Positions 1 through 64,000 of a stretch of 64,000 bases of DNA are shown here, in pieces. Both the position numbers and the translations under genes were made by a program. The first letter of the stretch is position 1. The number at the start of each line of letters is the position of its first letter. Below the pieces are notes generated by a model that saw only the letters and a list, made by a program, of their open reading frames with translations, was not told where the DNA came from and searched no databases. The stretch comes from an uncultured beta proteobacterium (GTDB lineage: Bacteria; Pseudomonadota; Gammaproteobacteria; Burkholderiales; SG8-39). The stretch spans positions 14,196 to 78,195 of the forward strand of contig CAWHBT010000017.1 in assembly GCA_963827595.1 (NCBI GenBank), given 5' to 3'.

Positions 1-2
1 AC

Positions 3-479
3 GCGATCGACATGCCCTCCGACGCGCGCCACGGCTTCTTCAACCAGCTCATGCAGGCCCACACCGCGGCGATCAACGCGGCGAAGGCGCAGGCGGCCAA
101 GGTCCAGCAGACCGTCGCCGCCGAGGCCGCGACCGGCGCCGGCCCCGCGACCGAGCCGGACCTGCCGGACGAGGCGCCCGCGACGACGCCCCCGGCCGAC
201 GACTACTTCGTCCACACCGCGATGGCCCTCGAGCGCGGCGCGGTGGTGGAGTTCATCGACGCCCAGACCGAGATCCGCTCGAAGCTGATCTGGGTGAGCC
301 CGAAGCAGACCATCCTGCTGTTCACCTCCAGCGCGAGCGGCGCGCGCAAGCTCACGCCGCCGGCGTTCGCGGCGCTGCTGCGCGACGGCAAGGCGCGCGT
401 GGTCGAGGTCTCGGAAGCGCTCATGGATCGCGTGGTGCACGCGATGATGGGGCCCGAGTCGCTGCCGGCTGCCGCCTGA
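3..479 (+). CDS. DUF1631-like protein, C-terminal fragment (5' end outside the window)
   Basis: The frame is open from the window edge to the stop at 477-479, with strong G/C third-position bias. The C-terminal block GAVVEFIDAQTEIRSKLIWVSPKQTILLF...LRDGKARVV resembles the conserved C-terminus of DUF1631 proteins (from memory, not searched). A hairpin plus T-run follows. Confidence 0.45.
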   Translation, partial: AIDMPSDARHGFFNQLMQAHTAAINAAKAQAAKVQQTVAAEAATGAGPATEPDLPDEAPATTPPADDYFVHTAMALERGAVVEFIDAQTEIRSKLIWVSPKQTILLFTSSASGARKLTPPAFAALLRDGKARVVEVSEALMDRVVHAMMGPESLPAAA

Positions 480-513
480 CGAACGAAGGATTCGACCGGG
501 CCAGGTTCTCTCC

Positions 514-592
514 CGCGACCCCGCAAACCGGCGGGCTGCCACCCTCGCCGCCAAGCACGGCAGCCCGTTTCCGCGGGGTCGCGTTTTTCTTT
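514..592 (+). terminator. Rho-independent-type terminator
   Basis: A long imperfect stem (GCGACCCCGC ... inner CGGGCTGCC/GGCAGCCCG ... GCGGGGTCGC) is followed directly by TTTTTCTTTC. Confidence 0.55.
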
Positions 593-668
593 CGGCGCCG
601 CCCTCCGCAGCGGGGCGCGCGCCCCGTCCAAGTAGAATGCGCCCGGACCATCGGACAGGGAGTCGGGC

Positions 669-971
669 GTGTTCGTCTGGGCAAAGGTCAACGAGCGCGT
701 CTTCGGCGGCTACCCGCTGTCGCAGGCGACGATCCGCGTGTCGAAGGATCCCGAGCTCGGGACGATCGACATCACCGTCAACGACCCGGCCTTCGAGGCC
801 GACCCGAAGCGGCACGGCGGGGGAGTGACGCTGCGCCGCGAGGATGCGATGTGGCTCGCGAACGCCCTGCTGCTCGCGCTCGGCAAGCGAAAGGACTTCA
901 CCTACACGCGAACCGCGAAGGACCAGGGCGCCGCCAGGACGCAGCAGCGCGCGGGGGGCGCCGCAAAGTAG
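669..971 (+). CDS. hypothetical protein (100 aa)
   Basis: GTG start 31 nt downstream of a TAGAAT box (633-638). G/C third-position bias in this frame is very high. No family recognised. Confidence 0.5.
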   Translation: MFVWAKVNERVFGGYPLSQATIRVSKDPELGTIDITVNDPAFEADPKRHGGGVTLRREDAMWLANALLLALGKRKDFTYTRTAKDQGAARTQQRAGGAAK

Positions 972-993
972 GCCGCCAACGACAGCCGAGCGG

Positions 994-1803
994 TCACTCG
1001 CCGATCTGGAGCAGCATCCCGCGCTTGCGCGCGCCGTTGAAGGAGGCGAGGAAGACCGCCACCGCGACGAGGAGATACAGCGCGTTGAGCGCGACGGTGG
1101 TCCAGAAGTAGTCCCAGCGGAACGTGCCCTCGAGCAGCACGGCGCGCATCCCTTCGAACACGTGGCTCGTCGGCAGCCACCACGCCACCGCCTGGAGCCA
1201 GGGAGGCAGCACGGCGATCGGATAGTAGATCCCGCTGAGCGGCGCGGCGACGAAGATCGCGCCCCAGGCGAAGTTCTCCGCGGCGAGCCCGTAGCGCATC
1301 ACGAGCGCCGACACCATCAGGCCGACCGACCACGCGGTGACGAGCAGGTTGGCGAAGAACGACACGAGCGGTACCCCGAGGTCGAAGATCGAGGTCTGGT
1401 ACAGCGCGATCGCGAGCGCGATCGCCGTGCCGACCCCGATCACGGTGCGGATCAGCGACACCCCGATCATCGCGGCCACGAGCTCGAGCGGCCGGAGCGG
1501 GCTGACGAACAGATGCCCCAGGTTGCGCGAGTACAGCTCCTCGAAGAACGACAACGCCACGCCGAGCTGGCCGCGGAACAGGATCTCCCAGAGGAGCAGC
1601 GCCGACACGAGGACGCCGGGCACCTGCGCGATCAGCGACGAGTTGGTCGCCAGGAACTTGGCGATGAACGCCCACAGCACCATCTGCATGGTGGGCCAGT
1701 AGGCCATCTCGACCACCCGCACCCACGACTTCTTGAAGAGGTACAAGTGGCGCAGGATCATGGCGTAGATCCGGCGCGCGCTGAGCGTCGCGGGAGCGCT
1801 CAC
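994..1803 (-). CDS. ABC-2 type transporter permease
   Basis: 269-aa ORF with multiple hydrophobic segments and an ABC-2 permease-like sequence. Its start overlaps the stop of the upstream ATPase gene by 4 nt (1800-1803). Confidence 0.85.
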   Translation of the reverse strand: MSAPATLSARRIYAMILRHLYLFKKSWVRVVEMAYWPTMQMVLWAFIAKFLATNSSLIAQVPGVLVSALLLWEILFRGQLGVALSFFEELYSRNLGHLFVSPLRPLELVAAMIGVSLIRTVIGVGTAIALAIALYQTSIFDLGVPLVSFFANLLVTAWSVGLMVSALVMRYGLAAENFAWGAIFVAAPLSGIYYPIAVLPPWLQAVAWWLPTSHVFEGMRAVLLEGTFRWDYFWTTVALNALYLLVAVAVFLASFNGARKRGMLLQIGE

Positions 1804-2537
1804 CCGGCTGCCTCGACCCGCTGCCGCGCCACGTCTAGGAACACCTCCTCCATGTTGCGGCGGCCGTACCGCGCGAGGAGGTCGGCCGGCGAACCGGTGT
1901 CCACAATCCTACCGGCGCGCAACATCAGGACCGCGTCGCACATGCGCTCGACCTCGGGCATGTTGTGCGAGGCGAGCAGCAGGGTCGCGCCGGCTTGGCG
2001 CCGGTAGTCCACGAGCTGCGTGCGGACCCGATCCGCGATGTCCGGGTCGAGCGACGCGGTGGGCTCGTCGAGCAGCAGGAGCTCCGGCTCGTTGAGGAGC
2101 GCCTTCGCGATCGAAACGCGGGTGCGCTGTCCGGCGGAGAGCGTGCCGTAGGGGCGCTTGCGGAACTCGCCGAGCTCGAGGGTCTCGACCAGCGCGGCGA
2201 TCCGCTGCCGCGGCCGGGCAACGCCGTAGAGTCGGGCGAAGACCATCAGGTTCTCCGCGACGGTGAGCTTGCGCGGCAGGTCGACGTACGGCGAGGTGAA
2301 GTTCATCCGCGGGAGCACGCGGTAGCGGTGCCGCGCGATGTCTTCGCCGAGCACGACGATCCGGCCCGCGGTCGGGAGCAGGACGCCGAGCAGCGTCGAG
2401 ATCGTGGTCGTCTTGCCGGCGCCGTTGCCGCCGAGGAGCGCGGTGGTGCTGCCGCGCGCCACGGTGAACGAGATGTCGCGCACGGCTTCGACCTTGCCGA
2501 AGCGCTTCGTGAGCCCGCTGACCTCGACGGCGTTCAT
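1800..2537 (-). CDS. ABC transporter ATP-binding protein
   Basis: Walker A GGNGAGKTT, ABC signature LSAGQRTR, Walker B LLLLDEPT. I chose the internal Met (MNAVEVSGLTKRF, cat at 2535-2537); the 26 upstream codons of the ORF are an Arg/Ala-rich extension. Confidence 0.9.
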   Translation of the reverse strand: MNAVEVSGLTKRFGKVEAVRDISFTVARGSTTALLGGNGAGKTTTISTLLGVLLPTAGRIVVLGEDIARHRYRVLPRMNFTSPYVDLPRKLTVAENLMVFARLYGVARPRQRIAALVETLELGEFRKRPYGTLSAGQRTRVSIAKALLNEPELLLLDEPTASLDPDIADRVRTQLVDYRRQAGATLLLASHNMPEVERMCDAVLMLRAGRIVDTGSPADLLARYGRRNMEEVFLDVARQRVEAAG

Positions 2538-2583
2538 CGGACGCGGGCGGCCGCCCGCTCGCGCGGGGCCGGCTAGGGGCTGC

Positions 2584-3135
2584 CTAGCCGTGCTTCCACT
2601 TGATCGAGCAGCCAAGCGCCGCGGTCTGCGCGGCGGGACCCCGGCCGGTCGTGGCGATCTGCACCATCGCCTCGAACAGCTCGCGCCGCGCGCCGGGGAT
2701 CGGCGCGGTCTTCGACCCGTCCAGGCGGCCGTGGTACTGCAGCTCGAGATCGGCGTTGAGACCGAAGAACTCGGGCGTGCACACCGCCCCGTAGGCCTTC
2801 GCGACCGCCTGCGTCTCGTCGAGCACGTAGGGGAACGGGAACCCGAACTCGAGCGCGACGCGCTTCATGTTCGGAAACGAATCCTCCGCGTAATCGGTCG
2901 GGTCGTTCGACATGATGGCGATCGAGCCGATGCCGTGCGCCCGCAGCTCGTTCGCATCGCGCACGATCCGCTCCCGGATCGCCTTGACGTACGGGCAGTG
3001 GTTGCAGATGAACATGACCAGCAGGCCCTTCGGCCCACGCGCGGCGGCGAGCGTGTGACGCTCGCCGTCGACGCCGGGCAGATCGAAGTCGGCGGCCTGC
3101 CAGCCGAAATCGCACACCTGATGTTGCGCCGCCAT
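2584..3135 (-). CDS. thioredoxin-fold thiol-disulfide oxidoreductase (AhpC/TSA-like family)
   Basis: The C-terminal 183 codons of the 649-aa track ORF begin MAAQHQVCDFGW. They carry a CNHCPY CxxC motif and a thioredoxin-like sequence. The upstream part of the long ORF overlaps rsmE and the ankyrin gene and is not coding. Confidence 0.8.
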   Translation of the reverse strand: MAAQHQVCDFGWQAADFDLPGVDGERHTLAAARGPKGLLVMFICNHCPYVKAIRERIVRDANELRAHGIGSIAIMSNDPTDYAEDSFPNMKRVALEFGFPFPYVLDETQAVAKAYGAVCTPEFFGLNADLELQYHGRLDGSKTAPIPGARRELFEAMVQIATTGRGPAAQTAALGCSIKWKHG

Positions 3136-3174
3136 GCGGGAATCGCGCCGTGAGGAGGAGGCTAAAATCTTAGC

Positions 3175-3915
3175 ATGCAGCCGAGCTCCGACCGCGCGCC
3201 GCGCTTCTACTGCGACGCATCCCTCCCGCCGGGCGCGACGGTGGAGCTGCCCGAGCGCGCAGTCCGGCACGTGGCCGCCCTGCGCCTCAGGGAAGGCGAT
3301 GCGGTGGTCCTCTTCAACGGTGACGGCCACGAGTCCGCCGCGACGCTGACCGGACTCGGCAAGCGCGGCGCGGCGTGCCTGGTTCGCAGCCGCCGTACGG
3401 TCGATCGCGAATCGCCGCTCGAGGTGCACCTTGCGCAGGGGGTGTGCGCCGGCGATCGGATGGATCTCGTGCTGCAGAAGGCCACCGAGCTCGGGGTCAC
3501 GTCGCTCCAGCCGCTCGTCACGGTGCGCTCGATCGTCCGGCTGTCGAGCGAGCGGCAGGGGCGGCGCGAGACGCACTGGCAGAACGTCGTGATCGCGGCG
3601 TGCGAACAATGCGGCCGCAACCGGATCCCGGTGGTCGCGCCGAGCGTTGCGTTCGGGGAGTTCCTCGCCCGGCTGCCGCGCGACGGCACGCGCGTCCTCC
3701 TCGTGCCCGAGGGCGAAGCGACAATCCGGAGCCTCGGCCCGCGCCCGCCGGTCACGGTGCTCATCGGCCCGGAGGGCGGGCTTGCGCCGGAGGAGCGGGC
3801 GCTTGCGCTCGCCGCCGGGTTCGGCGCGGTGCGCTTCGGGCCGCGGATCCTGCGAACCGAGACGGCGCCGCTCGCCGCGCTCGCGGCGCTGCAGGCGCTC
3901 TACGGCGACTGCTGA
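3175..3915 (+). CDS. rsmE: 16S rRNA (uracil1498-N3)-methyltransferase
   Basis: 246-aa ORF with the RsmE-family layout: an N-terminal PUA-like part (RFYCDASL...) and a C-terminal SPOUT part (LIGPEGGLAPEE). A TAAAAT box (3163-3168) ends 6 nt before the ATG. Confidence 0.85.
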   Translation: MQPSSDRAPRFYCDASLPPGATVELPERAVRHVAALRLREGDAVVLFNGDGHESAATLTGLGKRGAACLVRSRRTVDRESPLEVHLAQGVCAGDRMDLVLQKATELGVTSLQPLVTVRSIVRLSSERQGRRETHWQNVVIAACEQCGRNRIPVVAPSVAFGEFLARLPRDGTRVLLVPEGEATIRSLGPRPPVTVLIGPEGGLAPEERALALAAGFGAVRFGPRILRTETAPLAALAALQALYGDC

Positions 3916-4547
3916 CCGGACGACCGCGAGGGTTTCGGGATCGCCGCCGCAAGCAGCGCGATCAACTCCGGATTGCCGCCGCGCCTCGCGAGCTCGATCG
4001 CCGAGCGCCCGGACCGGTCGGTCGCGTTCGGGTCGACCCCCCGGCCGGCGAGGAAGAGCCGCACCGCAAGGACGTCGCTCCGCTCGACGGCGTCGAGGAA
4101 CTGGGTCGGGTCGTGGTAGGCGAGGCCCATCCCGGCGAGGTCCTGGCGGGCCCGGATCGCGCGCGCGTCGGCGGCGGCCTGCGGGTCCTCGGCAATTGCC
4201 TTCCTGCTCATCGCGGCGAACGACCGCCCGATCCCGGCGAGCTTCTCGCGCTCGGGGCCGGGGACGTCGGCGAAGAGCTCGAGGGCGAGCGCGTTGGCCT
4301 CGGCGTTGCGGCCGTTCAGGATGTCGTCGACCGCCTGCCGCCCGGCATCCGGACTGCAGCCCGGCGTTCGGCCGCCCCCGTCCGGGCATGACGCGGCTGC
4401 GGCGTTGACGACAAGCTGCAACAGGGAGAGGAACCTTCCGACCGTGGCCCAGTCGGTCGCCGCCGCGGGCGGGCTCGCGCCTTGCGCGTGCGACGCCCCG
4501 ATCCACGCCGTCGCGAGCGCCGCGACGGCCCATTGTCTCGCGCCCAT
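3900..4547 (-). CDS. exported ankyrin-repeat protein
   Basis: Start at MGARQWAVAALATAWIGASHAQG (signal-peptide-like), preceded by GAGGAGGA. C-terminal ankyrin-type repeats (DVLAVRLFLAGRGVDPNATDRSGRSAIELARRGGNPELIALL). The 3' end overlaps the rsmE 3' end by 16 nt (convergent). Confidence 0.65.
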   Translation of the reverse strand: MGARQWAVAALATAWIGASHAQGASPPAAATDWATVGRFLSLLQLVVNAAAASCPDGGGRTPGCSPDAGRQAVDDILNGRNAEANALALELFADVPGPEREKLAGIGRSFAAMSRKAIAEDPQAAADARAIRARQDLAGMGLAYHDPTQFLDAVERSDVLAVRLFLAGRGVDPNATDRSGRSAIELARRGGNPELIALLAAAIPKPSRSSGQQSP

Positions 4548-4651
4548 CCGATCCTCCTCGCTTCCAGCGCGGTCACCGGGCAACGGCGCAGTCTACCGCG
4601 GGGTCGGCCGGGGCGGGGCAGCCCCGCGCTAGAATGCGCGCCGGCCAAACC

Positions 4652-5986
4652 ATGAACAAGCCGATACCCGCGCGGCCCGACTCGAGCTTCGTGACCTGGT
4701 TCCGCTCGGTCGCGCCGTACTTCCACGCCTTCCGCGGACGCACGTTCGTCATCGCGTTCGGCGGCGAGTTGGTCGCGGAGGGGCGCTTCGTGTCGCTCGC
4801 GCACGATCTCAACCTCCTGCACAGCGCCGGGATCCGGCTGGTGCTCGTCCACGGCTCGCGCCCGCAGATCGAGGCGCAGCTGAAGACGCGGAAGAGCCGG
4901 TCGCGGTACCACCGCGGGCTGAGGGTGACCGACCCGGTCGCGCTCGAATGCGTGAAGGAGGCCGTGGGGCTGCTGCGGGTCGAGATCGACGCGCTGCTCT
5001 CGCTCGGTCTCCCGAACACGCCGATGGCCGGCGGGGCGATCAACACCGTGTCGGGCAACTTCATCACCGCCCGGCCCATGGGCGTGCACGATGGCATCGA
5101 CTACCAGCACACCGGCGCGGTGCGAAAGGTCGACGCCCAGGCCATCGCCGGCTGCCTCGACGCCGGCAACATCGTGGTCGTCTCGCCGATCGGCTACTCG
5201 CCCACCGGCGAGGTTTTCAACCTCGCCATGGAAGCGGTCGCGGTGGCGACCGCCACCGCGCTCGGGGCCGCGAAGCTGATCTTCCTCGCCGACGCCGCGG
5301 TGGTGGATGCCGGCGGCGCGGTGCGCCCCGAGCTCACCGCGAACGAGGCCGAACGGCTGCTCGCGGAAGGCGCGGCGCGGCTAAGCAAGGAGACCCGGAC
5401 CTTTCTCGCGCGCGCGCTCGAGGCGGTCCGCGCCGGAGTCGAGCGCGCCCACGTCGTTCGGCGCAACGTCGACGGTGCGCTGCTCCTCGAGCTCTTCACC
5501 CACGAGGGCTCGGGCAGCATGATCACCGCCGACAAGCTCGAGCGTCTGCGCCGTGCGACGATCGAGGACGTCGGCGGGATCCTGCGGCTCATCGAGCCCC
5601 TCGAGGCGGACGGCACGCTCGTGCGCCGCGGTCGCGAGCTGCTCGAGCAGGAGATCGGACGGTTCACGGTGCTCGAGCACGACCGCCTGATCCTCGGCTG
5701 CGCCGCGCTCTATCCGTTTCCGAAGGTGCGCGCCGGCGAGCTCGCGTGCCTCGCGGTGCGACCCGATCACCGCGGCGCGGGCCACGGCGAGAAGCTCATG
5801 GGCGCGGTGGAGCGCCAGGCGCGCGCGGCCGGGATGAAGAAGCTGTTCGTGCTCACGACCCGCGCTTCGCACTGGTTCGTCGAGCGGGGGTTCGGCGAGG
5901 CGGCGGTCGGCGCGTTGCCGGGAGAGAAGCAGGCGCTCTACAACTGGCAGCGGCGCTCCAAGGTGCTCGTGAAGGCGCTCCGCTGA
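4652..5986 (+). CDS. argA: amino-acid N-acetyltransferase (N-acetylglutamate synthase)
   Basis: An amino-acid-kinase-like N-domain ([13 protein letters not shown]...) followed by a GNAT C-domain ([17 protein letters not shown]). Length is about 444 aa, typical of ArgA. Confidence 0.9.
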
Positions 5987-6036
5987 CCGGGAGCAGGCGA
6001 GTCCGAGGCTGGAACGCCGCGCCCAGGAGAACTGAC

Positions 6037-6309
6037 ATGGCAAGGATGGTGAAATGCGTGAAGCTCGGCCGCGAGGCCGAGGGGCTCGATTTCCCGCCGC
6101 TCCCGGGCGAGCTCGGGAAACGGATCTACGAGCAGGTGTCGAAGGAGGCGTGGCAGCAATGGCAGGCGCAGCAGACGCGCCTGATCAACGAGAACCGCCT
6201 GAACCTCGCCGATCCGCGCGCCCGGAAGTACCTCATGGAGCAGGTGGAGAAGTTCTTCTTCGGCGGCGGCGCGGACGAGGCGTCCGGGTACGTGCCGGTC
6301 AAGAAATAG
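6037..6309 (+). CDS. yggX: oxidative damage protection / Fe(II)-trafficking protein (YggX family)
   Basis: 90-aa product [66 protein letters not shown] matches the YggX family pattern. It is the last 273 nt of a spurious 453-aa track ORF. Confidence 0.85.
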
Positions 6310-6330
6310 CGGCGTTCGCGCCAAACGAAA

Positions 6331-6350
6331 GAGCCGCCCGCAGGCGGCTC
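6331..6350. terminator. hairpin between the convergent yggX-like and phoU genes
   Basis: GAGCCGCC-CGCA-GGCGGCTC. On the minus strand it is followed by TTTCGTTT. Confidence 0.45.
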
Positions 6351-6373
6351 TCGGCGGCGCGTAGCGACCCGCG

Positions 6374-7075
6374 CTATTCGTTCACCGCCCGGACGATCTC
6401 CTCGGACCGCAGGTGCCGGACGTCGCGGCCGTCGACCATGTAGATGACGTACTCGGCCATGTTCTTGGAATGGTCGCCGATCCGCTCCAGCGCCTTGGCG
6501 ACGAACAGGATCTCGAGGCAGCGGCTGATCGTGCGGGGATCCTCCATCATGAAGGTGATCAGCTGGCGCAGGATCGAGCGGAACTCGGTGTCCACCACGT
6601 CGTCCTGCTCCACCACCTCCTGGGCGGCCTGCACGTCGAGGCGCGCGAAGGCGTCGAGCGCCTTGCGCAGCATCGCGACCGCGAGGCTGGAGACGTGCCG
6701 CACGCCGATGCGCGGCATGTGCATCCGATCGGCCTCGTGGACCAGCTTCGCCATGCGCGCGATCTTCTCCGCCTCGTCGCCGATCCGCTCGAGATCGGTG
6801 ATCGTCTTGATCACCGCGATGATGAGCCGCAGATCGCTCGCCGCCGGCTGGCGCCGCGCGATGATGTGGCTGCAGGCCTCGTCGAGCTCGACCTCCATCG
6901 CGTTGACGTGGTGGTCGTTCTGCTTGACGCGCTCGATCTCCTCCATGTTCCCGGTGGAGAGCGCATCGATCGCGCGCCGGATCTGCTCCTCGACGAGCCC
7001 GCCCATCTGGAGGACGCGCGTACGCACCGCCTCCAGCTCGGCGTCGAACTGCTTCGAGATGTGTTCGGACCCCAT
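6374..7075 (-). CDS. phoU: phosphate signalling complex protein PhoU
   Basis: 233 aa with two PhoU repeats containing the conserved E/DxxxD-type motifs (DLERIGDEAEKIA and ALERIGDHSKNMA). Confidence 0.9.
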   Translation of the reverse strand: MGSEHISKQFDAELEAVRTRVLQMGGLVEEQIRRAIDALSTGNMEEIERVKQNDHHVNAMEVELDEACSHIIARRQPAASDLRLIIAVIKTITDLERIGDEAEKIARMAKLVHEADRMHMPRIGVRHVSSLAVAMLRKALDAFARLDVQAAQEVVEQDDVVDTEFRSILRQLITFMMEDPRTISRCLEILFVAKALERIGDHSKNMAEYVIYMVDGRDVRHLRSEEIVRAVNE

Positions 7076-7200
7076 TGCTTCGATCCCGGACCCGGCAGAC
7101 TAGGGTACCACCGTGACAGCGATATTACAGCCCCTAATCAAGGGGATGAGTGCGGGGCTGGCGCCCGCCGGTGGCCCGGCGGGCCGTGGGAAGCGGCCCT

Positions 7201-7863
7201 TCAGGCGCGCGTCAGCGTGCGCACCCCGGCCGGCGTTCCGAGCAGCAGGACATCGGCGCCCCGCCGCGCGAAGAGCCCGGTCGTCACTACGCCGACGATG
7301 TGATCGAGCTCGCCCTCGAGCGCGACCGGGTCGGGGATCGCGAGGCCGGCGACGTCGAGGATGAGGTTGCCATTGTCGGTGACGAAGCCCTCCCGCAAGC
7401 GGGGCCGCCCGCCCAGCCGGGCGAGCTCGCGCGCGACGTATGCGCGCGCCATCGGGATCACCTCGACGGGGAGCGGGAACTTGCCGAGCACGCCGACCCG
7501 CTTCGACTCGTCGGCGACGCACACGAATCGCCGGGCGACTGCGGCAACGATCTTCTCGCGCGTGAGCGCGCCGCCCCCGCCCTTGATCATCGCCAACCCC
7601 TCGGTCACCTCGTCCGCACCGTCGACGTAGACCGGCAGCTCGTCGACGTCGTTCAGGTCGAAGAGCGGGATGCCCAGGGCGTGGAGCCGCCCGGCAGTCT
7701 TCTCGGAACTCGCCACGGCGCCCCGGATCCGCTGTCGGACCTTCGCCAGCTCGGCGATGAAGAAATCGGCGGTGGAGCCGGTCCCGACACCGACGACGGC
7801 GTCATCGACCACGTACCTCACGGCTTCCCGCGCCGCCGCCGCTTTCAGCTCGTCCTGCGTCAT
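7201..7863 (-). CDS. rpiA: ribose-5-phosphate isomerase A
   Basis: [18 protein letters not shown]...[12 protein letters not shown]...[11 protein letters not shown] are typical RpiA motifs. A TAGAAT box on the minus strand lies at 7886-7891. Confidence 0.9.
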
Positions 7864-7964
7864 CGAGTGCTCCAAGGCTCGCGGCATTCTACGCGCGGGG
7901 GGCGCGGAAATAGGCCCTTGTCATGGCGCGCCGAAGCAGGCGTAGAATGTTGTCATAAAGGGGA

Positions 7965-8717
7965 ATGGCCTCTCCGATGCGCTACGCGAAGGTTCTGCTT
8001 CTCGGCGCTCTCTGCGCAGCGATCGGTGCGCCCGCGGCGGCGCAGCAAGGGCTCGTCCGGGCCGCTGCCCTCGAGGCGAGCGGCTGGCAGCCGTCCGGCC
8101 CCGCCGTCGGCCTGCGCCCGCAGGCCCCGCGCCGGGAAAGCGGTTGGACCGGCGGTGTCCTTCTCGATTCGGCCCGCAGCCCGGGCTTCGGCCCGGCGCG
8201 CCCTGGGGCGCTCGATCCCGGCTTGCGGCTCAACCCGGACCTCGCGCGCGCCCTGCCCCAACCGCCACAGTTCGGCCCACCGATCGACGCCGCGAGCGCC
8301 GTCCAGGCCGGCGCCTACTTCGGCTACCGGTTCGAGAACAGGTTGCTGCTCTCGTCGGCCGTGCGACAGGGGCTCGGTGTGCCGGGACTCGGTGGTACGA
8401 AGGTCGATTTCGGGGCGAGCTACGGCCTCAACGTGACGCCGCAGCACCTGATCACGCTCTCGAGCAGCCTCACGCTCGGGCAGGCGAGCGGGATCGCCGC
8501 TTACTACAGCGCGCTGGGGCCGGACGGCCTCTCGCGCACCGATTACCGCGTCGGCGAGCCGGGCGCGGGGTTCAGGCTCTCCTGGCTGTACAGCTTCGGC
8601 CGGAACGTCTACCTGAACACGACCCTCGGCTACGACCGCAGCACCGATCCGGACGGGCTGCACGGCGCGGATCGGAACACCACCTCGTTCGGCACCGTCT
8701 TCGGCTACCGCTGGTAG
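7965..8717 (+). CDS. MipA/OmpV-family outer membrane protein
   Basis: Signal peptide (LLLGALCAAIGAPAAAQQ), alternating beta-strand pattern and an aromatic C-terminus ...FGTVFGYRW. A TAGAAT box lies at 7943-7948. Confidence 0.65.
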   Translation: MASPMRYAKVLLLGALCAAIGAPAAAQQGLVRAAALEASGWQPSGPAVGLRPQAPRRESGWTGGVLLDSARSPGFGPARPGALDPGLRLNPDLARALPQPPQFGPPIDAASAVQAGAYFGYRFENRLLLSSAVRQGLGVPGLGGTKVDFGASYGLNVTPQHLITLSSSLTLGQASGIAAYYSALGPDGLSRTDYRVGEPGAGFRLSWLYSFGRNVYLNTTLGYDRSTDPDGLHGADRNTTSFGTVFGYRW

Positions 8718-8789
8718 CCGGCCTTCCCCCGGTTTCGTTCAGCGCCGCTGCCCGGCCTGCTGCGCGCGCTTCGCGTAGTCCTGATACGC

Positions 8790-10586
8790 CTAGCGCTTCT
8801 TCGGGATGTACAGGTCGGTGATCGAGCCGAGCGCCGCCTCGGCAGCGAAGAACGTCGTCTCGGAGAGCGTCGGGTGCGGATGGATGGTCAGCCCGATGTC
8901 CTCCATGTCGGCGCCCATCTCCAGCGCGAGCACGGTCTCGGCGATCAACTCGCCGGCGTTGATGCCGACCATCCCCGCGCCGAGGATCCGTTTCGTCGCG
9001 GGGTCGTAGAGGAGCTTGGTCAGGCCGTCGTCGCGGCCCATCCCGAGCGCCCGGGCGCTCGCCGCCCACGGGAAGCTCGCCTTCTCGTACGCGACGCCGC
9101 GCTGTTTCGCGTCGGCCTCGGTGAGCCCCATCCACGCCACCTCCGGATCGGTGTAGGCGACCGACGGGACCGTCAGCGCGTCGAACGCGACCTTGTGGCC
9201 GGCGATGACCTCGGCCGCGACCTTCGCCTCGTGCGTCGCCTTGTGCGCGAGCATCGGCTCGCCGCAGATGTCGCCGATCGCGAAAATGTGCGGCACGTTG
9301 GTGCGCTGCTGGCCGTCGACCGGCACGTAGCCGCGCTCGTTCACCACCACTCCCGCCTGCTCGGCGGCGATCTCGCGGCCGTTCGGCCGGCGTCCGACGG
9401 CGAGCAGCACCTGGTCGTAGGCTTGCGGCGCCGGCGCCTTCTCCCCGTCGAACGTCGCGAGCAGTCCGTCCTTCCTCGCCTCGAGCTTCGCGACCTTGGT
9501 CTTGAGGTGGATCGCCTCGTAGCGCTTCCGGATCCGCGTCTCGAGCGGTTTGACCAGGTCGCGGTCGGCGCCGGGGATCAGCCCGTCGAGCAGCTCGACG
9601 ACCGTGACCTTGGTGCCGAGCGCGTCGTAGACGCACGCCATCTCCAGGCCGATGATGCCGCCGCCGATCACCAGCATCCGCTTCGGCAGGGCCGGCAGCT
9701 CGAGCGCCCCGGTCGAGTCGACGAGGCGCGGGTCGTCGTAGGGGAAGCCCGGGATCCGCGCGACCGCGGACCCGGCGGCGATGATGCAATAGTCGAACGC
9801 GATGCGCTTCGGTCCGTCGGCGGTCTGCGCGAGCAGCGTCTTGGGCGATTCGAACTTCCCCACGCCCTGGACGATCGCGACCTTGCGCTGCTTGGCGAGG
9901 CCGGCGAGACCCTTCGTCAGCCGCCCCACGACCGCGGCTTTCCACGCGCGGAGCTTGTCCAGGTCGAACCGCGGTTTCCCGAAGTCGATGCCGAAGTGGC
10001 CCATCTCCTCCGCCTCGGTCACGACTTTGGCGGCGTGAAGAAGCGCCTTCGAAGGGATGCAGCCGACGTTCAGGCAGACCCCGCCCAGCGTCGGGTAGCG
10101 CTCGACGAGCACCGTCTGCTTCCCGAGGTCGGCGGCGCGGAACGCGGCGGTGTAGCCGCCCGGGCCGGAGCCGAGCACGACGACTTCGCACGTGATGTCG
10201 GGCGCTCCGCCCGGAACGGCGCCGCGGCCAGCGGGCGCGGGCGAAGCTGAGGGGGCCGCCGGGGCGGTTGCCGGCGTCCGCGCCTGCGCGGGAGCCGCCC
10301 CGTCCGCGGCAGCGCCGCGCTTCGCGTCGGCCGTCGACGCCGGCTCGGCCGCGTCGAGCAGCAGGATCGGCGAGCCCTCCGAGACCTTGTCGCCGATCTT
10401 CACGATCAGGCGGTTCACGATCCCGGCGGCGGGCGACGGGATCTCCATCGTCGCCTTGTCCGACTCGAGCGTGACGAGCGAGCTCTCCTTCTCGACGCGA
10501 TCGCCGGGCTTGACGAGGATCTCGATGACGTCGACGGCGTCGAAGTCGCCGATGTCGGGAACCTTCACCTCGACGGTGGCGCTCAT
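8790..10586 (-). CDS. lpdA: dihydrolipoyl dehydrogenase (E3) with N-terminal lipoyl domain
   Basis: N-terminal lipoyl domain (VTLESDKATMEIPSP), an Ala/Pro linker, FAD GxGxxG (VVLGSGPGGY), the redox-active GGVCLNVGCIPSK motif and a C-terminal dimerisation domain (HPHPTLSE). Confidence 0.9.
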   Translation of the reverse strand: MSATVEVKVPDIGDFDAVDVIEILVKPGDRVEKESSLVTLESDKATMEIPSPAAGIVNRLIVKIGDKVSEGSPILLLDAAEPASTADAKRGAAADGAAPAQARTPATAPAAPSASPAPAGRGAVPGGAPDITCEVVVLGSGPGGYTAAFRAADLGKQTVLVERYPTLGGVCLNVGCIPSKALLHAAKVVTEAEEMGHFGIDFGKPRFDLDKLRAWKAAVVGRLTKGLAGLAKQRKVAIVQGVGKFESPKTLLAQTADGPKRIAFDYCIIAAGSAVARIPGFPYDDPRLVDSTGALELPALPKRMLVIGGGIIGLEMACVYDALGTKVTVVELLDGLIPGADRDLVKPLETRIRKRYEAIHLKTKVAKLEARKDGLLATFDGEKAPAPQAYDQVLLAVGRRPNGREIAAEQAGVVVNERGYVPVDGQQRTNVPHIFAIGDICGEPMLAHKATHEAKVAAEVIAGHKVAFDALTVPSVAYTDPEVAWMGLTEADAKQRGVAYEKASFPWAASARALGMGRDDGLTKLLYDPATKRILGAGMVGINAGELIAETVLALEMGADMEDIGLTIHPHPTLSETTFFAAEAALGSITDLYIPKKR

Positions 10587-10653
10587 TGGGCTACCTTGTC
10601 GCTTCGCGCCAAGGATTCGCGCTTGGGACGGCCCGGCGCGCTCATGACGCTCC

Positions 10654-12018
10654 TTACAGCATCACCCGACGGAAGTCGGCGAGCAGCTGGGCGAGATAGG
10701 CGTTGAAGCGCGCCGCGGCGGCGCCGTCGATCACCCGGTGGTCGTAGGAGAGCGACAGCGGGAGGACGAGCCGCGGGACGAACGCTTTTCCGTCCCAGAC
10801 CGGCTTCGTGGCGGAGCGCGACACGCCGAGGATCGCGACCTCCGGCGCGTTGATGATCGGCGAGAACGACGTCCCGCCAATGCCGCCGAGGCTAGAGATC
10901 GAGAACGTGCCGCCCTGCATGTCGGCGGGCTTGAGCTTGCCCTCCCGGGCCTGCTTGGCGAGGTCGCCGGTCTCGCGCGCGATGTCGAGCACGCCCTTCC
11001 GGTCGGCCTCCTTGATGACCGGGACGACGAGCCCGTTCGGCGTGTCCGCGGCGAAGCCGATGTGGTAGTAGCGCTTGAGGACGAGGTTGTCCCCGTCGAG
11101 CGAGCTGTTGAGCTCAGGATGCTTCTTGAGCGCGGCGACGCACGCCTTGACCAGGAACGCGAGCATCGTGACGCGGATCCCGGCTTTCTCGTTCTCCTTG
11201 TTGAGCTGGACGCGAAGGGCCTCGAGCTCGGTGATGTCCGCCTCGTCGTTGTTGGTGACGTGGGGGATCATCACCCAGTTGCGGGCGAGGTTCGCGCCGG
11301 AGAGCTTCTTGATGCGCGACAGCGGCTGGACCTCGACCGGACCGAACTTCGCGAAGTCGACCTTCGGCCACGGCAGCAGGTTCAGGCCGGCCCCGGCGGC
11401 GCCCGGCTGGCTCGCGGGCGCGGGGCCATGGGCGATCACGCCTTTCACGAACGCCTGCACGTCGGCCGTCAGAATCCGGTTCTTCGGCCCACTGCCCTTC
11501 ACGCTGGCGAGGTCGACCCCGAGCTCGCGGGCGAACTTCCGCACCGACGGGCTCGCGTGCGGCTTGACGCCTCCGGGCTCCGCCGCTTCGACCGGGACGG
11601 GCGGGGTGCGGGCCGGGGCCGGTACGGCCGCTGGCGCCGTTGCCGGCGGCGGTGGCGCCGAGGGCCGAGCCGGCTCCGGCGCGGCGGGCGGGGCGGCCGC
11701 GCGTGCAGGTGCGGCGGGAGCTGTGGCAGCCGGGGCTGGAGCCGGCGGCTGCGCAGCGGCCTTCGCGGCCGCCGCCTCTGCTGCCTCGAGCATCAGGATC
11801 GGGGTGCCTTCCGACACCTTGTCGCCGAGCTTGACGCGCAGCTCCTTCACGACCCCGGCGGAGGGGGACGGGATCTCGATCGTCGCCTTGTCGGACTCGA
11901 GCGTGATCAGCGACTGCTCGGGCTGGACCGCGTCGCCCGGCTTCACGAGGATCTCGATGACGTCGACGTCCTTGAAGTCCCCGATGTCCGGGACCGACAC
12001 TTCCTTCATCGCACCCAT
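10654..12018 (-). CDS. aceF: dihydrolipoamide acetyltransferase (E2 of pyruvate dehydrogenase)
   Basis: Lipoyl domain (ITLESDKATIEIPSP), an Ala/Pro-rich linker, an E3-binding domain (ASPSVRKFARELGVDL) and a catalytic domain with SYDHRVIDGA. A GAGG lies 8 nt upstream of the first ATG. Confidence 0.9.
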   Translation of the reverse strand: MGAMKEVSVPDIGDFKDVDVIEILVKPGDAVQPEQSLITLESDKATIEIPSPSAGVVKELRVKLGDKVSEGTPILMLEAAEAAAAKAAAQPPAPAPAATAPAAPARAAAPPAAPEPARPSAPPPPATAPAAVPAPARTPPVPVEAAEPGGVKPHASPSVRKFARELGVDLASVKGSGPKNRILTADVQAFVKGVIAHGPAPASQPGAAGAGLNLLPWPKVDFAKFGPVEVQPLSRIKKLSGANLARNWVMIPHVTNNDEADITELEALRVQLNKENEKAGIRVTMLAFLVKACVAALKKHPELNSSLDGDNLVLKRYYHIGFAADTPNGLVVPVIKEADRKGVLDIARETGDLAKQAREGKLKPADMQGGTFSISSLGGIGGTSFSPIINAPEVAILGVSRSATKPVWDGKAFVPRLVLPLSLSYDHRVIDGAAAARFNAYLAQLLADFRRVML

Positions 12019-12071
12019 GGCTTATGCCTCTTCTGGTGATGGGTGATCGAAGCGGGCGGACGCGGCGGGAC

Positions 12072-14765
12072 CTACACCGTGGCCGGATTGGGCTTGGCTG
12101 GGTCGATGCCGTACTTCCTGATCGCCTCCGCCACGAGCGCCGGCTTGACCGCGCCGTCCTCGGCGAGCGCCTTCAGCGCGGCGATCGTCACCCAGTACCG
12201 ATTCACCTCGAAGAAATACCGCAGCTTCTCGCGCGTGTCCGAGCGCCCGAAGCCGTCGGTCCCGAGCACGCGAAAGCGCATCCCGCTCGGGATGAACGGG
12301 CGGATCTGGTCGGCGAAAGCCTTCATGTAATCGGTCGAGGCGATGACGGGCCCGCCGCGGCCCTCGAGCCGCGTCTCGACGTAGGACTTGCGCGGCGGCG
12401 CCGCCGGATGGAGCATGTTCCAGCGGTCGGCGTCGAGGCCTTCGCGCCGCAGCTCGGTGAAGCTGGGGCAGCTCCAGAGGTCGGCGCCGACGCCCCAGTC
12501 CTTCTCGAGCAGCTCCGCGGCGGCGATCACCTCGCGCAGGATCGTGCCGCTGCCCAGGAGCTGCACCTTGAGCTTGGGCTTCCCGCTCGCCTCCTTCAGC
12601 AGATACATCCCCTTCAGGATGCTTTCCTCGGGGCGCTTGTCGGCGACCTCGGCGAGACCCGGATGGGTGTAGTTCTCGTTCATCACGGTGATGTAGTAGA
12701 AGACGTCTTCCTGGTTGGTCACCATCCGCCGCAACCCGTCGTGGATGATGACCGCGAGCTCGAACGCGAACGTCGGGTCGTAGGACACGCAGTTCGGGAT
12801 CACCGACGAGAGGACGTGGCTGTGGCCGTCCTCGTGCTGCAGCCCCTCGCCGTTCAGCGTCGTGCGGCCCGCGGTCCCGCCGAGGAGGAACCCGCGCGCC
12901 CGCTGGTCGCCGGCCGCCCACGCGAGGTCGCCGACCCGCTGCAGGCCGAACATCGAGTAGTAGATGTAGAACGGCACCGTCACCAGGTTGGAGTGGCAGT
13001 ACGAGGTCGCGGCGGCGATCCACGACGAGAACGCGCCGGCCTCGGTGATGCCCTCCTCGAGGATCTGGCCGGCCTTGTCCTCGCGGTAGTACATCACCTG
13101 GTCCTTGTCCTGCGGCGTGTACTTCTGACCCTCGGACGAGTAGATGCCGAGCTGCCGGAACATGCCCTCCATGCCGAACGTGCGCGCCTCGTCCGGCACG
13201 ATCGGGACGACGTGCTTGCCGAGGTTCTTGTCGCGGACCAGCGCGGTGAGGATGCGCACGAACGCCATCGTCGTCGAGATCTCGCGGTCCTGCGCCTTGA
13301 GCACCGCCTCGAACGCGTCCAGGCCGGGCACCTGCGGCACGACGTCCGCCTGCCGGCGCCGCTGCGGCAGGTAGCCGCCCAGGGCTTTGCGCCGCTCGTG
13401 CAGGTACTTCATCTCCGGCGAGTCCGGCGGCGGCATGTAGAACGGCAGCTCCTCGAGTTGCGCGTCCGGGATCGGGATCTTGAACCGGTCGCGAAACTGC
13501 CTGATCGACTCGACGTCCATCTTCTTCTGCTGGTGCGCCGTCATGCGCCCCTCGGCGATGCGGCCGAGGCCGTAGCCCTTGATGGTCTTCGCGAGGATGA
13601 CGGTCGGCTGATCCTTGTGCTTGGTCGCGGCGGCGTAGGCGGCGTAGATCTTGTGCGGATCGTGGCCGCCGCGGTTCAGCCGCCAGATGTCGTCGTCGGT
13701 CATGCGCGACACCAGCTCCAGCAGCTTCGGATGCTTGCCGAAGAAGTGCTTGCGCACGAACGCGCCGTCGTTCGCCTTGTAGTTCTGGTACTCGCCGTCG
13801 ACGGCCTCGAGCATGACCTGCTTGAGGATGCCCTCGCTGTCGCGCGCGAGCAGCGGGTCCCAGTACGACCCCCAGGTCAGCTTGATCACGTTCCACCCGG
13901 CGCCGCGGAAGTCGCCTTCGAGCTCCTGGATGATCTTACCGTTGCCCCGCACCGGGCCGTCGAGCCGCTGCAGGTTGCAGTTGATGACGAAGATCAGGTT
14001 GTCGAGCCGCTCGCGCGCCGCGAGCCCGATCGCGCCGAGCGACTCGGGCTCGTCCATCTCGCCGTCGCCGCAAAACACCCACACCTTGCGGTTCGCGGTG
14101 TCCGCCAGCCCACGTGCGTGCAGATACTTGAGGAACCGCGCCATGTAGATGCCCTGGATCGGCCCGAGCCCCATCGACACCGTCGGGAACTGCCAGAAGT
14201 CGGGCATGAGCCACGGGTGCGGATAGGACGAGATCCCCTTGCCGTCGACCTCGCGCCGGAAGTTGCGGAGCTGTTCCTCCGTCAGCCGGCCCTCCTGGAA
14301 CGCGCGGGCATAGATGCCGGGCGCCGAATGGCCCTGGAAGTAGACGAGGTCGCCGCCGTGACCTTCGTGCGGCGCATTCCAGAAGTGATTGAAGCCGGCC
14401 CCGAACAGCGTGCCGACGGAGGCGAAGCTCGCGATGTGGCCGCCGAGGTCGCCGTCGCCCTTGTTGGCCTTCGCCACCATGACCATCGCGTTCCAGCGCA
14501 TGTAGGAGCGGTTCCGCTCCTCGAGCGCGGCGTCGCCCGGGGAGCGCTCCTCGAGGTGCGGCGGGATGGTGTTGATGTAGGCGGTGTTGGCGCTGTACGG
14601 GATGTACGCGCCCGACCGGCGGGCCTCGTCGATCAGCCGCTCGAGCAGGTAGTGCGCCCGCTCGGGCCCTTCCCGCTCGATGACCGCATCCAGGGCCTCG
14701 ATCCATTCCTGGGTCTCGAGGGTGTCGGGATCATTGGCGGCTTGGAAATCGGGAACGGCAGCCAT
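12072..14765 (-). CDS. aceE: pyruvate dehydrogenase E1 component (homodimeric type)
   Basis: About 897 aa starting [29 protein letters not shown] (internal Met of the 939-aa track ORF). Typical AceE sequence throughout, including the TPP-binding [10 protein letters not shown] motif. Confidence 0.92.
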
Positions 14766-15006
14766 CGGGAAACCCTCCGGGGACCGGCGACGAAACGTGT
14801 TGTCGTTTTGCTCGGGAAGCTTAATCCACGGCTCGCAGGCGAGGCAATTTGCGGGCTTCACCGCGGCTGGCCTCTCTATCGCACTACGCAATACCGTTCC
14901 GGATTATACAATAGACCGTGGTGGCCGCCGAGCGGCCGGGGTGCCGACCGCCCCTGCTAGAATCTTTGCGCCTCACCCGTCCCCCCGTCCCAGGCAGCAG
15001 CTCCCC

Positions 15007-15909
15007 GTGGACACCCACGTCATCGACGGCACCGCTTTGTCCAGGCGTCTGCGGAGCGACCTCGCGGCCCGCGCGGCGACCCTCGGCGCCGGCGGGGTAC
15101 GCCCCGGGCTCGCCGCGATCGAGGTCGGGGAGCACCCCGCGTCCCGGGTCTACGTGCGGAACAAGCTCAAGGCGTGCGCGGAAGTCGGGCTCCGCTCGGA
15201 GCACGTCGCGCTGCCGGACGCCACCTCCGAACCCGAGCTCCTGGCGCGGATTCGCGCGCTGAACGACGACCCCCGCATCCACGGCATCCTCGTCCAGCTC
15301 CCGCTGCCGAAGCACATCTCCGGCGAGCGGGTGCTGTCGGCGGTCGCGCCCGGCAAGGACGTCGATGCGTTCCATCCCCTCAACGTCGGTCTCCTCGCCG
15401 CCGGACACGCGCGCTTCGTGCCATGCACCCCGGCGGCGGTGATGGCGATCCTCGAGGCCGAGGGCGTGAATCCCTGGGCGCAGCACGCGGTCATCGTCGG
15501 GGCGAGCAACATCGTCGGCAAGCCCACGGCGGCGCTGCTCTTGCAGCGGGGGGCCACCGTCACCCTCTGCAACTCAAAGACGAAAGACCTCGCTGACCAC
15601 ACGGGGCGCGCGGACATTCTGGTCGTCGCCGTCGGCAAGCCGCGGCTGGTCACGGGAGCAATGGTCAAGCGCGGCGCCGTCGTGATCGACGTCGGCATCA
15701 ACCGTCTCCCCGACGGCAAGCTCGTCGGCGACTGTGATTTCGCGAGCCTCGTCGGCGTCGCGGCGCGCGCGACCCCGGTCCCGGGCGGGGTCGGCCCCAT
15801 GACGATCACGATGCTGCTCGCGAACACGATCCGCGCCGCGGAGCTGGCGAGCCCGGAGCGGCGGCCGGAACAAGGGGCCGACGTCCCCTTGCAGGTGCGC
15901 CGAGGTTGA
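15007..15909 (+). CDS. folD: bifunctional methylenetetrahydrofolate dehydrogenase/cyclohydrolase
   Basis: GTG start, in frame inside a longer track ORF. Motifs [31 protein letters not shown] and [14 protein letters not shown] are present. Confidence 0.9.
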
Positions 15910-15925
15910 GCTTTCCGAGGCTGCC

Positions 15926-16483
15926 ATGACGACCGCGCTGCTGCTCGTCGACATCCAGAACGACTATTTCCCGGGGGGCGCGATGGCGCTCGAGCGGATG
16001 GACGCCGCCGCCGCCAACGCCGCGCGACTGCTCGCGGCGTTCCGGGAGCGCGGGCTGGCCACCTTCCACGTGCGCCACCTCTCGGTTCGCTCCGGTGCGA
16101 CGTTCTTCGTTCCCGGGACCCCGGGCGCCGAGATTCACCCTTCGGTCGCGCCGCGGGCGGGCGAGCCGCTAGTCGAGAAGAACTTCCCCAACAGCTTCCG
16201 CGGCACCGATCTCGAGCAGCGGCTGCGCGGGGCGAGCGTCGACGGCCTGGTGATCGCGGGCGCGATGAGCCACATGTGCATCGACGCCACGACCCGCGCC
16301 GCGTTCGATCAGGGCTTCAAGTGCACGGTCGCCGAGGACGCGTGCGCAACGCGCGCGCTCGAGTTCGGCGGCCGCTCGCTGCCGGCAAGCGACGTTCACG
16401 CCGCGTTCATGGCGGCGCTCGCCGCACCCTACGCCAAGATCACGTCGACCGACGCGTGCCTCGCGTCGCTCGCGGCGGGCTGA
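15926..16483 (+). CDS. isochorismatase-family cysteine hydrolase
   Basis: MTTALLLVDIQNDYFPGG..., a catalytic-type D/K/C arrangement (VIAGAMSHMCIDATTR), 185 aa. Confidence 0.8.
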   Translation: MTTALLLVDIQNDYFPGGAMALERMDAAAANAARLLAAFRERGLATFHVRHLSVRSGATFFVPGTPGAEIHPSVAPRAGEPLVEKNFPNSFRGTDLEQRLRGASVDGLVIAGAMSHMCIDATTRAAFDQGFKCTVAEDACATRALEFGGRSLPASDVHAAFMAALAAPYAKITSTDACLASLAAG

Positions 16484-16520
16484 ACACAACAGGGAGTCCG
16501 CAACCTTGGAGACTCCGGTC

Positions 16521-18716
16521 ATGCTGAGGACCGAATCCCCCCCGGCCGCGGATGCGGCCATCCCCCTGGACCGGGGGGAAGGCGAGCAATCGCCCAACCC
16601 GCTGCTCGACTTCTCGGACCTGCCGCGGTTCGCGGCCGTCGGGCCGGAGCACATCGCTCCGGCCGTCGACCGGCTGCTCGCCGAGAACCGCGCGCTCATC
16701 GCGCGACTCACCGCGGGCGACGCGCCGCCCACGTGGTCCGGCGTCGTGCAGCCGCTCGAGGACGCGAACGAGCGCCTCAGCCGGGCGTGGGGCATCGTCG
16801 CGCACCTGCACGGGGTGCTCGATTCGCCGGCGCTCCGCGAGGCGTACAAGGCCAACCAGCCGAAGATCGTCCAGTACTGGACCGAGCTCGGCCAGAACCT
16901 GGCGCTGTTCGAGAAATACAAGGCGCTCCAGGCCGCGCCGGAGCACGCGCGCCTCGGCCGCGCGCAGCAGAAAGTCATCGCGAACGAGCTGCGCGACTTC
17001 CGGCTCTCGGGTGCGGAGCTCGAGCCCGAGCCGAAGCGCCGCTTCGCCGCGATCCAGGAGGAGCTCGCGAAGGTCGCGACCAAGTTCTCCGAGAACCTGC
17101 TCGACGCGACCAACGCCTATGCCGTCCACGTGGAGGATCGCGCGGCGCTCGCGGGCATCCCCGAGGACGTGCTCGAGACGGCGCGCGCCGCCGCGGAGAA
17201 GGACGGCCGGCGCGGCTGGAAGCTCCTGCTGCACGCGCCGTGCTTCGTCCCGGTGATGCAGTACGCCGAGCACCGGGCCTTGCGCGAGACGGTGTACCGC
17301 GGTTTCGTCACGCGCGCGTCCGAGGAGTTCGCGGCGGCGTTCGCGGCCAAGGCCGCGTTCGAGACCGAGGTCGGCAGCCGGCCCGCGCCGGAACCGCCGT
17401 CGGCCGGCGAGCTCGCGGCCTGGGACAACACGCCGCTGATCGCACGGATCCTCGTGCTGCGACGCGAGGCGGCCGAGCTGCTCGGCTACGCGAGCCCGGC
17501 GCAGGTCTCGCTGGTGCCGAAGATGGCGCAGTCGCCGCGCCAGGTGCTCGAGTTCCTGAACGACCTCGCGGCCAGGGCGCTCCCCTACGCGAAGCGCGAC
17601 TGGGCGGAGCTCACGGCGTTCGCCGCCGGCGAGCTCGGCCTGCCAGCGATCGCGGCCTGGGACGTGGCCTTCGCGTCGGAGAAGCTGCGGCAGGCGCGCT
17701 ACGCGTTCTCCGACCAGGAGGTGAAGCAGTACTTTCCCGAGCCGAAGGTGCTCGCCGGCATGTTCCGCGTCGTCGAGACGCTCTACGGCCTGCGCATCGC
17801 CGAGGACCGCGCCGAGACCTGGGATCCATCGGTACGCTTCTTCCGCATCACCGACGCCGGTGGCGAGCCCATCGGGCGCTTCTACCTCGATCCCTACGCG
17901 CGCGACACGAAGCGCGGCGGAGCGTGGATGGACGAGGCGATCACGCGTCGCCGCGCCGGGGAGCGCGTGCAGGCGCCGGTCGCCTACCTGGTGTGCAATT
18001 TCTCGGCGCCGGTCGGCGGGAAGCCCGCGCTCCTGACCCACGACGACGTGCTGACGCTGTTCCACGAGTTCGGCCACGGGCTGCACCACCTGCTCACGCA
18101 GATCGACTACGTCGGCGTGTCCGGCATCCACGGCGTCGAGTGGGATGCCGTCGAGCTGCCGAGCCAGTTCATGGAGAACTTCTGCTGGGAGTGGGACGTG
18201 CTCGCCCACATGAGCGCGCACGTCGACTCAGGCGCGCCGCTGCCGCGGTCGCTCTACGACAAGATGATCGCGGCGAAGAACTTCCAGTCGGGCATGCAGA
18301 CCGTGCGCCAGCTCGAGTACGCGCTGTTCGACATGCGACTGCACGACGACTTCGACGCGGGCGGCGGGCGCTCGCCGCTCGCGCTGCTCGACGAGGTCCG
18401 CGCGCAGGTCGCGGTGTCGTTCCCGCCCGCGTACAACCGCTTCCCCAACACGTTCTCGCACATCTTCGCCGGCGGGTACGGGGCCGGCTACTACAGCTAC
18501 AAGTGGGCGGAGGTGCTGTCCGCCGACGCCTACAGCCTGTTCGAAGAGAACGGCGTGCTCGACCCGGCGACCGGCGCCAGGTTCCGAGCCGAAGTCCTCG
18601 CCGTCGGCGGCAGCCGGCCGGCGATCGAGTCGTTCACGGCGTTCCGCGGCCGCGCGCCGACCGTGGACGCACTACTTCGTCACGGCGGCATGACCGGCGA
18701 AGTCGCGGCCGCCTGA
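16521..18716 (+). CDS. prlC: oligopeptidase A (M3 family metallopeptidase)
   Basis: HEFGHGLHH zinc motif and an M3A-like sequence along the full length. The start is uncertain (TTG at 16506 or ATG at 16521). Confidence 0.88.
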   Translation: MLRTESPPAADAAIPLDRGEGEQSPNPLLDFSDLPRFAAVGPEHIAPAVDRLLAENRALIARLTAGDAPPTWSGVVQPLEDANERLSRAWGIVAHLHGVLDSPALREAYKANQPKIVQYWTELGQNLALFEKYKALQAAPEHARLGRAQQKVIANELRDFRLSGAELEPEPKRRFAAIQEELAKVATKFSENLLDATNAYAVHVEDRAALAGIPEDVLETARAAAEKDGRRGWKLLLHAPCFVPVMQYAEHRALRETVYRGFVTRASEEFAAAFAAKAAFETEVGSRPAPEPPSAGELAAWDNTPLIARILVLRREAAELLGYASPAQVSLVPKMAQSPRQVLEFLNDLAARALPYAKRDWAELTAFAAGELGLPAIAAWDVAFASEKLRQARYAFSDQEVKQYFPEPKVLAGMFRVVETLYGLRIAEDRAETWDPSVRFFRITDAGGEPIGRFYLDPYARDTKRGGAWMDEAITRRRAGERVQAPVAYLVCNFSAPVGGKPALLTHDDVLTLFHEFGHGLHHLLTQIDYVGVSGIHGVEWDAVELPSQFMENFCWEWDVLAHMSAHVDSGAPLPRSLYDKMIAAKNFQSGMQTVRQLEYALFDMRLHDDFDAGGGRSPLALLDEVRAQVAVSFPPAYNRFPNTFSHIFAGGYGAGYYSYKWAEVLSADAYSLFEENGVLDPATGARFRAEVLAVGGSRPAIESFTAFRGRAPTVDALLRHGGMTGEVAAA

Positions 18717-18822
18717 GGCGGGCGTGCACTATGTCGCACCGTGCCGCAGCGGCGCCGGGGCGCCGGCAGCGCGGTGTTATCATGCTCTCGTCATGTCCGC
18801 CGCGACGCCGAGGGGAATCGCC

Positions 18823-19392
18823 ATGTCGAAACCGCTGCTCGCCGCGCTCGGACTCGTCGTCGGTTGCTTGGTCGCGGCCGTTGCGTCCGCCCAGATGTAC
18901 CGCTGGGTCGACAAGGACGGCAAGGTCCACTACAGCGACACGCCGCCGCCATCCTCGGCGGGCAAGAGCGCGCAGCTGCGCTCGGGCGGCAACGTCACCG
19001 ACACCGGCACGCTGCCGTACGCCCTGCAGCAGGCGGTCAAGAATTTTCCGGTCACGATCTACACCGCCGACAACTGCAAGGAGGCCTGCGCCGACGGCCG
19101 GAAGCTGCTGCAGAGCCGCGGCGTCCCGTTCCGCGAGGTCGCGATCGCCGACGAGAAAAGCCGGGAGGAGCTGAAGAAGGTGTCCGGCGGCGATGAGGTG
19201 CCGGTGATGACCGTCGGCAAGAGCGTCACGAAGGGATTCGGCGCCGACGCGTGGCATCTCGCTCTCGACGCCGCTGGCTATCCGCGCTCGGGCCCGCCGC
19301 TGGCCGCTGAGACGCAGAAAGCGGCCGCGGCCGCGAAGACCCAGCCGGCAGACGGCGACCAGCCGAAGCTCGGCCCCTACGCGCCGCGGTAA
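18823..19392 (+). CDS. DUF4124 / glutaredoxin-like fusion protein (exported)
   Basis: Signal peptide MSKPLLAALGLVVGCLVAAVASAQ, the DUF4124 signature MYRWVDKDGKVHYSDTPP, then a glutaredoxin-like fold (VTIYTADNCKEACADGRKLLQSRGVPFREVAI). The internal ATG at 18823 was chosen. Confidence 0.7.
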   Translation: MSKPLLAALGLVVGCLVAAVASAQMYRWVDKDGKVHYSDTPPPSSAGKSAQLRSGGNVTDTGTLPYALQQAVKNFPVTIYTADNCKEACADGRKLLQSRGVPFREVAIADEKSREELKKVSGGDEVPVMTVGKSVTKGFGADAWHLALDAAGYPRSGPPLAAETQKAAAAAKTQPADGDQPKLGPYAPR

Positions 19393-19800
19393 TCCGCGGC
19401 AAGGCCGTCCAGGTCCGTCTCCCCGACGACCCCTGCGAGGCGCTCTCCGGGAACAGTCCGCGCCCGCGACTCCCGCCGGACCTACCCTACGGGTCCCGCC
19501 CCCAACGCTCAAGCTTCCGGATCGCCTGCCAGCACTCACAAGCCAGCCCGGTGCGCCCTTGATCCAGCGCCCTGTTCATCCGCCGGCGCTCGAGCTTGAT
19601 GAGCCACTCGCGGATTAGGTCGGCGAAGCGCTGTATCACTCGCACGCCTTCACGACCTCGACGCTGGCCTTGGTGAGCCGCCTGCGCCGATCAGGCCCGC
19701 CCCTGCATTCGCCGCGAGCTTCGAGGACCACGGACCCTCCCGCCTTCGAGTGCTCTTCAAGACGAGGTTCAATTGCATGACCACGATAGGTCTAAGCATC

Positions 19801-19879
19801 TAGGCGAAGAGGGACTCGTCAACCCTCAACCCTCGGCACCTAACAGCGCCGATGCTCTGCCAACTTGAGCTATCCGCCT
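19801..19879 (-). tRNA. tRNA-like element with non-canonical loops (possible decayed tRNA-Asn(GUU))
   Basis: The reverse complement folds as a cloverleaf: acceptor AGGCGGA/TTCGCCT, D-arm GCTC-AAGTTGGCA-GAGC, anticodon stem TCGGC/GCCGA, T-stem GAGGG/CCCTC. However, the anticodon loop is 8-10 nt (contains CTGTTA) and the T-loop is 9 nt (TTGACGAGT). No encoded CCA. Confidence 0.4.
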
Positions 19880-20322
19880 AAGGCAAACCCTAATGCGTCT
19901 CCCTCGGCAAGAAGGCAAAACATCGTTACAAGAGTGAGCGACGTCACGTCGCTTGGGCATTCACCCGCGAGGCGCCGTCGACATAGCCGAATCAGCTCAT
20001 CGTATTCCCGTGGTGAGCCCAGTACTGGAAATTCACCATCTTTGACTGTCGGCGCACGCAAGAGGGGCTAGGCTTTTCTTGCCGGCGCGCGAGCTCTCCC
20101 CGACAGATGGGCGCGCCGTGGATAGGAGCGACCCGCGGCGATGATCTCGAAAACAGCATCGGTTTACGACGACGCTATGCGCGCTATTTGGCAGGACGTG
20201 TGCATGGCAGCGCTACTTGCCGTCGTCGCGTGTGTCCTCGCGATCTTTGCTGCCTGAACGTGCTTTGCGAGCAAAGCCGGATGCGGCGCTCGAACTGAGG
20301 AACGAGCTCCGTGGAGGGAGAA

Positions 20323-20568
20323 ATGTCAACGGCTGAGGATAGGCGGCGTTGGATCGTGCGGCGGGTGTGGGTCGTCGATCCCGACGGGACGAAGCGGGGC
20401 GGGACGCTATGGTGGCTCGACCGCGATAGCGCGCAGATTCGGGTGGACAATCTCTCGGGTGTAACCGTGCTGCCAGTCGCGGCGCGCGGCAAGCGCTGGG
20501 ACTTCGTCGATCGGTGGGATTTCGTCGATAGCCAAGGCAAGGCGCCCGTTGCTCGCTCTTTGGATTAG
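20323..20568 (+). CDS. hypothetical protein (81 aa) with tandem RWDFVD repeat
   Basis: ATG preceded by GGAGGGAGAA. Moderate GC3 bias. No family recognised. Confidence 0.4.
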   Translation: MSTAEDRRRWIVRRVWVVDPDGTKRGGTLWWLDRDSAQIRVDNLSGVTVLPVAARGKRWDFVDRWDFVDSQGKAPVARSLD

Positions 20569-20861
20569 AGGCTGACCGACCGGTGCTGCGCGGCACTTTC
20601 AGCGGCTGGCAACCGCTCTCGAACTTGACCCGAACCTCGCCGAAATAGCCTGACGTCATCAAGGGGACGTGCAGAACGGCCGCCACGTCGGCGAAACTCT
20701 CCTTGCGCCATCGCCCGTCTTGGGGGCGAGCGAAGTCCCCCGGAGACGAGGCGGTAACTTGTCACTACCCCTCCGGCAACAATGCCCCCCGCGCGACTTC
20801 GGCCAGGCCTATCCTACGGACAGAGTTGGATAGGCCAGTGGTACACAACGAGGAAGTGACT

Positions 20862-21176
20862 ATGGTGAAGACCTTGCCGAAGGGGCACGTATCGTGCCTG
20901 TCGAGTGCTTTTCGGTATACGCCCGCGGTGCACACGAATGTCGCGAGCACTTTCGCGCGGATCAGTCGAGAGCTCGGGGCACAGGAGGTGGCCGTTTCCG
21001 CTTCCGGGAGGCGAATTGAAGCCTTACCTGCTCTTGTACATCATCCCTTCCCTCGATTCACGCTGTCGGGGCGCCCCAGTCTCGATGCGTCAGTCATCCG
21101 CCAGCCCCGGCCGTGCACACTGGGCGACGGCAACAATGGTCAGTTTCGGGTCAAGAGGCTGAACACGGCGCGGTGA
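20862..21176 (+). CDS. hypothetical protein (104 aa)
   Basis: ATG preceded by GAGGAAG. GC3 bias is good in the first half only (MVKTLPKGHVSCLSSAFRYTPAVHTNVASTFARISREL), so the real product may be shorter. Confidence 0.35.
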   Translation: MVKTLPKGHVSCLSSAFRYTPAVHTNVASTFARISRELGAQEVAVSASGRRIEALPALVHHPFPRFTLSGRPSLDASVIRQPRPCTLGDGNNGQFRVKRLNTAR

Positions 21177-21275
21177 AGGGGTCACAAGCCCTGGAGCAAT
21201 GGTGCCCAGTCTATTCTGCCCTCTCCGGCGGAGGCGGCGTCAAGCCTGGACGGAGTGTATCCAAGGAGCTCGGCT

Positions 21276-21689
21276 ATGCGCTTGCTCGTAACCTTGAGCG
21301 GTGACGTGGATAGATACCTGGTTAGAGGTGGCATCTGGGAGCTCGGTGGCTACTCCTATCGGGCTTACGTCCACCTCGTCCCGTCGGCACCCCGCCTCGA
21401 CCTCTCCGAGGCAGTCGTACTCGTTTCACTTAGTGGCCCGAGCTTGCAAGGAGTACTCGATGCGGCCACCGCGCGCGTAATGACTGCAATCGGGAAACCG
21501 GTGCAGAACCTCCAGGTGCGCGCCGTGCCGGACAACTCCGAAGCATCGAGCGGAAGAGGGACCGTCCCTCATCCTCTTGGTGCCGCGCAGCCCGCGGGCT
21601 CGCGGCCTTCTGTCTCGTTCCGGTTACCGTCGCGTCTCAGCGGTTCTTCGCAGGAACGGAACGGTCGCCCCGACCGGCTCGATCCGTAG
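21276..21689 (+). CDS. hypothetical protein (137 aa)
   Basis: ATG preceded by AAGGAG. Coding bias is moderate. The C-terminal third is low-complexity Ser/Pro/Arg-rich. Confidence 0.35.
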   Translation: MRLLVTLSGDVDRYLVRGGIWELGGYSYRAYVHLVPSAPRLDLSEAVVLVSLSGPSLQGVLDAATARVMTAIGKPVQNLQVRAVPDNSEASSGRGTVPHPLGAAQPAGSRPSVSFRLPSRLSGSSQERNGRPDRLDP

Positions 21690-21702
21690 AGCGCGACGAC
21701 GG

Positions 21703-22755
21703 TCAGTTGCAAAGGCCGAGGATCCGCTCCTCCGGCGAACACGCGCGCGCGGGCTTTGCTCGAGTTTTGGTCTTCTCGGCGACGCAATTGCGGATCTCTC
21801 TAGTCGTGGTCCTGTAGTAGGTCCAGCCTGGAGCGAGCTCCGGGAGCGTCAAGTCGACCTCGCGCCATTTGGGATGGCCTTCGGCCTGCAGCTTGGAGAA
21901 ATTCTGGCACAGCGATCGCCCGAACCGCGCCAGCGCGGCGACCGTGCCCTGCATGTTGTAGTCGTAGGTGACGAGGTATGCACCCACCGCGATCGTGGTG
22001 AAATCTTCGGTCAACAGCTGCGGATAGCTGCTGGTGCGGACGGTGGAGTGCGTGTAGGTCGTGAGCGGAAGCTTGCTCAAGGGATGATTGGGATCGAACT
22101 TGAGGAACTTGATCAGCTTCTGCGCCTCGGGCCGCATGTTCGCCACCAGCGGCGCCGGCTGTCCAGCAGCCACGACGACCACGTCGATCGATTTGTCGCC
22201 GATCAGCTTGACCAGCGCTTCTTCCATCGCGATGTAGCTTGCGTTTGCCTCGGGAATCGGGCCGCCGAACATCATCCGATAGACCGTATGGGTGATGAGC
22301 GCCGCCCCACTTCCGACCAACCCGCCGTTGATTTTCGCGTTCTTGATGTCGTGGAGGTAGTTCAGCTCGGAGTCGGCTCTGACGATGTAGTGAATCTCGG
22401 TGTTGTAAAGCGGGAGGATGACTCTCAGGGGGCGGATGATTGCACCCGCCTCGGGGTTCCCGGCGCTCGCTCGATCGACGAAGGCTTGATAGACGTCGGC
22501 CTGGACGATCGCGAATTTCACCCCCGGCTCGTAACGAAGCAGGTGGATGTTCGCGGCGGACCCCGCCGTCGGCAGGACCTCCAGATCGATATCCGCAACC
22601 GGCGCCACAAACTTGGCGAGATCGGTTCCGATAGCGAAATAGGTGCCGCGCTCCGACGCGGTCACGATCTTGTAGGCTGCCGAAGCCGCCGGCGCAACCC
22701 CGCTCTGAAAATACAACCCTGCGGCGAGCAGCGCTCCTGTGAGTTTACGCACCAT
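21703..22755 (-). CDS. TAXI-family TRAP-type solute-binding protein (orphan; no permease nearby)
   Basis: Signal peptide, then YKIVTASERGTYFAIGTDLAKF...LPTAGSAANIHLL...YNTEIHYIVRADS...DVVVVAAGQP, which is typical of TAXI/NMT1-like receptors. It ends ...ACSPEERILGLCN. Its start codon lies 1 nt after the stop of the upstream Zn-ribbon gene. Confidence 0.75.
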   Translation of the reverse strand: MVRKLTGALLAAGLYFQSGVAPAASAAYKIVTASERGTYFAIGTDLAKFVAPVADIDLEVLPTAGSAANIHLLRYEPGVKFAIVQADVYQAFVDRASAGNPEAGAIIRPLRVILPLYNTEIHYIVRADSELNYLHDIKNAKINGGLVGSGAALITHTVYRMMFGGPIPEANASYIAMEEALVKLIGDKSIDVVVVAAGQPAPLVANMRPEAQKLIKFLKFDPNHPLSKLPLTTYTHSTVRTSSYPQLLTEDFTTIAVGAYLVTYDYNMQGTVAALARFGRSLCQNFSKLQAEGHPKWREVDLTLPELAPGWTYYRTTTREIRNCVAEKTKTRAKPARACSPEERILGLCN

Positions 22756-22756
22756 A

Positions 22757-23665
22757 CTATTCCCTCCGCTGAATGGATTCTGGCGCGCACAGCCCGAGCG
22801 CCGCTGCCCCGTCAGTGCACGGCCCTACGCGCGGGGGTTGACGCTCGAGGATCCCCGAGCCAGCTCCGGCGGAGCGCGGGCGCGCGACCGCTGCTGGCAG
22901 GGGGGGAGTAGCTTCCGACGGATCCTTTCCCTGAGTCGTGGCTTGTAGCACGCTGGTGGTTCCGTCGGACGAACGAGCAACGGGAGCCGCCGCCGTTGAG
23001 CGTGCATCACCGCCTCCCGAACGGATTGCGGGGTCAGCCGCGACGGGAGGCGTAACTGCGAGGGCCGGAGTCGATGCACTAGGCACTCCGCCATCTGCGC
23101 CCGTGGCGGCGGAGCTGCCGAGATCTTTCACGGTACCCCTCGCCGCAGGGCCTTGTGGGATGTCGAGAACTGGAGGCTCGCGGTATGCGTAGTACCCGGC
23201 CGCGGCAAGGACGGCGAGGACCACCGTACCGACGATCACGGCCAGGCGGCGACGCGGGCCGATCTGCGGTATCCGGATTGCCGGGGATCTGGCGGTTGCC
23301 GACGCGCCCGAATCGGTATTGGCCAGCTGTCGCTGCATCTCCTGCAAAGTCTCGAGATCGCGATTGAGTCCGTCAACACCGAGAACCGGCTGCGCGCTCG
23401 GTTGCGTTCTGCCTTCAGCGGTCCACGCTCCGGACTTCACAGCGTCCCACGCGAGTCCGCCTGGCGGCTTCTCGAGCAACGCGGCAGCGCATTGGTGACA
23501 ACTCGTCGCTAGCGGATCGTTCACCGCTCCACAGCGGGCGCACGGGACCAAGTGCATCGGAGTGCCGCAGGCGTTGCAAAACTTCGAGCCCGCCGGGTTG
23601 ATGTGCTCGCAGAACGGGCACGCGGCAGACCGCATCGACGGGTTCGCAACCAAGCTTCTGGTCAT
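22757..23665 (-). CDS. double zinc-ribbon membrane protein with Ala/Pro/Ser-rich periplasmic tail
   Basis: CPFCEHINPAGSKFCNACG and CARCGAVNDPLATSCHQC form two CxxC...CxxC ribbons. One TM helix (LAVIVGTVVLAVLAAAGYYAY) is followed by a low-complexity tail ending PCTDGAAALGLCAPESIQRRE. The start is uncertain (23701 TTG, 23665 ATG or 23635 ATG). Confidence 0.6.
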   Translation of the reverse strand: MTRSLVANPSMRSAACPFCEHINPAGSKFCNACGTPMHLVPCARCGAVNDPLATSCHQCAAALLEKPPGGLAWDAVKSGAWTAEGRTQPSAQPVLGVDGLNRDLETLQEMQRQLANTDSGASATARSPAIRIPQIGPRRRLAVIVGTVVLAVLAAAGYYAYREPPVLDIPQGPAARGTVKDLGSSAATGADGGVPSASTPALAVTPPVAADPAIRSGGGDARSTAAAPVARSSDGTTSVLQATTQGKDPSEATPPLPAAVARPRSAGAGSGILERQPPRVGPCTDGAAALGLCAPESIQRRE

Positions 23666-24038
23666 TAGCCTTCGGAAAGCACTGGGACTTCGTCTACCCA
23701 ACGTCCTGACCGGAAGGAAGTCAGACTGTAACTCGACGACGTCGCGAGAAGGTCAAACCCTGTCACAGGCGCGCACGAGGTCACGCTATCCTGACACACC
23801 TCCTCGGCGAGGCGCTATGTCATTCAGCCGTGGCGCACCTGCCGCACCTACCGTGCGCCCGCTTCCGATTGCGGCGAACCCCAGACGTAGCGTCCGGATC
23901 GGTAGGATTCAGGCCGGGCCGCGGGCCGCCGTCTAGGCAGCGTGCGCGGGGGTGACTCCTCGCGTTCGCGTCCATGGCTGTGTCCATAGTTGCCATTCCA
24001 AGTTGGAACTACAGCTTTTACAATAGCTTACTGCACAT

Positions 24039-24809
24039 ATGAAGTTCGCGACGTGGAACGTCAACTCGCTGAATGTCCGCCTCCCCCATCTGCTCGACTG
24101 GCTCGAACGCGAGCGACCCGACGTCGTCTGCCTCCAGGAAACCAAGGTCGAGGATCCGAAGTTCCCGGCGGCCGCGCTCGAGGCCGCCGGCTACGGTTCC
24201 GCGTTCGCCGGCCAGAAGGCCTACAACGGGGTGGCGATCCTCGCGCGCGCGCCGCTCACCGACGTGCGGCTCGGGATCCCGAGTCTCGAGGACGACCAGC
24301 GACGGGTCGTGTCCGCGCTCGCCGACGGCATCCGCGTGGTCTGTGCGTACGTACCGAACGGTCAGGCGGTCGGCACGGAGAAGTACGAGTACAAGCTCAA
24401 GTGGCTGCGCGCGTTCGCCGACTGGCTGCGGGGCGAGCTCGCGGCGCACCCGAACCTCGTCGTCCTCGGCGACTACAACGTCGCCCCCGAGGACCGGGAC
24501 GTGCACGACCCGCGGCTCTGGCAAGGGCAGGTGCTGTGCAGCGAGCCGGAGCGCGCCGCGTTCCGACGGCTCCTCGAGCTCGGGCTGAAGGACGGGTTTC
24601 GGCTCTTCGAGCAGCCGGAGAAGTCGTTCAGCTGGTGGGACTACCGCTTGAACGCATTCAAACGCAACATGGGTCTCAGGATCGACCACATCCTCGTCTC
24701 GCCGACGCTCGCCGGGAAGTGCCGGACATGCACGATCGACCGCGGGCCGCGCGCCCTGGAGCGACCGTCCGACCACGCGCCGGTCATCGCCGAGTTCGAG
24801 GTGAAGTGA
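24039..24809 (+). CDS. xthA: exodeoxyribonuclease III
   Basis: [15 protein letters not shown]...VVCLQETK...GDYNVAP...SDHAPV are EEP-family ExoIII motifs. 256 aa. Confidence 0.92.
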
Positions 24810-24819
24810 GGACGAACAG

Positions 24820-25245
24820 ATGATGTCGCACGCCGCGGGACCTGCGGACGCGATCCGGAAGCTCGGCTTCAAGAAGTGGTACGAGCGCCAGCTCATCGAG
24901 AGCCACGCCTACCTCGTTACCTGCTTCCTGTGCCTCATCCTCGCCGTCACCCTGCTCGAGGGGTTCAGCTTCCGTGCGCCGGGGCTGCAGCCCCTCATCG
25001 GCCTAGCGTTGATTGCCGGTGGCGGGTTCGTCGGGCTCTTCTCCCTGCGGCGGTACGGGGCGATCATGGGCGAGGCGGAGCGCCTCAGCCAGCGCTCGAC
25101 CTGCGCCGGCTGCGGCGCGTATGCGACGTTCGACGTCCTCGAGTCCGGCGGCAGCGACGGGCCGTCGCAGGCCGGCGACGGGACGCCGACCACGTGGCTG
25201 CGCGTGCGCTGCCGCAAGTGCGGCCACGGCTGGACGATGCCGTGA
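24820..25245 (+). CDS. membrane protein with C-terminal zinc-ribbon-like CxxC...CxxC
   Basis: Two hydrophobic helices, then CAGCGAY...VRCRKCGHGW. High GC3. Its stop overlaps the start of the next gene (GTGA at 25242-25245). Confidence 0.5.
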   Translation: MMSHAAGPADAIRKLGFKKWYERQLIESHAYLVTCFLCLILAVTLLEGFSFRAPGLQPLIGLALIAGGGFVGLFSLRRYGAIMGEAERLSQRSTCAGCGAYATFDVLESGGSDGPSQAGDGTPTTWLRVRCRKCGHGWTMP

Positions 25246-25922
25246 GCGGCGCGCCGGCGAGAACGGTCGTGCTCTGCACGGTGGTACTCGCCGCAGCGTT
25301 CGTGCTCGACTGGCTCGCGCCGTTGTGGGGCCAGCTCGCCGCCGGGCTGCTGACCTGGGCGGTCGCGTTGTTCTTCATCGGCCGCGCCGACGCCGCCCAG
25401 CGGCCGATGCTCTTCTGGTGCCTGGCCTGGGCCACCGCCGGCGAGCTGTTCTGCTCGCTCGCGTGGGGCCTCTACACGTACCGCCTGGGAAACATCCCGC
25501 ACTTCGTTCCGCCCGGCCACGTCCTGCTGTTCCTGATCGGCTGGCAGCTCGCGCCGCGGGTACCGCAGGCCGCGGCGCACGCGCTCACCGCGGCCTACGC
25601 CGTCCTCGCGCTGCTCGCGCTGATCCTGTTGCAGGACCAGTTCAGCGTCCTGCTGTTCGCGGTGTACGGGACCCTGTATTGGCGCGCGCCCGGTCTGCGC
25701 AGCCTGCTGGCGACGATGTTCGGCCTCACGCTCGGGATGGAGCTCTTCGGCACGTCGCTCGGCACGTGGGGTTGGGCCGAGCGCACGCCCTGGCTCGGCC
25801 TGACGACGATCAACCCGCCGGTGGCGGTGGGAGCGTTCTATTGCACGCTGGACGCGCTGATCGTCGGGTCGATCCGCGCCAGCGCGAGCGTCCGGCGCGC
25901 GGCGCTCCCCGCTCCCGCGTAA
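25242..25922 (+). CDS. polytopic membrane protein, unknown family
   Basis: GTG start, in frame within track ORF 24876..25922. About six hydrophobic segments and high GC3. Confidence 0.5.
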   Translation: MSGAPARTVVLCTVVLAAAFVLDWLAPLWGQLAAGLLTWAVALFFIGRADAAQRPMLFWCLAWATAGELFCSLAWGLYTYRLGNIPHFVPPGHVLLFLIGWQLAPRVPQAAAHALTAAYAVLALLALILLQDQFSVLLFAVYGTLYWRAPGLRSLLATMFGLTLGMELFGTSLGTWGWAERTPWLGLTTINPPVAVGAFYCTLDALIVGSIRASASVRRAALPAPA

Positions 25923-25937
25923 GCGGGCGGGCGAGCG

Positions 25938-27584
<1,647 letters not shown>

Positions 27585-27682
27585 GAGCGAATCTCGGAGC
27601 GGACGGACCGCACGATTCTACCGCAGCGCGGCGCGATTGCCGCACTGCAAAACCCATCCCGGATTGCGAAAATCGGCGCCGC

Positions 27683-29092
<1,410 letters not shown>

Positions 29093-29104
29093 CGGGGGGA
29101 TCCG

Positions 29105-30211
29105 TCAGGGGACGCGCCCATCGCCGCGGCCCTCGTTCTTCCGTCGCCGACCCAGCGGCAGCAGGATCGTGAACGCCGTCCGGCCGGGGCGGCTGTCGCA
29201 TTCGATCGAACCGTCATGGTGCTGCACGTACGTCTGGGCAAGCGTGAGGCCAAGGCCCGTGCCGCCGTCCCGTCCGGAGACGAGCGGATGGAACATCCGC
29301 TCCCGCAGCCCGGACGGGATGCCGGGTCCGTTGTCGATCACTTGCAATTCTAGTGCCAGGCGGTGCTGACGCCGCGCAATCGTGGCCGAGCGCGCGGCGC
29401 GGGTGCGCAGGGCGATCTCCCCGGGCGGATCGGCGGCGCTCCGGCGCGCCCCGAGCACCGCCTGCGCGGCGTTGCGGACGACGTTGAGCAGCGCCTGGAT
29501 CAGCTGCTCGCGGTCGCCCTCGATCTCCGGGAGGCTCGCGTCGTAGTCGCGCACGATCCGCACGCCCTCGGGGAACTCCGCGAGGATGAGGCTCCGTACC
29601 CGCTCGCAGACTTCGTGGGTGTTCACCGGCCCGAGGAGCGGCGGCCGGTGGGGCGTGAGGAGGCGATCCATCAGGAGCTGGAGCCGGTCGGCCTCCTTGA
29701 TGATCACCTGGGTGTACTCGCGCAAATCCGCCCGGTCGAGCTCCCGCTCGAGGAGCTGCGCCGAGCCGCGCAGCCCGCCGAGCGGGTTCTTGATCTCGTG
29801 GGCGAGGCTCCGGATCAGCTCCCGGTTCGCGACCGCCTGGGTGAGCTCGCGCTCCTCGCGCTCGATCCGCAGATGCTGGTCGGTCGAACGCAGCTCCAGC
29901 ACGAGCCGGCCGCGCTCCGCTTCGGCCGGCGTCGCGAGGCAGCTGAAATGCAGGGGTGGCGAGCCCCGGCGCCCGAGCTCGAGGGAGCGGTCCCAGAAAC
30001 CCCAGTTGCGCTCGATCGCCTGGCGGAGCTTCGCCTCGAACGCGCCAGCGTCGGTGAAGAGCTCCGGCAGCCGCTGGCCGCGGAGCTGCTTCGCGGCGAG
30101 CTCCAGCAGATGCTCCGCGGCGGGATTCGCATGCACCACGCGGAGCTCCGCGTCGAGCACGACGACCGCGGTGCCGAGGAGGTCCAGGCCGGTGAACGCC
30201 GCGTGGCTCAC
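29105..30211 (-). CDS. ntrB: nitrogen regulation sensor histidine kinase NR(II)
   Basis: PAS-like N-domain, H-box SLAHEIKNPLGG, and N and G boxes (DNGPGIP, GTGLGL). It lies immediately upstream of ntrC. Confidence 0.88.
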   Translation of the reverse strand: MSHAAFTGLDLLGTAVVVLDAELRVVHANPAAEHLLELAAKQLRGQRLPELFTDAGAFEAKLRQAIERNWGFWDRSLELGRRGSPPLHFSCLATPAEAERGRLVLELRSTDQHLRIEREERELTQAVANRELIRSLAHEIKNPLGGLRGSAQLLERELDRADLREYTQVIIKEADRLQLLMDRLLTPHRPPLLGPVNTHEVCERVRSLILAEFPEGVRIVRDYDASLPEIEGDREQLIQALLNVVRNAAQAVLGARRSAADPPGEIALRTRAARSATIARRQHRLALELQVIDNGPGIPSGLRERMFHPLVSGRDGGTGLGLTLAQTYVQHHDGSIECDSRPGRTAFTILLPLGRRRKNEGRGDGRVP

Positions 30212-30302
30212 GCCACGCTCCCGGGGGATTTACAACGGGGCTTGCCCCCGTTCCCGGTTGGTACGAAGGCCTTTCCCTGGCTGCAGGCCAGGGAGGCGCG
30301 GC

Positions 30303-30818
30303 TTACCGCAGTCCCGCGAGCTCTTTCTTGAGCGCCGCGATGTTGCGCTCGTGGCGCTCCACCGTGTCCTGGAACGGCTTCAGGCGGTCGAGGACGCGCT
30401 GATAGTTCTTCTCGTCGCCGTAGCGCACCGCTTCCTGCGCGGCGAGCTTCGCCTTGGCGTCGATCAGCCCCTTCTCCTCGGTGGAGAGCTCGTCCTCGAG
30501 GATCCGGCGGCGGCCCTCGTCGCGGGTCTTCTGCGTGTCCCGGTCGACCTTGGGGAAGCCCGAGCCGGCCTTCTCTGAGGCCGCGGACCGCGAGGGCGGC
30601 GGCGGCGTTGAGACGACCGAGACCTCCTTGGTCACGACCGTGCACTGTTTCCCTTCGGTCTCTTTCTTGATGTTGGTGTAGTGCGCTCGGCCGTCCGCCT
30701 CCACGCATTTCCACACCGTCCCCTGCGGCTGCGCCTGCGGCTGCGGCTGCGCCTGCGCCTGCGCCCCCGATGCTGCTGCCAGGGCGGCGCAAGCCAACCA
30801 GACCTTCACGTGTGCCAT
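30303..30818 (-). CDS. DUF4124 domain-containing exported protein
   Basis: Signal peptide, a Gln/Pro repeat and a DUF4124-like VWKCVEADGRAHYTN motif, followed by a coiled-coil-like C-terminus. It lies between glnA and ntrB. Confidence 0.6.
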   Translation of the reverse strand: MAHVKVWLACAALAAASGAQAQAQPQPQAQPQGTVWKCVEADGRAHYTNIKKETEGKQCTVVTKEVSVVSTPPPPSRSAASEKAGSGFPKVDRDTQKTRDEGRRRILEDELSTEEKGLIDAKAKLAAQEAVRYGDEKNYQRVLDRLKPFQDTVERHERNIAALKKELAGLR

Positions 30819-30960
30819 TGGGACCATCCGGAGCGAGGACGAGCTCGCAGTCTAGGTGAAGATCGTCCTGATTACAAACCACTTTCCGGCGCTCTGGGGG
30901 CCCTATTTCACGGCGCCGGACATCCCCGGGGGTGGCGGCGGATAACGGGCTCACGGGACG

Positions 30961-30989
30961 GGAAGAAAGGCGGGGGCACCGCCCCCGCC
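30961..30989 (-). terminator. glnA terminator
   Basis: On the minus strand: GGCGGGGGC-GGT-GCCCCCGCC followed by TTTCTTCC, 24 nt after the glnA stop. Confidence 0.5.
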
Positions 30990-31012
30990 GTGCGCGGTGG
31001 CGCGATGACCGG

Positions 31013-32428
31013 CTACGACGCGTAGTACATGTCGAACTCGATCGGATGGGTGGTCATCCGGAACCTGGTGATCTCGTCCATCTTGAGCGCCATGTACGCA
31101 TCGAGCGTGTCATTCGTGAACACGCCGCCGCGGGTCAGGAACTCGCGGTCCTTGTCCAGGGTCTCCAGCGCCTGCTCGAGCGACGCGCACACGTTCGGGA
31201 CCTTCTTCGCCTCTTCGGGCGGCAGGTGGTACATGTCCTTGTCGAGCGGGTCGCCGGGCTTGATCTTGTTCTGGACGCCGTCGAGACCCGCCATCAGCAT
31301 CGCCGCGAAGCCGAGATACGGATTCATCGTCGGGTCGGGGAAGCGCACCTCGACGCGCCGCGACTTCGGGCTCGACACGTAGGGGATGCGGCAGGCGACG
31401 GAGCGGTTGCGGGCCGAGTAGGCGAGATTGATCGGCGCCTCGAAGCCCGGCACCAGACGCTTGTACGAGTTCGTGCCCGGGTTGGTGATCGCGTTGAGCG
31501 CCTTCGCGTGCTTGATGATCCCGCCGATGTAGTGGAGCGCGAAGTCCGAGAGCCCGGCGTAGCCGTTGCCGGCGAAGAGGTTGTTGCCGTCCTTCCAGAC
31601 CGACTGGTGGCAGTGCATGCCCGAGCCGTTGTCGCCGACGATCGGCTTCGGCATGAACGTCGCGGTCTTGCCGTACGACGCCGCGGTCATCCAGACCGTG
31701 TACTTCAGGATCTGCATCCAGTCGGCGCGCTGGACGAGCGGCGCGAAGCGCGTGCCGATCTCGTTCTGGCCGGCGGCGCCCACCTCGTGGTGGTGTACCT
31801 CGACCTCGACGCCCTGCTGCTCCAGCGCGAGCGCCATCGCGTTGCGGATGTCGGCGAGCGTGTCGGTCGGGGGCACCGGGAAGTAGCCACCCTTCACCGG
31901 CGCGCGGTGCCCCGGGTTCCCGCCCTCGTACTCGTCGCCCGAGGACCAGGGGGCCTCCTCGGACTTGATCTTCACGAAGCAGCCCGCCATGTCGACGCTC
32001 CAGGTCACCGAGTCGAAGATGAAGAACTCGGGCTCGGGGCCGAAGTACGCGGTGTCGCCGAGGCCGGTCGACTTCAGGTAGCCCTCCGCCTTCTTCGCGA
32101 TCGAGCGCGGGTCGCGGCCGTAGGGCTTCATGTCGGTGGGCTCGATCACGTCGCAGCTGACGTTCAGCACCGTCTCGTCGGTGAACGGGTCGAGACGGGC
32201 GCTCACCGGATCGGGCATGAGGAGCATGTCCGAGGCCTCGATCCCCTTCCAGCCGGCGATCGACGAGCCGTCGAACGCGTGGCCGTTCTCGAACTTCTCC
32301 ATCGTGAAGTACTTCGCCGGGACGGTGACGTGCTGCTCCTTGCCGCGGGTGTCGGTGAAGCGGAAGTCGACGAACTTCACCTCCTTGTCCTTGACGAGCT
32401 TCATCACATCGGCGGCAGTCATTGCCAT
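31013..32428 (-). CDS. glnA: glutamine synthetase, type I
   Basis: [26 protein letters not shown]..., the adenylylation-site region NLYDLP-like (DMYHLPPEE), about 471 aa. An internal Met of the 496-aa track ORF was chosen. Confidence 0.93.
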
Positions 32429-32491
32429 GTTCTTCTCCTGTTCGAAAATTGCGAGACGGATCCCTGACCGAAAAATCAGCCCTGCCTGCAG

Positions 32492-32507
32492 TGCGAAAAC
32501 CATGCCA
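32492..32507 (-). promoter_or_regulatory. sigma-54 (-24/-12) promoter of glnA
   Basis: The minus strand reads TGGCATGGTTTTCGCA. GG and GC are spaced exactly as in the TGGCAC-N5-TTGC consensus. It lies about 65 nt upstream of the glnA ATG. Confidence 0.6.
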
Positions 32508-32569
32508 TCGCGCCGGGACCTCTAGAACCTTGTGCCGTAAGGCAGCGGAGAGTCGCGCGGAGGCGGGAG

Positions 32570-32586
32570 TGCACTCGGGCAGTGCG
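32570..32586. promoter_or_regulatory. putative NtrC enhancer site 1
   Basis: TGCACTCGGGCAGTGCG compared with the consensus TGCACC-N5-GGTGCA. Confidence 0.45.
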
Positions 32587-32599
32587 TCGGCCGCCATTC

Positions 32600-32616
32600 T
32601 GCACTATGCCGGTGCG
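32600..32616. promoter_or_regulatory. putative NtrC enhancer site 2
   Basis: TGCACTATGCCGGTGCG. It lies 30 bp (three helical turns) from site 1 and about 100 nt upstream of the sigma-54 promoter. Confidence 0.5.
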
Positions 32617-32710
32617 GGTTGCCCGCTCGCGAGCCTCCCAGCTGCCCGATCGCCTGCTGGCGCTCCGGAGGTTAAACTGGCCCCGGGCTCTTCGCATCGC
32701 ACCGCAACCC

Positions 32711-33166
32711 ATGGACTCCACAGAGCAAATACTCGCGCGGGCGCGGGAGCGCGCCGAGCGCATGGGGCTGCCCTATGCCGGTGCGATCACTCCCCTGGAG
32801 GCCGCGGCCCTGCTCCAGGGCGAGCCCGGGGCCAGGCTCGTCGACGTGCGAACCCGCGCCGAGTGGGAGTGGGTCGGGCGCCCTCCGGGTGCGGTGTTCA
32901 TCGAGTGGAACACGTGGCCCGGCGGGGCGAAGAACCCGGAGTTCGAGCGCGAGCTCCTCGCGAAGGTGCCCGACAAGACGCGTCCGGTGCTGTTCCTCTG
33001 CCGGAGCGGCGGGCGCTCGCACCACGCGGCAATGGTGGCGGAGAAGCTCGGCTACCCGCTGGCGTTCAACGTTCTCGAGGGGTTCGAAGGCGACAAGGAC
33101 GCCGACGGGCACCGCGCGACGGTCGGCGGCTGGAAGGTCGCGGGGTTGCCGTGGATCCAAGGGTGA
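32711..33166 (+). CDS. rhodanese-like domain protein
   Basis: Active-site loop LFLCRSGGRSH in a rhodanese fold. The internal ATG (MDSTEQIL) was chosen, because the upstream part of the track ORF covers the glnA regulatory region. Confidence 0.75.
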   Translation: MDSTEQILARARERAERMGLPYAGAITPLEAAALLQGEPGARLVDVRTRAEWEWVGRPPGAVFIEWNTWPGGAKNPEFERELLAKVPDKTRPVLFLCRSGGRSHHAAMVAEKLGYPLAFNVLEGFEGDKDADGHRATVGGWKVAGLPWIQG

Positions 33167-33247
33167 CCGCACCGGGCGCCGGCGCAGCCGGCGCGTAGCG
33201 CGACCATCCCCGCGCCCCCGGGGATCCGGTACGGCGCTCTACTCACC

Positions 33248-34847
33248 ATGCTCAATCCCACCCGAGGCACACGCGGCATGGCGGTCGCACCGCACGCGCT
33301 CGCATCGCAGTCGGCGCTCGCGGTGCTGCGCGAAGGCGGCAACGCGCTCGAAGCGATGGTCGCCGCCGCCGCGGCCATCGCCGTCGTCTATCCGCACATG
33401 AACTCGCTCGGCGGCGACTCGTTCTGGCTCGTGCTCGTGCCAGGGCAGGCCCCGACCGGCATCGACGCCTGCGGGGCGGCGGCGAGGAATGCGTCGATCG
33501 CGTGGTACGGCCTGCAGGGAATCAAGAGCTCGATCCCGTTCCGCGGCGGCGTCGCGGCGAATACGGTGGCCGGGACGGTCTCGGGCTGGGCGCTGGCGCA
33601 CGCGCGTGCGCGCGAGATCGGCGGCCGGTTGCCGCTGTCGCGCCTGCTCGAGGACGCGATTCACTACGCCGAGGACGGTATCCCGGTAACGGCGAGCCAG
33701 AACGCCGCGACCGCTGCGAAGCGCCGCGAGCTCGAGCCGCAGCCGGGTTTCGCCGATGCGTTCCTGCCGGGCGGCGGCGTCCCGGCCACGGGGAGCCGTT
33801 TCCTGCAGCAACGCGTGCGGCGAGACGCTGCGCCGCCTCGCGAAGGCGGGGCCGGACGACTTCTATCGCGGCGAGCTGGCGCGGGCGAACGCGGCGGACC
33901 TCGCGGCGGCCGGCAGCCCGGTGACGCTCGGTGACCTGGAGGCCCACCGCGCCGAGTGGCGGACGCCGCTCGCGCTCGAGCACTCGCTGGGCTCGGTCTA
34001 CAACATGCCGCCGCCGACGCAGGGGCTCGTCAGTCTCCTCATCCTCGGGATGCTCGATCGGCTCGCGATCGGCCAGCTCGATCCGCTCGGGGCGGACTAC
34101 GTGCACCTCGCCGTCGAAGCGGTCAAGCAGGCATTCGCGATCCGCGACCGCCACATCACCGATCCCGCGTACGTGACCGTCGACCCCCAGACCTTCCTCG
34201 CGCCTGCGAAGCTCGCGGAGCTCGCGGCCGGGATCGATCGCAATCGCGCCGCGCCCTGGGGGGCGGGCCGCGGCCCGGCCGACACGGTCTGGATGGGCGT
34301 GATCGACGGCGACGGCCGCGCGGTGAGCTTCATCCAGAGCCTCTATCACGAGTTCGGCGCCGGCGTGGTGCTGAAATCGACCGGGATCTGCTGGCAGAAC
34401 CGCGGGTGTTCGTTCAGCCTCGACGAGCGCGCGTTGAACGCGCTCAAGCCGCGGCGCAAACCGTTCCACACGCTCAACCCCGCGGCCGCGCAGCTGTCGG
34501 ACGGCCGGACCATGGTGTACGGCAACATGGGTGGCGACGGGCAGCCGCAGACGCAGAGCGCAGTGTTCACGCGCACGCTGGTTCACGGGATGACGCCGCA
34601 GGCGGCGATCACGGCGCCGCGCTGGTTGCTGGGCAGGACGTGGGGTCAGACCACCGACACGCTCAAGCTCGAGTCGCGGTTCGCGCCCGAAGTCGTCGAC
34701 GAGCTGCGCCGCCGCGGCCACGACGTCGAGGTGCTCGACGCCTACGACGAGACGATGGGCCACGCGGGGTGCGTGATCCGACATGCCGACGGGGCGTTCG
34801 AGGGCGGCGCGGATCCGCGGTCGGACGGCGGCGTCGCGGCATACTAG
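33248..34847 (+). pseudogene. gamma-glutamyltransferase-family protein, interrupted by a +1 frameshift near 33806-33812
   Basis: The N-part (33248 frame: ...AVAPHALASQSAL...GGDSFWLV...PATGSRFLQ) continues in the 33756 frame (...ACGETLRRLAKAGPDDFYRG...PPPTQGLV...). Total length is 1600 nt = 3n+1. Confidence 0.75.
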
Positions 34848-34873
34848 CGACCCGCGACAAGCGAGGGCCGAAG

Positions 34874-35926
34874 ATGAAAGGCGTCGTGTTCCCAGGGGAC
34901 CGCAAGGTCGAGATCCGCGAGTTCCCCGATCCCGTTCCGGGTCCCGGCGAGGTCGTGCTGGAGATCAAGGCGTCGGGCATGTGCGGCAGCGACCTGAAGT
35001 TCTATCGCGCTTCCGGCGGGGCGTCATCGCTCGGGCTAGGGAAGACATCCGGCCCGATCATCGCCGGGCACGAGCCGTGCGGCGTGGTCGCCGCGATCGG
35101 GCCCGAGGTTTCGGACCGGCAGGCCAGGGTCGGCATGCGCGTGATGCAGCATCACTACCGGGGCTGCGGCGTCTGCGAGCACTGCGCGACCGGCTGGATG
35201 CAGCTCTGCGTCGAGGGCGTCGCGGAGGTCTACGGCGCGACCGGCCATGGCGCGCACGCCCGGTACATGAAGTGCCCGGCGCGGACCCTGGTGCCACTTC
35301 CCGAGGAGCTCTCGTTCGAGGCCGGCGCGGCGATTTCCTGCGGCACCGGCACCGCCTGGGCGGCGCTGCACCGGCTCGGCCTGCAGGGGGACCACACGAT
35401 CGCGATCTTCGGCCAGGGCCCGGTAGGCCTATCGGCCACGCAGCTCGCGAGCGCGCTGGGCGCGCGCGTGATCGCCCTCGACGTCAGCGATGAGCGGCTC
35501 GCCCGGGCGAAAGCGCTCGGGGCCGACGCGCTCATCAATCCGCGAACCGCGACCGACGTCGTGCAGGCGGTCCGCGAGCTGACCCGCGGCCGCGGGGCGC
35601 ACCTCTGCCTCGAGGCGTCCTCGTCACCCCAGGCGCGCGTGGAAGCGGTGCGCTGCGTGCGCACATGGGGCAAGGTCTGCTACGTCGGTGAGGGCGACAC
35701 CGTCACGCTGGAGGTCAGCCCCGACCTGCTGCGCCGGCAGGTGACGCTGATCGGGTCGTGGACGTTCTCGACCGTCGGGCAGGCCGAGTGCGCGCGGTTC
35801 ATCGCGGACCGCGGCATCGACGTCGACCGCCTGTTCACGCACCGCTGGCGGCTCGACCAGGCGGAGGAGGCCTATCGTCTCTTCGACTCCCAGACCGCGG
35901 GGAAGGGCGTCATCCACCCGTCCTGA
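34874..35926 (+). CDS. zinc-dependent alcohol dehydrogenase family oxidoreductase
   Basis: [23 protein letters not shown], structural-zinc Cys cluster [10 protein letters not shown], and the Rossmann motif IFGQGPVGL. Confidence 0.85.
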
Positions 35927-35939
35927 GCGGTGCGTCCGG

Positions 35940-36765
35940 TCAGCCCGCCGTCCAGTCCACGAGCCCGGTGTAGGCGGTGACGAGGACGATCGCGCCGAAC
36001 GCGATCCGGTACCACGCGAACGGCTTGAAGTCGTGCGTGGCGACGTAGCGGATCAGCCAGCGCACGCAGACGAACGCCGAGGCGAACGCCGCAACGAGCC
36101 CCACCGCCAGCATCTCCAGGTCGCCGGCCGAGAACGCCGCGCGGTGCTTGTACAGATCGTAGGCGCCGGCGGCCACGAGCGTCGGGACCGCGAGGAAGAA
36201 CGAGAACTCGGTCGCCGCCTTGCGCGACAGCCCGAACAGCATCGCGCCGATGATCGTCGCGCCCGAGCGTGACGTCCCCGGGATCAGGGCGAAGCACTGC
36301 GCGAAGCCGACCTTGAGCGCGTCGCGCCAGGTCATCGTCGTCGACGCTCGCGACGTGCCAGCGATGCGCCTTCCGCTCGACCCACAGGATCACGAACGCG
36401 CCGAGGATGAACGCCAGCGCGACCGGCACCGGCGCGAAGAGGTGCGCCTTGATGAGGCCGCCGAAGGCGAGGCCGAGCACCGCCGCGGGAATGAACGCGA
36501 CGATGAGGTTGGCGACGAAGCGCTGCGCGGCGCGGTCCGACCCGAGCCCGGCGAGCACCCCCAGGAATTTCACGCGGTACTCCCAGACGACCGCCAGCAT
36601 CGCGCCGGTCTGGATCGCGAGATTGAAGGTCTTCGCCTTCTCGCCGTCGAAGCCGAGCAGGTCGGCGGCGAGGATGAGATGGCCGGTGCTCGAGACGGGG
36701 AGGAATTCGGTGAGGCCTTCGACCACGCCGAGCACGAGGGCCTTGCCGAGCAGCGGGAGATCCAT
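35940..36765 (-). pseudogene. uppP: undecaprenyl-diphosphate phosphatase, interrupted by a 1-nt insertion near 36336
   Basis: The N-part [30 protein letters not shown]...ASVDD continues in another frame as [28 protein letters not shown]... The sense strand reads gtc gac gac G atg acc tgg. Length is 826 nt = 3n+1. Confidence 0.8.
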
Positions 36766-36844
36766 CGCGGCGGGGATTCTACTTGGCCCGGGAGGCACAG
36801 ACGGCGGGCTTCGCCCGCTTGGCCAGCCCTGTCAAAATCGCAAC

Positions 36845-37504
36845 ATGGATCCCTGGGCGAGGATCGACCTCTACTGCGAGCGAACGGACCCGAGCTTCTG
36901 GTCGGAGCCGCTGAACGCCCTCACCAATCTTGCCTTCCTCATCGCCGCAATCCTGGTCGTGAACCGGGCGCGGCGCGAGCGCGGCAGGCTCGCCTGGGAT
37001 GCAGCGTTGCTCGCCGCGCTGACCGCGCTCGTCGGCGCGGGCAGCTTCCTGTTCCACACGTTTGCGACGGTCTGGGGTCGCTGGCTCGACCTCGTGTTCA
37101 TCGCGGCGTTCGTCTATGTGCTCCTCGCCCTGTGCCTCGTCCGGTTCGCGCGGTTGGGGTGGCGCGGCGTGCTGGCCGGGCTCGTCCTGTATGCGATCGT
37201 CGAGCGCGGCATGCTCGCCGCCGTCCCGCCCGGGACGATGGGGGGCTCGCTGCTTTACCTGCCGCCGGTCCTGGCGCTCGCGGCGTTGGCCTGGTACGCC
37301 CGGCATCGGGTCCATCCGGCGGCGTCCCGCCTCGCCGCGGCGGTCGGCGTCTTCGCCGTTGCGATCGCCGTCCGGACGGTGGACTTGCCGCTCTGTCGGG
37401 TGTGGCCGACGGGGACCCACTTCCTCTGGCACCTCCTCACCGCATGGGTGCTCTACCTCGCGGCGACGGCCGTGCTCGCGCCGCGCGGCGCGCGTTCAGG
37501 CTGA
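36845..37504 (+). CDS. ceramidase-domain-like polytopic membrane protein
   Basis: MDPWARIDLYCERTDPSFWSEPLNALTNLAFLIAA..., with several TM helices and conserved His residues (FLFHTF, FLWHLL). The family assignment is from memory. Confidence 0.55.
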   Translation: MDPWARIDLYCERTDPSFWSEPLNALTNLAFLIAAILVVNRARRERGRLAWDAALLAALTALVGAGSFLFHTFATVWGRWLDLVFIAAFVYVLLALCLVRFARLGWRGVLAGLVLYAIVERGMLAAVPPGTMGGSLLYLPPVLALAALAWYARHRVHPAASRLAAAVGVFAVAIAVRTVDLPLCRVWPTGTHFLWHLLTAWVLYLAATAVLAPRGARSG

Positions 37505-37547
37505 CGGAGAAGAACCGCCCGGGCCGGACTCGGCCAGGCAGCAAGTG

Positions 37548-37766
37548 TCAGAGCTTCGGCAGGGTCCGGAAGCCGAAGGGGAGGAGCAGCGAGGCGAAGC
37601 GGTGAAACGCGCGCGGGGTGGACGCCTGGACGGCCGCGCCAAGGGCCGGCACATCGGCGAGAACGCGACGGGCAAGCGGGGACACGCTGCGCGGCCGACC
37701 GAGCAACTCGGGCGGGAGATTGAACTCCGCCCACTCGTAGAGCCTGGTGTCGTCCGGCGCAGTCAC
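37548..37766 (-). CDS. hypothetical protein (72 aa)
   Basis: GTG start with a weak AGAGG upstream. GC3 is very high in this frame. No family recognised. Confidence 0.3.
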   Translation of the reverse strand: MTAPDDTRLYEWAEFNLPPELLGRPRSVSPLARRVLADVPALGAAVQASTPRAFHRFASLLLPFGFRTLPKL

Positions 37767-38010
37767 TTCGCTTGCCTCTGGAGGTCCGGTCGTCGCTTCG
37801 ATACCCTCGTTAGTATCTCAAACGCACAGATCCGTTCAATCGTCTACGAGTCTAGGCCGCAAGGTGGATGCGCGAGTGTGAAGAATTGTGACAGCGGCGG
37901 GCTCTCGCACGCCGCATGACGATGCCATGTTGGTCGCCGGTCGGCCGCGGTCCTGACACCGACGAGAGTCGGACGGTGACGGTCTTGTGACGGCGCCTCG
38001 TCGGCGCGTC

Positions 38011-38689
38011 CTACTTGGTGACGTTGAGGTTCCGGTAGAGCCGCTCGACGAGCGCCCGCAACTCGGCCGTCTCCTCGCCAAGTCGGGCGACCTGCGGCCT
38101 TCAGCGCCGCGATCTCGCTCGCCGGCGGGGCTTCGGCGCCGCCGGTCGCGGCGGCAGGTCGAGCCGCGGAGGCCTCCACCGGACCGGAGAGAAGGTGCGC
38201 CCACCGGTGCTCGCGAGACCCCGGCATTCTGGGCAGCTGGACCGTCAGCGGTCCGCCGTCGGCCTCGGGCCGGGCTGCCAACGCCTGCAAGGCCCCCTCG
38301 ACCGCGCCGAGGTCGGCGAAGCGATGCAGGCGCTCGGTGTTGATCCGGAGCTCGCCCGGGGTCTGGGGACCGCGGAGCATCAGCGCGGCGAGCAGCGCTA
38401 CGGCCGGTTCCGTCAGGTTCATGACACGCCCGATGTTGTGCGTGTACCGCGCCACGCGGGAGCCGCTCGACTCGATGACGAGGGACAGCGGACGCAGCGC
38501 GTCGAGGGCTGCCTGCACCTCGGCCTCGGTCGCTTGCATGAGGGGGTCGCGGTTGTTCTTCTGATTGCACCCCGATGTCAGCGCGTTCAGGGACAGCGGA
38601 TACGTGTCCGGGACGGTGCGCTCCTTCTCGACGAGGACGCCGAGCACCCGCGTCTCGAGGAGCGCAAGCTGCGGCAGCGCGGTCGGCAC
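38011..38689 (-). pseudogene. YceH-like DUF480 protein, interrupted by a 1-nt insertion near 38092
   Basis: LETRVLGVLVEKERTVPDTYPLSLNALTSGCNQKNNRDP...LRGPQTPGELR matches E. coli YceH closely. The C-terminal coiled coil VARLGEETAELRALVERLYRNLNVTK* is in the adjacent frame. Length is 679 nt = 3n+1. GTG start 14 nt after the thiC stop. Confidence 0.7.
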
Positions 38690-38703
38690 TCCGGCCGCCC
38701 CCG

Positions 38704-40740
<2,037 letters not shown>

Positions 40741-40829
40741 GACCAGGACCCCCACGTCGCAAGCCCCACGTTACTCCAACGGCCCGAGCCTTTCAACGGT
40801 GCTCGCGACACGTCCGGTGACGGACGGCT

Positions 40830-41579
40830 ATGATCCCCGCTCGACCGATGAAGCCCAACGAGCCACCGAAGCGACTGGGCGTGATCGTCCCGCCCGCGAA
40901 CCCGACCGTCGAGCCGGAAATGCGGCGGCTGATGCCGCCCGAGTTCGGCCTGTACGCGAGCCGGCTGCCGGTGCTTTCCGGCGACCTCCGGGACCGGGTC
41001 GACGGCTATCCGTTCCACTACCCGGCGGCGGTGAAGAGCTTCGGCGAGCTGATGCTCGAGGCGATCTACATCGGCGCGACGGCGCCGAGCTACGTCCTCG
41101 GGGAAGCGCGCGATCGCGAGCTCGCCGCGGCGCTCTCGCTGGAATCCGGCACGATCGTCGAGATCGCGAGCATCGCGGTGATCGACACGCTCCGCCTGCT
41201 CGAGGCGCGGACGATCGCGCTCGTCTCCCCCTATCCGGAGTGGCTCACCAAGCGCGCGATCGCGTACTGGGAGAGCGCCGCCTTCCGCGTCGCCCAGGTG
41301 ATCCGGCTCTCGGAAGAGTTCCGCCCGTATCAGCTGCGGACGGCCGACGTGCTCGCCGGGCTGCGTCAGGTGAGCGCGCCCGGCATCCAGGCGGTCGTGC
41401 TGGACGGCACCGGCGTCGCCACGCTCGACGCGATCGTCACTGCCGGGCCCGACGCCGCGGTACCGCTGCTCTCGTCGAACCTCTGCGGCGCGTGGCGCCT
41501 GCTCGATCGGCTGAAAGGCCGGCCGGGTTTCGATCTTGCACGGGCGGCGCCGTCCCTCGCCGCCCGGCTGCCGGGCTGA
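40830..41579 (+). CDS. Asp/Glu/hydantoin-racemase-superfamily protein (maleate isomerase / arylmalonate decarboxylase-like)
   Basis: [16 protein letters not shown]... and ...[13 protein letters not shown], with two pseudo-symmetric halves typical of this superfamily. The exact activity is not inferable. Confidence 0.65.
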
Positions 41580-41599
41580 GCCGCGAGCCGGGGCGCCAA

Positions 41600-42118
41600 G
41601 TGACCGACCCCGCGTGGCCGGATGCGATCTATGACGCGCTGCTCGCCGCCGGCGTCAAGCAGGTCGCCTACGTCCCCGACGCGGGGCATCGGCGGCTCAT
41701 CGAGCTGGCCCATGCCAATTCCGACCTGGCGACCGTCGTGCTGACCACGGAGGAGGAAGGGATCGCACTGCTCGCCGGAGCGTATCTCGGAGGCGAGAAA
41801 GGGGTTCTGTTGATGCAATCGAGCGGCGTCGGCAACTGCATCAACGCGCTCGCGCTGCCGGCGGAGTGCCGCATCCCGCTGCTGATGCTCGTCACGATGC
41901 GCGGCGAGTGGGGGGAGTTCAACCCCTGGCAGGTGGCGATGGGGCAGGCCACGCCCCCCGCGCTCGAGGCCATGGGCGTGATCGTCCTGCGCGCCGACGA
42001 CGCCGATCGGATCATCGAGACCGTGCAGGCCGGGGCCGGGCTGGCGTTCGATTCCGGCCGCATGGTCGCGGTGCTGATCGGCCAGCGGGCGATCGGCGCC
42101 AAGGTGTTCCGGAAATGA
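41600..42118 (+). CDS. split TPP-dependent decarboxylase, alpha (PYR-domain) subunit (sulfopyruvate/phosphonopyruvate decarboxylase-like)
   Basis: GTG start, in frame in track ORF 40472..42118. YVPDAGHRRLIEL...TEEEGIALLAGAYLGG...LLMQSSGVGNCINAL is the N-terminal TPP pyrimidine-binding domain pattern. About 172 aa. Confidence 0.7.
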   Translation: MTDPAWPDAIYDALLAAGVKQVAYVPDAGHRRLIELAHANSDLATVVLTTEEEGIALLAGAYLGGEKGVLLMQSSGVGNCINALALPAECRIPLLMLVTMRGEWGEFNPWQVAMGQATPPALEAMGVIVLRADDADRIIETVQAGAGLAFDSGRMVAVLIGQRAIGAKVFRK

Positions 42119-42150
42119 GCGTGCTCGGACGCCGCGCCGTCGCCGGGCAG
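42102..42150 (+). repeat. left copy of a 49-bp imperfect direct repeat (end of alpha gene plus relic start of beta gene)
   Basis: AGGTGTTCCGGAAATGAGCGTGCTCGGACGCCGCGCCGTCGCCGGGCAG. It matches 42872-42920 at 40 of 49 positions (hand alignment). Confidence 0.75.
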
Positions 42151-42214
42151 GGTCGGGGCGTACGGGGTGGACTATCATGGAATTCCTCGCTGAACCACCA
42201 ATCGAGGAGGTGCC

Positions 42215-42862
42215 ATGCGGACCTCTCTCACCCTGGTCGCGATGTGCATGGGCGCGGCGCTGCTCGGCACGAGCGGGCCCGCGCGTGCCCAAGCCCACTG
42301 GTACCTCGGGGCCACGCTCGGCGCGTCCAACGCGAATATCACCCAGGAGGCGGTGCCGGTCACCGGAGCAACGTCCAGCGCCTTCCTGACCGACTCGCGG
42401 GACCCGGGCGTCAAGGTGTTTGCCGGCTACCGCTTCAATCGCTATTTCGCAGTGGAAGGCGGCTTCGCGTGGCTGGGCGAGTTCCAGGCCACGACCCAGG
42501 TGACGGCGCCGACCGCGGGCGCGCTAAACGCGGACATCCGCGTGATCGGGCTGTACATCGACGCGGTCCCCATGCTCCCGGTGGGCGACCGCTTCGCCCT
42601 ATTCGCGAAGGTGGGCGTCCTGCTCTCCGAAACCAGAACCACCCGCTCGACCTTCGGGACGGTGACCCCCGTGCCCGGGTTGAACGCGAACGCCTCCATC
42701 GACCAGCCGAATTGGTCGTACGGCCTGGGGATGCAGTACGATCTCGACAAGACCGTGACGCTGCGCTTCGTGTGGGAGCGCTACATCAAACTCGGCGACT
42801 CCAACACCGGCGGCGAGTTCAACATCGATCTCTATTCGGGGGGGCTGTTGTTCCGCTTCTGA
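42215..42862 (+). CDS. OmpA-like/OmpW-like 8-stranded outer membrane beta-barrel protein
   Basis: Signal peptide ...GPARAQA, alternating beta-strand pattern (KVFAGYRFNRYFAVEGGFAWLG) and the C-terminal signature GGLLFRF. It has its own GAGGAGG Shine-Dalgarno. Confidence 0.7.
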   Translation: MRTSLTLVAMCMGAALLGTSGPARAQAHWYLGATLGASNANITQEAVPVTGATSSAFLTDSRDPGVKVFAGYRFNRYFAVEGGFAWLGEFQATTQVTAPTAGALNADIRVIGLYIDAVPMLPVGDRFALFAKVGVLLSETRTTRSTFGTVTPVPGLNANASIDQPNWSYGLGMQYDLDKTVTLRFVWERYIKLGDSNTGGEFNIDLYSGGLLFRF

Positions 42863-42871
42863 CCCACCCCC

Positions 42872-42920
42872 AGGTGTTCCGCAAGTGAGCATGCTCGAGC
42901 GCCGCGCGGTGACCCGGCAG
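42872..42920 (+). repeat. right copy of the 49-bp imperfect direct repeat (overlaps the functional beta-gene start)
   Basis: AGGTGTTCCGCAAGTGAGCATGCTCGAGCGCCGCGCGGTGACCCGGCAG. Offset exactly 770 bp from the left copy. Confidence 0.75.
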
Positions 42921-43470
42921 CTGCTCCGGGGACGCGGCGACGCGCTCGTGGTGACCGGGCTCGGATCGCCCACCTACGACGCTTTCGCGGTCGCGGATTC
43001 GCCGTTGAACTTCTATCTCTGGGGCGCGATGGGCAGCGCGTGCGATGGTCGGCCTGGGGCTCGCCAACGCCCAGCCGGGGCGGCGCGTCGTGGTCATTAC
43101 CGGGGACGGCGAGATGCTGATGGGCCTCGGTTCGCTCGCGACGATCGGCGTGCGGCGTCCGGCCAACCTCGCCGTCGTCGTCATCGACAACGGCCTCTAC
43201 GCCGAGACGGGGATGCAGCGCACGCACACGGCGCACGGCGTCGATCTCGCAGCGGTCGCGCGGGCGTCAGGGTTCGCGGCCGCCGAGACGGTGCAGACCC
43301 AGGCCGAGCTGGATGCCCTCGAACGATCGCTCTACACCGGCCCGGGACCTCGCTTCGCGGCGGTCAAGGTCGCGCCCGAGCCGACGAAGATCGAGCTCGC
43401 CCCGCGCGACGGCCCGTACCTCCGCAGCCGCTTCCGCGAGGCGCTGCTCGGCGAGGCCGCGCACCGGTAG
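42885..43470 (+). pseudogene. split TPP-dependent decarboxylase, beta (PP-domain) subunit, interrupted by a 1-nt insertion near 43044
   Basis: The N-part ...LVVTGLGSPTYDAF...FYLWGAMGSAC continues in the next frame as MVGLGLANAQPGRRVVVITGDGEMLMGLGSL...VVIDNG (TPP GDG-N(x)-NN motif). Length is 586 nt = 3n+1. Confidence 0.7.
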
Positions 43471-43479
43471 GCCCGTCCG

Positions 43480-44364
43480 ATGCTGCGCTTCGGCATCGAC
43501 CTCGGCGGCACCAAGATCGAGGGCGTGATTCTCGACGCCGCGGGCGGCGAGCTCTTCCGCGAGCGCGTCCCCACCGACCAGTCGAGCTACGACGCGCTGC
43601 TCGACGGCATCGAGCGGCTCTATCGCCGCATGGCCGACGCCGCGGGCGGCGCGGCGCACACGCTGGGCATCGGCACGCCCGGCGCAATTTCCCCGCGCAC
43701 CGGCCTGCTCAAGAATGCGCCGAACACCGCCTGCCTGATCGGCCGGCCCGTCGCGCGCGACCTGCGCGCGCGGCTCGGCCGCGGCTTCGCCATCGACAAC
43801 GACGCGAACTGCTTCGCGCTCGCGGAGGCGCTGCACGGTGCGGGCCGCGGCAAGCGCGTCGTCTTCGGCGTGATCCTCGGCACCGGCTGCGGGGGCGGGA
43901 TCGTGATCGACGGGCGCGTGCACCGCGGCCTCCAGGCAATCGCCGGGGAGTGGGGCCACATGGTCATCGACCCTCGCGGGCCGCTCTGTGCCAGCGGGCA
44001 TCGGGGGTGCGTCGAGGCGTTCATCAGCGGCGCGGGGCTCGAGCGGCGGCACGCCGACCGGCACGGCGAGCGGAAGAGCGCCGCGGAAATCGCCGCCGCC
44101 TGGCGGCGGGGCGAGGCGCCCGCGACCGCAACGATGGACGAGTTCTTCGCGCACTTCGGCCAGGCGCTCGCGAACCTCATCGACGTGCTCGACCCGGACA
44201 TCGTGGTGCTGGGCGGGGGGTTCTCGAACGTCGACGAGCTCTACACCCGGGGGGTCGAAGAGGTCGCGAAACGGGTGTTCAGCGACGCGCTCGAGACGCC
44301 GATCGTGAAGCACGCGCTGGGGGATTCCGCGGGCGTGATCGGCGCGGCGCTCATCGGAGTCTAG
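43480..44364 (+). CDS. ROK-family sugar kinase (N-acetylglucosamine/fructose kinase-like)
   Basis: FGIDLGGTKIEG, IDNDANCFALAE, GTGCGGGIV and the ROK zinc-site region GEWGHMVIDPRGPLCASGHRGCVE. 294 aa. Confidence 0.8.
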   Translation: MLRFGIDLGGTKIEGVILDAAGGELFRERVPTDQSSYDALLDGIERLYRRMADAAGGAAHTLGIGTPGAISPRTGLLKNAPNTACLIGRPVARDLRARLGRGFAIDNDANCFALAEALHGAGRGKRVVFGVILGTGCGGGIVIDGRVHRGLQAIAGEWGHMVIDPRGPLCASGHRGCVEAFISGAGLERRHADRHGERKSAAEIAAAWRRGEAPATATMDEFFAHFGQALANLIDVLDPDIVVLGGGFSNVDELYTRGVEEVAKRVFSDALETPIVKHALGDSAGVIGAALIGV

Positions 44365-44366
44365 CG

Positions 44367-45761
44367 GTGCCGGTGGCCTTCGACGCCGGGCGGCGCTTCG
44401 ATTCGCACGTCCCGGTCCTGATCATCGGCGCCGGCGCGTGCGGGCTCGTCGCCGCGCTCGCCGCGCGCGAGGCCGGCGCGGAGGTGCTGGTGGTCGAGCG
44501 CGACGCGACGCCCGCCGGCTCCACGGCGCTCTCCTCCGGGTTCATCCCCGCGGCGCAGACGCGGTTCCAGCGCGCGCAGGGAATCGCCGATTCGCCCGCG
44601 CAGTTCGCGGCCGACGTCCAGCGCAAGAATCACGGCGAAGCCGATCCGCACCTGGTCGACGCGGTGTGCCGCGCGTCCGGCCCGACGCTTGAGTGGCTGG
44701 CGGATTGCCACGGGATCGAGTTCGTGCTCCTCGAGGGGTTCCTCTATCCCGGGCACAGCGCGCTGCGGATGCACGCCGTGCCCGGAAAGACCGGAGCGGC
44801 GCTGATGGGCGCGCTGCAGCGGGCGTGCACCGCGGCTGGCGTGGATCTCCTCACGTCGGCGCGCGTGACCACGCTGCAGGCCGACGGCGACCGGCGCGTT
44901 CGCGGCGTCGAGCTCGAGCGCCCGGACGGCGCCGTCGAGGCGGTCGGCTGCGACGCTCTCGTCCTCGCCTGCTCCGGGTTCGGGGGCAATCCGGGGCTGG
45001 TCAAGGAGCACATCCCCGAGATCGCGAGTGCCCTGTACTTCGGCCACGTCGGCAACCAGGGCGACGCGGTGCGTTGGGGGATCGCGCTCGGCGCGGCGGT
45101 GAAGGACCTGACGGCGTATCAGGGCCACGGCTCGGTCGCGACGCCGCACGGGATCCTCATTACCTGGGCGCTCGTGACGGAGGGAGGAATCCAGGTGAAT
45201 GCGGAAGGCCGGCGGTTCTCGAACGAGCACGCCGGTTACTCCGAGCAGTGCCTGCCGGTGCTCGAGCAGCCGGGCGGCGTTGCCTGGACGGTGTACGACG
45301 AGCGGCTCCACCGCCTCGGGCTCGAGTTCGAGGACTATCGGCAGGCGCACTCACTCGGCGCCGTCAAGCGCGGCGAGACCGTGGCCGCGCTAGCGGCGGC
45401 CTGCGGCCTGCCCACGTCGGGGCTTGAGGCGACCCTCGGGGAAGTCGAGCGCTACGCGGCGGGCGAGACGCGCGATCCGTTCGGGCGAGACTTCACGACC
45501 AAGTCCAGGCTCGCCCCTCCGTACTACGGAGTGAAGGTCACGGGCGCGCTGTTCCACACCCAGGGCGGTCTGGTGGTCGACGCACGCGGCCGCGTGCTCG
45601 ACTCCCATGCTCGCCCCCTCCCAAATCTCTTCGCCGGCGGTGGCGCGGCGTGCGGCCTTTCCGGAGCCCATGTCTGGGGCTACCTCTCCGGGAACGGGCT
45701 CCTCTCGGCCGTCACGCTGGGCCGACTGGCCGGCCAGTCTGCGGCTGCTGTGGCTGTCTAG
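44367..45761 (+). CDS. FAD-binding oxidoreductase (fumarate reductase / succinate dehydrogenase flavoprotein-like)
   Basis: GTG start 3 nt after the ROK stop. Dinucleotide motif VLIIGAGACGLVAALAA, ...AGSTALSSGF..., and C-terminal HTQGGL...NLFAGGG. Confidence 0.75.
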   Translation: MPVAFDAGRRFDSHVPVLIIGAGACGLVAALAAREAGAEVLVVERDATPAGSTALSSGFIPAAQTRFQRAQGIADSPAQFAADVQRKNHGEADPHLVDAVCRASGPTLEWLADCHGIEFVLLEGFLYPGHSALRMHAVPGKTGAALMGALQRACTAAGVDLLTSARVTTLQADGDRRVRGVELERPDGAVEAVGCDALVLACSGFGGNPGLVKEHIPEIASALYFGHVGNQGDAVRWGIALGAAVKDLTAYQGHGSVATPHGILITWALVTEGGIQVNAEGRRFSNEHAGYSEQCLPVLEQPGGVAWTVYDERLHRLGLEFEDYRQAHSLGAVKRGETVAALAAACGLPTSGLEATLGEVERYAAGETRDPFGRDFTTKSRLAPPYYGVKVTGALFHTQGGLVVDARGRVLDSHARPLPNLFAGGGAACGLSGAHVWGYLSGNGLLSAVTLGRLAGQSAAAVAV

Positions 45762-45848
45762 GTAGTTCACCTCGACCTCCCATCGCCTGCATCAGATAGA
45801 GAGCGGGCGCTCACATTCTGAGTTGGGCTCCGCCTCTTTAAATAGTTG

Positions 45849-45877
45849 TTGACTGAACAGTCAGTAATGTGTATGTT
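45849..45877 (+). promoter_or_regulatory. sigma-70-type promoter of the TetR/RND operon
   Basis: TTGACT (45849-45854), a 17-nt spacer, then TATGTT (45872-45877). Confidence 0.6.
45852..45865. promoter_or_regulatory. operator-like inverted repeat 1
   Basis: ACTGAA-CA-GTCAGT. It overlaps the -35 box. Confidence 0.55.
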
Positions 45878-45891
45878 ACTGACCAGTCAGT
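45878..45891. promoter_or_regulatory. operator-like inverted repeat 2
   Basis: ACTGAC-CA-GTCAGT (perfect 6+2+6 palindrome), immediately after the -10 box. It differs from repeat 1 at one position. Confidence 0.55.
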
Positions 45892-45914
45892 TATCGAACG
45901 AACAGGAGACGGAA

Positions 45915-46172
45915 ATGAAAGCCCAGCATGCCTACCTCGCAGTGGCGATCGCCGCCGCCGCCACGCTCGTCGCCGTGTCACCCGTCATCGGCGGAGCCAA
46001 CGCGACGCCCGCCGTGGTGACCTCCGCGCCTGACGCCGCAGCTCGAAGCGACGCCACCCCCGAGGACGGCCGCGCGCGCAGCAACAGCCCCCATCCCGCG
46101 GTGCTGTCGTTCGAGCGCCCGGTCTACCCCATCGGCGTCCCGAATCCTCCGGTGAGCCTGGAGCAGTACTGA
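45915..46172 (+). CDS. small exported/membrane-anchored protein (85 aa), unknown family
   Basis: AGGAGA lies 5 nt upstream of the ATG. An N-terminal hydrophobic segment (AYLAVAIAAAATLVAVSPVIGG) is followed by a Pro/Ala-rich tail. It is the first gene after the promoter. Confidence 0.4.
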   Translation: MKAQHAYLAVAIAAAATLVAVSPVIGGANATPAVVTSAPDAAARSDATPEDGRARSNSPHPAVLSFERPVYPIGVPNPPVSLEQY

Positions 46173-46196
46173 CCCTCACCGATCGCCGGCCGGTCA

Positions 46197-46853
46197 GTGA
46201 TCCAAACCCCGATGGACGCCGCCCAGACCAAGAACGAACCGCGCTTCGAGCGCCGCAAGGACGCGCGTCCTGGCGAGATCCTCGACGCCGCGCTCGAGCT
46301 GTTCGTGGAGAAGGGCTTCGCGGCGACCCGGCTGGAAGACGTCGCCCAGCGCGCGGGCGTCTCGAAGGGCACCGTTTACCTCTACTTCGACAGCAAGGAA
46401 GACCTGTTCAAGTCGGTCATCCGCTCCGGGATCGTCCGTGCGATCGAGGAGGCCGAGAAGCTGGTGGCCGGCTTCGAGGGCAGCTCGGCCGACCTCCTCC
46501 GCCAGATCTACGCGGGATGGTGGCAGAACATCGGCGGCACCAAGCTCTCGGGGATCCCGAAGCTCATGATCTCGGAGGCGCAGAACTTCCCGGAGCTCGC
46601 GCGCTTCTACTACGAGGAAGTCATCGAGCGGGGCTCGCGGCTGTTCGCGCGCGCGATCGAGCGCGGCGTCGAGCGCGGCGAGTTCCGGCGGGTGAACACC
46701 GATTACGCCGTGCGGGCGATCGTCGCGCCCCTCATCATGCGCGCCATCCTCGAGCACTCGTTCCTGCCCTGCGCCGGCCCGGAGGACTTCGACACGCCGG
46801 CGTACTTCGAGCACACGCTCGGCCTGGTGCTCGACGGCTTGCGGACGAGGTGA
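46197..46853 (+). CDS. TetR/AcrR-family transcriptional regulator
   Basis: TetR HTH signature ILDAALELFVEKGFAATRLEDVAQRAGVSKGTVYLYFDSKEDLF. The start is GTG at 46197 or ATG at 46212. Confidence 0.85.
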   Translation: MIQTPMDAAQTKNEPRFERRKDARPGEILDAALELFVEKGFAATRLEDVAQRAGVSKGTVYLYFDSKEDLFKSVIRSGIVRAIEEAEKLVAGFEGSSADLLRQIYAGWWQNIGGTKLSGIPKLMISEAQNFPELARFYYEEVIERGSRLFARAIERGVERGEFRRVNTDYAVRAIVAPLIMRAILEHSFLPCAGPEDFDTPAYFEHTLGLVLDGLRTR

Positions 46854-46856
46854 GCC

Positions 46857-47309
46857 GTGGCTCTCGACGCCGCCCTCGCGTACCTGCACTTCGCCGCCAT
46901 CCTGCTGGTCGCGGGATTCCTGGTGGCCGAGGCGATGCTGCTCCGCGGCGACCTCGGGTCGCGCGACGTCGCCGCCCTAGTGCGCAGCGACATCGGCTAC
47001 TCCGTGTCGGCGGTGCTGGCGCTCGTGACCGGGCTCGCGCGCGCCCTCTTCGGTGCGAAGGGCTGGGCGTTCTACGCCGACAACCCGGTGTTCTGGGTCA
47101 AGGTCGGCCTCTTCCTCGCGATCGGCCTGATCTCGATCCGGCCGACGCTCGCGTTCCTGCGCTGGCGCCGCGCCGCTCGCGGCGCCGCCGGCTTCAGCGT
47201 GCCCGCCGCAGAGACCAAGTCGGCGCGCCGCACCGTCCTCGTCGAGCTCCATCTGCTCGCCCTGCTGCCGCTCGCCGCCGTGCTGATGGCACGCGGCATC
47301 GGTCACTGA
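46857..47309 (+). CDS. DUF2214-like membrane protein
   Basis: GTG start 3 nt after the TetR stop. Four hydrophobic helices. The family assignment is from memory of TetR-DUF2214-MFP-RND clusters. Confidence 0.55.
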   Translation: MALDAALAYLHFAAILLVAGFLVAEAMLLRGDLGSRDVAALVRSDIGYSVSAVLALVTGLARALFGAKGWAFYADNPVFWVKVGLFLAIGLISIRPTLAFLRWRRAARGAAGFSVPAAETKSARRTVLVELHLLALLPLAAVLMARGIGH

Positions 47310-47332
47310 TCACGACGATTCTGGAGATGCTC

Positions 47333-48462
47333 ATGTCCGCCGTCCGCTCGATCCTTGTCATCACGCTCGCCGCGGCGCTCGCCGCGTGCGGCAAGCCCGA
47401 GACCCAGCCCCCGGCCCCCCGCGCCGTCATCGCGCAGATCGTCGGCGCGAAGGCCGTCGACAGCGCCAACGTCTACTCCGGCGAAGTGCGCGCCCGGTAC
47501 GAAAACGATCTTGCGTTCCGGGTCGGCGGCAAGGTCGTCGCCCGCAACGTCGACGTCGGCGCGCAGGTGACGCGCGGCCAGGTGCTCGCCCGGCTCGACC
47601 CGCAGGACGCGCAGCTCGGCGTCGACGGCGCGCGCTCGCAGCTCGCCGCGGCCGCCGCCGACCACGAGCTCGCCGCCGCCGAGGTCGAGCGCTACCGGGA
47701 CCTGCACGAACGGAAATTCGTCAGCCGGGCGGTGCTCGACGCCCGCGAGACCACGTTCAACACCACCAAGGCGCGGCTCGAGCAGGCGAAAGCGCAGGTC
47801 GCCACGGCGCGGAACCAGTCCGCGTACACCACGCTCGTCGCCGAGGCCGACGGGGTCATCACCGCGGTCAATCTGGAACCCGGCCAGGTCGTCGCGCCGG
47901 GCCAGGCCGTGATGCGCTTCGCGCGCCCCGAGGAGAAGGAGGTCGCGATCAACGTCCCCGAGAGCCGCCTGGCGGAGCTCCGCGATGCGCGGGACATCCA
48001 CATCAGCGTGCTGGCCGCGCCCGACCACGTCTATCGCGGCCGCATTCGCGAGATCGCGCCGACCGCCGATCCCGCGACCCGGACCTTCGGTGTGAAGATC
48101 ACGGTCCTCGAGGCCAACGGCACGGTCAGGCTGGGCATGACCGCCAACGTGGCGCTCGGCGACGGCGTGCCGGACAGCAGGTGATCACGCTGCCGCTGAC
48201 GGCGCTCACGCAGCTCGAAGGGAAGCCCGCGGTCTGGGTCTTCGACCCGCTCACGAGCAAGGTCAACCTTCGGCCGGTGGTCGTCGGGGCGTATCGCGAA
48301 GACGGCGTCGTCGTGCGCGAGGGCTTGAGGCCCGGCGAGATCGTCGTGACGGTCGGCGTCCACAAGCTGCTCCCGGACGAGACCGTGCGCGTCGTCAGCG
48401 AAACGCTTGCGAGCCCGCGCTCCCAGCAGCGGCTCGAAGCCGCGGTTCGCAGCGGCGGCTGA
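47333..48462 (+). pseudogene. efflux RND periplasmic adaptor (MFP) lipoprotein, interrupted by a 1-nt deletion near 48150-48182
   Basis: Lipobox LAACG and a typical MFP sequence up to ...GMTANVALGDGVPDS, then a stop. The remainder (VITLPLTALTQLEGKPAVWVFDP...GEIVVTVGVHKL) is in the -1 frame. Length is 1130 nt = 3n-1. Confidence 0.8.
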
Positions 48463-48470
48463 GACGCACC

Positions 48471-51400
48471 ATGCGCCGCTTCAACCTCTCCGAGTGGGCC
48501 CTCGGGCACCGCAGCCTGGTGCTCTACGCGATGCTCGCGATCGCGCTCGCCGGCGTGCTCTCGTACACGAAGCTCGGGCAATCGGAAGACCCGCCGTTCA
48601 CGTTCAAGGTGATGGTGATCCGCACTACCTGGGCGGGCGCGACCGCGCGCCAGGTCGAGGAGCAGATCACCGACAAGCTCGAGAAGAAGCTGCAGGAGGC
48701 GCCGAACGTCGACGTGATCCGCAGCTACTCGAAGCCCGGCGAGTCCCAGATCTTCTTCCAGATGAAGGACTCCGCGCCGCCGGCGGCGGTGCCGGAGACC
48801 TGGGACCGGGTCCGCAAGAAGATCGCCGACATCCGCCACACGCTCCCCGCGGGCATCCAGGGGCCGTTCTTCAACGACGAGTTCGGGGACGTCTACGGCA
48901 ACATCTACGCCCTCACCGGCGAGGGCTTCTCCTACGCCGACCTCAAGAAGTACGCCGACCGGATCCGGGCCGAGCTGCTGCGCGTGCCGGAGGTCGCGAA
49001 GGTCGACTTCGTCGGCGAGCAGGACGAGAAGGTCTACATCGAGCTCTCGAACACCCGGCTCGCGACGCTCGGCGTCGACGCTCCAGACGATCGTCAACGC
49101 GCTCGCCACCCAGAACGCCATCGCCCCGGCGGGCACGTTCGAGACGCCGAGCGACCGGATCTACCTCCGCACGACCGGCGACTTCGACTCGGTCGAGGCG
49201 GTCCGCGAGACCACGATCCGCGCCAACGGTCGGCTCTTTCGCCTCGGCGACATCGCCCGCGTGCAGCGCGGCTATGCCGATCCGCCGCAGCCGAAGATGC
49301 GCTACCAGGGCAAGGAGGCGTTCGGGATCGGCGTGTCGATGGTCAAGGGCGGCGACATCATCGAGCTCGGCGCCAATCTCGACCGGGAGATCGCGCGCCT
49401 CGCCCGCGAGCTGCCGGTGGGGCTGGAGCTCGCGCAGGTGACGAGCCAGCCGCAGGCGGTGCAGCGCTCGGTGAACGAGTTCGTCCGCTCGCTCGCCGAA
49501 GCGGTGCTCATCGTGCTCGCGGTGAGCCTCGCCTCGCTCGGCTTGCGGACCGGCTTCGTGGTGGCGCTGTCGATCCCGCTGGTGCTGGCCGCGACCTTCC
49601 TGTTGATGCAGGTGTTCGGGATCGGGCTGCACAAGATCTCGCTCGGCGCGCTGATCCTCGCGCTCGGCCTGCTGGTCGACGACGCGATCATCGCCGTGGA
49701 AATGATGGCGACCAAGATGGAGCAGGGCTGGGACCGGCTGCGCGCGGCGAGCTTCGCCTACACCAGCACCGCCATGCCGATGCTCTCCGGCACGCTCGTG
49801 ACGGTCGCCGGGTTCCTGCCGATCGCGACCGCGGCCTCGACGACCGGGGAGTACACCCGTTCGATCTTCCAGGTCACCACGATCGCCCTGCTCGTCTCGT
49901 GGATCGCGGCGGTGGTGTTCGTGCCGTTCCTCGGCTACAAGCTCCTGCCCGACTTCGCGCAGGCGAACGGCCAGCCCTCGCGACTGCGGCGGCTGCTCGC
50001 GCGCGTGGCGCCGAGGCTCGCACCGGCGGCGCACGCCGTGCCGGTTTCGCATGCCGATCGCGAGCGGGCGGTCTACGAGACGCCCTTCTATCGCGCGTTG
50101 CGGCAGGTCATCCACTGGTGCGTCGTGCGCCGGAAGACGGTGATTCTCGCGACCGCGGCGCTCTTCGCGCTCGCGCTCTTCGCCTTCGGGTCCGTGCAGC
50201 AGCAGTTCTTCCCCGCCTCGAGCCGGCCGGAGCTCCTCGTCGACCTGCGGCTACCGCAAGGCGCCTCGTTCGAGGCGACCGAGGCCCAGGCGAAGCGGTT
50301 CGAGAAGCTGCTCGACCGGGAGACGGGCATCGTGAACTACGTGAGCTACGTCGGCTCGGGCAGCCCGCGCTTCTACCTGCCGCTCGACCAGCAGCTCCCG
50401 AACGCGAACTTCGCGCAGTTCGTGATCCTCACCCAGGGGATCGCGGACCGCGAGCGCCTCCGCGCGCGGCTGATCAAGCTGTTCGACGAGGACTTCCAGG
50501 GGCTGCGCGCCAACATCACCCGCCTGGAGAACGGCCCGCCGGTCGGCTTCCCGGTGCAGTTCCGCGTGTCGGGCGAGGACGTCCCGACGGTGCGGCGTCA
50601 CGCCGACCGCGTGGCCGAGGTCATGCGCGAGAACCCGAACGTGTCGAACGTGCAGTTCGACTGGGACGAGAAGTCGAAGACGATCAAGGTCGAGATCGAC
50701 CAGGAAAAGGTGCGGCTCCTCGGGCTCTCGTCGCAGGAGCTCTCGACGTTCCTCAACACGTCGCTCAACGGGCTGACGGTCACCTACTACCGCGAGCGCG
50801 ACAAGCTCATCGACGTCGTCATGCGCGGCTCGGTCGACGAGCGCGCGAAGCTCTCGTACCTCCAGGATCTCGCCGTGCCGACCCGCTCGGGCAAGTCGGT
50901 GCCGCTGTCGCAGATCGCGAACATCACGTACGAGTTCGAGGACGGGGTGATCTGGCGCCGCAACCGGCTACCGACGATCACCGTGCGCGCCAACGTCTAC
51001 GGCGACATCCAGGCGCCGGTGGTGACCGCCCAGATCGCGCCGAAGCTCGACCCGGTCCGGGTCGCGCTCCCGCCCGGCTACCGCCTCGAGACCGGCGGCG
51101 CGGTCGAGGACGCCGCCAAGGGCCAGAAGTCGGTCGCGGCCGGGGTGCCGCTCTTCCTCGTGGTCGTGCTGACGGTCCTGATGGTGCAGCTGCAGAGCTT
51201 CTCCCGGGTGGCGATGGTCATCCTCACCGCCCCCCTCGGCCTCATCGGCGTGACAGGGTTCATGCTCGCGTTCAACCAGCCGTTCGGTTTCGTCGCGATG
51301 TTGGGCACCATTGCGCTCTCCGGAATGATCATGCGGAACTCCGTCATCCTCGTGGACCAGATCGACCAGGACATCCGCGCCGGCCACGCGCCGGGCGCGG

Positions 51401-51694
51401 CGGTCGTCGAGGCCACCGTGCGGCGGTTCCGGCCGATTACCCTGACCGCCGCCGCCGCGGTACTCGCGATGATTCCGCTCACGCGGAGCGCGTTCTTCGG
51501 CCCGATGGCGGTGGCCATCATGGGCGGTCTCGTCGTGGCCACCGGGCTGACCGTGCTCTTCCTGCCGGCGCTCTACGCGGCGTGGTTCCGCGTGAAACCG
51601 GTCGTGCGCGACCCCGGCGCCGGCGAAGCGCGCCGAAGAGCCGCACGCGCGGGCGCCGGAGGCGGCGCCGCAAATGCTCGAAGGCACCCTGTAA
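48471..51694 (+). pseudogene. efflux RND permease (AcrB/HAE1-like), with a 1-nt insertion at about 49080 and an ambiguous 3' end
   Basis: MRRFNLSEWALGHRSLVLYAML...LATLGVD continues in the +1 frame as LQTIVNALATQNAIAPAGTFE... and runs through 12-TM RND sequence to ...LYAAWFRVKP. As sequenced, that frame runs on into the SRPBCC ORF. A TAA in the next frame at 51692-51694 is the likely true stop. Confidence 0.8.
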
Positions 51695-51696
51695 CC

Positions 51697-52140
51697 ATGT
51701 TGCTAGCCGAACTCTTCACGCTGACCGAGATCGAGGCGCCCGCGGAGCGCGTCTGGAATATCCTCACCGACTTCGCGCGTTACCCGGAGTGGAACCCTTT
51801 CATCCGCCGCATCGAAGGCGAGCCGCTCAGGCGCGCAGCGCTCGACGTCCTGATCCACCCGGACGGTGCGCGGCCCCGCCGGTTCCGGCCGCACATCGTC
51901 ACCTTCCGGCCCCCGAAGGAGCTCCGCTGGCGCGCCCGGGCGCGGCTGCCGGGGCTGTTCCAGGGCGAGCACCGGTTCGTGGTCGAGCAGCTCGGGCCCA
52001 GCCGCTCACGCCTCATCCACGAGCAGCGCGTCAGGGGCCTGGTCGTGCCGTTCCTGCGCGCACGGCTCGAGGAGCCCGTGCGGCGCGGGTTCGACGCGAT
52101 GAATCTCGCGCTGAAGCAGCTCGCCGAGCGCTACGCCTGA
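51697..52140 (+). CDS. SRPBCC-superfamily (polyketide cyclase/START-like) protein
   Basis: MLLAELFTLTEIEAPAERVWNILTDFARYPEWNPFI... is the typical start of SRPBCC proteins. The ATG sits 2 nt after an out-of-frame TAA. Confidence 0.6.
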   Translation: MLLAELFTLTEIEAPAERVWNILTDFARYPEWNPFIRRIEGEPLRRAALDVLIHPDGARPRRFRPHIVTFRPPKELRWRARARLPGLFQGEHRFVVEQLGPSRSRLIHEQRVRGLVVPFLRARLEEPVRRGFDAMNLALKQLAERYA

Positions 52141-52297
52141 CCCCGCGTCATCCGCGCGGCGCGGCATCCTCCCGCGTCCCGCGACGGTTGTTGCACTGCA
52201 GCGAGGAAGAATCCCCCGCCACGCCCCGTCGAACTCTTGGCACCGGCTGAAATCGCATGGTTTAATGAAGAGTTAGGGGTAGTTTCTCCACAAAACT

Positions 52298-52952
52298 ATG
52301 AACATAGAGCAGGCCCGCTTCAACATGGTCGAGCAGCAGATCAGGACCTGGGAGGTCCTTGATCAGCAGGTGCTCGATCTGCTCTACGTCGTGCGCCGGG
52401 AAGACTTCGTCCCCCAGGCGTACCAGGCGCTCGCGTTCTCCGATCTCGAGATCCCGATCGGCGAGGGCGAGACGATGCTGCAGCCGAAGGTGGAGGCGCG
52501 GATCCTCCAGGAAGCCGCACCCGGAGGGACCGACAAGGTGCTCGAGGTCGGGACCGGGAGCGGTTACATGGCGGCGCTCCTCGCCCACCGCGCGCGCCAC
52601 GTTCACTCGGTGGAGATCTCGCCGACCGCTGAAGGGCTTCGGCGAAGCGAATCTCCGCAAGGCGGGGATCGTCAACGTGACCGTCGAGCAAGGCGACGCG
52701 GCGCGCGGGTGGTCGAAGCACGCGCCCTACGACGTCATCGTCCTCACCGGGTCGACGCCCGTGCTCCCCGACGCGTTTCTCGCGCAGCTCGCCCCCGGCG
52801 GGCGGCTCTTCGCCGTCGTCGGCGAGGCGCCGGCGATGTCGGCGCGCCTGGTGACGGCGGTAGGGGGCGGCTCGTTCAACACCCTCGATCTGTTCGAGAC
52901 CGTGGTTGCGCCGCTGAAGAACGCGCTCGAGCGGGAGAAGTTCGTCTTCTAG
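52298..52952 (+). pseudogene. protein-L-isoaspartate O-methyltransferase-family protein, interrupted by a 1-nt insertion near 52625-52630
   Basis: The SAM motif VLEVGTGSGYMAALLA...VHSVEISP continues in the next frame as LKGFGEANLRKAGIVNVTVEQGDAARGW...GGRLFAVVG. Length is 655 nt = 3n+1. Confidence 0.75.
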
Positions 52953-52979
52953 CGATGGGTCGGTGTCCGGCAAGGCGCA

Positions 52980-53303
52980 ATGCAGCAGATCACCCCCGCG
53001 GAACTGAAAGCGTGGCTCGACGACGCGAGCCGCGGGCGGCCGGTGCTGCTCGATGTGCGCGAGCCGTGGGAGCGCGACATCTGCAGCCTGCCCGAGTCGC
53101 TGCACGTGCCGATGGGCACCGTGCCGGAGCGCGCGGGCGAGCTCGACCCGGGCACCGACACGATCGTGATCTGTCACCACGGAGGCCGGAGCTTCCAGGT
53201 GGCCGTGTTCCTCGAGCGCCGCGGATTTGCGCGGGTCTACAACCTTCAGGGAGGGGTCGACGCATGGGCACGCGCGATCGATCCTTCGATGCCGATTTAC
53301 TAA
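52980..53303 (+). CDS. rhodanese-like sulfurtransferase domain protein
   Basis: 107 aa with active-site loop ICHHGGRS and ...LQGGVDAW. Confidence 0.8.
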   Translation: MQQITPAELKAWLDDASRGRPVLLDVREPWERDICSLPESLHVPMGTVPERAGELDPGTDTIVICHHGGRSFQVAVFLERRGFARVYNLQGGVDAWARAIDPSMPIY

Positions 53304-53319
53304 TAAGGGGCCAACCCCG

Positions 53320-55131
53320 ATGAACAGAGCAAAACTCAGACTGGCGGCGATGGCGGTGGGCCTCGTGTTCGCGGGCAGCGCCGCCGCGGCGGACTTCCTC
53401 GCAACCTACCGCCTGGCGAAGCAGAACGACGCGCAGTTCGCCTCCGCGCGCGCGAGCCTCGAGGCGGGCCTCGAGAAGCTGCCGCAGGGGCGGGCGCTGC
53501 TGCTGCCCGTGATCAACGCCTCCGGCAACACGACGTACAACGACGACCGGAACGAGGTCCTCAGTACCGGCTTCGTTAACAGCGGCCAGTTCAACTCGAA
53601 CGGCTGGAACGTGACCCTCACCCAGCCGCTGTTCCGCTGGCAGAACCTGGTGCAGTACCAGCAGTCGCAGTACCAGGTCCTGCAGGCCGAAGCGCAGTTC
53701 GGGCAGGCGACGCAGGACCTCATCGTCCGCGTCGCGCAGGCCTACTTCGACGTGCTCGCGGCCATGGACAACCTCGAGTTCACCAAGTCGAACCGGGTCG
53801 TGATCAACGAGCAGCTCGCGCAGGCGAAGCGCAACTTCGAGGTCGGCACGGCGACGATCACGGACACGAACGAAGCCCAGGCGCGGTATGACCTCGCCAT
53901 CGCGCAGGAGATCGCCGGGGTCAACGCGCTCGAGGTCGCGCAGCGGGCGCTGCAGCAGATCATCGTGCAGTTTCCGGACGCCCTGACGCCGCTCAGGACG
54001 CAGGTCATGATCGAGCAGCCGCAGCCGAACGTCATGGACGAGTGGGTGAAGAGCGCCCGCGGCAACAACTTCGTCGTCCGGGGCAACGAGGCGGTGATGG
54101 AGATCGCGTCGCGCGAGGTGGAACGGCAGCGGGCGGGGCACTACCCCACTCTGGACGTCGTCGCCGGGGCGCAGGAGAACACCGGCCAGAACCTGGCGGC
54201 GGTCACGGCGATCTCCGGCGGCCAGCGGACCACGCTCTCGCAGAACACGATCGGCCTCCAGCTGAACCTGCCGATCTATGCGGGCGGCTCGGTCATGTCC
54301 CGCACGCGCGAGGCCGTAGGGCTCAAGGAGAAGGCGCGCCAGGACCTCGACTCGAGCCGCCGCGCAGCCGAGTTCAACGCGCGCCAGTCCTTCCTGAACG
54401 TGACCAACGGGATCGCGCAGGTGCGGGCACTCGAGCAGGCGCTCCGGTCGAGCGAGGTCTCGCTGCAGTCGAACCGGGTCGGCTACGAGGTCGGGGTGCG
54501 GATCAACATCGACGTGCTGAACGCCCAGCAGCAGGTCTTCCAGACGCAGCGCGATCTCGCCCGTGCCCGCTACGACACGATCCTGAACGGCCTGCGGCTC
54601 AAGTCCGCCGCGGGCTCGCTCACCGAGCAGGACGTGGAAGCGGTGAACCGGTTGCTCGGCTACGACCAGAAGCCCGCTGCCCCGGCGCCGGCGCCGCGGA
54701 GCGGGCAGCCCGAGCGTTCCGACCGGCTGGCGCGGGCCGAGGAATCGCCCGCCCCGCGGTCGGGGCCGCTCGACCTGGCGGTTCCGGGGGCCGTCGTTCC
54801 CGAGGCCCCGGCCCCGTCGGCCAACGCGGCTGCGGCCAAGGCCGAGGCACCGCCCGCGGCGCGGAAGGTCGCGGCCGCCAAGCCCAAGCCGGCTCCGGCG
54901 CAGGTCCAACCGGTGGCCGCGCGGCCAGCACCTAGGGCGAAGCCGGCACCGCGGCCCGCCGAGGAGGTGGTCATGGCCCCGGCGCCGATGGCGGAGACGA
55001 TCAACGCGCCCGTCGCGCCGGTCGGCAAACCGCTGATCGAGGCCGAGGCGGCGACCACCCCGGCCGCCCAGCCCCACGAGGACGCTCGCGCCGTCCGGTA
55101 CGTCGAGCCGAAGGTCCCCGGCCAGGAGTAG
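53320..55131 (+). CDS. tolC: TolC-family outer membrane efflux protein with a long Pro/Ala-rich C-terminal extension
   Basis: Signal peptide, a two-repeat TolC architecture (LATYRLAKQNDAQFASARA... / ...LNAQQQVFQTQRDLARARYD) and a low-complexity tail of about 150 aa. Confidence 0.85.
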   Translation: MNRAKLRLAAMAVGLVFAGSAAAADFLATYRLAKQNDAQFASARASLEAGLEKLPQGRALLLPVINASGNTTYNDDRNEVLSTGFVNSGQFNSNGWNVTLTQPLFRWQNLVQYQQSQYQVLQAEAQFGQATQDLIVRVAQAYFDVLAAMDNLEFTKSNRVVINEQLAQAKRNFEVGTATITDTNEAQARYDLAIAQEIAGVNALEVAQRALQQIIVQFPDALTPLRTQVMIEQPQPNVMDEWVKSARGNNFVVRGNEAVMEIASREVERQRAGHYPTLDVVAGAQENTGQNLAAVTAISGGQRTTLSQNTIGLQLNLPIYAGGSVMSRTREAVGLKEKARQDLDSSRRAAEFNARQSFLNVTNGIAQVRALEQALRSSEVSLQSNRVGYEVGVRINIDVLNAQQQVFQTQRDLARARYDTILNGLRLKSAAGSLTEQDVEAVNRLLGYDQKPAAPAPAPRSGQPERSDRLARAEESPAPRSGPLDLAVPGAVVPEAPAPSANAAAAKAEAPPAARKVAAAKPKPAPAQVQPVAARPAPRAKPAPRPAEEVVMAPAPMAETINAPVAPVGKPLIEAEAATTPAAQPHEDARAVRYVEPKVPGQE

Positions 55132-55162
55132 GCCGGTCCCCTGCCCCCTCGCGCGGGGGCGC

Positions 55163-56412
55163 CTACCGCAGCAGCCGCTCGACGATCGCCATCGTCCGCC
55201 CGTCGCGCCGCGATGGGCGTCGCAGAAGCGCCGCCCGGCCTCGCTCATCGTCTTCCGCGCCGCCGCGTCCGCGAGCAGCCTCGCCGCCTCCCGCGCGAGC
55301 GCGTCGGCATCCACGACCTGAACCGCCGCGCCGGCCGCGATGGCTTCCGCCGCAGCCTGCGCGAAGTTGAAGGTCGACGGACCGATGAGGACCGGGACGC
55401 CGACCGCGCAGGCCTCGATCAGGTTCTGCGCGCCATAGGGCAGCAGGCTGCCGCCGATGTAGACGACGTCCGCGCTGGCGTAGTACGCGGTCATCTCCCC
55501 CATGCTGTCGCCGAGGGCGAAGGGCTGTCCGGCCGGCACCGGCCGCCCTTCGCTCCGGCGTACGAACGCGAGGCCGCGGCTGCGCAGGAGCGCCGCCACC
55601 TCGTCGAAGCGCTGCGGATGGCGCGGCACGATCACGGTCAGCGCGCCGGAGAGCGGCGCGCGCGCCAGCGCGTCCAGAATCAGCGCCTCCTCGCCTTCGC
55701 GCGTGCTCGCCGCGAGGAACACCAGGCGCGCGCCGAACAGGCGCCGGAGCTCGCGGCCGCGGGCGATCAGCTCGGGCGCCGCCGCGATGTCGAACTTGAG
55801 ATTCCCGGTCACCTCGGCGCCGCGCGCGCCGAGCGCGGTGAGCCGCGCGGCGTCGGCCTCGGTCTGGGCCGCAACCGCCGCGAGGTCCGCGAGCGCTTCC
55901 CGCGCCAGCGGCCCGACGCGACGGTAGCCCTCGGCGGACCGCTCCGAAAGCCGTGCGTTCGCGAGCAGCACGGGCACGCCCGCGCGCCGGCATTCGCGCA
56001 GGAGGTTGGGCCAGACCTCGGTCTCCATCACGATGCCGAGACGGGGGCGGAAGTGCGCGACGAACCGCCGCACTGCCCACGGCAGGTCATAGGGCAGGAA
56101 CGCGAGGGTGGCGAATTCGCCGTACAGGCTCGTCGCCGCTTCGCGCCCGGTGGCCGTCATGTGCGTCAGAACCAGCGCGTGATCCGGAAAGCGCGTCCGG
56201 AGGGCGTTCACGAGGGGCTGTGCGGCGCGCGTTTCGCCGAGCGACACCGCGTGGATCCAGATGACCGGCCGCGCCGGGCGGGCGCCGTAACGCCCGAAGC
56301 GCTCGCCGACGTGCCGCCGGTAGCCGGGCTCCTTGCGCCCGCGCCACCAAAGGCGCAGCGGGATGTACGGCAGCGCGAGATGCAGCGCGACGTTGTAGAG
56401 CGCGCGGAGCAT
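55163..56412 (-). pseudogene. waaA: 3-deoxy-D-manno-octulosonic acid (Kdo) transferase, with a 1-nt deletion near 55198-55203
   Basis: Typical WaaA sequence (VIWIHAVSLGETRAA...VPRHPQRF...GGSL) up to ...FCDAHRGAT. The natural end (A)RTMAIVERLLR* is in the -1 frame; without correction the ORF runs 1140 aa antisense through tolC. Length is 1250 nt = 3n-1. Confidence 0.85.
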
Positions 56413-57374
56413 CAGGCGAGCGCCGGGGCGACCTCGCCCAGCGCATCGAGCACTTCCGCGGCTGAAGGCGGCCGGCCCGCGCCGCCGCGGATCGCGATCC
56501 GGCCGGGGCCGAGCGGCCCCGTCCGCGCCGGCTCGGAGTTGCAGTAGATCCCGACCACGGGGACGCCGAGCGCGACCGCGAGATGCATAAACCCGGTGTC
56601 GAGCCCGACCACGGCCACCGCGTCTCCGATCAGGCCGGCCGCCTCGTCCATCGACATCTGCGGCGGAACCACCGCCTGCGGAAGCGCCGTGCCGAGGCGC
56701 TTGGCGCGCCGCCGCTCGTCCAGGTTACCCCAAGGCAGCACGCAGACGAGCCGGCGCGACGCGAGCGCGCGGCCGACCTCCAGCCACGCTTCCTCCGGCC
56801 AGAGCTTCTCCGGCCGCGCCGTCGAATGCAGGAGCACGCAGTAGGGCTCGCTCGGCGCGAACACCGGTGCCGGCGGCGGAACGATGCCGTAGTCGATCCC
56901 GCCCTGGAGCCGGTAGTCCAGGGCGTGCGCGAGCAGCGTGCGATAGCGATCGACCGCGTGCTCCGCGCGCGGAATCTCGTGCGTGAACTGGTAGAACCGC
57001 GCCGCCAGCCGCTCCCGCGCCGTTGCCGGGCCGTTGCCGTGCACGGGACCGCGCGCAAGCCGCGCGACGATGGCGCTCTTGACGAGCCCCTGCGCGTCGA
57101 CGATCGCGTCGTATGCGTGCTCGCGGAGCTGGGCGCGGAAGGCGGAGAACTCGCGCCGGACGCCCCGGCTCAGGAGGTCGCGCCGCCAGCGGCGCAGCGC
57201 GAACGGGATCGCGCGGCTCACGCCGGGGTGCATCCGCACGAGCGGAGCGTACGCCTCCTCCACCACCCAATCGAGGCTCGCGTCCGGCATCGCCCGCCGC
57301 AGATCGGTCACCGCCGGGAACGTGTGGAGGACGTCCCCGAGCGAGGAGAGGCGCACGAGGAGGATTTGGGTCAT
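56412..57374 (-). CDS. waaC: lipopolysaccharide heptosyltransferase I
   Basis: MTQILLVRLSSLGDVLHTFPAVTDL... is glycosyltransferase family 9. The stop overlaps the waaA start (TGATG). Confidence 0.85.
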   Translation of the reverse strand: MTQILLVRLSSLGDVLHTFPAVTDLRRAMPDASLDWVVEEAYAPLVRMHPGVSRAIPFALRRWRRDLLSRGVRREFSAFRAQLREHAYDAIVDAQGLVKSAIVARLARGPVHGNGPATARERLAARFYQFTHEIPRAEHAVDRYRTLLAHALDYRLQGGIDYGIVPPPAPVFAPSEPYCVLLHSTARPEKLWPEEAWLEVGRALASRRLVCVLPWGNLDERRRAKRLGTALPQAVVPPQMSMDEAAGLIGDAVAVVGLDTGFMHLAVALGVPVVGIYCNSEPARTGPLGPGRIAIRGGAGRPPSAAEVLDALGEVAPALA

Positions 57375-57449
57375 TTTGCGCGCGCCGGGAGCACCGGGTT
57401 GGGGTTAGAATTCTCGCGTTGGAAACTCCTGAATTATAAGGAAAACCCG

Positions 57450-58517
57450 GTGACGATCCTGGTGACGGGGGGCGCGGGGTTCATCGGCTCGAATTTCGTG
57501 CTCGAGTGGCTCGCGCACGTCGGCGAACCGGCCGTCAACCTCGACAAGCTCACCTACGCCGGGAACCTCGTGAACCTCGCCGCGCTGGAGCGCGATGCCC
57601 GGCACGTTTTCGTCCGCGGCGACATCGGCGACCGGGAGTTCGTGGGGAGCCTGCTCGCGCAGCACCGCCCACGGGCGATTCTCAACTTCGCCGCGGAAAG
57701 CCACGTCGACCGCTCGATCCACGGGCCGGACGATTTCGTCCGCACGAACCTGCTCGGGACGTTCAACCTCCTCGAGGAGTCGCGGGCGTATTGGGGAGGT
57801 CTGAAGGGCGCCGACCGGGAGCGCTTCCGCTTCCTGCACGTGTCCACCGACGAAGTCTACGGCTCGCTCGGCCCGACGGCCCCGGGGTTCAACGAGGCGA
57901 CGCCCTACGCGCCGAACAGCCCGTACTCGGCGTCCAAGGCCGGCTCGGATCATCTGGTTCGCGCGTACCACCACACCTACGGATTGCCGACGCTCACCAC
58001 GAACTGCTCGAACAACTACGGCCCGTTCCAGTTCCCGGAGAAGCTCATCCCGCTGGTGATTCTCAACGCGACGCAGGGCAAGCCGCTGCCGGTCTACGGC
58101 GACGGCAAAAACGTTCGCGACTGGCTCTACGTTCGCGACCACTGCGCGGCGCTACGGCTCGTGCTGGAGCGCGGCCGACCGGGTGAGGTGTACAACATCG
58201 GCGGGAACGCCGAGCGCGAGAACATCGCGGTGGTGACGGGGATCTGCGCGATTCTCGACGAGCTGCGTCCGCGGCCCTCGGGCCGCCACGCGGAGCTCGT
58301 CGCGTTCGTGAAGGACCGCCCGGGCCACGACCGCCGCTACGCGATCGACGCGTCGAAGGTCGCCCGCGAGCTCGGCTGGTCGCCGGCGACGCCGTTCGAG
58401 ACCGGCCTGCGCGAGACGGTGCGCTGGTACCTCGATCACGGGGAGTGGGTGAGAGGCGTTCAGAGCGGCGAGTACCGCACCTGGATCGAGAAGCACTACG
58501 CGGGGACCGGAGCATGA
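57450..58517 (+). CDS. rfbB: dTDP-glucose 4,6-dehydratase
   Basis: [14 protein letters not shown], the catalytic [11 protein letters not shown] motif, and AGGA 8 nt upstream of the GTG. Confidence 0.9.
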
Positions 58518-59392
58518 AAGGGATCATCCTCGCCGGCGGCGCCGGCACGCGGCTCTACCCGGCGACGCAGGTCGTGTCGAAGCAGCTGCTGCCGGTGTAC
58601 GACAAGCCGATGATCTACTACCCGCTGAGCACGCTGCTCCTCGGCGGGATCCGCGACATCCTGATCATCTCGACGCCGCAGGACACGCCGCGGTTCACGC
58701 AGCTGCTGGGCGACGGGCGGCAGTGGGGCATCAACCTCGCCTACGCCGTCCAGCCGTCGCCCGAGGGCCTCGCGCAGGCGTTCATCATCGGCCGCAACTT
58801 CGTCGGCCGGGAGAGCTCGTGCCTGATCCTCGGCGACAACATCTTCTACGGGCACGACCTTTCGACCGACGTCCAGGCGGCGGCGAAGCGGGGCCGCGGC
58901 GCGACCGTGTTCGCCTACCCGGTCGCGGATCCGGAGCGTTACGGCGTCGTGGAGTTCGACGCCAAGGGTCGCGCCGTGAGCATCGAGGAGAAGCCGCCGC
59001 AGCCCAAGTCGCGCTATGCCGTGACCGGGCTCTACTTCTACGACAACAAGGTCCTGGATATCGCGGCCTCGCTCAAGCCGAGCGCGCGCGGCGAGCTCGA
59101 GATCACCGACGTCAATCGCAAGTACCTCGAGGCCGGCCAGCTCGAGGTCGTGGTGATGAGCCGCGGCTATGCGTGGCTCGACACCGGCACCCACGAATCG
59201 CTGCTCGAGGCGGCCCACTTCATCGAGACCATCGAGCGCCGGCAGGGGCTCAAGATCGCGTGCGTCGAGGAGATCGTCTTCCGGATGGGGTTCATCTCGG
59301 CCGCAGAGCTCGAGCGGCTGGCCGCGCCGCTCGTGAAGAGCGGCTATGGCCAGTATCTCCTGCAGGTGCTGCGGGAGCGGACGCCGACGTGA
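58514..59392 (+). CDS. rfbA: glucose-1-phosphate thymidylyltransferase
   Basis: [18 protein letters not shown]...[21 protein letters not shown] overlap with rfbB. Confidence 0.92.
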
Positions 59393-59913
59393 CGCGTTGT
59401 CTTGCCCTGCTCGCTTCGGCGCTGGTCGTCGGCTGCGCCCAGCCGCCGCGCCACGCGGAGACGGTGTGGGTCACGGTGGCCTATGTATACCTGCCCGGCG
59501 ATCTGCAGCAGAGCTGGAACGTGGGGCTCGCATCGCGGGCGAAGGGGGCCGGCTTGACCGACGCGGACGTCGCCGCCGGGCGCCTGCTTCGGGTCGCCTG
59601 CGGCCTGGGAACGGACCGCACATGGGTCAGCTACGCCTACCTGCCGCCGGGGATGAGCGTTCGCAAGGACGAGGTACTGGAGCTTCGGATCGACGATCCG
59701 ACCGACGGCTCGAGGCTCGGATGGAATCCGGTCGTCGGCCACGTCGAACGATTCAAGTTCCCCGGCTCGGCGCGCGCCAGTAAGTACATCCCTGACTGGA
59801 AGGAGCGGGGGCTGTACGTCAACTTCGAGCGGATTCCGCTGCAGCCCGAGCAACGGGGCCGATACGAGATCTCGTACAGCGAGTACATCATCAAGTGTCG
59901 TCAGGGCGACTGA
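59389..59913 (+). CDS. lipoprotein of unknown function embedded in the rfb operon
   Basis: The GTG overlaps the rfbA stop (GTGA). Lipobox [12 protein letters not shown]. 174 aa, no family recognised. Confidence 0.5.
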
Positions 59914-59977
59914 CGTCACCCGCCGGCTCAGCCCGCTCGCAAATGCCGCCGTTGCAACGCACCCTTCACCGCCGTCC

Positions 59978-60520
59978 ATGAACGTCGTCCGCACCGCCAT
60001 TCCCGACGTGGTCGTGATCGAACCGAAGGTCTTCGGGGACGCGCGCGGGTTCTTCCTCGAGAGCTGGAACGCGCGGGCGTTTGCGATCGCGGGCATCCGC
60101 GCCGAGTTCGTGCAGGACAATCACAGCCGCTCGACGCGGAACGTCCTGCGGGGGCTGCACTACCAGGTCCGCCAGCCCCAAGGGAAGCTCGTTCGGGTCG
60201 TCCTCGGCGAGGTCTACGACGTCGCGGTGGACCTCAGACGCTCGTCACCCACGTTCGGACGCTGGATGGGGGAGAGGCTCTCCGCCGAGAACAAGCGCAT
60301 GGCCTGGATTCCGGCGGGCTTCGCGCACGGCTATCTCGTGATGTCGGACTTCGCCGAGGTGCTCTACAAGGCCACCGACTACTACGCGCCGGAGCACGAG
60401 CGTTCGATCGTCTGGAACGATCCCGACCTCGCGATCGAGTGGCCGCTCACCGGCACGCCGGTGCTGTCGGCCAAGGACGCGGCCGGGGTCCGCTTCCGCG
60501 ACGCCGAAGCCTATCCGTGA
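59978..60520 (+). CDS. rfbC: dTDP-4-dehydrorhamnose 3,5-epimerase
   Basis: VIEPKVFGDARGFFLESWN...RGLHYQ...GKLVRVV.GEVYDVAVDLR are cupin RmlC motifs. Confidence 0.9.
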   Translation: MNVVRTAIPDVVVIEPKVFGDARGFFLESWNARAFAIAGIRAEFVQDNHSRSTRNVLRGLHYQVRQPQGKLVRVVLGEVYDVAVDLRRSSPTFGRWMGERLSAENKRMAWIPAGFAHGYLVMSDFAEVLYKATDYYAPEHERSIVWNDPDLAIEWPLTGTPVLSAKDAAGVRFRDAEAYP

Positions 60521-61404
60521 GGATCCTGCTCACCGGCGCGAACGGCCAGGTCGGTTCGGCGCTGCGGCGCTCGCTCGCGCCGCTCGGCGAGGTCGTCGCA
60601 TTCGATCGGGCCGGGCTCGATCTCGCGCAACCCGATGCATTGATCGTGCGCGTGCGCGACGTCGCGCCGCAGGCGATCGTCAATGCGGGCGCGTACACCG
60701 CGGTGGACAAGGCCGAAAGCGAGCCCGAGGCGGCGTCCGCGATCAACGGGACGGCGCCGCGGGTCCTGGCCGAGGAAGCCAGGAGGCTCGGCGCGGTCCT
60801 GGTGCACTACTCGACCGACTACGTCTTCGACGGCGAGCAGGCCAGTCCTTACGCGGAAGCCGACACGCCGAACCCCCTGAGCGTCTACGGCCGCAGCAAG
60901 CTCGAAGGCGAACGGGCCGTCATCGCGAGCGGGTGCCGGCATCTGACGTTGCGCACGAGCTGGGTCTACGGGACCCGCGGACGGAACTTCCTGCTGACGA
61001 TGCTGCGATTTGCGGGCGAAGGACGCGCGCTGCGCGTGGTGGACGATCAGATCGGTGCCCCGACGTGGTGCCGGGAGATCGCTGACGCGACGGCCACCCT
61101 GCTCGCCCGCCCGGCGCTCGCTGCGCCGGGCGCGGATGGCCTCTATCACTTGAGCGCCAGCGGCTTCACGTCGTGGTTCGGATTCGCGCGTGCGATCTTC
61201 GACTCGCCCGAGCTCGCTCGGCTCGGTATTGCGCGGCCGAAACTCGAAGCGATTCCGACGCGCGAGTACCCCACGCCCGCGCGCCGGCCACGCAACTCGC
61301 GGCTGGACTGCAGCAGACTCGAGCGCCGCGCGGGGCTGCGGCTCGCGCCCTGGGACGAGGCGCTCGAAGGCGCCATGGCCGAGCTGCGGTCATCGCCGCC
61401 CTGA
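60517..61404 (+). CDS. rfbD: dTDP-4-dehydrorhamnose reductase
   Basis: The GTG overlaps the rfbC stop. ILLTGANGQVG, YGRSKLEGE and STDYVFDG are RmlD motifs. Confidence 0.9.
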   Translation: MRILLTGANGQVGSALRRSLAPLGEVVAFDRAGLDLAQPDALIVRVRDVAPQAIVNAGAYTAVDKAESEPEAASAINGTAPRVLAEEARRLGAVLVHYSTDYVFDGEQASPYAEADTPNPLSVYGRSKLEGERAVIASGCRHLTLRTSWVYGTRGRNFLLTMLRFAGEGRALRVVDDQIGAPTWCREIADATATLLARPALAAPGADGLYHLSASGFTSWFGFARAIFDSPELARLGIARPKLEAIPTREYPTPARRPRNSRLDCSRLERRAGLRLAPWDEALEGAMAELRSSPP

Positions 61405-61416
61405 CACGTTCAGCCT

Positions 61417-61974
61417 TCAGGAGGCTGATCGCGGCGGGGACGGCGGCGCCTGCGGCTCGAAGTCTGCCTCGATGGAGCGAAGAACCCTCTCCTTTGTCTC
61501 AGCGCTGACCGGCGTCACCTTGAGGAGCGTGAGCAGCTTCCGCTTGTCGAGGAGGCCACGCCGGGCAAGCTCCCGCGTGAAGTCGATGTCCTTCTCGCGC
61601 CTGGCGACATACTTCGAGATCGCCAGATCATGCGGATCGAGGCACAAACCGCGAACCTTCCCCGTATCGCCGGGGGGGAGATCGACCAGCCGCCCCTTCC
61701 AGCCCTTGGGCAGCACGGCGGTCGACTCATCGACCGGGTCGGCGTAATAACCGAACTGCTCGTGGAAAGGGGAGTCGACCCCGATCGCGTTCAACCACTC
61801 GGTTCTCTCCTGCTGGTCTTGCGCGATGAGATCGACCTCGATCGAGCGCACGATCTCGTCCGGAAGATCGGGATACTTCCCGTGCAGCGCCTGGCTTCCA
61901 ATGATGATGAACTCCTCCGCGCCGGTAATCGCTCCGGCCGCTCGCAGCACGTGGTCAAGCTGCTGCTTTTTCAC
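61417..61974 (-). CDS. DUF6036-like nucleotidyltransferase-fold protein (putative toxin-like partner)
   Basis: GTG start (VKKQQLDHVLRAAGAI...). The NTase motif hGS...[DE]x[DE] is present (FIIIGSQALHGKYPDLPDEIVRSIEVDLIA), plus ...LCLDPHDLAISKYVARREKD. Its start overlaps the upstream AbrB-type gene by 20 nt. The family name is recalled from memory. Confidence 0.6.
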   Translation of the reverse strand: MKKQQLDHVLRAAGAITGAEEFIIIGSQALHGKYPDLPDEIVRSIEVDLIAQDQQERTEWLNAIGVDSPFHEQFGYYADPVDESTAVLPKGWKGRLVDLPPGDTGKVRGLCLDPHDLAISKYVARREKDIDFTRELARRGLLDKRKLLTLLKVTPVSAETKERVLRSIEADFEPQAPPSPPRSAS

Positions 61975-62395
61975 GCAGATTCTCGAGGACGTCCTTCGAG
62001 AGCATGCCCACGTAGGGCATCGACTGGCGCAGCCTGTTGGCCTGATCCGTCTTCCCGAGCATTGCAGCATAGAGGCGAGCATCGTCGCCGCTGCTGACGA
62101 TCTCGAGCCATTCGTCGTAAGCACTGCACCAGACTCCCGCTTCCCTCCAGCGCTTGAGGTTCTCACGCGACTTGCTCCGGACCTCCTCGGGCCGGAAGCG
62201 CGAGATGACCTCTGCCGAAATGGCTCTCTTCAGATCATCGAGCCGCACGTGGCCCGATCGCTGCCGCGGGCGGGGTCCGATGCCGCCAGCGGTCAACTCG
62301 AGCGAATCCCCTTCTCGAATGCCCCAATCTTTCAACGCCTTTCTGGGCACGATCACGCCAAGTGAATTGCCGATGCGGCGAACGGTGAGCTTCAT
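61955..62395 (-). CDS. AbrB/MazE/SpoVT-type DNA-binding protein with a C-terminal extension of about 95 aa (putative antitoxin-like partner)
   Basis: The N-terminus MKLTVRRIGNSLGVIVPRKALKDWGIREGDSLELT is a swapped-hairpin AbrB/MazE motif. A GAGG lies 6 nt upstream of the ATG. Confidence 0.65.
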   Translation of the reverse strand: MKLTVRRIGNSLGVIVPRKALKDWGIREGDSLELTAGGIGPRPRQRSGHVRLDDLKRAISAEVISRFRPEEVRSKSRENLKRWREAGVWCSAYDEWLEIVSSGDDARLYAAMLGKTDQANRLRQSMPYVGMLSKDVLENLREKAAA

Positions 62396-62412
62396 CGATG
62401 GCCTCGGCCAGA

Positions 62413-62430
62413 ATTATAACGATGTTATAA
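62413..62430 (-). promoter_or_regulatory. TATAAT -10 box embedded in the palindrome TTATAAC-GAT-GTTATAA upstream of the AbrB-type gene
   Basis: The minus strand reads GGTTATAACATCGTTATAATTC. The 7+3+7 inverted repeat (62414-62430) overlaps TATAAT (62413-62418), 17 nt before the ATG. Confidence 0.45.
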
Positions 62431-62490
62431 CCCTGCGGTCGAGCGCCGAGCCCGCGATGCCCGCGCGGCCGATCCAGAGCCTGTCCCGGC

Positions 62491-62630
62491 ACAAGGCCGA
62501 AAGCGAGCCCGAGCAGGCGTCCGCGATCAATGGGACGGCGCCGCGCGTCCTGGCCGAGGAAGCAAGGAGGCTCGGCGCGATCCTGGTGCCCTGGGACGAG
62601 GCGCTCGACGGCGCCATGGCCGAGCTGTAG
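62491..62630 (+). pseudogene. rfbD remnant (diverged second copy with a large internal deletion)
   Basis: 62491-62588 aligns to rfbD 60707-60804 with about 6 mismatches. 62589-62626 aligns to rfbD 61349-61386 with 1 mismatch. It encodes ...KAESEPEQASAINGTAPRVLAEEARRLGAILV/PWDEALDGAMAEL*. Confidence 0.75.
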
Positions 62631-62644
62631 CTCGCCGAGGGGCC

Positions 62645-63850
62645 TCAGCGGAGCCCGGGGGGCAGGAGCGCGCCGAATGTCTTCGCAGCGCTCGGATGGG
62701 CGCGCAGATACGCTGCGCGCTGCTCCTCGAACCAGGCCCGCCGCGCTGCGAGCGTTTCCGTGGTTACCCGGTAGCCTAGCCCGTCGAACCCGCTCGCGGT
62801 GATCGGGACGGCACCGAAGATCCAGTCGAGCATTGCGTTCCCGAGCTCGTAGTTGAAATGCTCGGGGTCCTGCCAGTAGGTCATCAGGCCGCTCGCAACG
62901 GCTTCGGTGGTATAGGCGCTGTAGCCTTGGAAGTCCCAGAGCTCGATCGAAGCCGGCGGCGCCGGAGGGTGAGTCTCGAGACGTTGCGCGATCTGCCACA
63001 ACGCCTGCCATCGCGCTTCGGCCCGTCCGCAGAGGTAGTCGGTCTCGACGCGCAAGGCGTGCTGCGGATAGACCACGAGTTTGAGCGTGACGTCGCGACC
63101 CGAGATGGCGGTCACGATGCGATCCAAGCCGTCCAAGTCGATCGGCCCGCCAGCGGACGGGGCAGACCAGGCCAGTGTCGCACGGGAACGCTCCAGGTTC
63201 TCTTTCCGGCACGCCGGGTTGCCGGGGAGTTGAGCACCGAAATACTGGCGGAAGCGCCGCTCCACGCCGGGGTCGAATCGCGTGTAGAAGTACAAGCCCT
63301 CGCGCGTGTGGCTTGGCCGCGGCTCGGTCCGCTGTCGGGTCACGGTCTGGACCGACGCCCCGAGCGCGGGCGCGGACAGAAGCATCGCCGCCCATGGCAC
63401 CTCCTTCATCCCGGCGAGCTCCGCGGTGCAATCGAAGGCCGGGAGCGCGCCGGCATGGATGCCGAGCACGATGCGCCTTGCCTTGGTCGTTGACAGCACG
63501 AACTCGAGCGCGCAGAAATTCAGCTGCCAGGGCGCCCCCGCCAGCGCAAAGTTGAAGCTTCTCGCGCGTCCGCCATCGGTCAGCCGGGGATGCAGCGGGT
63601 CGAAGCCGACCTCCGCGAAGGAGCTGCCGAGGATCACCGCTTCGGGCTGCTCGCGCACCAGGAGCGCCGGTTTCACGTTGCGCTCGAAGCGGCGGAAGCT
63701 CGACTTCACCGCGTTGAAGCCCGCAATCTCCACGTCGCGAAAGTACCAGAACGGATCGACGACCCGATTGAAAGCAGCCATCAGCAGCATCAGCGCGATC
63801 GTGGTCCCGAGCAGCCAGATCACGTAGCGGCGATAGACGGCGTCGGGCAT
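62645..63850 (-). CDS. membrane-anchored DltD/AlgJ-like protein (probable partner of the upstream MBOAT acyltransferase)
   Basis: N-terminal TM helix, a VILGSSFAEVG block (GSS, DltD-like) and a C-terminal WQDPEHFNYELG block. The start codon lies 1 nt after the MBOAT stop. Confidence 0.5.
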   Translation of the reverse strand: MPDAVYRRYVIWLLGTTIALMLLMAAFNRVVDPFWYFRDVEIAGFNAVKSSFRRFERNVKPALLVREQPEAVILGSSFAEVGFDPLHPRLTDGGRARSFNFALAGAPWQLNFCALEFVLSTTKARRIVLGIHAGALPAFDCTAELAGMKEVPWAAMLLSAPALGASVQTVTRQRTEPRPSHTREGLYFYTRFDPGVERRFRQYFGAQLPGNPACRKENLERSRATLAWSAPSAGGPIDLDGLDRIVTAISGRDVTLKLVVYPQHALRVETDYLCGRAEARWQALWQIAQRLETHPPAPPASIELWDFQGYSAYTTEAVASGLMTYWQDPEHFNYELGNAMLDWIFGAVPITASGFDGLGYRVTTETLAARRAWFEEQRAAYLRAHPSAAKTFGALLPPGLR

Positions 63851-63851
63851 G

Positions 63852-64000
63852 TCAGAACTGGAAGTAGATGAACTCGCTGAACCCGGTCGACATATAGAGC
63901 AGGGCCAATACCGCCACCACGACTCCGAACGCGGTCCATGCCGGCGTCGGCTCCCAGCGGAGCCGGCTCGGGCGCGCCGCCGGATCGCGTCGGTAGTCGA
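63852..64000 (-). CDS. MBOAT-family O-acyltransferase (AlgI/DltB-like), C-terminal fragment (5' end outside the window)
   Basis: The frame is open to the window edge and ends ...LLYMSTGFSEFIYFQF*, the characteristic MBOAT C-terminus. Confidence 0.6.
   Translation of the reverse strand, partial: DYRRDPAARPSRLRWEPTPAWTAFGVVVAVLALLYMSTGFSEFIYFQF

Follow-up and report, generated by a model that had tools for sequence, protein, structure and literature searches.

A pair of closely spaced genes on the minus strand of the window (the whole 64-kb stretch of DNA that was analysed) encodes a zinc-ribbon membrane protein, here called the anchor, and a secreted, diverged relative of the TAXI-type binding proteins, and both products carry near their C-termini a cysteine loop of the same design, the presence of which in the two proteins is not a matter of chance. 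The pair is found in soil and freshwater Betaproteobacteria, and we found no description of a zinc-ribbon anchor paired with a TAXI-like protein in the literature searched. We propose that the two proteins may form a two-part, single-pass membrane sensor rather than a component of a transporter, and we give this reading about an even chance of being correct.

The two genes and their products

The anchor gene (22757..23665, minus strand) encodes a protein of 302 amino acids that consists of a double zinc ribbon, a transmembrane helix, a tail and the cysteine loop, and the binding-protein gene (21703..22755, minus strand) encodes a protein of 350 amino acids that represents a secreted and divergent form of the TAXI fold. 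The start codon assigned to the anchor (ATG, 23663-23665) yields the same MTRS... beginning as in the homologues P0122 and P0125-P0128; the database call on the same contig (P0121) starts from the next ATG and gives a protein of 292 amino acids. Because the stop codon of the anchor gene (TAG) occupies 22757-22759 and the start codon of the binding-protein gene (ATG) occupies 22753-22755, the intergenic gap is exactly 1 nt, so that the spacing reported for these two minus-strand genes in the initial annotation is borne out by the ORF coordinates. The GGAGG Shine-Dalgarno sequence of the binding-protein gene (22763..22767, minus strand) is embedded in the last codons of the anchor gene, where CGG AGG encodes the two arginines of the terminal ...QRRE. 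Among the related loci, a simple pattern (GGAG, GAGG or AGGA) detects a Shine-Dalgarno-like sequence immediately 5' of the binding-protein start in 54 of 80, and in those that are tightly coupled, this sequence lies inside the last anchor codons whatever the terminal residues of the anchor are (QRRE, PRSP, KGR). To judge from the nucleotide sequence, the tight spacing combined with the embedded Shine-Dalgarno element is a signature of translational coupling. The idea that the C-terminal QRRE of the anchor offers its glutamate to the binding pocket was dropped since these residues vary (PRSP, PRRP, KGR) and it is the GGAGG that is kept in the DNA. Soil metatranscriptome contigs from close relatives span the gene junction (22377-22804 and 22665-22932), with the proviso that such contigs may include DNA carry-over. 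Upstream of the pair, the ORF map shows a divergent intergenic region (23666..24038), presumably containing the promoter, that separates the pair from a gene of the exonuclease III family (24039-24809, plus strand; Pfam Exo_endo_phos); this region contains no match to the sigma-70 consensus, and no RNA element reached the Rfam gathering score anywhere in the 64-kb window.

The anchor matches the DZR family (PF12773) with an E-value of 1.1e-9 and a score of 38.8 bits, above the family cut-off of 27.3. The double zinc ribbon (23489..23620, minus strand; residues 16-59) comprises four CxxC pairs (C16, C19, C30, C33, C42, C45, C56 and C59), and all eight cysteines are invariant across 25 homologues. 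The solved relatives of this domain are generic ribbons only, such as L40e, and searches of Pfam and NCBIfam with the anchor returned zinc-ribbon families only; no winged helix-turn-helix or ZAS anti-sigma domain was among the matches. The single predicted transmembrane helix (23183..23245, minus strand; approximately residues 141-161, hydropathy maximum 2.2) coincides with a conserved hydrophobic block in the alignment; its core, LAVIVGTVVLAVLAAAGYY (residues 141-159, mean Kyte-Doolittle value 2.2), is the sole hydrophobic segment of the protein and directly follows an RRR triplet, which argues for an N-terminus inside and a C-terminus outside. We infer, accordingly to this charge pattern, a cytoplasmic zinc ribbon and a periplasmic tail. 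The latter begins with a putative tether (22820..23182, minus strand) that is recognized by its composition, rich in Ala, Pro, Gly and Ser, and has no conserved columns among the homologues; over its 140 residues, the tail contains 19% A, 14% P, 12% G and 9% S. The homologues of the anchor share the same domain plan, and the tether varies in both sequence and length, the whole tail having 120 to 250 residues and being sometimes short.

The binding protein matches PF16868 (NMT1_3) with an E-value of 1.2e-26 and 94.4 bits, against a cut-off of 27, and scores 80.0 bits with the TAXI model TIGR02122, just below the cut-off of 84.35. A Sec signal peptide (22678..22755, minus strand; approximately residues 1-26) is predicted from MVRK, a hydrophobic core and AASA; its position is kept in the family, and residues 1-23 have pLDDT values below 50 in the AlphaFold2 model, the mean for which is 83.9. 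The top seven Foldseek matches to this model are all TAXI structures (TM scores 0.74-0.78, E-values from 4.5e-20 to 2e-18, approximately 21% identity), so that, as modelled, the protein is a two-lobed TAXI fold. The anatomy that the initial annotation ascribed to the two proteins, a double zinc ribbon, transmembrane helix and tail in one and a TAXI-type protein in the other, is in agreement with the profiles, hydropathy and composition. In VcGluP, the ligand is contacted by Y45, S75, Q93 and E125, the last of which binds the ligand amino group (PMC11574862). The invariant Y39, S66 and Q85 of the binding protein align with Y45, S75 and Q93, so that three of the four main contacts are retained, and E125 is aligned with T119, with E120 one position off. 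Four cysteines are invariant in the binding-protein family (C283, C324, C339 and C349), the mean column identity of which is 77%. In most genomes, the GC3 of the binding-protein gene equals that of the genes on either side, which is what a native gene would show.

The cysteine loops and the conservation of the pair

The loop of the anchor, CTDGAAALGLC (22787..22819, minus strand; C283-C293), and that of the binding protein, CSPEERILGLC (21709..21741, minus strand; C339-C349), confirm the report of a C-x9-C element ending in LGLC near both C-termini; the 12-residue strings quoted in that report each run one residue beyond the coordinates that accompanied them. In the binding protein, the loop follows C324 via a variable linker of Lys, Pro and Ala, is modelled by AlphaFold2 with a five-residue helix within it and is followed by a single residue; in the anchor, nine polar residues follow. 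Both loops are near-invariant within their families, which upholds the expectation that the cysteine motif would be conserved in orthologues. The profile of the anchor family, derived from 102 loops, is C-T-[ED]-A-V-A-A-L-G-L-C, with the two cysteines and the glycine conserved in 100% and the two leucines in 98-99% of the sequences. An anchor contains from one to three loops in tandem, and there are two in 69 of 119 anchors from metagenome contigs and in 22 of 81 from genome loci. The binding-protein loop is kept in all 120 of the closest homologues, with LGIC instead of LG[LF]C in one of them, and is retained down to approximately 35% identity.

The conclusion that the loop is not shared by chance comes from both background counts and direct comparison. 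Around 84 related loci, 1.26 million ORF residues contain only three further occurrences of the pattern C-x6-LG[LFIM]C, and these are CSAEERLLGLC in a binding protein (L084), counted as extra because this protein slipped past the exclusion filter, and two in apparently mechanical, non-coding ORFs. Profile-profile alignment places the anchor and binding-protein loop families in register over 18 columns (P 3.5e-4), and MAFFT aligned fragments of anchor tails onto the loop of the binding protein. Such misplacement left the tail without alignment depth in an AlphaFold2 model of a fused chain, the mature binding protein joined to the natural tail, for which the mean pLDDT was 42.7, too low to be informative. 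A 44-amino-acid loop profile, when compared with proteins, retrieved six short fragments only and missed known family members, so that it does not bear on other architectures.

The adjacency of the two genes, which the initial annotation treated as decisive, holds in other genomes: among the 84 loci and the window, 80 of the 85 sequences have an ORF with a loop that ends between -50 and +174 nt from the binding-protein start, with a gap of -4 to +5 nt in 58 of these 80 and of exactly +1 nt in 32. Since the genome scan used alignment A1, none of the 80 genome loci falls below approximately 69% identity; the sequences with the pair nevertheless include a relative of 36% identity (L091), and the pair is also kept at a locus where the genes are divergently oriented (L080). 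Of 106 testable metagenome contigs picked out by a blind DNA scan for the anchor loop, 103 have the binding-protein gene immediately downstream and three lack it; in 13 others there was no room for a downstream gene. In soil and freshwater Betaproteobacteria, the clade of the binding protein amounts to hundreds of clusters at 90% identity. Loop-bearing binding proteins without an adjacent anchor gene exist as well (L050, L088/L089 and L085), which counts against the sensor reading, as it implies a role for the loop that is independent of an anchor gene next door.

A further suggestion, that the loop is a sorting tag, is unlikely to hold, given that no transmembrane segment or basic tail follows the motif and that the anchor loop is found almost only upstream of the binding protein. 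The known sorting signals PEP-CTERM, GlyGly-CTERM and LPXTG are excluded on the same anatomical grounds, and a lipobox is excluded by the Leu at position -1 and the C-terminal location of the motif. We consider the loop to be a putative short (11-residue), modular docking tag of the periplasm.

Genomic context and a possible sensor function

Under the sensor reading, the binding protein would be exported by Sec, fold as a TAXI-type Venus flytrap and bind a small periplasmic ligand, probably one that bears a carboxylate. The anchor would present a cytoplasmic double zinc ribbon, one membrane crossing and a long, flexible tether ending in one to three C-x6-LGLC loops, and the matching loop of the binding protein would sit on its short, flexible C-terminal linker, so that the loops could dock the binding protein on the tether, either non-covalently or via interchain disulfides. 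Disorder and variability in the tether and in the cytoplasmic linker make a rigid conformational relay unlikely; conceivably, the ligand state is relayed through changed clustering, occupancy or stability of the anchor, with the zinc ribbon recruiting or releasing a cytoplasmic partner. Counting against this reading, no signalling activity is known for the zinc ribbon, and the ligand contact E125 of VcGluP is not matched by a Glu in the alignment.

The polytopic ORFs of the 64-kb window are limited to an ABC-2 permease, a ceramidase-like protein and an AcrB fragment, and tblastn with two DctQM permeases from related loci as queries detected no DctQM permease there, in line with the earlier observation that the window lacks a TRAP permease. 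Nor is a cognate TRAP permease normally adjacent and merely lost here, a possibility that had been raised against the pair, as there is no recurrent polytopic neighbour in the 84 loci, where the only conserved neighbours are the two genes themselves. DctM genes occur in just two loci, L050 and L009, and belong to other systems in both. These observations bear on the best-surviving alternative, namely, that the anchor serves for retention only, holding the binding protein at the inner membrane for a transporter encoded elsewhere, with no signalling by the zinc ribbon. The analogy behind it is with the lipid anchors or fused transmembrane helices that retain other binding proteins. There are precedents in orphan TRAP binding proteins, a TAXI protein has been shown to act with the non-TRAP carrier GltS, tethered or fused to it (PMC12344293), and the preserved VcGluP-type contacts are compatible with a transport role, as is the locus L050, where a canonical TAXI gene and a DctQM permease lie just downstream of the loop-bearing binding protein. 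However, that permease is already paired with its own canonical TAXI protein, about 200 loci show no transporter as a conserved neighbour, and the invariance of the eight zinc-ribbon cysteines argues that the cytoplasmic domain is functional. We therefore regard mere retention as unlikely, the more so because the relatives described below are fused to signalling-type domains, not to carriers.

Among 18 long representatives of the relatives of the binding domain, 13 contain nSTAND1, one PP2C, one TIR and one a zinc ribbon, mostly with one hydrophobic segment just ahead of the binding domain. Four independent assemblies contain the zinc-ribbon fusion, and a cluster of 13 members represents the PP2C fusion; the gene for the PP2C-fused form has a Ser/Thr kinase gene on one side and an FHA gene on the other. 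The C-x9-C loop is present in 29 free binding proteins and missing in 15, as opposed to one and 14, respectively, of the forms fused to a transmembrane segment. This contrast favours a docking role of the loops, although it stems mostly from a few clades and so reflects few independent events. The proposal of the initial annotation that the pair senses rather than transports thus gains support of an indirect kind, from relatives joined via one transmembrane helix to PP2C, TIR, nSTAND1 or zinc-ribbon domains. A conserved FHA or kinase partner encoded nearby was considered and dropped, each being found in one of the 84 loci only; no other gene for a cytoplasmic partner is conserved near the pair, which also weighs against the sensor reading.

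How the loops might engage is suggested by analogy with the mitochondrial twin-CX9C (CHCH) proteins, in which two C-x9-C segments are joined by two disulfides. Given that a chain usually has one C-x9-C, as both window proteins do, pairing of this type would need to occur in trans, between the binding protein and each tether repeat, with two interchain disulfides, a conjecture that we consider doubtful. If true, it would mean a covalent, possibly redox-reversible assembly of a single-pass bacterial receptor, with a valency that follows from how many loops the anchor has (one to three) and the cytoplasmic zinc ribbon as a new kind of output module.

Disulfides figure also in a different scheme, a stability switch of the ToxR/ToxS or RseA/RseB type, in which the binding protein would cap the anchor and shield it from periplasmic proteases, with the ligand or redox state governing cleavage and the release of a zinc-ribbon fragment to the cytoplasm. 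In these systems, too, a bitopic protein has a periplasmic cysteine pair and a co-transcribed partner in the periplasm, the disordered tether of the anchor is likely to be accessible to proteases, and proteolysis of ToxR is controlled by its disulfide state and by ToxS (PMC6242745, PMC7265457). Nevertheless, the pair has no conserved neighbour that encodes a site-1 or site-2 protease or a sigma factor, and none that is a target gene, nor does the zinc ribbon belong to the winged helix-turn-helix or ZAS anti-sigma domains, so a switch of this kind appears distinctly improbable. Still poorer are the prospects of a periplasm-spanning envelope tether, the tail of which would reach peptidoglycan or the outer membrane, with the binding protein as a cap that binds, for example, a Glu-containing muropeptide: the low-complexity tail of 120-250 residues does resemble periplasm-spanning linkers and the closest solved relatives bind glutamate, but the tail is highly variable in length and at times short, the amino-group-binding residue of VcGluP has no Glu opposite it in the alignment, and no envelope gene is a conserved neighbour. 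There is only a very slim chance that the pair is a minimal conflict or defence sensor detecting an invader- or kin-derived periplasmic molecule, as TIR and nSTAND1 fusions in the same binding-domain clade might hint, because an effector domain is absent, neither window protein matches a PADLOC model of the known anti-phage defence systems (E up to 0.01), the high column identity is unlike that of fast-evolving immune sensors, and the GC3 is in most genomes that of a native gene.

The sensor reading has implications beyond this pair. TAXI proteins are automatically annotated as transporter subunits, and such annotations mislead if, as it appears, this binding-domain clade is a sensor module. 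The pair would add a receptor design in which a soluble binding protein is plugged onto a minimal zinc-ribbon anchor via matching disulfide loops, and it gives the widespread, functionally blank DZR domain a testable setting. Among the cultured hosts are Roseateles asaccharophilus DSM 25082, R. oligotrophus CHU3, R. cavernae and Paucibacter hankyongi.

Comparison with known systems

With the TAXI-type proteins of TRAP transporters (VcGluP, 8S4J/9IBO; TtGluBP, 1US4; the Ehrlichia protein, 4DDD), the binding protein has in common the fold, the PF16868 domain and the Sec signal peptide. It differs in the low identity to them, with a score under the TIGR02122 threshold, in the replacement of their GG-x-SG-V-Y-Y loop by AS-E-R-G-T-Y-F, in the added C-terminal linker and C-x9-C loop, and in being coupled to a zinc-ribbon membrane protein instead of a linked DctQM permease. 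A precedent for such coupling is TAXI-GltS of Bordetella pertussis, where a TAXI protein is translationally coupled to a non-TRAP membrane protein and fused versions in other organisms are evidence of the partnership (PMC12344293). There, however, the partner is a polytopic Na+/glutamate symporter, whereas the anchor is a single-pass protein without a transport domain. The mitochondrial CHCH proteins show the same C-x9-C spacing in an oxidising compartment (PMC12114033, PMC7909247), but the bacterial loops have an invariant Gly at position 9 and no homology to them, so the likeness is a lead only.

In overall layout, the pair resembles ToxR/ToxS, which likewise combines a bitopic protein, a small cytoplasmic domain, a periplasmic cysteine pair and a co-transcribed periplasmic partner, and in regulators of this type the disulfide state matters for the partnership (PMC7265457, PMC6242745, PMC13042144). 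The corresponding traits of the pair are the 1-nt gap with the embedded Shine-Dalgarno sequence, the contigs that span the junction and the cysteines C283 and C293, which lie in the tail predicted to be periplasmic. The two systems are unrelated in sequence; where ToxR has a winged-helix DNA-binding domain, the anchor has a double zinc ribbon, and the ToxS-type partner is membrane-anchored and lipocalin-like, in contrast to the free TAXI-fold protein described here. In the GlnH-GlnX-PknG system of mycobacteria, a solute-binding protein acts through a non-transporter membrane protein on cytoplasmic Ser/Thr signalling (PMC6069109). GlnX is polytopic and the zinc-ribbon pair has no linked kinase, phosphatase or FHA gene; the likeness lies in the relative of the form PP2C-TM-binding domain, which is encoded in a kinase/FHA operon.

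The two genes and their junction

The pair consists of two minus-strand ORFs that together span 21703-23665 of the window. The anchor gene (22757-23665) encodes 302 aa, counted from the ATG at 23665, with an N-terminal double zinc ribbon (PF12773, E 1.1e-9) whose eight cysteines are invariant among the homologues, a single hydrophobic helix (residues 141-159) just preceded by RRR, and a 140-residue tail that is rich in Ala, Pro, Gly and Ser and ends in ...PCTDGAAALGLCAPESIQRRE. In the alignment of homologues, only the zinc ribbon, the transmembrane helix and the loops, that is, the C-x9-C elements ending in LGLC near the C-terminus, are conserved, and the intervening stretches vary in both length and sequence.

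The second gene (21703-22755) encodes a binding protein of 350 aa with a Sec-type signal peptide and the C-terminus ...ACSPEERILGLCN. Its match to PF16868 (NMT1_3) has an E-value of 1.2e-26, and its score against the TIGR02122 TAXI model, 80.0 bits, is slightly below the cut-off of 84.35. The best PDB matches of its AlphaFold2 model (mean pLDDT 83.9, pTM 0.77) were the glutamate-binding TAXIs VcGluP and TtGluBP and two 'immunogenic protein' TAXIs, with TM-scores of 0.74-0.78 at ~21% identity, so that, by predicted fold, it is a TAXI protein. In VcGluP, the ligand is contacted by Y45, S75, Q93 and E125, the last of which binds the amino group of the ligand (PMC11574862). In the profile alignment, the first three of these fall on the invariant Y39, S66 and Q85 of the binding protein, and E125 falls opposite T119, missing E120 by one position. 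A working pocket is thus probable, but it does not allow a ligand to be predicted. Conservation in this family is unusually high, with a mean column identity of 77% over 58 sequences, and in the same sequences four cysteines are invariant (C283, C324, C339 and C349). Since C283 and C324 are retained in relatives that lack the loop, these two are likely to staple the last helix; within the loop itself, AlphaFold2 predicts a five-residue helix (pLDDT ~77).

Between the anchor stop codon (22757-22759) and the binding-protein ATG (22753-22755) there is a gap of 1 nt, and the initial annotation was correct on this gap as well as on the exact positions of the two 11-residue loops (22787-22819 in the anchor and 21709-21741 in the binding protein). 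A scan with one genome per species yielded 80 loci, hosted by Burkholderiales MAGs, Roseateles and Paucibacter isolates, Usitatibacteraceae and one Propionivibrio. Among the 80 sequences in which a loop-bearing ORF ends beside the binding-protein start (see below), the distance from stop to ATG is between -4 and +5 nt in 58, with a value of exactly +1 nt in 32 of them; a Shine-Dalgarno-like sequence is found just 5' of that start in 54 and, in the tightly coupled loci, sits inside the last codons of the anchor. The terminal residues of the anchor are lineage-dependent (QRRE, PRRQ, PRSP, KGR) but the underlying DNA retains GGAGG, so the conservation after the loop reflects, at least in part, a nucleotide constraint. 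Translational coupling thus appears to be built into the C-terminus of the anchor. Among soil metatranscriptome contigs, those of close relatives cover the two genes and, in two cases, cross the junction; DNA carry-over is possible in such libraries.

Conservation of the pair and of its loops

With four further contigs and the window added to the 80 loci, the loop-bearing ORF ends beside the binding-protein start in 80 of the 85 sequences. The exceptions are L054, at a contig edge; L080, where the genes are divergent but still adjacent; L061, whose zinc-ribbon ORF shows no recognisable loop; L084, for which the binding-protein ORF was not evaluable; and L050, the sole true absence of the anchor gene. 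The same arrangement is seen at 36% identity in L091 (anchor CTESVAALGLC, binding protein CPHEDRGLGLC). In the reverse test, a blind DNA-pattern scan for the anchor loop in metagenome contigs, the binding-protein gene was directly downstream in 103 of 119 loci, 13 left no room for it and three were without it.

Some loci depart from this organization. In the Propionivibrio MAG locus L050 (1101-5816), a loop-bearing binding protein has no zinc-ribbon gene upstream, and after it come a canonical TAXI gene and one for a fused DctQM permease. In L088 (4844-7062) and L089 (1980-4198), two tandem loop-bearing paralogues of the binding protein (CVFQDEVLGLC and CALPDKVMGLC) adjoin cobalamin-synthesis genes, with the zinc-ribbon gene absent nearby.

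The cysteine motif is conserved in the orthologues: all 120 closest binding-protein homologues end in C-[ST]-x-E-E-x-I-L-G-[LFI]-C, the loop is retained down to ~35% identity, taking the form C-T-x-[QE]-[ED]-R-x-L-G-L-C in distant binding proteins, and nearly all anchor homologues end in C-T-[ED]-x-x-A-A-L-G-L-C. Position profiles of the motif were built from 102 anchor loops and 80 binding-protein loops. The likeness between the two loop families extends beyond LGLC: hhalign set the families in register (P 3.5e-4), and MAFFT, unprompted, placed anchor tail fragments on the loop of the binding protein. Moreover, the anchor loop is a repeatable module, CTEAxAALGLC occurring in tandem (for example, L092 887-919, L097 163-348 and L112 1879-2055). 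Two loops ~50 residues apart are present in 69 of 119 metagenome-contig anchors, three loops in 3 of 119, and two loops in 22 of 81 genome-locus anchors; the window anchor has a single copy.

Genomic surroundings and the transporter question

An exonuclease III-family gene (24039-24809) is divergent from the pair. Directly 3' of it, 24820-25245 (+) encodes a 141-aa protein with two hydrophobic segments and a C-terminal CxxC...CxxC zinc-ribbon-like motif, a second small zinc-ribbon membrane protein near the pair. On the other side, the pair abuts a ~2.3-kb stretch (19400-21700) with a GC content of 0.63 vs ~0.70, no ORF with a Pfam match and no recognisable genes. At its start lies a degenerate tRNA-like element (19800-19880, minus strand) that ARAGORN names 'tRNA-???' with a 4-base anticodon and that is below every Rfam gathering score; the stretch resembles what is left of an integrated element. 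The GC3 values of the pair are 0.69 and 0.80, against a flanking median of 0.92 in the window, whereas in most other genomes the binding-protein GC3 equals that of the flanks; given also the neighbouring low-GC stretch, the pair may sit on an old insertion in this genome. Beyond the stretch, the 222-aa product of 18724-19392 (+) has an N-terminal hydrophobic segment and joins DUF4124 to a glutaredoxin domain.

The only polytopic ORFs in the window encode an ABC-2 permease, a ceramidase-like protein and an AcrB fragment. The last (49261-52140, +) matches the AcrB family from profile position 272 and carries a C-terminal SRPBCC (polyketide cyclase-like) domain; it is either an RND pump, truncated or mis-started, or else an unusual fusion. 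That the window holds no TRAP permease, as originally noted, is borne out by this survey and by tblastn with two fused DctQM permeases of related loci, which gave no match. Nor is there support for a cognate permease having been lost here: upon clustering of all flanking genes, only the pair itself recurs, the next family being TctC (16 loci), and no recurrent polytopic protein was found among them. The DctQM gene of L050 comes after its own canonical TAXI gene. The pair thus withstands the tests of adjacency, of motif conservation and of a lost permease, none of which refutes it.

Relatives of the binding domain, possible mode of action and known systems

Searched exhaustively, 1.84 billion cluster representatives yielded 2388 relatives at E up to 1e-3, and we inspected 18 long representatives. 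Thirteen match the nSTAND1 P-loop NTPase, two of these weakly; PP2C, TIR and a zinc ribbon are found in one each, and two have no recognised N-terminal domain. In most of the 18, a single hydrophobic segment immediately precedes the binding domain. The zinc-ribbon fusion (P0217, 563 aa) comes from four independent assemblies and the PP2C fusion from a cluster of 13 members; these are not assembly artefacts. The PP2C-TM-binding-domain relative P0326 (L212, 233-4810) belongs to what appears to be an operon: a Ser/Thr kinase gene lies upstream of it, and genes for FHA, an M48 peptidase and an FHA-ABC transporter lie downstream. Given the fusions and this kinase/FHA setting, the binding domain in these relatives is the outward-facing part of single-pass signalling proteins, and P0217 provides a Rosetta-stone connection between the two genes of the pair. 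The C-x9-C loop is present in 29 free binding proteins and absent from 15, and present in one TM-fused form and absent from 14. Loop presence thus tracks architecture, consistent with the loop standing in for a covalent tether; the fused forms come from few clades, however, so that independent events are few. A giant protein from the representative search, P0286 (2478 aa), unites three NMT1_3 binding domains with a trypsin-like protease, TPR repeats and DsbA/thioredoxin domains, tying the binding-domain clade to disulfide chemistry within a single chain.

In the favoured mechanism, the binding protein would detect a small ligand in the periplasm while docked, through the matched loops, on the flexible anchor tether, and the zinc ribbon would act as a cytoplasmic adaptor, in line with the ligand sensing, rather than transport, raised initially as one possibility. 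Because the tether and the cytoplasmic linker are both disordered, clustering, occupancy or stability of the anchor would be a likelier signal carrier than a rigid conformational change. In mitochondrial twin-CX9C proteins, two helices are joined through two disulfides. Both partners have the same C-x9-C spacing and hydrophobic residues at positions 7, 8 and 10, which leaves room for two structural readings, namely, an intramolecular disulfide-stapled knob on each partner or pairing in trans via two interchain disulfides, by analogy with the twin-CX9C helices (PMC12114033).

Loop docking is weakened by the loop-bearing binding proteins without an adjacent anchor gene (L050, L085 and L088/L089), by the lack of a conserved cytoplasmic partner gene near the pair among the loci examined, and by the lone complex prediction, which gave no usable model. 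Rival readings take the pair either as a device purely for retaining an orphan transporter subunit or as a proteolytic switch of the ToxRS or RseAB type. Two further readings are weaker: an envelope tether that spans the periplasm, and a defence sensor; neither protein has a PADLOC match.

Neither protein belongs to a specific curated family, no solved close relative of either was found, and the literature searched held no description of the pair. The binding protein shares the TAXI fold with TRAP subunits but lacks their defining genomic feature and falls below the TIGR02122 cut-off. The nearest systems in presumed working mode are co-component transmembrane regulators and binding-protein-dependent sensors (ToxRS and GlnH-GlnX-PknG), and the likeness to TAXI-GltS lies in the partnership with a non-TRAP membrane protein; none of these three has domains or sequence in common with the pair. 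Pairing a binding protein with a membrane partner that is no transporter is a known principle; for the matched-loop device, and for the parts themselves, there is no known precedent.
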